From: a virus
Taxonomy: Duplodnaviria > Caudoviricetes
IMG/VR virus record: IMGVR_UViG_3300020045_004729
Coordinates: 1 to 32,014 of that record
DNA: 32,014 nt
Strand: one strand, 5' to 3'
Part shown: positions 1 to 32,014 of the stretch, piece by piece
How positions within the stretch are numbered: position 1 is the stretch's first letter
Layout of the letters: each line of letters opens with the position of its first letter
Position numbers and translations under genes: made by a program
Notes under the pieces: generated by a model
Seen by the model: only the letters and a program-made list of their open reading frames with translations
Database searches by the model: none
Told to the model about the DNA's origin: nothing

Positions 1-2860
1 CAACTTTTGCTTGAGTATTAGAAGCTGTGCCAACAGGTAGCTGTCTTACAAATCCTGCTCCAGAAGAATCTCCAGTCATATAGGCGTGGATATCCGCTCC
101 TGATCCTGTACCAGAGTTTCTGCTGGCTGAAATGTATAATTTATAAACACCCGAACTCGCTAACGTATTGGCAGGTATTAAAATATCAACTAAATCAGTT
201 TGAGAAGTCGTTCCTGTGTGAGTTACTGGCGTTAATTGTTTAATTATAGTTGTTGCGCCTGTAACTATAGCAGCTTGAACAAAAGCAGTATTGGCAATCG
301 TGCCGTTATTTGTTCCAACAGGTTGTGTCGATACTGTGCTTGTCTGCTCCACTTCATCCGTAGTAGCGTTATAAGTCAAAAACAAGAAACTTTCTGCGCT
401 GGCTGTAGGGGTTGTGGTTAGTTTTAAAGTTCCTGAAACACTAGGATTATGTAAACTTGGGTTTTTTGATTGTTGGAAACCGTTATTAAATTCACTTGAA
501 ATTATTTTGGCGATTGTCATATTCGAAATTCCACTTAAATCAGAATGCGGGTGCAAATTGTCAGGACAAAAAAAGTTTAATCTACTGTCCTTGTGAATCC
601 AAGTACCTACTGGATACACAAGAGCTTCGTCTGTATTTGCTAAAACTTGGTGCGGATTAGCATAAGTGATGTAATCGGAATAATTCCAATTTCTTTGCGG
701 ACCATAATCATTAGTTGAAAAAGTACCACCCCCTAAATCCGTGAATGTATATCCGCTATTTTGCCAAATGTAACTTGAATTCCAGTAACCTTGTGTATTA
801 ATTGAAATAGAGTTTATAGTCATTAAATCAGCCAAAGAAACTAAAGGAATTTGCCAATAATCTGCTACTTTTCTTTGCGAATCGTACAGCTTATCTAAAT
901 CAGTTTCGCCTTTTCTATAGTGAGTAAGCATCACTATTTTATTACGTGGGTCAGATTCGTAAATTTTTCTAATAATATAGTTCATTGCCCCACTGTAGTA
1001 CATCCTTTCAGTTGCCGAACCTTGAGCGGGTACGTCCTGACCGTCACTCATTGCGACTTTAAACATATCGTTAAAACCGTGGTCTAAAACGAATATTTTT
1101 GCGCCATCATTAGTCAAATAATTAGCTATCAATTTTCTTTCAAAAGAGTAATCTCGAAGTTGTTCTTTTGTTTTTGGACAAGTCGAAGTTAAACTTCCAG
1201 CATCTTGAAATTTAGTGTAAATAGTTGCCCAGTTGTCAAAAATATAGTCTTTTTCAGTTATAGTTTGTCCTAATGATGAGTAAAATCCAAAGCTACCTTG
1301 TATATTATTTCCAATACCTAAAGGGTCTGTCCCTGAATCATAAGCAGATGGTATTCCAGTTGAAATCCTCGAGCCCCCAACACCCTCATTTGATACTGTT
1401 GCACCTGTTAATTGAGCCACCATCGATGGGTATTTGTTTTGACCAGTGTAGCCATCTATGGTTACGGTGTCAGGAGTTCCAGTAGGTATCGAAGTTCCAA
1501 ACCAAGCAATATTTTGTCCTTTGAACGGTTGTGCTAATTTTTGCAGATTATAATTATCCGAATCACTAGAAACTATCTTTTCAAAAAATATATCAATATC
1601 CCCACCATAACTTGCACAATAAACGAACAGGGTTTCACTGGTTGCTACCGCTGTTAAATCCACAATATATTCAGTACCAACTACTGTTTCAAAATTAGTC
1701 CAAATAGTTTGCTGATTATTGTCCGCTGGTAAAGCGTCTCTTAATTGAACGGTAAAAAAACCCGCTGCATTCCCAACATCGTTAGTTTTCATTTTAAACC
1801 TAAATCGATAAGATTGACCGACAACCAAAGGCTCGGTTAAGGGTATCTTTAGATTATCGTAAAGTACAATATCAGTTGGATTAGTTGACATTATATCAAC
1901 ATAAGAAGTAGTTGAGTTTGGTTTTAAATAATCAGGTAATTGAGTCGTGTCTATCTCTGAATCTGAATTCAATCCAGCTATCCCGTTTGGCGTGTTTTTG
2001 GCATTATTTACACCGTCAACAGTAACATACTTAAATCCCGTACCATCGACTGCTAAAGAGTTTTGTTTATTTGACTTAACTTCATACTCTCCCGCCAAAA
2101 CCGTAAAAGGCACTGGTAAAACTGTTCGAACTGGTTCACTTCCCCCAAACTGTAATTGATAAACAGGGTCTGAACCACCACTAATACGGTTAGCGTAGGT
2201 TTTTATTACGATTCTATCCGTACTATCAAATGCCCCATTATCCCAAATTCCCGAAGCAGAAAATTCCGCATAAGTGCCGTTAACAACTTCTCCACTTACA
2301 CTTGAGGTACAGATTAGAGTTTCAGTCCCTGCACTATCTCGGTGGTAAACCTCAAAGTAAAATTGTGCCGTTCCCGAACCGCTTACTTTTCGAATGTTTC
2401 CGTAAGTTGTAACGTTAAAAACACCTGGATTACCAGTTAAAACCCCTGCATCTGAAATCCTTTGCGAAATCAATTGTGCAATTCCTGTAATTGCTGGTGT
2501 AGATACGTCAACCGCTGTTGTGTTGTATCGTGGATCGTGAATATCCTTGACTAAAACTACATATCCACCAACATCACTCGCTGTGGTCGTTGGGTATAGC
2601 GTTAAGTTGGCTGGTAGGTCTGAAATGTTTAGTTTTAACGCTAAACTGTCATTCATCGCTTGTGTAGTTGCTATGTAAGCAGCTGGTATTTTTCCAATTA
2701 CCCCAGTATTACCAAACGTTGCTATAAAAGATGGAGTGGTAACTGTTTGAAGCGTGTCTATCGGAATCTTCATTCCATAATCTAATGGCTGTTCCTGTCC
2801 CGTGCTGGTTTGCCCCAGCATCCACAACGGCAATAGTAAAAATAAAAGTAGTTTTTTCAT
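1..2860 (-). CDS. Tailspike/tail-fibre-like protein with N-terminal signal peptide, CBM-like domain and SGNH/GDSL esterase domain (3'-truncated by window edge, >=953 aa)
   Basis: Absent from the ORF track; translated by hand from ATG 2860: MKKLLLFLLLPLWMLG|QTSTGQEQ. Frame confirmed at several points. SGNH blocks WFGTSIPTG (~1500), NEGVGGS, DHGFND (1067-1084), CPDNLHPH (545-568). Fibre motifs KNTPNGIAGLNSDSEIDTTQLP and TNNGTIANTAFVQAA. Confidence 0.88.
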   Translation of the reverse strand, partial: MKKLLLFLLLPLWMLGQTSTGQEQPLDYGMKIPIDTLQTVTTPSFIATFGNTGVIGKIPAAYIATTQAMNDSLALKLNISDLPANLTLYPTTTASDVGGYVVLVKDIHDPRYNTTAVDVSTPAITGIAQLISQRISDAGVLTGNPGVFNVTTYGNIRKVSGSGTAQFYFEVYHRDSAGTETLICTSSVSGEVVNGTYAEFSASGIWDNGAFDSTDRIVIKTYANRISGGSDPVYQLQFGGSEPVRTVLPVPFTVLAGEYEVKSNKQNSLAVDGTGFKYVTVDGVNNAKNTPNGIAGLNSDSEIDTTQLPDYLKPNSTTSYVDIMSTNPTDIVLYDNLKIPLTEPLVVGQSYRFRFKMKTNDVGNAAGFFTVQLRDALPADNNQQTIWTNFETVVGTEYIVDLTAVATSETLFVYCASYGGDIDIFFEKIVSSDSDNYNLQKLAQPFKGQNIAWFGTSIPTGTPDTVTIDGYTGQNKYPSMVAQLTGATVSNEGVGGSRISTGIPSAYDSGTDPLGIGNNIQGSFGFYSSLGQTITEKDYIFDNWATIYTKFQDAGSLTSTCPKTKEQLRDYSFERKLIANYLTNDGAKIFVLDHGFNDMFKVAMSDGQDVPAQGSATERMYYSGAMNYIIRKIYESDPRNKIVMLTHYRKGETDLDKLYDSQRKVADYWQIPLVSLADLMTINSISINTQGYWNSSYIWQNSGYTFTDLGGGTFSTNDYGPQRNWNYSDYITYANPHQVLANTDEALVYPVGTWIHKDSRLNFFCPDNLHPHSDLSGISNMTIAKIISSEFNNGFQQSKNPSLHNPSVSGTLKLTTTPTASAESFLFLTYNATTDEVEQTSTVSTQPVGTNNGTIANTAFVQAAIVTGATTIIKQLTPVTHTGTTSQTDLVDILIPANTLASSGVYKLYISASRNSGTGSGADIHAYMTGDSSGAGFVRQLPVGTASNTQAKV

Positions 2861-2875
2861 AGTGTAAAATTTATT

Positions 2876-2883
2876 CAAATATA
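2876..2883 (-). promoter_or_regulatory. Bacteroidota primary-sigma -7 element TATATTTG for the tailspike gene
   Basis: Exact TAnnTTTG match 15 nt upstream of ATG 2860, directly after a terminator hairpin. Confidence 0.7.
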
Positions 2884-2915
2884 CAAAAATTCCCTAAACT
2901 TTCGAATAGGGAATT
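2884..2915 (-). terminator. Intrinsic terminator closing the accessory operon
   Basis: AATTCCCTA-N10-TAGGGAATT followed by TTTG, 10 nt after the stop at 2926. Confidence 0.7.
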
Positions 2916-2925
2916 AATTTTGTTG

Positions 2926-3273
2926 TTATGGTTTGAATTTTTCTTTTCCTATTTTTATCCATTCAATAAGCGCGTTTTCTTTAAACAAAAGAACATCAGA
3001 ATACGGCGTACATCCTTTTACTTCTTCATCGGTAAATTCTCCGTTATCGTCGCCGATAGAATTTATTATTTTGTCGAAATGAACTCCTTTTTCTGTTACA
3101 TCAATTGTCCATTCACCGCCATAAGTAATAATGCCTTTTGTGCCGTCGGAACATTTGAATTTTATTCCTTTTTGACATTTAGAATAACATCCATATTCAT
3201 CGGAATAATTCAAACCATCTATACTTATTCCATCGTCGGAATATCCGTAAATTCTTGTTTTTGTGTTTTTCAT
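2926..3273 (-). CDS. Hypothetical acidic protein, 115 aa
   Basis: ORF track; ATGA overlap with upstream small ORF. Confidence 0.8.
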   Translation of the reverse strand: MKNTKTRIYGYSDDGISIDGLNYSDEYGCYSKCQKGIKFKCSDGTKGIITYGGEWTIDVTEKGVHFDKIINSIGDDNGEFTDEEVKGCTPYSDVLLFKENALIEWIKIGKEKFKP

Positions 3274-3440
3274 ACTTCCATTTTTTTACTAATTATTTTC
3301 TCTTCCAACAATCCCGCAACAACATCCGCCTTAACCCAAGCGTATATTTGCCCGAAGTTATTTTCTGCCATTTTCAAAGCTTCTTCCATTGTAACGGGAT
3401 AGCCTTTAATTTCTGAAACTATTTGTTGTAGGTTTTTCAT
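3270..3440 (-). CDS. Small hypothetical protein, 56 aa (MKNLQQIVSEIKGYPVTMEEAL...KKMEV)
   Basis: Hand translation; fills the gap exactly with ATGA overlaps at both ends. Confidence 0.75.
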   Translation of the reverse strand: MKNLQQIVSEIKGYPVTMEEALKMAENNFGQIYAWVKADVVAGLLEEKIISKKMEV

Positions 3441-3889
3441 AATCCGATTTGTTTTTGAGCGGTTGGAGTTAGTTCAAGATTGTATTTTACGAGGTCTTCG
3501 ATTGTTTTAGGTGACTCTATGTTGTTGTGATTTGACGAAAAATAACCATTTGTACAATAATAAAAATAAAATTTATCATCGTTAAAAAATAAATCTAAAA
3601 TTGTTTTTTCATCGTCCCACCATTTGCGAGAAAACCCCTCAAACAAACATCTTTCTTTTGCTTGTTGGTATTCGTCATTTATTTCTAAATTGGAAGTGTA
3701 TTTATTTGGCTCTTCCAAAACCACCCAAACCCCGTCAACCAATTTGCACGGCACGAATTGCCAAATTTCTAGGGGTTGTTTTCCGAATTCTACACGTTTG
3801 CGGTGTAGTTGCCATTTTTGAGAATCGTTCAAATCTCCTTTATTTTCTAACCAATCCGAATGCTCTGCTATCGATGTTAAATTTTTCAT
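3437..3889 (-). CDS. Hypothetical phage protein, 150 aa
   Basis: ORF track; ATGA-coupled on both sides. Confidence 0.8.
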   Translation of the reverse strand: MKNLTSIAEHSDWLENKGDLNDSQKWQLHRKRVEFGKQPLEIWQFVPCKLVDGVWVVLEEPNKYTSNLEINDEYQQAKERCLFEGFSRKWWDDEKTILDLFFNDDKFYFYYCTNGYFSSNHNNIESPKTIEDLVKYNLELTPTAQKQIGL

Positions 3890-4902
3890 ACTATATCAAT
3901 TTTGTATCCTAATTCTTTTTCAATTTCGGATTGTGTCATTTTTTTTGGCTGGATAATTTCTGCCCAGATGCCGTTTTGAAGAACAGCATTACCGCCAATT
4001 TCCAAAATATTAAACTTTTTGCTATAACGCATATCATCTGTTTTAATTTCTCTTTGCTGTTTTATAGTTCCAAATTCGCAAACAACACCTTTTTTATACC
4101 CTCTCTTCTTCGCTTCCTCAATCAAAGCTACTTCAACTTCTTGCGGAGTGGCTTTTGTCCAGTTTTTCGTATCTTCAAAAGACCATCCTTTGTTTCCGTT
4201 TGAACACCATTTATTTCTATTGCCATAATGAGAGAATCCGTATGCAGTTTTTTTGCTTAAATCCGTAATGAATACTAATGATTCAAATCCTTTTTCTATG
4301 CACTTATACCACTTACCTACAACCAACTCCTTTTTAAAAACCTCTGGAAAAACAGATTTCAAATGACTGGTTAAATTGCTTCTTAATCCTGTATAGTTAT
4401 CGTTTCCGAATTTCTCTGACAACTCCAAAACCTGCTCATTTGTAATCTCGAATTTAGGCGTTTTGTAAGTTAGTATTTTTGCGTAGCCGTTAAATTCTTC
4501 CCAAAGTAATAATTCTCTGTATTCAGAATCTTTATTTTGTCTATAATTTTTTCCATCAAAATAAATACCTAACTTTTTTGTATTTATTTTGTATTTTGTA
4601 TTTCCAAGAGGCGATTGCATCTTTTTTGCATCCTTAAAACGCTCCTTAACTTCTTCAAGTGTTGGTGTAGTTTCAATCCCACACGCATCCAAAAATATTT
4701 TAGCGTTGAATGTTTCGTGGATTTCGTCTGTTTCAGACCTATCAAAAGTGTTCCCGTTGGTAATTGATTTATCTTCAAAAAGAACTATGTAGGTACTTTT
4801 TTCGAATTTACCAAGCGAAAAAACTCTATACTCTTTCGGAATCCTGTCCTTAATCGAATCCCAATTTTCCTGTGTGCATTTCATTGCCATTGCTTTTTTC
4901 AT
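3886..4902 (-). CDS. Hypothetical mosaic phage protein, 338 aa
   Basis: ORF track; ends in KKMTQSEIEKELGYKIDIV, a tag I recall from the C-termini of many unrelated phage proteins. Confidence 0.85.
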   Translation of the reverse strand: MKKAMAMKCTQENWDSIKDRIPKEYRVFSLGKFEKSTYIVLFEDKSITNGNTFDRSETDEIHETFNAKIFLDACGIETTPTLEEVKERFKDAKKMQSPLGNTKYKINTKKLGIYFDGKNYRQNKDSEYRELLLWEEFNGYAKILTYKTPKFEITNEQVLELSEKFGNDNYTGLRSNLTSHLKSVFPEVFKKELVVGKWYKCIEKGFESLVFITDLSKKTAYGFSHYGNRNKWCSNGNKGWSFEDTKNWTKATPQEVEVALIEEAKKRGYKKGVVCEFGTIKQQREIKTDDMRYSKKFNILEIGGNAVLQNGIWAEIIQPKKMTQSEIEKELGYKIDIV

Positions 4903-5024
4903 AATTTCTCTTCTTTTTTTAGTTGTTCAATTGTTCTTTGTTTTGCGTATTCCCTGACTTCTTTGATAACTTTTGGATGGCATTGCACGCTTATTTGAAT
5001 GTTGCCGTTTTTTGATGGTTTCAT
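4899..5024 (-). CDS. Small basic protein, 41 aa, ribbon-helix-helix-like
   Basis: Hand translation MKPSKNGNIQISVQCHPKVIKEVREYAKQRTIEQLKKEEKL; alternating beta ribbon (IQISVQC) then amphipathic helix; ATGA overlap with 4902. Confidence 0.6.
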   Translation of the reverse strand: MKPSKNGNIQISVQCHPKVIKEVREYAKQRTIEQLKKEEKL

Positions 5025-5031
5025 AGGTTAT

Positions 5032-5310
5032 TTAAATTAGTATTTCCATTCTAAATTCTACAACTCCTTCTTCTCTTAACTGCCACCTGTGTTCTTCATC
5101 TTCCATACTTTTAGGAATTGAATTATCAAATGGATTAATCGCTTCAAAGTCTACCAATTGTTTTAATTTTTCAACTGGCAATTCACTTAAAGACTTAATT
5201 ATAAATTCTTTTTCTACCCTGTCTTTGTAGTATTCAAATACTTCTGGCGCGACTTTAGTATTTCCTTGAAACTTTTGTTTGTCACCTGGGCGTAATTCTT
5301 TTGTTTCCAT
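5032..5310 (-). CDS. Hypothetical acidic protein, 92 aa, first gene of accessory operon
   Basis: ORF track; A-rich start region TAGAAATTATG. Confidence 0.8.
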   Translation of the reverse strand: METKELRPGDKQKFQGNTKVAPEVFEYYKDRVEKEFIIKSLSELPVEKLKQLVDFEAINPFDNSIPKSMEDEEHRWQLREEGVVEFRMEILI

Positions 5311-5338
5311 AATTTCTATTTGTTTTTAAATTAAAGTA

Positions 5339-5370
5339 CAAACGTACGAAATAAATCGTACGAAAACAAA
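5339..5370 (-). promoter_or_regulatory. Consensus Bacteroidota promoter TTTG-N20-TACGTTTG overlapped by two CGTACG palindromes
   Basis: -33 TTTG at 5367-5370; -7 at 5339-5346; CGTACG at 5343-5348 and 5357-5362. Confidence 0.8.
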
Positions 5371-5399
5371 AAAAAAACACCCCCGATTATGAGAGTGTT
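5368..5399 (-). terminator. Intrinsic terminator after tail gene block
   Basis: AACACUCUC-AUAAUC-GGGGGUGUU (G-U pairs fit the minus strand) followed by a long U run. Confidence 0.8.
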
Positions 5400-5420
5400 G
5401 GTTATTTGGAATTAGAATGG

Positions 5421-6206
5421 TTATAAATAGTAATCTATATAAACCCTTTGTCCTGTAGTTATTGCTTTTTTAAAGGTTACAGTAGTACCTGATTGAGTGA
5501 ATGTCGTCTGGTCGCTTGTGAAATATGGGTCTTCTAAATGTTGCACACCATCGTTTATCCATCCTTTAAAAGCTATCGCCCCTGCTGGTAATTCATAGTC
5601 CTGTCCTAATCCTGCGTAGCGGATTGAGTTTACAGAAATACCTGTAATTCCGTTTATAGCGCCTTGTGTAGCTGTAGATATTGGTAAGTGTAACGGATCA
5701 ATAGGAATGTAAGCAGTACCTATATTGTTTGCTATTAATAATTTATTTGGAGTAATCGAATTAGGCATGTCCGATAATTGAACGCTTGATGTCACAATTA
5801 CCAAATCAATAGTCGTAATTTGCAATTCATCAGCGGACACTGCTAAAATCTTGTTTGCTCTACCTAAATAACTTCCGAAAGTGTCAAGTAAATTTATGAA
5901 TCTATCAACTCCAGAACCACCCCCGCTAGTTAGCCAATCAAAAAAACCTAAAGCGGTTAATTTATCAAACAAATCTCTTGAACTCGTTGGAACACTAGAA
6001 ACCGCTCCGTTTACCAGTGTAATATCCGAATAAATTACATTCTGTTGCTTTATTAAATTAGCGCCATTTGAGGTTTTAAAATGAGCAAAATCTCCAACCG
6101 TCAACAAATCATTTCGAGTGTTTATGATTTCGTTTGAAACATCGCTGTTTAGAACAAAACTAAATTGCTCGTTATCTTCCTTTGTTATCGTTAGTAGATT
6201 TGCCAT
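5421..6206 (-). CDS. Tail fibre adaptor/branching protein, no signal peptide
   Basis: Gly linker GGGSG, fibre-type repeat FINLLDTFGSYLGRANKILAV, LPISTATQGAIN motif, C-terminal small beta-sandwich (GQDYEL..WINDG..FTQSGTTVTF..GQRVYIDY). Confidence 0.6.
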   Translation of the reverse strand: MANLLTITKEDNEQFSFVLNSDVSNEIINTRNDLLTVGDFAHFKTSNGANLIKQQNVIYSDITLVNGAVSSVPTSSRDLFDKLTALGFFDWLTSGGGSGVDRFINLLDTFGSYLGRANKILAVSADELQITTIDLVIVTSSVQLSDMPNSITPNKLLIANNIGTAYIPIDPLHLPISTATQGAINGITGISVNSIRYAGLGQDYELPAGAIAFKGWINDGVQHLEDPYFTSDQTTFTQSGTTVTFKKAITTGQRVYIDYYL

Positions 6207-6209
6207 TTT

Positions 6210-6767
6210 TTATAATTTCATTATAAACAACGATACAATGTAAGGTTGTAAGTTTTTATTTGTTCCTGAAACCCCAGCAGAATCAGTATAAGCCGTGCCT
6301 AAAGAATTGGTTTCAATCTCTTTTCCGATGTATCTAATATTTGTAGTTCCCGAGCCACTAGACCCTGATTGATCCGCTATAATGTGGTTATGAGTAACAA
6401 GTACCGCATCTGCACTACCTCCAATAGCACCAAGTGTTGGGTAATTACTGTCCCATTGCAACGAAACTCGTCCGCTTCTATTTCTAGTACCGTTGTTTCC
6501 GTTGCAAATTGCCCAACCTAAACGCTCGTTAATTCCCAATCCAGTTGAATCGAAATTAGCGGTCATATAAGCATTGGTAACATCGATTTCTTTGATATCT
6601 CCAGTTTGCGCTGTTCCATCTGCTATAGAATTAAGTACTGTACGGACTTTTAAAGCCGTATTTGGAACACCAGTTGCAATTGCGTCAATTTGAACTTGAA
6701 TAGCAGAACGGGTTTGTCCTTGCATTGTAGCAACCGACAGTAAAAATAATAATAGTAATTTTTTCAT
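6210..6767 (-). CDS. Short tail fibre / tail-collar domain protein with N-terminal signal peptide
   Basis: Collar motifs GDIK, GWAICNG.NGT.N..GR, HxH (THNH), C-terminal NLQPYIVSLFIMKL; N-terminus MKKLLLLFLLSVATMQG|QT. Confidence 0.85.
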   Translation of the reverse strand: MKKLLLLFLLSVATMQGQTRSAIQVQIDAIATGVPNTALKVRTVLNSIADGTAQTGDIKEIDVTNAYMTANFDSTGLGINERLGWAICNGNNGTRNRSGRVSLQWDSNYPTLGAIGGSADAVLVTHNHIIADQSGSSGSGTTNIRYIGKEIETNSLGTAYTDSAGVSGTNKNLQPYIVSLFIMKL

Positions 6768-6782
6768 ATTGATTTATTTTTA

Positions 6783-7289
6783 TTAATTAAAAACACGAAT
6801 CTCTATAGGTAAATTGGTAAAAACGGCATCTGAAAGTACGTTAGAGTCATTATAAACAAGTAATGTCCCTTGATTAACTCCATTGCCACCATTTGTACTA
6901 TTGAATTGAAAATTAGCTTTTCCGATACCACCCTCTACAACTCCTCTGTAAAAAAAAGTTTTCCCAATTGTAAATGCGCCAGTTGATGAAAAAACATAAA
7001 CTCCAGTTCCGGTAACTGAAAATGTTACTGGGGAATATAGATTTTCATTTATCACTGTCACAGATGCAGAACTACCTGTTTGCGTTAAAATTGCGTGGTA
7101 TGATTTGTAAGGTATTTGCTGGTCAATATAATCAACAATATCTTTCATATTGTTTCCTACATTCGATTTACTAATACTTCCTGCTCCAGTTTTATTGGTA
7201 ATATCGGTGTCAATTTGTGCTTTTAAAGCCGTTGAAGTTTGTCCGTAAATTGATGCGGAAAACAATAAAAATAAAAGTATTTTTTTCAT
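6783..7289 (-). CDS. Small tail-associated protein with N-terminal signal peptide, 168 aa (start revised from 7337)
   Basis: ATG 7289 follows an A-rich start region and removes the overlap with the upstream gene; MKKILLFLLFSASIYG|QTSTALKAQID; helical N-domain plus beta-rich C-domain. Confidence 0.75.
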   Translation of the reverse strand: MKKILLFLLFSASIYGQTSTALKAQIDTDITNKTGAGSISKSNVGNNMKDIVDYIDQQIPYKSYHAILTQTGSSASVTVINENLYSPVTFSVTGTGVYVFSSTGAFTIGKTFFYRGVVEGGIGKANFQFNSTNGGNGVNQGTLLVYNDSNVLSDAVFTNLPIEIRVFN

Positions 7290-7305
7290 ATTTGTTTTTT
7301 TTAAA

Positions 7306-8184
7306 TTATTCAAATTCGGTTGCAAATTCATCCGCAAATGTTCCGCTCGCTGGAGGTGATGGTGTTTGATTATAAATCAACCAATCGTTTGCATCAAAAT
7401 CATTGCTGTCAAAATCGCCTAAACTAGTGGTAATTGGTTTGTAAATATCGTTATAATCCAGCGATAATTGATAGGTAAAAGTACCAAAATTTTCTTGATT
7501 TACAACTTTTGGGATTTCAGGTGCTTCAAAAATATTTGCACGCACATTTTCAACATATAAATAAGGTACTGTCAAAATATCAGACATTTTAATCAATCCC
7601 GAAATAGGCATTAATTCCGTTTCGTAAACCTCGGTATTGTTTACCTTAATTTCAGCTGTTACGGTTCTTTTGTCTGATTGTTGGTAGTATTGAGTTAATT
7701 CTTTGGTTTGCATTTCTTGTCTAAACCAAGTTGTTAAAGAAATGCTTTCGTAAGAGTCTGTGAATCTTTTTTTATAAGTGAATTGTGTTGTTTTTTCGCT
7801 TTCAATATTTGTTAAACGAAAAGGAGTTGAGTAAAAATCTTCGCCTAATGCTTGAGTTATTTTTAAGTAAACTAAATCCCAGCCAGTATCTAAATCGATA
7901 TTCGTTAAACTCCAATATAATTGTTTGTTTCCGTTAACTGAATCAGTTAAACTGTCAACCATAAAAGAATCAGTAATATCTCCTAGTAATTTTCCGCACA
8001 AAGAGTAAACTAAAACCGTCCAATCTTCCAATTCTATACCGTTTGGCGTATCTGTTTTTTGAACGTAAGGATTTATATTATTTGGCAACAATTGAACACC
8101 AGTAAATAAATACTGGGTATTTCTAGGCGAGTTTTTAAAATACATCGCTTCGTTTAGTGTTCTGAAAAGATTGATTATTGCCAT
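7306..8184 (-). CDS. Tail tip/baseplate protein with acidic-aromatic C-terminal peptides
   Basis: Second gene after tape measure; beta-rich; ends GDFDSNDFDANDW...GTFADEFATEFE. Confidence 0.65.
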   Translation of the reverse strand: MAIINLFRTLNEAMYFKNSPRNTQYLFTGVQLLPNNINPYVQKTDTPNGIELEDWTVLVYSLCGKLLGDITDSFMVDSLTDSVNGNKQLYWSLTNIDLDTGWDLVYLKITQALGEDFYSTPFRLTNIESEKTTQFTYKKRFTDSYESISLTTWFRQEMQTKELTQYYQQSDKRTVTAEIKVNNTEVYETELMPISGLIKMSDILTVPYLYVENVRANIFEAPEIPKVVNQENFGTFTYQLSLDYNDIYKPITTSLGDFDSNDFDANDWLIYNQTPSPPASGTFADEFATEFE

Positions 8185-8188
8185 TGCA

Positions 8189-8196
8189 CAAATATA
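8189..8196 (-). promoter_or_regulatory. -7 element TATATTTG 4 nt upstream of ATG 8184
   Basis: TTATATATTTGTGCAATGGCA in the 22-nt intergenic gap. Confidence 0.55.
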
Positions 8197-8206
8197 ATAA
8201 AAAAAA

Positions 8207-10831
8207 CTACAACAAATCCAGCCAATTTTTTAATTCGGTAATTGACGTAGCGTTTACGCCATTCACACTTATTTTATCCCAAAATACCCCGTTATAAAGC
8301 CTTTGCATTTGATTATCAAACAGAACAATCTTATTACTTTCTTCGGTGTATTTCAATGCTTTAATTCTAGTTTCTTCGTTAATAACAATATCGTTTGCTT
8401 CTTTTCTAATTGTCATAAATGCAGTTTCGTACTTTTCTTGACCAGAAATAGTCAATTCTCTATTCGCATTATTGTAACTCATATTTATTGGATAGACTTT
8501 TAAAACCCGAATGTTATTGTCGATAGTTCTAATAAATCCTCTTTGGGTTCTGATTCGGTATTGCAAAGCTACGAAATCGCTAAATTCAAAATTTGCGAAA
8601 ATCATTTCATTGTACATAAAAGGTGTTACGATTGGATTGTCAGGAATGAAATCTTCTTTTTCAACTGTTGCCAAACCGTTATAACTCATCGAGCATTCTC
8701 CGTTGTTTTTGTAAAAAGTGTTTTTTATCGGTTTTAGTTTGTTGTAAATATTAACTGTTGCTAAAAAGCTGTTCCAATAATTTTGAATATTTCTTTTTAC
8801 TGAATATTTTAAATTACTGTATTTTTCTGGATTCAGTAAATTCAAAACATACAAAAACCCCTCATCGCTTCTGCTTGTTAATTCTGCGTATGTTTTTTTA
8901 ATTTCGTAAATATACGTAGTAGTTCGTATTCCGTCATTACTACTCGAAATAGTTCCTGCGCTGGTTTTTTGTAGTTGCAATTCTGTATTGGTTACTGATG
9001 AAACATTGTAAATCCCTTTATTTTTGTCAGGATGCAATATTTCAAAAGTAGTGTTTGGTTGTATTCCTAAAACGATAAAATTTAAACTTCCGTTGTTTTT
9101 TAGAATCAAAAAAGTACCGTCAAAAGAATGTTGTAATTCTGTATTTTCAGTAAATTTTTGATCGTTGACGGTTTCAATCGTGTCTATACAAAAGATATTA
9201 TCATCATCCTGGGTCGAGGTGTCTTCTGAAACTGTCAAAGCTTTTTCTTGTTGTTGAGAAATAAGCATCGCATCACGTGTCCATTCTACATTAGCTTCTT
9301 TTGAGTTCTCAACTTTTTTATTCAAAGGTGTCCAAATACTTTCTCCGTGAATGGTATCAGCAGAATTTGCGACTTCATTTTCTTTTAACGATTGATAATT
9401 TTTGTACTTAAACTTGAATTCATTCAAACAATATTTTGGATTTGGCGATTTATTCAATTCTGAAAACTGAACATTGTCAAAAAACCAACTTTCAGTTTTT
9501 GTATAGAAATCTTCTTCAATACCTATAAATATACGACCATCTACTTGAGTTTCATCGTCAGCGTAAAGTTCTCCATTTATCGACTTCCAAATATCATCCC
9601 AAGAAACATAAAAAGGCTTATTTGTAATGTTTCTTAATAGATTTCCATTAAGCAAAACGTTATCGTAAAATTCCCCTCCGAAATCATATCTTGGTGCGTA
9701 AATATCTAGTCCTGAAATTGATTTAGCCACTTGACGCATAACGTCTATTAATCGAAAAACAGGAGTTATCGAGTTATAAGATATTGATTCGGCTTCTACA
9801 TTTATTTTAGTGCCTTTTTCTATTTTAGTAAATACTTCGAATTTTGGTGTAGAAAATGGAGCATCACTAGCCGACTGTCTTACTTCGAATTCAAAAAACA
9901 TCCAAACCGATTCAGACCTTAACACGCTGCCGATGTTTATTTCTGGTAAATCTCCCGAAAAAATATAGCTTTGATGTTCTGTTTTATAAGTTTTCAGTAA
10001 ATTATATTCTGTAGAGTTTTGCCATGTCAAGCCTTTGAATATTTTTAAGTTAAAATTCACATATCCATTACCGCCATCATCAACGTCAGTTTCGAATTTT
10101 ATATTCAAATCTTTTATATTGATTTTGACGTTTGAAAGATTGCTACTAGCTAGAAGTATTTTAAAATTACTGTCTGTAAAATTTCTATCCTGAAAGTCAA
10201 GCTTGTTGGTGTCTTCGAAAAAAGTGTAACTGTCTTTTACGTCGCTTTTTACCAAATTAGCCACAGGATTAACTTGATACCAAGTTGTATTCGTCCCTCC
10301 TACTGCGTCAAGATTTCTATCATAATCCAAAACTTGTTCCCAAGTGCTTTTTTGTATCGATGGTTTCGCTTTCAAAAACATATTGATAGGTCGCAAAGGC
10401 GTTATTACATTTCCGTCAATATCAGTATTCGAAAGTAAATCCACTTTTGTTTCTGAACGTCTTTTGAATATTTGCAACGATCCAACCGTAATTGTTTTAA
10501 AGTCGAAATAAGTCAAATCATCGGTTTCGGCTGTTGAAAAATCGATTTCATTCAAATATTCCGTGCCATCTTCTAAAACTATAGATAATTTTACATCGGC
10601 TTCAAATCCGTAAAAATCATTATAGTAAAATATCATCGTCAATATTTTCTCGTGGCGTTGGTCGGTAAATCTAAATTGATTTTCTCCACCGTTCAAAGCA
10701 ATATCCCGACCGTGACCGTTTTCTTTTTGATTCAAATTAAAATCTACATCACCGTATCCGATAGGTTCGTTAATGTAGATTTTTTTACCCGGTTGCTCTG
10801 AAAAAATCAGATAAAATTTTTCGTTAGCCAT
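8207..10831 (-). CDS. Large tail tip/baseplate hub protein, 874 aa
   Basis: Immediately after tape measure gene (TAATG overlap); called from size and synteny. Confidence 0.65.
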   Translation of the reverse strand: MANEKFYLIFSEQPGKKIYINEPIGYGDVDFNLNQKENGHGRDIALNGGENQFRFTDQRHEKILTMIFYYNDFYGFEADVKLSIVLEDGTEYLNEIDFSTAETDDLTYFDFKTITVGSLQIFKRRSETKVDLLSNTDIDGNVITPLRPINMFLKAKPSIQKSTWEQVLDYDRNLDAVGGTNTTWYQVNPVANLVKSDVKDSYTFFEDTNKLDFQDRNFTDSNFKILLASSNLSNVKINIKDLNIKFETDVDDGGNGYVNFNLKIFKGLTWQNSTEYNLLKTYKTEHQSYIFSGDLPEINIGSVLRSESVWMFFEFEVRQSASDAPFSTPKFEVFTKIEKGTKINVEAESISYNSITPVFRLIDVMRQVAKSISGLDIYAPRYDFGGEFYDNVLLNGNLLRNITNKPFYVSWDDIWKSINGELYADDETQVDGRIFIGIEEDFYTKTESWFFDNVQFSELNKSPNPKYCLNEFKFKYKNYQSLKENEVANSADTIHGESIWTPLNKKVENSKEANVEWTRDAMLISQQQEKALTVSEDTSTQDDDNIFCIDTIETVNDQKFTENTELQHSFDGTFLILKNNGSLNFIVLGIQPNTTFEILHPDKNKGIYNVSSVTNTELQLQKTSAGTISSSNDGIRTTTYIYEIKKTYAELTSRSDEGFLYVLNLLNPEKYSNLKYSVKRNIQNYWNSFLATVNIYNKLKPIKNTFYKNNGECSMSYNGLATVEKEDFIPDNPIVTPFMYNEMIFANFEFSDFVALQYRIRTQRGFIRTIDNNIRVLKVYPINMSYNNANRELTISGQEKYETAFMTIRKEANDIVINEETRIKALKYTEESNKIVLFDNQMQRLYNGVFWDKISVNGVNATSITELKNWLDLL

Positions 10832-13494
10832 TAGAACTTTATGCCTTTTGCGTTTCCACGATTAATATTATTTCTTGTAATGTTTCCTCTTTTTGAAACA
10901 TAACTATCAAAACCTCTTTTGTTCCAGCCGTGGTATTGTTGCGGTTGTTCGGCTATTGTTCGCGTCATAACATCTTCTAAATCACTTTTTGAAAGTCCGT
11001 TATAGTGATTACTTGTTGTTCTGCTCCAATCTATACCGTTACCCTGCAACATTCCGTTTAATTGCTCGTTCCATTGTTCGTGCGTGAAAATCTCTGTTCC
11101 TTTTGGTGCATCCATAATAACGTTTCTGCCCTGTGGCTTGGATATTTTACCATCAGGCGTAACAATAGTTTCTCTAAAATTACTACCCGAACCATCATTT
11201 ACCATCATCAAACCACCATCGTGAGTTCCTCCCATCCAGTATTGGGGTATTTCCTGTGAAGCTACGGCTACTATTTGAGCAAGTCCAATTCCAGCGATAA
11301 TAGCCGCCCAAGGCATACCAAGAGTAAGTGGGCTTTGTGCTATTGCAGAAACGACAGCCTGTGCGGTATCGATGGCGATATTAAAAATAGTTTGTTTTTG
11401 TTTGGCTTTTGCTTCTCTGAATGAAATTTCTTTTTTCTTCGCTTCCAATTCAAGTGCTAATTTTTCTTCGGCTTCCTTATTTCCATTTGCGAATTTAAAA
11501 GACGCATCGTATTGATTTTGCATTCTTTCTCGTTCATCATCGAAGTTTTTAGCGGATAATCCAGAAATGAAATTAAAAACTTCTTGTGCGCTTTCGGCAA
11601 TTGCGTTAAAAGTTACTCCAAAATTTTCTCCAAATCCTTTAATTTCTCCGTTGAGTAATTTAAAAGTTTCTGTAAATCCAGACTTTGAAATAAAATCAGA
11701 AGTAAAACCTTCAAGATAATTTTTCATTGCGTCAGTAAGCGCATTCAGTTTTTCAATATCTGTATCTTCTACCCGAACACGAATAACCGCATCACTGGAC
11801 GGCATACCGTTTAACTGTTGTTTTAAAAGTTCTAATAAACGTATTTGTTCTACAATAGCAGGTCTATTTATATTATTAGCTACAATTCTATCAATAGCTA
11901 ATCTTTCAAGTTCTTTGTCAAGTTCTTGCATTAAAGTTCCTACTGTGTTTAAATGACTTTCTAGCCCTTCTATTTCGTCCCTTTGCTCTTTTTTTACACG
12001 TTGTTTCTTTTCTTTTACTTTTTTATCAGATACTAAAGTTTCTTCAATCGCATTCCCGTCAGCTACTTTTTTTATAAAAAAAGCATCGTCTTTTGCCCAT
12101 TGTTCACGAAGTCTTTGAGTTTCTCTGCGTTCAAATTGAATTCTATCGGCTATTTCTTTTTGAACTTCTGCTTTTGTTTTTCCTAAAGAAGAACCTGCTG
12201 GCGTACCTCCGACCGCTCCTTTTGCTCTAGCATTGGCATAGTCTTTATAAAGCTCATTAATTCTAACCAAACTATCCTGCTCAATTTCCAAACGCTCTTT
12301 TTCCCTTTCCTGCAAAATACCTTCTGCTGCCCTTGCTTTGGCAGTTGTCAAAATAGCGGCACTTAATAAATCATATTGTACTTTGGCGTCCCCTGCCATA
12401 ATAGCTTCGTCGGAAAGATTTTTAAAGTAGAACGGATATTGCTCTTGCAAATCGTCAACTGCTCTTTTTCGGTCTTTGTACGAATTATTTAAGTCAGTAG
12501 CTGTTTTATAAAGAACGTCAATATTTACTTTTTCTTCTGCGTATTTTCCTGAACTTTCGTTAAGTGCTTCATTAAGTTGTTTTTGATTTTCAGCTAATGT
12601 TTTAGTTCCAGAAGATGCTTTTGACAAGCTACTTATCCAACTAATTATTTTTCCACCGTATAAAGTCAACAAAGTAACCCCGACACTCAATGCTGTTTGC
12701 CAACTAAAAATACCACCTACTAATTCCTTGAAAAGCGATTTGGTAGGTTGACCGTCTTTAATTAATTGCTTGTTTTTTTCACGAATTCCATTAATAGCGT
12801 CAAACAAAGCAGGAAAGTTGTTTGACAATGCCATAAAACCAGTATTCACACTATTTGCAAACGCTGGTGCTTCACGTGTTAATTGATTTATTGAGTTTCC
12901 AAGTGCGTTGTAACCACTTGCATAGTTACCTACGTTTCTTTGGTTTTTTCCAATTGTTGAATCTACTTTTAAAAGTGCCGACTGGTATTGATTGATACGT
13001 GCAGACAAAGAAGTCAATTGTTTTTCTTCTTTTGCCGTCAAAGTATTTCCTAACTCTTTTCGTATAGCTAAATCATTGTAAGTTTTTGTTAAAACATTTA
13101 TGCTATTTTGAATTCTTTGATAAGCACCCTCGTTTTTTGCGTTTATAGCATTTTCTTTTTGTGCATTTTTATCAAATGAATCAAATGCTTTCTCTCTAGC
13201 CTGTTGCAAACGAATTTCAGCCAAACGAGATTGTTCTGCTTTTTTTCCAATTGTTTCAGATAGTGAATTGTATTTTGATTGTAGTTTTTCTAAATCAGCT
13301 ATAGCTTTTGCGTTTGAATTTGTGGAATTATTCAAGCCTGCTGGAGTAGAAATACCCGCTATATTTTTACTAGCCAATAAAGCAGACTGCGAAACTTTGA
13401 TTAGTTCCGAGTCTGCAATATTTAATTGAGCTACAAGTTTTTCAACTTGTTTAATCGCTTCCGAACCTATAACAGCATTTACTTCATTTGCCAT
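10831..13494 (-). CDS. Tail tape measure protein, 887 aa
   Basis: Long Ala/Lys/Glu/Gln helical protein, RNVGNY motif, two hydrophobic blocks, position after tail tube and chaperone. Confidence 0.9.
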   Translation of the reverse strand: MANEVNAVIGSEAIKQVEKLVAQLNIADSELIKVSQSALLASKNIAGISTPAGLNNSTNSNAKAIADLEKLQSKYNSLSETIGKKAEQSRLAEIRLQQAREKAFDSFDKNAQKENAINAKNEGAYQRIQNSINVLTKTYNDLAIRKELGNTLTAKEEKQLTSLSARINQYQSALLKVDSTIGKNQRNVGNYASGYNALGNSINQLTREAPAFANSVNTGFMALSNNFPALFDAINGIREKNKQLIKDGQPTKSLFKELVGGIFSWQTALSVGVTLLTLYGGKIISWISSLSKASSGTKTLAENQKQLNEALNESSGKYAEEKVNIDVLYKTATDLNNSYKDRKRAVDDLQEQYPFYFKNLSDEAIMAGDAKVQYDLLSAAILTTAKARAAEGILQEREKERLEIEQDSLVRINELYKDYANARAKGAVGGTPAGSSLGKTKAEVQKEIADRIQFERRETQRLREQWAKDDAFFIKKVADGNAIEETLVSDKKVKEKKQRVKKEQRDEIEGLESHLNTVGTLMQELDKELERLAIDRIVANNINRPAIVEQIRLLELLKQQLNGMPSSDAVIRVRVEDTDIEKLNALTDAMKNYLEGFTSDFISKSGFTETFKLLNGEIKGFGENFGVTFNAIAESAQEVFNFISGLSAKNFDDERERMQNQYDASFKFANGNKEAEEKLALELEAKKKEISFREAKAKQKQTIFNIAIDTAQAVVSAIAQSPLTLGMPWAAIIAGIGLAQIVAVASQEIPQYWMGGTHDGGLMMVNDGSGSNFRETIVTPDGKISKPQGRNVIMDAPKGTEIFTHEQWNEQLNGMLQGNGIDWSRTTSNHYNGLSKSDLEDVMTRTIAEQPQQYHGWNKRGFDSYVSKRGNITRNNINRGNAKGIKF

Positions 13495-13497
13495 AAT

Positions 13498-14139
13498 TTA
13501 GTTTTGTTTAGATTTTTCTTGTAATAATTTACAAATCTCTATCCATTCAGAAAGAGTAATTTCTTTTGGATTTAATCGATACGGATACTGAAGACCTAAT
13601 GTAGCTATCTGTAATTGCTTTTGAAGAGAGTGAGATTCTTTTTTACCATCTTCTTGTAATTCATCGGACAGCATCGCTATTTGTGTCTTAATTCCTTGTA
13701 GTGATTTCCTGAATTCAACAATCAATAAACCATCATCGACAACACTGTTTAATTCAGGGAATTTAAACCCCCATTTTTTTAATTCTTGAATGAACGACAA
13801 TCTAACATCCATTTGATCGTTTGAAAAACCGAGCCACATTCTATTTAGCAAAGAATCTACAACAATGTATTTCGTGCGTAAAAAATCAATCTTCGCCCAC
13901 TTTTGTATTTTCAAATAAAACGAACGATCGTCGATAGCTTTAAAATACTGTTCAATTAAAGAATCTTCGATTTCTTTCAGTCCTTCTATTTTCTTTTGCC
14001 TACCATCGTAATCAACCAAAAACCAATTATTGTCTTTTGTTTGACAATATTTGTCCCATCGATAAAGAGTTAATTCCTCGATTGAATCATAATGATTTGG
14101 TAGCGTGGATACTTTTTTCATAAATATTTTTTTATCCAA
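13498..14139 (-). CDS. Probable tail assembly chaperone (start may be 14121, MKKVSTLP)
   Basis: Directly upstream of tape measure; helical; ATGA overlap if the start is 14121. Confidence 0.55.
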   Translation of the reverse strand: MDKKIFMKKVSTLPNHYDSIEELTLYRWDKYCQTKDNNWFLVDYDGRQKKIEGLKEIEDSLIEQYFKAIDDRSFYLKIQKWAKIDFLRTKYIVVDSLLNRMWLGFSNDQMDVRLSFIQELKKWGFKFPELNSVVDDGLLIVEFRKSLQGIKTQIAMLSDELQEDGKKESHSLQKQLQIATLGLQYPYRLNPKEITLSEWIEICKLLQEKSKQN

Positions 14140-14579
14140 GTTAAAAGTTCAGGTAATATTATTTCGTAATTCAATCTGTAATTATTTTCGGCATTCAATC
14201 CGTATAAATTCGTATATCCAGCAAAGAAAAGGTTCTTTTTTCCGCTCCCTGTCCCTGTAGAAAAAATATCAAATTTTACTAAATTAGGCTGTACATTTAT
14301 TTGTAAACCATTTAGAAAATTACCAGTTTCAAAGAAATTATACAAACTTCCTGCTGTTTTTCTGTTATCTAATAATTGCGTGCTTAAAGAATAAACACCA
14401 TCAAATAACGGATTGCTATTTTTCAATAATTTATCATCACTTCCTTGACCTGATTCAAATTGCGCAACATTCAAAGCGATAATTTTATTCTCGTTTTTGT
14501 AAATAATCCGTTCCTGCTCGTCTAGCATATTAGCCAAAACATAGTTACAAGCGTTTATTTTATCTTTGATAGTTGTCAT
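14118..14579 (-). CDS. Probable neck/tail-completion protein
   Basis: NFFETGNFLNGL resembles the (D/E)TG-x-(L/F) motif of HK97 gp10-like morphogenesis proteins; synteny. Confidence 0.5.
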   Translation of the reverse strand: MTTIKDKINACNYVLANMLDEQERIIYKNENKIIALNVAQFESGQGSDDKLLKNSNPLFDGVYSLSTQLLDNRKTAGSLYNFFETGNFLNGLQINVQPNLVKFDIFSTGTGSGKKNLFFAGYTNLYGLNAENNYRLNYEIILPELLTWIKKYL

Positions 14580-14752
14580 TTACAAATATCTAATATTTCT
14601 TTAAAAATTTGGTCAATGCTTTTTTCTTCTTCATTAACTATTTTATGAAATATTATTTTATTTTTTACGATTTCTATAGCCTCTGAATCTGTTTTTGCAT
14701 CAACAGCTATAACCATTTTTTTATTTCCTATTTCAAAATAAACTTTTTTCAT
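14576..14752 (-). CDS. Small hypothetical protein, 58 aa (MKKVYFEIGNKKMVIAVDAKTDSEAIEIV...LDICK)
   Basis: Hand translation; own promoter upstream; ATGA overlap with 14579. Confidence 0.7.
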   Translation of the reverse strand: MKKVYFEIGNKKMVIAVDAKTDSEAIEIVKNKIIFHKIVNEEEKSIDQIFKEILDICK

Positions 14753-14769
14753 AACTATTTCTTTTTACA

Positions 14770-14777
14770 CAAATATA
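14770..14777 (-). promoter_or_regulatory. -7 element TATATTTG
   Basis: Exact match directly after the terminator U-tract, 17 nt before ATG 14752. Confidence 0.65.
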
Positions 14778-14778
14778 C

Positions 14779-14810
14779 AAAAAAAGCCATCACAAATAAG
14801 TAATGGCTTT
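14779..14810 (-). terminator. Intrinsic terminator after major tail gene
   Basis: AAAGCCAUUAC-UUAUUU-GUGAUGGCUUU followed by UUUU. Confidence 0.8.
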
Positions 14811-14832
14811 AATATCTAATTCAAATCTAATA

Positions 14833-15729
14833 TTAAGTAACAATAACACTTGCTGTGTTTGATTTGTAAAGCACATCTAAAGTTGTTAAAATCGTTCCGT
14901 TTAAAGAAACTTCTACAACGTCTGTAGCTACTAGCGTAGGAACTGTAAGGGTATATTTCTTCGTGGTAGAGCTGTAAACAGCTACTGTTGGATTATTTGC
15001 AACACCATTTTTTGTCACTTTAAAATCTCCAAATAACAACCCCTCTACAGGATGTGATTTGTCCAACAAAAACGCACTTGCAACAATTGAAGTCCCTGCT
15101 ACAATCGGGTTTGGAGTTACCGAAACTTCGTTTACACCTGTTAATTCGTCTGGATAAAAGTCTAATTCACTAGTCGTGTAATAACCTATGTTTTCGTCAA
15201 ATTCAGGTCTTTTTATCATTTGAAACGTTACCATTTGCGAGTTACTATCTGTTCCGTTTGCAAATCCATATTTTCCGTTTTGAAACATACCTAAAGTGAA
15301 ACCTTTAGGAACTCCGTCTTTTGCAATAGTCACAATCATTGATCCATTAATATCAAAAAGAACTATGTCATAATTCTCATATCCTGATATAGATTCCAAT
15401 GCTCTGTTAAACTGAATTCCATTATCAAAAGTTGCTGTTTTTTTATACGGATTTTTACCAGCTAAAACCTCTATTCCAGAACCTTCTCGAGTAATGATGT
15501 TGTCATCTGCCGTAGCGTCTGCAAAAGAAACTATTCCTTGCAACATTATTAATGTTCCGTTTTGTTGCAAAGTTCTCATATAGTCTTTTGTAGGGTCTTG
15601 CGCAAACTTAAATCCTTTTGTCAGCAATCCTACAGCTATAACCCTGTTTATGTCAAACTTACACCCTGCTAATCCTGTTCCTAGAACACCTGAAGCACCG
15701 CAATTTACTTTGTTTAATAATTCAAACAT
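14833..15729 (-). CDS. Major tail (tube) protein with C-terminal Ig-like domain
   Basis: 298 aa, Gly/Thr/Val-rich, followed by a terminator; Thr/Val-rich beta C-terminus; synteny. Confidence 0.75.
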   Translation of the reverse strand: MFELLNKVNCGASGVLGTGLAGCKFDINRVIAVGLLTKGFKFAQDPTKDYMRTLQQNGTLIMLQGIVSFADATADDNIITREGSGIEVLAGKNPYKKTATFDNGIQFNRALESISGYENYDIVLFDINGSMIVTIAKDGVPKGFTLGMFQNGKYGFANGTDSNSQMVTFQMIKRPEFDENIGYYTTSELDFYPDELTGVNEVSVTPNPIVAGTSIVASAFLLDKSHPVEGLLFGDFKVTKNGVANNPTVAVYSSTTKKYTLTVPTLVATDVVEVSLNGTILTTLDVLYKSNTASVIVT

Positions 15730-15890
15730 TATATAAATTTATTAGAGATTAATTTTTCTTTGATTTCGCCTTCTTCCAGCAATATTACATTGCCTGGCTT
15801 ATAAAGTTTGTCAAGAGTAAACTCTTTTTTAACTTTGTATTGGTTTTTTTCTACCTTTTTTAAAGGTTCTTGTTTTTTTTCTTCTGCCAT
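15729..15890 (-). CDS. Small Lys/Glu-rich protein, 53 aa
   Basis: Hand translation MAEEKKQEPLKKVEKNQYKVKKEFTLDKLYKPGNVILL...KFI; TAATG overlap with tail tube gene. Confidence 0.7.
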   Translation of the reverse strand: MAEEKKQEPLKKVEKNQYKVKKEFTLDKLYKPGNVILLEEGEIKEKLISNKFI

Positions 15891-15891
15891 T

Positions 15892-16407
15892 TTAATTGAA
15901 TTTAATGGTGTTAATACATTGCGCTGTTCCGTCTGATTTTTCAGTGAATTTCAAAGTAACATCCAAAACTATAACGTTCCAAAAATCGGTTGCTTTTAAT
16001 AGATTTTCCTCTGTATAATTCGCTTCTCTTCGCTCGTTTTCTACACTCAAAATAGTTGTAACGCCTGAACGTTCCAATGCTTTATAAACATTTTCTAACA
16101 ATGGATTCAAGCAATTTTCAAATTCAGTATCCCAAACTAAAGGATTTCGATTAGTAACGTGTTTACTGTCTTTTGCTAAAATCAATCTACATTTTCTAGT
16201 AAGACCGTGATTCACTCTATCAGGACTTTGATCTCCGCTTACCAACCAAATTAAAGGGTATTTGTTATCCGCAATCTGTTTTAGATACAAAATCAAATCA
16301 GCCTGATCGCCCCATTCGAAACGAATAGAAAATGATTTCTGATTAGAATCCACGTAAGGTGGTAATTGCAAAAAAATATCTTTTAAAATCTTTTCTGAAA
16401 CTATCAT
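15892..16407 (-). CDS. Probable tail terminator / head-tail joining protein
   Basis: KYPLIWL motif; position between adaptor and tail tube. Confidence 0.55.
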   Translation of the reverse strand: MIVSEKILKDIFLQLPPYVDSNQKSFSIRFEWGDQADLILYLKQIADNKYPLIWLVSGDQSPDRVNHGLTRKCRLILAKDSKHVTNRNPLVWDTEFENCLNPLLENVYKALERSGVTTILSVENERREANYTEENLLKATDFWNVIVLDVTLKFTEKSDGTAQCINTIKFN

Positions 16408-17039
16408 AATCCTAGCTGGTTTTTAGCTTCAAAAAAATACCAATCAGACTTTGTGTAATCTTCCGGATGGTCTGATAAAAATTGCATTAGAGAAACTTCG
16501 TTGCTTGGGTTTTCTGCGTAAGAAATAATTCCATCGCAATAACTACCGATATATCTGCGGTAATTACCCTGATACTGCTTCACAAAATCATTCCAACCAG
16601 TTACAATTCTTTGAGTTGGATTAACCAAAACAGCTCCTTTAGGATTTCCTTTTGCATCGCCAACACTTGTCATATAGCTTACTTGTGACTCCAACCAACT
16701 GTGATAAACAAAATCAGCCATCAATGATTGCTTCGAAGTTCCTTTTTCTGAAATTAAACCATTCCAAACTAAATCAACTCCGTTAGCCTGATATATTTTC
16801 CCATTAACTAAATCAATCCATTTTTGAGGAATTCCAGTAGTTATAATCGGAAATAAACCATTTACCAAATAAGAGTTAAATTCAGTGACTTCATCAGGAG
16901 TTAAAAAATAATACATAAATAAACGACACTTCTCGTCAATTAGCCTTTCTAGTTCGGCAAACGCTTTACTATCAGCTTCATCCAAATTTGGAATTTCTCT
17001 TTTAGGTGCTTGAAAATATGTGTCGTTTATTATGTACAT
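16404..17039 (-). CDS. Probable head-tail adaptor
   Basis: Synteny after capsid; helical, 211 aa. Confidence 0.55.
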   Translation of the reverse strand: MYIINDTYFQAPKREIPNLDEADSKAFAELERLIDEKCRLFMYYFLTPDEVTEFNSYLVNGLFPIITTGIPQKWIDLVNGKIYQANGVDLVWNGLISEKGTSKQSLMADFVYHSWLESQVSYMTSVGDAKGNPKGAVLVNPTQRIVTGWNDFVKQYQGNYRRYIGSYCDGIISYAENPSNEVSLMQFLSDHPEDYTKSDWYFFEAKNQLGL

Positions 17040-17046
17040 TTCTTGA

Positions 17047-17265
17047 TTATTTTACAAATTCAGCGATGCCTTGTTTTACCATTGCTTCGGCTTTGATTTT
17101 ATGAGGAGAATACACTTTTCCAGCTTTCTGATAAGTAGTATCTTTCAATAATCTAATTTCTAGTCGATCAGCGTATTTGATAACTGTTTTTGCTTCTGAA
17201 TTTTTAGCTATCATTGCTTTTGCATCAAAGCCTACTCCTTCTACTTTTTTTTCTTCTTTTGCCAT
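17047..17265 (-). CDS. Small head-associated hypothetical protein, 72 aa
   Basis: ORF track; directly after capsid gene. Confidence 0.7.
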   Translation of the reverse strand: MAKEEKKVEGVGFDAKAMIAKNSEAKTVIKYADRLEIRLLKDTTYQKAGKVYSPHKIKAEAMVKQGIAEFVK

Positions 17266-17277
17266 CTTTATTTAAAA

Positions 17278-18525
17278 TTAAGGTGTTACTACTAAATCAT
17301 CTTGAATGTCTGAAATATCTCCAAACAAAATTGAGCCAGCGTCAGACGCTTTGATGTAAGTTCCTAAAAATGCTTCCAGTTTTCTTGAAACCAAGTTTTT
17401 AGAGAAATCATCATTTTCATAACCTTCGTCATAAACAATGTTTTCAGCAAAAACAACGTTGAATTTTTTCAAATCACCCAACAAAACAGCATCATCTGCA
17501 ATTTTATTTGAAAACTTAACGTTTACAGAACCTACTTTTGTACCATCAGCTGAAACAAATGGTGCAATAATGTATCTTTCTTCTGCGTCTTTAATTCCTG
17601 CCATTTTAGCCTGCCAAACAGTATTTAAAATAGCAGTTAATTGACCTTTGAAATTAGACAATCTTACACGTGTAGCCATTGCCATAATAACGTCATAAAT
17701 GTTTGGTGCTACATAGTAACCAGCTAAACCAGCAGGAACAATAAAAGCAGAAGCCAGTTCTTCCATTCCAGCCAAATTGTTACCCACATTGTCTCCTTCT
17801 AATAATTGATCGTCAATTTTCTGATCTACCAATTCTCTTGCGTGTTCTTGAAAATCTTGTACGATTGCTGGTGCGTGCATCATTAAACGTTTTGTGAATT
17901 TCCAACGAACAGCGACCTCTTTGATATTGTGTTTTGTGGAAGTCCAGTCTGCATCTGCTAAAGGTTTTAAAGCTCCCTCTGCAATAAAAGCAGCATCTCC
18001 ATCTTCATTAACACGGTCAGAAGTCCAAATACTTTCAGTTCCAGGTTGTGTCTTAACGGTTACCAATGGCAAAATGATGTTTTCAGGTTTTGGAACGTGT
18101 CCGATTTCTGTATCAATGTAGTTCCCAAACAATGGAGAAAAACCACCAGCAACATTAGGACTAACGTTTGCAGTCGTCATAAGTGCAGCGACTTTGATTA
18201 CTGTACTTGATCCGTATTGCTTGTTTTCAGGGTTTTTTGTGTACTCTTCGATGTTTTTCTCAACGAAAGTAATAAAAGTTCCTTTTTTAACGGCTTCTTT
18301 TCCTTCTGCTGTTTCTTTCATTACATTAATGATTTCTTGCATATCAGAAATAGCTTTGTTTGCTTTGTCTAAATCGCCTTTGAATTCTTTTTGCATCTTT
18401 TCCGCAAGTTCGTCAAGTCTTTTTTGAGTGGCTTCGTTTTCTGATGCTTCTTTTTTAGCAAAATAAGCATCAGCTTCTGCTGGTGTCATTTTGTCGATTT
18501 CTTCTTGTGTTTTTTTAACAAACAT
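17278..18525 (-). CDS. Major capsid protein, HK97 fold with N-terminal coiled-coil delta domain
   Basis: ~110-aa charged helical N-terminus, AAFIAEGALKP, QLLEGD..GNNLAG, LLGDLKKF. Confidence 0.93.
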   Translation of the reverse strand: MFVKKTQEEIDKMTPAEADAYFAKKEASENEATQKRLDELAEKMQKEFKGDLDKANKAISDMQEIINVMKETAEGKEAVKKGTFITFVEKNIEEYTKNPENKQYGSSTVIKVAALMTTANVSPNVAGGFSPLFGNYIDTEIGHVPKPENIILPLVTVKTQPGTESIWTSDRVNEDGDAAFIAEGALKPLADADWTSTKHNIKEVAVRWKFTKRLMMHAPAIVQDFQEHARELVDQKIDDQLLEGDNVGNNLAGMEELASAFIVPAGLAGYYVAPNIYDVIMAMATRVRLSNFKGQLTAILNTVWQAKMAGIKDAEERYIIAPFVSADGTKVGSVNVKFSNKIADDAVLLGDLKKFNVVFAENIVYDEGYENDDFSKNLVSRKLEAFLGTYIKASDAGSILFGDISDIQDDLVVTP

Positions 18526-18541
18526 AGTTTTTTGTGTTTAA

Positions 18542-19360
18542 TTAATTTCTTCTTCTTTTACTCATTTGAAGTGATTTCTCGGCTTCTATTTCTTCAAGTG
18601 ATTTCTCGGCTTGTTTATTGTTTGTGATTTGCCCAGTAGATGAATTGCTTCCAAAAACTACTAAACTTGATTCTCTAACATTTTTCGCTTCTTCAATAGC
18701 AAAAAAGTAGTAAATATAATCAAATTCTTCTTTGTTAGCTATAACTGGATAATATTTATCATAATTAGCTTTAAAAACCGAATCATCGGGATCATTGCTA
18801 TCTAAACAAAGAGAGAACTTCACATATTGCATCCTTACACTTCCTTCTATTGAATCTCCACTATCTAGCCAGTCTTTTACAGTTTCACATTTTACTTGGT
18901 TCTTTGGCACTTTATAAATCAAAACCTCTGTGTCTCCTTCGTATGGTTTCCCAATTAAAGAAAAAGGAACTTTTGCCGTGAACATTTCAATATGTTCTTT
19001 TCTGACAACAACTGATTTTATTTCTAAATCATGATCCGTTACTAAATAATTTTTACCTTGTTGCTCTTTGATTGTTTTCTTCCAAATGCCGTCTAAATGC
19101 AAATCTTCATGACTATCTAATACTTTTGTAGAATTAACCGCAATGTAGTAAAAGTTATCATCAATCTTAATACCTTTCAATTGGTCTGTAAATTTCAATA
19201 AATCCAAAGATTTACAGGTTACAGAAACGCCTTTGTCACAAGATTTTTGTATCTGTGATTTTTTAGCATCTGAAATAAATTCAAGATTATCTTTTAAATC
19301 TTTGAATAATTCCTCCTTTGTTTCAAATGTTTTATCTGGAAAATAAATTGATTTTATCAT
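18542..19360 (-). CDS. Prohead maturation protease (HK97-type)
   Basis: LDSHEDLH, LVTDHD, EGSVRMQY, RESSLVVFGSN; lies between portal and capsid. Confidence 0.75.
   Translation of the reverse strand: MIKSIYFPDKTFETKEELFKDLKDNLEFISDAKKSQIQKSCDKGVSVTCKSLDLLKFTDQLKGIKIDDNFYYIAVNSTKVLDSHEDLHLDGIWKKTIKEQQGKNYLVTDHDLEIKSVVVRKEHIEMFTAKVPFSLIGKPYEGDTEVLIYKVPKNQVKCETVKDWLDSGDSIEGSVRMQYVKFSLCLDSNDPDDSVFKANYDKYYPVIANKEEFDYIYYFFAIEEAKNVRESSLVVFGSNSSTGQITNNKQAEKSLEEIEAEKSLQMSKRRRN
18569..18612. repeat. 17-bp direct repeat (aagtgatttctcggctt x2, 27-bp period) encoding AEKSL twice
   Basis: Copies at 18569-18585 and 18596-18612. Confidence 0.85.
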
Positions 19361-19455
19361 TTCTTAATATCTTTTTTATCTTGCGCCTGCTGTGTTTTTT
19401 TTACTAATTTTTCTTTAGCTTCTTTTTTCAATTGCTCTTTTAATTTAGTTCCCAT
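19357..19455 (-). CDS. Small basic peptide, 32 aa
   Basis: Hand translation MGTKLKEQLKKEAKEKLVKKTQQAQDKKDIKK; ATGA overlap with protease. Confidence 0.6.
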   Translation of the reverse strand: MGTKLKEQLKKEAKEKLVKKTQQAQDKKDIKK

Positions 19456-19460
19456 AATTT

Positions 19461-20684
19461 TTAGTTTAATAAATTAGCCATTAATTTTTTAGCCTCGCCT
19501 TCAGTAATTCCACCAGCGTCCTTAACTTTGATTATGTTATCTAATTGAAGTCCAACTTTTTCAACACGTTCTTTTTCAAAAACTTGATTAAACATTAGAT
19601 GCGACCAACTCATTCTAATATCTTGATAACTGTATTGATTTTCGAACCAATCTGTAAGCATCTGACCTTTTGGAGCTTCGCAATATTCAATCAATCTAGC
19701 CATTGATTTTTCTTGATTTTCATAAGTAGAACCCCTTAAGTTTGCTTCTAAAATATCTCTTGGAATATTAAACATTGTGCCAAACATAAAATAATCATTG
19801 TAGAAACTTTCGTCAATTTTCAACTTTCCAATATCCTCAACAAAACGTTTAATATCAATCATTGATTTAACAGCGTGTATATTTTTAGAAGAACGAACTT
19901 TTGTTTCAATCTCTGTTTTTTCAGTTTCTCCCATTGGTAATTGAGTAACGTTTTCAGGGTCTGCTTTTCCTGCAACCATAAATTTTTGAGAAAACTCTAA
20001 ATTTATACTTTTTGCGTCCAAAGCTAATTCGCTATTTCTTATAACTTTATACAAAGCGTCGATGCGACTATATCCTTTCATTGGATTATTTGATCCTGCA
20101 TTTGTAAGGTCGTGAAAAGGCGTAATTTCGTTTAATTTTATAAACTTTACGTCTCCATTATCAAATCTGTATCTAACTGAATTTTTAAAAATATCATTAT
20201 ATGATTGTTTTGATAAAATCAAAGATTGTAATTTCGAAATTATACTAGAATCCCAATCGAAATTAACAGGGTTTAGCCATTGAATATTGCTATTTTCTGC
20301 AAGAACTTTTGAATTATTAGGATTATATAAATAAGCCGTTCCAAAAATATTTAACCAAAACTTATAATCCCAGTTAAACTGCGTCCAACTTTGTAATAAG
20401 TTTGGCTTTTTCGATTCTGAATACAAAAAATCTTTCTCTATTAATTTTTCTTCTTGATATTTATTGATTTTTCCAAGAGAAAAAATATCGCAATCCAAAG
20501 CAATAACTTTCAATAGAGCAGGGTTTTCTGTGCAATATTTTAATTTGTAAGCGTCTGGAATAACCTTACCCAATGCAGTACTCGAACTGAACATTGTGTA
20601 AAATATATTTCCTACTGTGTCTTGTTCTATATTCAAAGGTTCTCTTTGATTTCCCCCAAAACCTATATTGAAAAAGAAGCCCAT
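19461..20684 (-). CDS. Portal protein
   Basis: 407 aa after TerL; KGYSRIDAL, FNIPRDIL, STYENQE motifs. Confidence 0.9.
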   Translation of the reverse strand: MGFFFNIGFGGNQREPLNIEQDTVGNIFYTMFSSSTALGKVIPDAYKLKYCTENPALLKVIALDCDIFSLGKINKYQEEKLIEKDFLYSESKKPNLLQSWTQFNWDYKFWLNIFGTAYLYNPNNSKVLAENSNIQWLNPVNFDWDSSIISKLQSLILSKQSYNDIFKNSVRYRFDNGDVKFIKLNEITPFHDLTNAGSNNPMKGYSRIDALYKVIRNSELALDAKSINLEFSQKFMVAGKADPENVTQLPMGETEKTEIETKVRSSKNIHAVKSMIDIKRFVEDIGKLKIDESFYNDYFMFGTMFNIPRDILEANLRGSTYENQEKSMARLIEYCEAPKGQMLTDWFENQYSYQDIRMSWSHLMFNQVFEKERVEKVGLQLDNIIKVKDAGGITEGEAKKLMANLLN

Positions 20685-20700
20685 TTAATATAATTTTTAA

Positions 20701-20708
20701 CAAATATA
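20701..20708 (-). promoter_or_regulatory. -7 element TATATTTG upstream of portal
   Basis: Exact match in the terL-portal gap, 16 nt before ATG. Confidence 0.6.
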
Positions 20709-20725
20709 AACATTTTTTCTATACT

Positions 20726-22021
20726 TTATAATTTATTTTTTGCGTGACGTCTTCCGTAGCGTATTGGATCGCACAAATCATCAAAAGCTTTTATTACTTC
20801 ATCATCTACAACTCCTAACCTGTCATTTGCATAAGAGTAGTTTTTAAACTCCATATCTATATTTTTCGACTCTTCTGTATAAATAACTTCTGTGGATTGC
20901 AAAAGAGTAATTCCCGCCATTACAGAACCTTTAGGTTTATCAATTCCATAAGCATATTCCCAGCCGTGATTTCTCAAAAGAATTATATTGTCAGGTACAG
21001 CACTATCACAAACTAAATAAGCATCTTTTGGAATTCCTAATTTAGTAACTGTATTTATTATAATACCGCCATTATCTCGCATTAATTGTCTTTCTTGAGC
21101 AGACAACATAGCTTCTAACTCGTTTTCAGACAAGTAATTTCTTTCGTGACAATATAATTTATTTGCGTATTTATCGAATTTCATTTCAACAATACCGAAT
21201 TTATGATTTTTACCCCAATCCAATCCATAAAAAGATTTTAATGGTATAGATATAAATTCAGAGTATTTATTTCTTTTCCAGTCTGTAAATACACGACCTT
21301 CAACCGCTTCTGTCCAACCACCCATAACAACTTGTTCGTATTTTTTTGGGTTGTCTATTTTTAATTGTTGGTAATATGAAATTATATTAGTGGCTAGATA
21401 TTCTTTTGGCACATCTTTGTATGATGTATGAATATACATAACGTTTTGTTTAATGCAATTAGAACCTGCATCAATATTTCGACCTATAAAGAAGTGTCTA
21501 AAAATCCAATGATGAACCGATGCTGGATTTAAAATAAGAATTGTTAAGTTTCGCTTTTCTTTTGAACGAATAGATAAAAATACTTTTTCGTATGTTTCAT
21601 AATCCGGCAACTCTTCGGCTTCATCAACAACGAAACAATTAAATCCAAACAATGATTTTAAGTTTGCGGTTTGCTGTTTAGAACCAGTCTTAATGCCTTT
21701 AAATGCAATACGACTTTCTTTGTTTTCAATATGACTAATTGTAGAATTCACATACCCATCAAGACCTAACAATTCAATCTTACTATCAACCTCTGGCTTA
21801 ATTGAATCTACGATTGAAACATTTGTAAAACGAGTGTAAAGGACATTCCAAAAATGATAAGCTAGAGCGATTAAAGAAAAACAAGCTATTACAAAAGATT
21901 TAGCAGAACCACGACCTCCTGTTAAAATAACAGTATCGACTTCTGGATGCAACCCTTGTAATAACTCAAAAAGCAGTTTGTATTTTTTGCTGAATTTAAT
22001 CTTCATCGTGATCTGAATCAA
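20726..22021 (-). CDS. terL: Terminase large subunit, PBSX/SPP1-like (start may be 22006)
   Basis: Walker A GGRGSAKS, Walker B VVDEAEE, LILNP, nuclease GLDWG and DDLCDPIRY. Confidence 0.95.
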   Translation of the reverse strand: MIQITMKIKFSKKYKLLFELLQGLHPEVDTVILTGGRGSAKSFVIACFSLIALAYHFWNVLYTRFTNVSIVDSIKPEVDSKIELLGLDGYVNSTISHIENKESRIAFKGIKTGSKQQTANLKSLFGFNCFVVDEAEELPDYETYEKVFLSIRSKEKRNLTILILNPASVHHWIFRHFFIGRNIDAGSNCIKQNVMYIHTSYKDVPKEYLATNIISYYQQLKIDNPKKYEQVVMGGWTEAVEGRVFTDWKRNKYSEFISIPLKSFYGLDWGKNHKFGIVEMKFDKYANKLYCHERNYLSENELEAMLSAQERQLMRDNGGIIINTVTKLGIPKDAYLVCDSAVPDNIILLRNHGWEYAYGIDKPKGSVMAGITLLQSTEVIYTEESKNIDMEFKNYSYANDRLGVVDDEVIKAFDDLCDPIRYGRRHAKNKL

Positions 22022-22427
22022 TGAAAATTATTGAAGGTGGTGTGTTTCCCTTTATTTCTCCGCTGTGTTCTATTGCATTTGTATCTTTCCATCCAAAGTT
22101 TTTAAGAATAAAGATATTACCAGTGCATTTGTCTCCCATTGATGTTGCTATCTCGTGAAACTGTTCTATTTTGGTCAATGCTCTTTTTATCGGGTCTAAA
22201 AACTCAACTTTTTTTGCATAATTATAAAGAGTTTGTTTGCAGTCAAAACCTAGAAATAAAGTCAATCCAGTGACAGTCGGTGGTTCATTTATTACTGGTA
22301 ATCGTTCAAAATATTTAAGGCAAAGCTCTGATATTTTTTCAATATCTTGTGGGTTTTCCGCATTATAAATTGGCGGTCTTCCACCGTTATTTTCTAATGC
22401 GTTTGTATTTCCAAAAGGTGCTCCCAT
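21996..22427 (-). CDS. terS: Terminase small subunit (P22 gp3-like)
   Basis: GAPFGNTNA...GGRPP, PPTVTGLTLFLG, IFILKNFGWKD..IEHSG. Confidence 0.88.
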   Translation of the reverse strand: MGAPFGNTNALENNGGRPPIYNAENPQDIEKISELCLKYFERLPVINEPPTVTGLTLFLGFDCKQTLYNYAKKVEFLDPIKRALTKIEQFHEIATSMGDKCTGNIFILKNFGWKDTNAIEHSGEIKGNTPPSIIFIDSDHDED

Positions 22428-22513
22428 AAACCAAAGAGATATAAAAAATAGTCGAGTATTATTTCAACACTTCTTTATAGCGGTATTAGCCACAACTATT
22501 CTATTTTAGATTC

Positions 22514-22555
22514 AAAAAACCGCTTTCAACAAAGGACACCCCAACCAAAAGCGGT
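22514..22555 (-). terminator. Intrinsic terminator upstream of late genes
   Basis: ACCGCUUU...AAAGCGGU stem followed by UUUUU. Confidence 0.65.
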
Positions 22556-22603
22556 AAAAATTATTAGTAATTATGAACTGTAAAGTAACGAAATTATTTT
22601 GAA

Positions 22604-22753
22604 TTATACAACAATCTCTTTTTTTAAATAAAACCAATGATAACCGGTTTTAAAATCTCTTTGTATGTGAACTAATTCCCATCTATCTTGCCCATAAAGA
22701 TTCAAGTCTCTTTCTGATAAATTAATTTTTGTTTTGTATTCAAATTTCTTCAT
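22604..22753 (-). CDS. DUF4177-like small protein, 49 aa
   Basis: Hand translation MKKFEYKTKINLSERDLNLYGQDRWELVHIQRDFKTGYHWFYLKKEIVV; FEYK..LN.YG..(G/R)WELV..Y.K pattern. Confidence 0.7.
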   Translation of the reverse strand: MKKFEYKTKINLSERDLNLYGQDRWELVHIQRDFKTGYHWFYLKKEIVV

Positions 22754-22755
22754 AA

Positions 22756-23052
22756 TCATTTATTTTTTAAGTTAAAAATTTCGTTTGCTTTTTCGATTGC
22801 CATTCCAATAGCAACATTTCTATACATAGATTGAAAACCGCAATGCTCTATGTTTGCTCGATAAGTTCCTTGCATATCGTAATATGGGTCAATTCCAATT
22901 CTAATCCCAACCGAATCAAAGAAATCTATCAACACGGCATTGTACATAGCTGTTGAAATATCGAGTGAGTAATGTTTTGCGTAGAATTTTTCCAATCCTT
23001 TGTGTTTTATCCATTCTTTGAACGCATCGAGGCATTTCCCTGTTAATTTCAT
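22756..23052 (-). CDS. Hypothetical phage protein, 98 aa
   Basis: ORF track. Confidence 0.8.
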   Translation of the reverse strand: MKLTGKCLDAFKEWIKHKGLEKFYAKHYSLDISTAMYNAVLIDFFDSVGIRIGIDPYYDMQGTYRANIEHCGFQSMYRNVAIGMAIEKANEIFNLKNK

Positions 23053-23137
23053 TTCATTAGTTTTTTAATTATTTTATCAATTGCTTTTCCATTCATTGTG
23101 ACGCTTCAATATCTTTATTGCTTCTTTTTAGTTTCAT
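23049..23137 (-). pseudogene. Possible decayed small gene
   Basis: Plausible start at 23137 and ATGA-coupled stop at 23049, but fragments MKLK / EAIKILKRHNEW / GKAIDKIIKKLMK lie in different frames. Confidence 0.4.
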
Positions 23138-23142
23138 AGTTA

Positions 23143-23394
23143 TTAAAATTTATATTTTCTCAATCTTTTTACTATAATTCTCAATTCGAGTAATTCCTCA
23201 CTTGGCCCTGTGAATTGAGGTTGTCTAAATTCTTGTTCTAATTTTTTGAACTCTTGTGAGTCTTTCAATCCTTGTTTAGCAAGTCGAGCCATTTGAGTTA
23301 ATCTTTCAGAACGTTCTTGTTGTTTTTGCAATACGTCATCTATCTTGAAGGCTAGTTTGGCTAAATCATTCAGATGGTCTTCCTTTAGTTTCAT
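23143..23394 (-). CDS. Hypothetical helical protein, 83 aa
   Basis: ORF track; ATGA overlap. Confidence 0.75.
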   Translation of the reverse strand: MKLKEDHLNDLAKLAFKIDDVLQKQQERSERLTQMARLAKQGLKDSQEFKKLEQEFRQPQFTGPSEELLELRIIVKRLRKYKF

Positions 23395-23771
23395 AATTTT
23401 GTGGTTAATTCGTTATTTGTTAGTGCGTGGTATAGGTTTTGTAGTTGGTGGACATATTTAACATAAACTAAAGACTCTGACCATCTAAACTGATATCCGT
23501 TTTTATGCACTTTTATTTTTAAACTTGAGTTTTGATAAAATCTAACGTCTGATTTATATTTAACAAACCCCATCTTCAACAACCATTCCTCGGTTAGTGG
23601 GATTGGTTCGAATTCATCTATTGTACAGTTTAATAATCCAGCACCGTCAAACAATTCGATGATATATTTATCTGAATATCTTTTGTCTTTTAATGGCTTT
23701 GGAGAGTATATTCCCGAAACCATCATTATCATTCCATTGTACTCTACATAATTTACTAATTGATATTTCAT
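23391..23771 (-). CDS. Conserved Bacteroidota-phage hypothetical protein, 126 aa
   Basis: EPIPLTEEWLLKMGF and YVHQLQNLY motifs, recalled as a common phage family. Confidence 0.8.
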   Translation of the reverse strand: MKYQLVNYVEYNGMIMMVSGIYSPKPLKDKRYSDKYIIELFDGAGLLNCTIDEFEPIPLTEEWLLKMGFVKYKSDVRFYQNSSLKIKVHKNGYQFRWSESLVYVKYVHQLQNLYHALTNNELTTKL

Positions 23772-23814
23772 AATTTTATTTTTAAGTGATTAATGTTTTG
23801 TTGGGTTTGGATAC

Positions 23815-24066
23815 TGTATAGTAATTGTATAGTTGTATAGTAACTGTATAGTTAATTTTTTCATAACTTATTGTGTCTTAATTGTTTAACTAAAATTAGT
23901 GTATAATTATACACTTTTTTAAATACCTCTTTAAATATATTAATTTTTTTTATATTTTATATTTTATATTAATATACTGTATAATATGTATAATAATCAA
24001 TAACAATAGGCTTTAACACGTTAAAAACTGTATAAAAAGTGTATAATTTTTGTATAGCACTATACA
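23815..24066. repeat. Iteron-like TGTATA array with central palindrome and AT-rich tract; probable replication origin
   Basis: TGTATA at 23815, 23826, 23834, 23845, 23900, 23978, 23987, 24029, 24040, 24051; inverted copies near 23908 and 24061; palindrome 23898-23915. Confidence 0.75.
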
Positions 24067-25352
24067 CTTTTTGACCACGCATATAAAGTTGCTCTTGTTA
24101 CGTTCAACATTTCAGCTACTTTGGTATAATTTATCTTTTCGCCTTTTTTAAGCATAATCTCAAAAATTTCCTTTGGAGAAAGTTCTTTATTTATCGCCAC
24201 AATCGATGCAATAGATTTTGTTTCCTTTGCGCTAACCTTTACTTTTTGTGCTTGCTTTATGAAATATTTACTTAATTCAAATGCTTTTAAAACCGTTTCT
24301 TTTGTAATTAATACAGGAATGTTAATCTCTTCAAAGCTATTAATCAAATGGATTAATAACGTAAAACGTGGAATATAACTCTTTTGCTTTGGCAGCATTG
24401 ATTTCATATACTCGTTCTCTTCATCTGAATTTTGCATTATAGAAATTTGGTTATAGATTTTCTCCCATTCGTATTTTGCTTCATCATTAAATCTAAATTT
24501 ATTAGGTATAATTTCTCCGTCCGCATCTTTTTTAATATCCATCGAAATTGAATTATAAAACCTTTTTACCCAATCATCATAATATTGAATAGCCGTGACA
24601 TTCATTTCATTTGAATTGTACATTTCTATTTTAATTTCAGGACAACACAATAAAATACGGTCTAAAAATCCATTGCTTTTATTTTCTTCGGTTGAGAAAC
24701 TTTCAAGGATTGCAGGTTGTACACCTCCAAGGATAGGAATAAATGGACGTGGTAAATAAGAGTTTCCGCTTTTACGATTCATTGAAACTGCTTTCCCTGA
24801 CCAAGTAGTTAGCCAAAACGGTAAATCAGAGCCGTTGGAATATCGTGACATATTTTTTACCCATCCATCTAACTCTTCCCGGAACATTCCCATACTATTT
24901 GGATTTTTTCCATGAATAGCCACTAATGCTTCAATAGTAATATCGTTAACAATAAACTGTTCCTGCTTCGGCTCATTTTCTTCATCTCCGTTTGAATCTT
25001 CCCATGCTTTATGTTTTCTTGGATAACTGGAAATAAGTTCAGAATTTATGCGTTCGAATGGTCTTGTCGCCATAGAAATTGAAGGCGTTTTTCCAACCCC
25101 TGCCGAACCAACACAAGCCACCCAAATATTAGCAAATTCAATCCACCCGGCTTTTACTTCAATACAACAAGAATTTCCAACAATAGACGAAACGCCCCAA
25201 ATCAATGAGCAGCCCATATAATCGATATTACTGTCTAGTGTGGAATTAGCATCTAAAATATAAGATTGAATTGGTTTCGGAAATATCTCAATAGGAAATT
25301 CTGATTTTTTTTCCTCGGTAATTAAAGCGGTCATTTGTTCTTTTAAACTCAT
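24060..25352 (-). CDS. DUF3987/YfjI-like P-loop NTPase (putative replicative helicase) with C-terminal HTH
   Basis: FPIEIFP, GSAGVGKTP, DITIEAL, FREEL, ILGGVQP, NGFLDRIL; HTH YTKVAEMLNVTRATLYAW. Confidence 0.85.
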   Translation of the reverse strand: MSLKEQMTALITEEKKSEFPIEIFPKPIQSYILDANSTLDSNIDYMGCSLIWGVSSIVGNSCCIEVKAGWIEFANIWVACVGSAGVGKTPSISMATRPFERINSELISSYPRKHKAWEDSNGDEENEPKQEQFIVNDITIEALVAIHGKNPNSMGMFREELDGWVKNMSRYSNGSDLPFWLTTWSGKAVSMNRKSGNSYLPRPFIPILGGVQPAILESFSTEENKSNGFLDRILLCCPEIKIEMYNSNEMNVTAIQYYDDWVKRFYNSISMDIKKDADGEIIPNKFRFNDEAKYEWEKIYNQISIMQNSDEENEYMKSMLPKQKSYIPRFTLLIHLINSFEEINIPVLITKETVLKAFELSKYFIKQAQKVKVSAKETKSIASIVAINKELSPKEIFEIMLKKGEKINYTKVAEMLNVTRATLYAWSKSV

Positions 25353-26194
25353 ATTTTTTCATTTAAGTATAAATCTGCAATATCTAATCCATCTTCACAA
25401 TCTGTATTTTCAATCATATCCGATGTAGTAATGTTGTAACCAAAATTATTCATTTCCAACGCCTTGTCAAACCATTCTTTGTAACATCCTTTATCTGGAA
25501 AAGCTATTATTTTACGTAATTTAATTGATGACAAGTATTCGATTTTAAAACCGCTTTTTGATCCGGTTGCTATCCATAAAAATTCAGGAACAAACATCGA
25601 CATTATAACGGCTGTTTTTTCACTCTCAACAATAGCTATAGTTTTAGATTTATCTTCTTTAGTTAAGTGTAACCCGAAAAGGCATTGTTTTAAATTGTAC
25701 GGTTGTTTATGTATCCAATTAATATGAGCCTTTCCATTTTCGTCTTTAATGCGTTTTCCTGTAGTTTGATTGTATTCCATGATCTTTCCTGAACGAACCC
25801 TTTCAATTTGGTCAATTTGCCAAAATATAGTATTGTTACGAATGGAAGACAAAAGATAATCAAACCTTGCTTTTCTAATTTGATGTGTGTCAAATCGAGT
25901 TGAAAGAAATTTAATGAGGTTGCAGTCTACTTCGTTTAAAAAATGTTTTTCCAATACTGACAATGAAATATAATTAGTTTCTTTTTTTAGCAGGTCGTAT
26001 TTTATCGGAACAAAAATAACATCGTTACTTTCTGGTTTTTTATGGTAACCGCAATTTTGTTCACGGTCGCAACGCATTGCGCCTTGTACTTGATTTCCTG
26101 TTTCAGTTTCGATATAAGAAACGGCTGTTTTTTTTCCACAACCAGCACAAACTATTTTACCCCGTTTCGCTAATGAATATTTGAATTGTGTCAT
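25349..26194 (-). CDS. Primase-like protein (Zn finger plus TOPRIM; DUF6371-like)
   Basis: CAGC..RCDREQNCGYH, FWQID, QCLFGLHL, IVESEKTA, WIATG, FPDKG, DIAD. Confidence 0.85.
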   Translation of the reverse strand: MTQFKYSLAKRGKIVCAGCGKKTAVSYIETETGNQVQGAMRCDREQNCGYHKKPESNDVIFVPIKYDLLKKETNYISLSVLEKHFLNEVDCNLIKFLSTRFDTHQIRKARFDYLLSSIRNNTIFWQIDQIERVRSGKIMEYNQTTGKRIKDENGKAHINWIHKQPYNLKQCLFGLHLTKEDKSKTIAIVESEKTAVIMSMFVPEFLWIATGSKSGFKIEYLSSIKLRKIIAFPDKGCYKEWFDKALEMNNFGYNITTSDMIENTDCEDGLDIADLYLNEKI

Positions 26195-26195
26195 A

Positions 26196-26336
26196 TCAGT
26201 TTAGGTAAATTGTGAATAAAATAGAATCTCTATTGAAAATAGATTCTAACTTTTGAAATAAATTATATTCAATAATTCCATTTATAAAATAATCACAAAG
26301 TTTGTCGTATTTGTTTTGGAGTAGATTATATTTCAT
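26196..26336 (-). CDS. Small hypothetical protein, 46 aa
   Basis: Hand translation MKYNLLQNKYDKLCDYFING...TIYLN; ATGA overlap upstream, ends 1 nt before primase ATG. Confidence 0.6.
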   Translation of the reverse strand: MKYNLLQNKYDKLCDYFINGIIEYNLFQKLESIFNRDSILFTIYLN

Positions 26337-26488
26337 AACGAACTAATCAAGTGGATTTCTGAAACTTTCCATTTATTATCTTTTAATCGAGAATAAAGAG
26401 TGTTTCTCGATATACCTATCATTTCACACACTTCTTCCTGTGTGTTGGTTTGAAGTAGTAATTTTACTTTTGTGGTTGTCTTGTTCAT
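26333..26488 (-). CDS. Small HTH DNA-binding protein, 51 aa (start revised from 26551)
   Basis: TQEEVCEMIGISRNTLYSRL; the longer start would read through a terminator hairpin. Confidence 0.75.
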   Translation of the reverse strand: MNKTTTKVKLLLQTNTQEEVCEMIGISRNTLYSRLKDNKWKVSEIHLISSL

Positions 26489-26509
26489 TTTTGCACAAAT
26501 TTTTAGATT

Positions 26510-26536
26510 AAAAAACCGCCACTTCTGTAACGGTTC
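26510..26536 (-). terminator. Intrinsic terminator after VRR-NUC gene
   Basis: AACCGUUAC-AGAA-GUGGCGGUU followed by UUUU. Confidence 0.65.
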
Positions 26537-26547
26537 TGTAAATATAA

Positions 26548-26931
26548 TCATTTTTCAGTTAGCCACATAATATGTTTTGATGTTTTTTCTTGAAATTCTT
26601 CTAAAGAACGAAATACAAAATACACACCTCCTAAATCCTGTATACGTCTTTGTATTTTTAATTGCGCTTCGCTTTGGTGTCCTGTCGATGTTTTGCATTC
26701 TGCCATAATACACCTGCCTTTTACACCGTGAATAATCAAATCAGATATTCCATTTACCATTCCTGTCTTGTGCAATAAATCCAGTATTCGAGCTTGTTCT
26801 TTTACTTGTATTGGCAATCCATTTGGTACTGAATGTATCAATAATCTTGGTTCTTGCTTTGTTGTGCAATACGTGTTGTTAAACCACACGTACGCCTCTT
26901 GTTGAATCACTTGTTCTGGAATTTCTTTCAT
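26548..26931 (-). CDS. VRR-NUC (PD-(D/E)xK) nuclease
   Basis: E..IQ, SVPNG, GMVNGISDL, ECKT..G.QS..Q. Confidence 0.9.
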   Translation of the reverse strand: MKEIPEQVIQQEAYVWFNNTYCTTKQEPRLLIHSVPNGLPIQVKEQARILDLLHKTGMVNGISDLIIHGVKGRCIMAECKTSTGHQSEAQLKIQRRIQDLGGVYFVFRSLEEFQEKTSKHIMWLTEK

Positions 26932-28555
26932 AATGTTTTTCTAATTGGTTTTTAATTTTGTTTACTAAATATGCTTTTGTTCTCATAACCCCACCATCTA
27001 AATCGCTATTCTGGATTATTTGGTATGGATTTTTTATAATATTTCGTATTGACATTTCAAATTTTCCATTGTGTACTGTGTTTATAAAATTACCCTCGGT
27101 TACATTGTGATAATAGAACAAATCCAGTATTTGACTTTGCAAAACAGTCCATGCAAAATTCTTGTCTTTCTGTAATTTCTTGCAATACGATACAATCTTA
27201 TAGCCATCAGGCAAAGGAACTGAATCAATCAATCTAGCAATCTCTCCAGATACAAGAATTGTTTTTGCTTTTTCGGGTTCTGAATAACCACAATCTGGAC
27301 ATTCTAAAAGATTTTTTGCTTGAATAGTTCCGCATTCTGTACATTGCTTCACGTTTTCCAACACTTCTTTTTTTGGTTTTGGTTTTTGGTCTGTTCCGTA
27401 AAAAATTGGTTTCCAGTCGATTTCATCCGACCATTTTCCAAATGCTTCAACATTACCACCACCATCTATAAATGTGAAATATGGTTTATAAATCGAATCA
27501 CACGGTCGGCCACCTCTCCCTACGCATTGCAAATATAATGCTCTTGAAAGAGTTGCACGGTTCATAATTACACATTCAACACTTGGCTCGTCAAATCCAG
27601 TAGTAAAAACGCTCACGTTGCAAAGTATTGCGTTCGGTGTGTTCTTAAACCAATCCAATACTTTTTTTCGGTTTTCTGAATCGTTTACTGAATCGAATAT
27701 TTTTACATTATCAATTCCTTCGCTTCGAAACATTTCGTAAACCAATAAATTCATTTTCGCACTTGAATTGAAAATAATGGTTTTTTTACCGAAAGCAATT
27801 TCTTTATAATTCCGTACAACATCAAAAATTCCTTTTTCAATTTGTTCGTCTTGATCTTCATAATCCCCAGTTTTTGCATCAATTTTCAAACTACTTCTAT
27901 CTAATGAGCCAGTAGTATAAACTAATTCCCGAACTAATTTACCATCATTGATGAGGTCTGTAATTCCACGACCTATAATAATATCTTCGTATATTTCAGA
28001 TAGTGTAAAATTTCGTGTGTACTCGTAAGTTTCGATATTGCAACAATTTGTGACAGTGTCGTGTATAGCTCCACATCTAGCACATTTTGTAAAAGAAACT
28101 TTTTTCAAAACACTCGGAGTTGCTGTAACTCCTAAAATTCTTGCATCAGGGTAATAGTCAAATATTTCTTTATGCATTAATAAATGTGCTTCGTCCACTA
28201 TAATCAAACCAACATCCTTGACAAAATCGGAATCTTTCTGGAGGCGTTTTTTTAATGTTTGAATCATTGCAACATAAGTTTGCGAAAGGTGGTTCAATGA
28301 TTTTTTTGAAGCTACAACTGTTTCAACTGTAACTCCGATAGTACGTAATGTTGCAGAGGTTTGATTTATAAGCTCGTCACGATGTGCTACTATCAATACC
28401 TTTTTTCCTGTTTGCTTTATAAATTGTTTTGACAAAAAAGAAAATACAGCAGTTTTTCCCCCACCCGTAGCTAGGCAATAAAGCACTATTTTTTGTGTTT
28501 CAAAATGTTGTAATATCTCGGATATAGATTTTTCTTGGTGTGGAAATGGTTTCAT
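26879..28555 (-). CDS. SF2 DEAH helicase (RadD/UvsW-like) with Zn finger
   Basis: ATGGGKT, DEAH, TAT, TTGFDEP, QCVGRGGR, CTEC..CPDC. Confidence 0.95.
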   Translation of the reverse strand: MKPFPHQEKSISEILQHFETQKIVLYCLATGGGKTAVFSFLSKQFIKQTGKKVLIVAHRDELINQTSATLRTIGVTVETVVASKKSLNHLSQTYVAMIQTLKKRLQKDSDFVKDVGLIIVDEAHLLMHKEIFDYYPDARILGVTATPSVLKKVSFTKCARCGAIHDTVTNCCNIETYEYTRNFTLSEIYEDIIIGRGITDLINDGKLVRELVYTTGSLDRSSLKIDAKTGDYEDQDEQIEKGIFDVVRNYKEIAFGKKTIIFNSSAKMNLLVYEMFRSEGIDNVKIFDSVNDSENRKKVLDWFKNTPNAILCNVSVFTTGFDEPSVECVIMNRATLSRALYLQCVGRGGRPCDSIYKPYFTFIDGGGNVEAFGKWSDEIDWKPIFYGTDQKPKPKKEVLENVKQCTECGTIQAKNLLECPDCGYSEPEKAKTILVSGEIARLIDSVPLPDGYKIVSYCKKLQKDKNFAWTVLQSQILDLFYYHNVTEGNFINTVHNGKFEMSIRNIIKNPYQIIQNSDLDGGVMRTKAYLVNKIKNQLEKHYERNSRTSDSTRGVRVV

Positions 28556-28556
28556 T

Positions 28557-28769
28557 TTTTACTAATTGTTAATTTTTTGTGCAAAAAAAAGTCATTCTAC
28601 TAATACAAAAGTAACCCCATCGATTACTACTTTAGTTAATAATCCATCCCCAATTCGTTTGTAAACTGTTGGCTTTGAAAGGTTGTATAATCGAGAGTAA
28701 TTCTCTACTGTTTTTAGTTTTGTTCTATCTATTTTTAATGGTTGCATATTTTACTAATTGTTAATTTTT
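28557..28769. repeat. 21-bp perfect direct repeat flanking the small HTH gene
   Basis: ttttactaattgttaattttt at 28557-28577 and 28749-28769, each 1 nt before an ATG. Confidence 0.9.
28592..28747 (-). CDS. Excisionase/MerR-like winged HTH protein, 51 aa
   Basis: Hand translation MQPLKIDRTKLKTVENYSRLYNLSKPTVYKRIGDGLLTKVVIDGVTFVLVE. Confidence 0.8.
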   Translation of the reverse strand: MQPLKIDRTKLKTVENYSRLYNLSKPTVYKRIGDGLLTKVVIDGVTFVLVE

Positions 28770-28773
28770 AATT

Positions 28774-28821
28774 AAAACAAAAGCCAATAATTAAACTGGC
28801 TTATTTTGTTTTACAAATATA
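28774..28821 (-). promoter_or_regulatory. -7 element TATATTTG (28814-28821) followed immediately by a terminator-like hairpin
   Basis: AAAACAAAAUAAGCCA-N10-UGGCUUUUGUUUU directly downstream of the motif. Confidence 0.55.
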
Positions 28822-28826
28822 ATCAT

Positions 28827-28955
28827 TTATTCAATCCCCCAATGTATATAATCAATTTTCTTTTTAATTTCTTTGGCTTTTTCGGGATTGATTTGCATTA
28901 ATCGACGGTATTCTTTTTCGAGGTCTTCTAGTTTTGGAGCGGGAGTTTTTTTCAT
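28827..28955 (-). CDS. Small hypothetical protein, 42 aa
   Basis: Hand translation MKKTPAPKLEDLEKEYRRLMQINPEKAKEIKKKIDYIHWGIE; ATGA overlap with methyltransferase. Confidence 0.65.
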   Translation of the reverse strand: MKKTPAPKLEDLEKEYRRLMQINPEKAKEIKKKIDYIHWGIE

Positions 28956-30028
28956 AATTTAGACAGCCATTGGTTATAAATATTTGATGCAATTTGAGCT
29001 GTCATAACTGGAGGTACTGACATTCCAATTAGATAACCTGGTTCCATTCCTAAAAAATCATAATCACCAGGATAACTTCCTATAAGTTTCTTTTCAGTAT
29101 TTGATAAATATCTACCCTCGTGAAAATTTGCATAACAATCTTTTTTAGCTGTCAAAGTACCACATACATTTTTTCTTTTGACAAATGTAGTTCCAAATCC
29201 TGTATTGGGTTTATTTCTAACTCTTCCATTTATACAACTGAAATTCAAATCTGAATCTTTTCTTTGACTCCATAACTCTAAATAAAAATCACTCATCTTA
29301 TTTTCAAAATCTCCTTTAGTTTCAACCTCTGCATACTTAATAGATTTCTCTTTAAACACCATTTCAATTTTAGGTAAAAAAGTAAACATATCTTTTTGCT
29401 CCATAAATTGACCCGCTAAATCTTTACGTAAAGCAATAAAAAACACACGTTCACGCCTTTGTGGAACACCCATTTTTGACGCGTCTAATAAGAAGTGTTG
29501 GCAAGTATATCCAGCTTCATCAAATGCTTTGTAAATTTGAATAACATAAGATTTTGCATTACCTAAAAGCAATCCTTTTACGTTTTCAGCAACTACTATT
29601 TTAGGTTGTAATTCTTTTGCTAAATCTATAAAATCAAAAAACAAAGTGTCTAAAACTTGCATAGCTTGGCCTTCACGAAAAACTTTGTCTTTTCCCCAAT
29701 CTTTTTCACGATTACCTGCCATACTAAATGAACTACAAGGAGGGCTGCCGTCTAAAATGTCCAATTCGTATAATTCTTTTGGCAAATCTTTTCGAAGTTT
29801 AAAAGTTTGTATTGGCTCTAAATAGGCGTATTTAGGATTATGATTTTTTTTATATGCTTCAATCATTTTAGGATCAATTTCGTTGCATCCTAAAACATCA
29901 AAACCAGCTAATTTATAACCCATTGTAGAACCTCCACCACAAGCAAAACAGCTAAACACTTTGCCTTTGTCTTTTGTAAAAACGGCATCTTTTAAAGTCC
30001 AATTATATGGGAATTTGTGTTCTTTCAT
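28952..30028 (-). CDS. Orphan DNA (cytosine-5) methyltransferase (start revised from 30058)
   Basis: Motifs I FACGGG, IV GSPPCSSFS, VI ENV, VIII QRRERVF, X IGMSV. Confidence 0.95.
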   Translation of the reverse strand: MKEHKFPYNWTLKDAVFTKDKGKVFSCFACGGGSTMGYKLAGFDVLGCNEIDPKMIEAYKKNHNPKYAYLEPIQTFKLRKDLPKELYELDILDGSPPCSSFSMAGNREKDWGKDKVFREGQAMQVLDTLFFDFIDLAKELQPKIVVAENVKGLLLGNAKSYVIQIYKAFDEAGYTCQHFLLDASKMGVPQRRERVFFIALRKDLAGQFMEQKDMFTFLPKIEMVFKEKSIKYAEVETKGDFENKMSDFYLELWSQRKDSDLNFSCINGRVRNKPNTGFGTTFVKRKNVCGTLTAKKDCYANFHEGRYLSNTEKKLIGSYPGDYDFLGMEPGYLIGMSVPPVMTAQIASNIYNQWLSKL

Positions 30029-30102
30029 TTCTTCTCGATTAATTGTTTCGGAATCCATATTTCTTTACCGCAAATTTGGTAGATTTGATAATACTTTTCC
30101 AT
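30025..30102 (-). CDS. Micro-ORF, 25 aa (MEKYYQIYQICGKEIWIPKQLIEKK)
   Basis: TAATG overlap upstream and ATGA overlap downstream. Confidence 0.55.
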   Translation of the reverse strand: MEKYYQIYQICGKEIWIPKQLIEKK

Positions 30103-30422
30103 TATTTAATAGCTTTTACAATACTTAAACTTAAATATTCTTGGTTCACATTTTTTAAATCAGTTAAAGGATAGTACTGCCAATTAATTCTTGCAGTAAT
30201 ATGTATTTTACCTTTCATATTACCTTCTCTTTTTTCTATTATTTCTTCTATTTTATAACCTCCGAAAAAATCAGTATTATAAGTTCCGATAATAATATCA
30301 CATATTTCAATTTCAATTCCTTTATCTACATAAAATTGAATTACATTGTTTACGTTTCTTTTACTTTCAACTGTTTCCCAAATCAAAAGATTTACATTTT
30401 TTAAATTTTCTAAGTGTTTCAT
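30102..30422 (-). CDS. Hypothetical protein, 106 aa
   Basis: ORF track; A-rich start region. Confidence 0.75.
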   Translation of the reverse strand: MKHLENLKNVNLLIWETVESKRNVNNVIQFYVDKGIEIEICDIIIGTYNTDFFGGYKIEEIIEKREGNMKGKIHITARINWQYYPLTDLKNVNQEYLSLSIVKAIK

Positions 30423-30464
30423 AATTATTGGTTTTTATTATTAATTTTTTCGTCCGTAGACTGG

Positions 30465-30578
30465 TTATTTATCTTTTTTAACTTCGTCAATACATTCTTG
30501 AAAAAAGTTTATTATTTCTGTTTCGGCCATTCCTGATTCCATTAATTCGATTACAAGCCAATAGATTCTTTCTTTCAT
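30465..30578 (-). CDS. Small acidic protein, 37 aa
   Basis: Hand translation MKERIYWLVIELMESGMAETEIINFFQECIDEVKKDK; ATGA overlap. Confidence 0.6.
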   Translation of the reverse strand: MKERIYWLVIELMESGMAETEIINFFQECIDEVKKDK

Positions 30579-30784
30579 AATTTATTCATTTTTGATTCAA
30601 TCGTTATTTCTGTAGCCATCAGAGAAAAATACAAAATACTATGTATATAATCTTCTTGATATTCGTTATAAAACTGCTTTCTACCTATTATTTTAGCGGG
30701 TAGAATTCCCTCTTTACGCACAACTTCTCTAACCCGTTGCCAAGCTATACCACACTCTCTAGCTATTTGATTTATAGATTTCAT
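30575..30784 (-). CDS. HTH DNA-binding protein, 69 aa
   Basis: SINQIARECGIAWQRVREVV plus wing GRKQFY. Confidence 0.75.
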   Translation of the reverse strand: MKSINQIARECGIAWQRVREVVRKEGILPAKIIGRKQFYNEYQEDYIHSILYFSLMATEITIESKMNKL

Positions 30785-31212
30785 AACTGAAATCCCAATC
30801 TAATTCCCCAGCCAATTTTCGACTGCGTACCCGTGTTTTTCGCTACCCAATCATTATAAACACGACCACCAATAAATAGCTTTTCGGTTAATTTTTTATC
30901 AACTCCATATTCCAAACCAAATACTCCTGCAGGTTGTCCGTGAATTTTTCCAAGTCGAATTCCGAAATGATTTATCCATTGATCGTCGTAACTGTCAGAA
31001 ATATTAATTCCAACTCCGGCGACAATTTTATCAATTCCGAATCCTGCACGGATGTACAAGTTTCTCGATGTTTCAATTTCAACTCCATCGTTTCCGATGC
31101 CGATGTGAAATGATTGATTGTCTTTGATGTGTATTTGCGATAGTGCGCAAGTGGATGTTAGCAGCGCAATCCATAATAAGAATGCTAGTGCGAGGTCTTT
31201 TAGTGTTTTCAT
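30781..31212 (-). CDS. Secreted small outer-membrane beta-barrel protein, 143 aa (start revised from 31233)
   Basis: Signal peptide MKTLKDLALAFLLWIALLTSTCALS|Q; about 8 Gly/aromatic alternating strands; terminal strand WGIRLGFQL. Confidence 0.7.
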   Translation of the reverse strand: MKTLKDLALAFLLWIALLTSTCALSQIHIKDNQSFHIGIGNDGVEIETSRNLYIRAGFGIDKIVAGVGINISDSYDDQWINHFGIRLGKIHGQPAGVFGLEYGVDKKLTEKLFIGGRVYNDWVAKNTGTQSKIGWGIRLGFQL

Positions 31213-31438
31213 AATAAAGTGTTTAGTTATCAAAATGAAATCCGTTAATGTTTAAAAAGTGTAAAATTTCCTTTACCCTTTCCGTGCCTAAACCTCTAAT
31301 TCTTTTTAGTCGAGGTATATCACAATTTAATAAATCTTTTACTGTGAATATATGACATCTTGAAAGTATATTTTTTATCGATGTGTCTAATTCTGTATTT
31401 TGTATTTTTGTTTCCTCTGTAATCATAATAAAGTGTTT
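31210..31438. repeat. 15-bp direct repeat AAACACTTTATTATG flanking the alpha-CTD gene
   Basis: cataataaagtgttt at 31210-31224 and 31424-31438; each includes a start codon. Confidence 0.9.
31223..31426 (-). CDS. Stand-alone RNA polymerase alpha C-terminal domain homolog, 67 aa
   Basis: I...EL....KNIL....IFTVKDLL......LKRIRGLG...VKEI...L...G matches the alpha-CTD helix-hairpin-helix pattern. Confidence 0.85.
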   Translation of the reverse strand: MITEETKIQNTELDTSIKNILSRCHIFTVKDLLNCDIPRLKRIRGLGTERVKEILHFLNINGFHFDN

Positions 31439-31899
31439 TTATCGATTGCTAAATTTTGCTCGATTAGTCCGTGAATATCGAAGTGAAACTCATACATTTT
31501 CTTGACAATTCGGTAAGACAAATAGTGCATTTCAATTCGAGAACCATCTGATAATTTTTAATTAATACATCTGTGGTATTGGTCAAATTCTGCTGGGCAA
31601 GATGATTCATTGACCCAGTCTTCGAAAATAAACCCTCCAATATCTTTCGTGAGGTCTGAAAGTGGGCGTAGGATTGGTTTAAATTGTGAAAATCCAGAAT
31701 AATACAGGACAAAATTTCTAACTTCTCCATTTCTCCAAATATCTAAATGAGATAACTTTGGATTAATCCAGTACGTCAATTCTACACCTCCTACTGCAGC
31801 ATTGTCATTGATACCTCTTAACAATACTGTTTGGTTTGTTTTCTTTAATTTCAACCCATAAGGCAAATACCCTGCTAAATGTTTTAATTCTAATTTCAT
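31423..31899 (-). pseudogene. Conserved phage gene (MKLELKHLAGYLPYGLK family) interrupted by in-frame TAA at 31558-31560
   Basis: Same frame continues KLSDGSRIEMHYLSYRIVKKMYEFHFDIHGLIEQNLAIDKNTLL* to a TGA overlapping the next ATG. Confidence 0.8.
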
Positions 31900-31922
31900 A
31901 ATTTCTAGTATAAAGGTGGTTG

Positions 31923-32014
31923 TTAGTAAATACGTTTCTTTGGTTTTTCTGCCACTTGATAAGCTACTGCGTATCCAATAGGTAAAAACTCATTTTCTTT
32001 TAAATACTCAATAT
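31923..32014 (-). CDS. 3' end of a gene entering from the window edge
   Basis: Open frame IEYLKENEFLPIGYAVAYQVAEKPKKRIY*. Confidence 0.5.
   Translation of the reverse strand, partial: IEYLKENEFLPIGYAVAYQVAEKPKKRIY

Follow-up and report, generated by a model that had tools for sequence, protein, structure and literature searches.

Signal-peptide-like leaders on tail-fibre proteins of an uncultured siphovirus: candidates for export and late docking

Tailed phages are taken to complete their particles in the cytoplasm. Why, then, do three tail-fibre-type genes of a siphovirus begin with what look like host signal peptides, and where would their products meet the tail? The window analysed here is a stretch of 32,014 nucleotides from an uncultured siphovirus, a relative of Flavobacterium phages. 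Our best reading, to which we give a probability of about 0.6, is that the three leader-bearing appendage proteins are exported to the periplasm and dock onto the tail at lysis.

Leaders on three tail-fibre-type genes

Leaders were called with our own rule-based scan, not SignalP; the scan looks for a basic n-region, a hydrophobic h-region, and a small residue followed by Gln. It recovered the starts, leaders and coordinates given in an earlier note on this DNA: on the minus strand, g7289, g6767 and g2860 (starts 7289, 6767 and 2860) begin with MKKILLFLLFSASIYG, MKKLLLLFLLSVATMQG and MKKLLLFLLLPLWMLG respectively, each followed by Q (Table 1). All three have the basic n-region, the hydrophobic h-region and the small −1 residue, are of the Bacteroidota Sec type, and end in G directly before the Gln. 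Each ATG has an A-rich stretch upstream, with A at −3. Within the window the scan called leaders in four of the 36 ORFs on the minus (coding) strand, the fourth being g31212.

The same scan called no leader in the neighbouring g10831, g8184 and g6206, as the earlier note had claimed, and this held for their distinct homologs (0/55 tail tips of the g10831 family, 0/59 for g8184, 0/63 anchors of the g6206 family) and for tape measures (0/48) and tail tubes (0/23). Among selected leader-bearing tail genes, the leader was tripartite, with G, A or S at −1 in 49 of 49; Gln followed the hydrophobic leader in all 56 leader-bearing members of the unselected set of 120 g6767 homologs, none lacking it. 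These leaders thus resemble Bacteroidota Q-rule substrates, with a basic n-region, a hydrophobic core, a small residue at −1 and Gln at +1; in the parts of the sources available to us, the rule is described for host proteins, whereas here it appears on phage tail-module proteins that have leaderless orthologs (PMC5837995; PMC10653852). According to one of these sources, an average of 71% of the SPase I substrates in Bacteroidetes species follow the rule (PMC5837995). Because the leaders are host-style and absent from the core tail genes, the parts that bear them are likely made outside the cytoplasm.

Three other accounts of the leaders were rejected. An in-frame ATG lies three codons before the Gln in g6767 and g2860, with none in g7289; near the cleavage site of the 49 leader-bearing tail genes there was an ATG in four, a GTG or TTG in 10 and neither in 35, so a conserved dual start was discarded. 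Type IX secretion cargo was set aside because the sorting domain was not found: g7289 and g6767 gave no Pfam or NCBIfam match to the type IX C-terminal sorting domain, and it was absent from 31 of 31 leader-bearing relatives (the C-terminal end of g2860 itself is missing from the contig). Finally, the 'similar DNA' that the earlier note saw in the three leaders proved to be at background level, since they share 29–32 of 48 bases with each other and a median of 28–30 of 48 with 44 leaders from other phages; no recent duplication within the window is therefore shown, and that candidate was rejected too.

Table 1. Positions of the main features in the window
Feature	Position	Strand	Description
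g7289, 168 aa	6783..7289	-	leader 7242-7289, N-terminal helical module, C-terminal domain
g6767, 185 aa	6210..6767	-	leader 6717-6767, short collar/needle fibre with HxH
g6206 fibre anchor, 261 aa	5421..6206	-	leaderless; stand-alone here, spike-fused in some relatives
g6206 C-terminal beta-sandwich, residues ~189-261	5424..5642	-	predicted docking domain
g2860, >953 aa	1..2860	-	leader 2813-2860, docking motif, shared fibre module, SGNH esterase-like domain, fibre repeats
~40-residue motif directly behind the predicted cleavage site of g2860	2678..2812	-	predicted anchor partner
g2860 SGNH/GDSL-like domain	548..1501	-	GTSI (455), GVGGSR (493), LDHGFND (592), DNLHP (767)
g10831 and g8184, core tail-tip genes	7306..10831	-	leaderless
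Hairpin, then TATATTTG	2876..2915	-	upstream of g2860
Four unrelated inserted genes	2926..5310	-	between anchor g6206 and spike g2860

The bodies of the three proteins look like virion parts. The C-terminal domain of g7289 recurs at the end of large spikes and fibres; g7289 is likely a small tail appendage protein. For g6767, there are matches to phrog_8469 (tail fibre, E 1.2e-5), of the family profile to PDB 6OV6 (C24, E 8.3e-5), and of homologs to PF21939 (Gp10_C) just above cut-off; it has the collar motif and the HxH metal site of a C24- or T4 gp37-tip-like collar fibre. The motifs that the earlier note listed for the bodies of the three proteins are indeed present, namely HxH (H126/H128, nearly invariant among 34 aligned sequences), NGIAGL (residue 292) and TAFVQAA (858). 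The matching part of C24, the tip of a Bizionia argentinensis prophage fibre, is residues 142–186 (PDB 6OV6; PMC11821841); g6767 is shorter, has another N-terminal module, and carries a leader in about half of its family.

g2860 is likely the main receptor-binding spike; the gene is cut by the contig end. The motifs in Table 1 presumably correspond to the Ser, Gly, Asn and Asp-x-x-His blocks of SGNH enzymes, and all four are present. PF13472 matched weakly in g2860 (E 0.0017, below cut-off) and with E 7e-13, above cut-off, in its close homolog P0122, and the domain is likely a polysaccharide O-acetyl esterase. We take TATATTTG to match the Bacteroidota −7 promoter element; the octamer also lies upstream of g8184 (8189–8196), and, with 30 occurrences of the pattern on this strand and 29 on the opposite one, the promoter-like match alone is weak. 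Among the core genes, g10831 matched phrog_15220 (virion structural protein, E 3.7e-22). An insertion resembling the four inserted genes, and containing a homolog of g4902, lies at the corresponding site in L162, a complete relative.

Leaderless orthologs and exchange of the leader

Leaderless orthologs of all three genes exist, which is new here, and their start Met aligns with the Gln; the predicted cleavage site is therefore fixed and the leader optional. Leader-bearing and leaderless members number 56 and 64 of 120 in the g6767 family. In the g7289 family seven of 12 are leaderless, and these are 152 aa long, the predicted mature length, and 62–73% identical. Across residues 1–300 of g2860, 55 of 120 homologs bear a leader, and stand-alone leaderless forms also occur. 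Homologs without the leader, which the earlier note had named as evidence that would refute its reading, are thus found in part: every family has leaderless members, and export would therefore be optional and not required for function.

A quick tree of the whole protein gave 28 gains or losses of the leader. Sister pairs with and without it differ mainly within the first 40 residues, and a tree of this module needs 10 leader changes (two forced) against 34 for the rest of the protein. We therefore rejected many independent gains and attribute the switches mostly to recombination, in which the leader and the first ~40 residues travel together between phages. Cytoplasmic and exported routes would thus both yield working phages.

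What the leader brings was sought in two kinds of modification. The ratio of the motif that we take to be the host O-glycosylation site, D(S/T)(A/I/L/V/M/T), to its shuffled expectation was 0.37 and 0.66 with a leader and 0.35 and 0.63 without; g2860 itself has six against 4.9 expected. Cysteines per 100 residues were 0.64 and 0.38 with a leader, and 0.62 and 0.33 without. Neither O-glycosylation, its motif being depleted in both classes alike, nor a need for disulphides, cysteine content being equal, was retained as the reason for export, and the periplasmic modification suggested by the earlier note gained no support, neither feature being enriched in leader-bearing forms.

An anchor and a predicted docking joint

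The 63 distinct homologs of the anchor g6206 comprise 35 split, 21 fused and seven unclear systems. The C-terminal beta-sandwich of the family is confined to stand-alone anchors. The large gene behind the anchor bore a leader in 31 of 35 split and two of 21 fused systems (Fisher p 3.5e-9), and after grouping at 70% identity the counts were 13/2 against 2/14 (p 5e-5), both p values being upper bounds on significance as the loci are related. All 37 proteins that carry the ~40-residue motif (alignment A3), five of them outside the training set, stand behind an anchor that has the C-terminal domain; the motif is in no fused anchor. It occurs with several unrelated anchor N-termini, and three of the four split systems (of 35) whose partner is leaderless have it. 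The g2860-type module also occurs inside leaderless anchor-fused fibres, at 73–75% identity. In the loci listed, the large spike behind a split anchor is usually the sole large spike before the lysis genes. Leaders on g6767-type collars showed no linkage to anchor type (7/33 split, 3/12 fused).

The C-terminal domain of g6206 was modelled at pLDDT ~70–90 (a single-sequence fold of g6206 gave 33). Of three fold matches, the top two were to CBA120 TSP4: residues 193–261 against TSP4 265–333 (Z 7.9, rmsd 2.0 Å, 61 aligned), and the domain against TSP4 187–250 (Z 7.2), both below the Z of 8 that marks a clear match, so that they may reflect only a common arrangement. Foldseek against PDB gave no match at E 0.001, Atlas searches returned only unnamed viral clusters at a value of at least 0.9, and neither g6206 nor the N-terminal module of g2860 had a match in a cultured phage. 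We predict that this domain is a docking domain for the spike, as would suit a branched receptor-binding complex of the TSP4/T4 gp10 XD type, and from the co-occurrence that the ~40-residue motif is its partner. In CBA120 the XD domains of TSP4 bind tailspikes, and its branched tailspike complex resembles the arrangement predicted here, in which a separate enzymatic spike would dock onto the small beta-sandwich at the end of a trimeric-type anchor; g6206 has one putative domain of this kind instead of three, belongs to a siphovirus, and has leader-bearing docking partners in the window, whereas the part of the CBA120 source available mentions no leaders (PMC8825819).

Two cultured Cellulophaga phages carry proteins with the same type of leader, phi10:1 (siphovirus) gp091-095 and phi18:3 (podovirus) gp085-087, and seven of these eight are annotated by MS/MS as virion proteins. 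The seven, phi10:1 gp091-094 and phi18:3 gp085-087, in which our scan called leaders, are tail proteins recorded as structural (RefSeq NC_021802, NC_021794), in records that do not mention the leaders; they could be proteins that merely co-purified with virions. In phi10:1 a short leaderless structural protein, gp090, precedes the leader-bearing genes. None of these leader proteins has a BLAST or profile match to the three proteins of the window, the anchor or the docking motif. The scanned tail genes of the cultured relatives 11b, Harreka_1, mumin6-1, phi18:1, lotta8-1 and elemoE had no leader. In the literature searched, which did not include the original phage 11b and Cellulophaga proteome papers, we found no description of leader-bearing phage tail fibres.

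Where the exported proteins may go

In P22, tailspikes are cytoplasmic and attach unaided to finished heads; inovirus coat proteins use signal peptides, and inoviruses are extruded without lysis. On the reading we prefer, head, tail and leaderless anchor would be built in the cytoplasm, and g7289, g6767 and g2860 would be exported by host Sec and, judging by the Q-rule, cleaved by SPase I to leave pyroglutamate. Lysis would open the inner membrane, particles and the periplasmic pool would mix through holin lesions, and the new N-terminus of the spike would bind the TSP4-like domain of g6206, so that the finished tail gained its exported appendages only then. The endolysins of relatives have neither leader nor anchor by our scan and adjoin small membrane proteins, which suggests large holin lesions. 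The most likely gain would be that a putative esterase spike, kept ready next to the surface polysaccharide, could strip the receptor from the dying cell and then arm the progeny. The Sec/SPase I export and late joining put forward by the earlier note is thus the best-supported reading, with added support from the anchor and docking pattern and the MS/MS annotations, although leaderless homologs show that it is not obligatory.

It is unlikely, but deserves the most attention among the alternatives, that export is leaky: a fraction that remains cytoplasmic because trimers fold fast, Sec is saturated late in infection or translation now and then starts internally would arm particles as usual, and the exported fraction would be an envelope decoy or a receptor-destroying enzyme. 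This would account for the MS/MS virion presence with no new assembly route, leaderless orthologs do work, and g6767 and g2860 have the ATG at −3 from the Gln; yet only four of the 49 leader-bearing tail genes share such an ATG, and the leaders are strongly hydrophobic with the +1 Gln retained throughout (56/56). Less probable still is that the leader-bearing forms have left the virion and mask or de-acetylate the receptor, for superinfection exclusion or release from debris. The SGNH esterase-like domain of g2860 and its own promoter-like site would suit such a role, as would the prophages of Porphyromonas gingivalis, which, as in the window, have phage genes with Q-rule signal peptides; in the part of that report available, the five such genes, which have no known function, are interpreted as modifying the outer membrane and are not assigned to tail fibres (PMC10367356). 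Retention of the docking motif together with the anchor domain, the leader-bearing large gene behind 31 of 35 split anchors, which in the loci listed is usually the sole large spike before the lysis genes, and the seven MS/MS-annotated virion proteins all argue for a place on the particle.

We think it improbable that the genes derive from secreted fibre-like proteins of the host, with leaders that persist as tolerated leftovers. Phage-like fibres behind signal peptides are indeed secreted by bacteria, such as the trimeric fibres of Bdellovibrio MAT, which, in the part of the source available, are chromosomal surface adhesins of the predator and not virion parts (PMC10769870); moreover, our analysis revealed no benefit of export, and the leader is freely exchanged. 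Nevertheless, the docking motif occurred in two of 301 Flavobacterium genomes, both times within phage regions, the longest contig among 120 g2860 homologs was below 80 kb, and several distinct N-terminal modules, but no anchors, carry leaders. With the 17 g6767-family genome loci examined (of 26) all prophage-like, a host chromosomal origin was rejected, and the earlier note's suggestion of recruitment gained no support. A leftover leader would still export its protein, so this alternative concerns origin and not route. Very improbable, finally, is that the leader is untranslated or is no signal peptide, through an internal start or as an uncleaved hydrophobic docking helix. The in-frame ATG of two window genes is what favours it, but that codon is not conserved and is absent from g7289, the leaders are tripartite with a small −1 residue in 49 of 49 selected cases and Gln in 56 of 56 unselected ones, and the leaderless partners with the docking motif show that docking does not depend on the hydrophobic stretch.

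We hold the wider proposal a little less firmly than the reading of the three proteins, while still leaning towards it: Bacteroidota tailed phages may assemble in two compartments, staging Sec-exported fibres in the periplasm and becoming infectious only at lysis, and a portable joint of anchor C-domain, leader and 40-residue docking motif would spread the route between lineages. If true, phage morphogenesis would span two compartments, particles inside the cell would stay unarmed as long as the membrane is closed, and phage production would involve Sec, signal peptidase and glutaminyl cyclase of the host as factors. Annotation would change as well: phage genes with leaders are usually taken for morons or envelope modifiers. 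The locus contributes pairs of orthologs with and without the leader cassette, together with a defined candidate joint, and these natural leader-on and leader-off pairs make the benefit of the route directly testable.

Leaders on the tail appendage genes

Leaders, that is, Bacteroidota Sec-type signal peptides with Gln at +1, were called by a rule-based scan of our own rather than by SignalP. In the window, 4 of 36 coding-strand ORFs carry one: g7289 (likely a small appendage), g6767 (collar/needle fibre), g2860 (likely the main spike) and the early-region gene g31212. The three tail leaders were exactly as an earlier note had described them, and its observation that the neighbouring tip genes and the fibre anchor g6206 have no signal peptide extends to related loci, in which the scan found leaders in 0/55 tip homologs, 0/59 g8184 homologs, 0/63 anchors, 0/48 tape measures and 0/23 tail tubes. 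Among these tail genes, leaders are confined to those for appendages. The DNA similarity also claimed for the three leaders did not hold up; they agree at 29–32 of 48 bases, the median against 44 leaders from other phages. g31212 has no Pfam, PHROG or NCBIfam match; its sequence hints at a small outer-membrane protein.

g6767 has a match to a tail-fibre PHROG, and its family profile matches C24 (PDB 6OV6), with which a Bizionia prophage is described as binding its receptor and which is said to resemble the T4 long-fibre tip (PMC11821841). g2860 combines a fibre module, shared with leaderless fibres behind many anchors, with an SGNH esterase-like domain that is replaced in relatives by pectate-lyase-like or other enzyme domains, and g7289 consists of a short helical module and a domain seen at the ends of large fibres.

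Minus-strand gene order is terminase, portal region, HK97-type capsid, tail tube, tape measure (13494) and tip genes (10831, 8184), followed by g7289, g6767, g6206, four inserted genes and finally g2860, interrupted by the contig end. The window spans the entire record, which is linear and has an estimated completeness of 79%. Insertions are also frequent in relatives between the g10831 and g8184 homologs. The tip gene matched 48 cultured records, 46 from Flavobacterium and 2 from Olleya phages, at about 24–28% identity in the 40 matches listed, and a Flavobacterium genome bin (L100) holds a close architecture, which makes a host from the Flavobacteriaceae very probable.

Features of the window and of two other loci, with positions in the window unless another locus is named
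Feature	Position	Strand	Remarks
Small unrelated genes between anchor and spike	2926–5310	minus	Hairpin and TATATTTG next
Similar insertion in complete relative L162	L162 7814–9438		Same place; with g4902 homolog (g4902, one of the four inserted genes)
TATATTTG, a Bacteroidota -7-like element	8189–8196, 14770–14777, 20701–20708, 2876–2883	minus	Between genes inside the structural module
272-aa gene	18542–19360	minus	Between portal and capsid, where a prohead protease gene usually lies; no Pfam or PHROG match
C5 cytosine methyltransferase	28952–30058	minus	PF00145; upstream of helicase and primase-like genes
g31212, fourth gene with a Q-rule-type leader	30781–31212	minus	Early region; 143 aa; C-terminus with beta-strand-like run and terminal FQL
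phi10:1 gp091–095	L187 41847–48878		Five consecutive leader-bearing tail genes, four MS/MS-annotated

Optional leaders and their exchange

The earlier note had held that homologs lacking the leader would count against export; such homologs exist, alongside leader-bearing ones, in each of the three families. Among the best 120 of 413 g6767 homologs, 56 have a hydrophobic leader, followed by Gln in every case (56/56), and 64 are leaderless, with the Gln column of the alignment being the start Met column of the leaderless forms. For g7289, whose N-terminal module is also the N-terminus of phage 11b gp37, the leader is present in 5 of 12 homologs (itself counted), and five leaderless homologs have 152 residues, the predicted mature length. 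Residues 1–300 of g2860 gave, among the best 120 of 177 homologs, 55 with a leader, 22 joined to either of two recognised anchors, and five that stand alone without a leader and begin 1–3 residues from the Gln position. Because the starts of leaderless orthologs coincide with or adjoin the Gln, the predicted cleavage site is fixed independently of a predictor, and since all three families include such orthologs, export would be optional. Some g6767 homologs are apparently broken into short ORFs (L037, 9825–10381; L078, 9959). A conserved internal start was considered and rejected: of 49 genes, 4 have an ATG near the cleavage site, and the window supplies two of these.

Leader state changes 28 times across a quick tree built from 117 mature g6767 proteins, the 120 less 3 that have a different or truncated end. 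In 7 of 8 sister pairs the first 40 residues are 48–70% alike and the remainder 81–96%. Leader state needs 10 changes, 2 of them forced, on a tree of the first 42 residues, where the nearest neighbour shares the leader class in 103/117 cases; for the remainder the values are 34 changes and 70/117. As leader state goes with the first 42 residues and not with the rest of g6767, we conclude from these trees that it is a 5' cassette moving through recombination.

A proposed joint between anchor and spike

In the g6206 family, 21 complete anchors are fused, each making up the N-terminal part of a long fibre that has no leader, 35 are split, standing alone and ending in an extra domain, and 7 more are cut or unclear. 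A leader-bearing large gene lies within six ORFs downstream of 31/35 split anchors vs 2/21 fused ones, two fused-anchor loci ending early (p 3.5e-9; p 5e-5 after 70%-identity grouping, the loci being related). The extra domain of g6206 is modelled as a small beta-sandwich which, compared with 48,161 chains, is predicted to fold most like CBA120 TSP4 (Z 7.9 and 7.2, rmsd ~2 Å; Z below 8 may reflect a common arrangement). The XD domains of TSP4 are described as mediating tailspike binding (PMC8825819).

Partners of split anchors have a common, predicted docking motif of ~40 residues directly after the Gln. All 37 proteins that carry it are encoded downstream of an anchor ending in the extra domain; 5 of the 37 had not been used for training, and 34 have a leader, 3 none. 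Fused anchors lack the motif. Judged from sequence, the extra domain of the leaderless anchor co-occurs with a motif at the predicted mature N-terminus of its partner. The same pair, with an unrelated anchor N-terminus, occurs in a Flavobacterium genome, where it lies on a phage contig. In 11b-like siphoviruses, again with unrelated anchor N-termini, 4 anchors are split vs 9 fused or cut, and 3 of the 4 have a leader-bearing spike directly next. By inspection, myovirus-like prophages of Chitinophagaceae and relatives have leader-bearing genes behind a short anchor that has no leader (L103, L104, L108, L110, L112, L114), in contrast to L102, L107 and L109, which have long leaderless fibres. A second leader-bearing gene, without the docking motif, follows the spike in L028, L067, L089, L162 and L193.

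A proposed assembly route

Such leaders are described as routing Bacteroidota proteins via Sec, with SPase I cleavage exposing Gln, from which a periplasm-facing cyclase forms stabilising pyroglutamate (PMC5837995; PMC10653852). The spike would then trimerise in the periplasm and dock once particles come into contact with the periplasmic contents through holin lesions. The lysis genes of relatives, those of the window being missing, fit large lesions; the scan flagged no leader or anchor on the endolysins, and small membrane proteins and a lipoprotein adjoin. We favour export of the fibres to the periplasm with docking at lysis, at a probability of about 0.6.

Annotations of two cultured phages suggest that leader-bearing proteins may reach virions. 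Podovirus phi18:3 gp085–087 are annotated in the record as structural from MS/MS, and 3/3 have the leader; in siphovirus phi10:1, gp091–094 follow a short structural protein that has no leader and likewise combine an MS/MS annotation with a leader, whereas gp095 has a leader and no such annotation. This run holds 5 of the 6 leaders among the 62 ORFs in 50 kb of phi10:1, whose tail genes are related to 11b-like loci. Since the N-termini of phi10:1 gp093 and gp094 are nearly those of phi18:3 gp086 and gp087, the leader cassette is common to a siphovirus and a podovirus. These proteins share the leader type of g7289, g6767 and g2860 but do not align with them, and they may only have co-purified with virions; the tail genes scanned in 11b, Harreka_1, mumin6-1, phi18:1, lotta8-1 and elemoE had no leader. 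A purely envelope-acting role for the leader-bearing proteins seems improbable; leaky export, in which protein left in the cytoplasm arms the particles, is somewhat less so, though still unlikely. Recruitment from the host had also been proposed, and would make the leaders leftovers; we found the docking motif in 2/301 Flavobacterium genomes, both times in phage regions, and give this origin little credence. With Gln behind every g6767 leader, we consider it very improbable that the leader is not a real signal peptide.

Tests of possible reasons for export gave negative results. Periplasmic modification, suggested earlier, found no backing, as the O-glycosylation motif is depleted alike with and without a leader (0.37 vs 0.35 and 0.66 vs 0.63 of expectation) and is near chance in g2860. 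A need for cysteines was rejected, cysteine content being the same in both classes. No type IX sorting domain was found in any of 31 leader-bearing relatives. A tyrosine integrase is lacking in two complete split-type relatives and present in 2/3 fused-type ones, numbers too small to conclude from. As a guess, export might bring an enzyme that modifies the receptor into position at the envelope beforehand; escape from cytoplasmic sensors is a candidate on the same footing. A full-text literature search, judged by titles and abstract openings and limited to main texts in a collection with only a minority of subscription journals, returned no description of exported tail fibres in tailed phages, the nearest remark concerning Porphyromonas prophages and five functionally uncharacterised Q-rule genes in them (PMC10367356). 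The components are of known kinds; the assembly route, if real, would be new.
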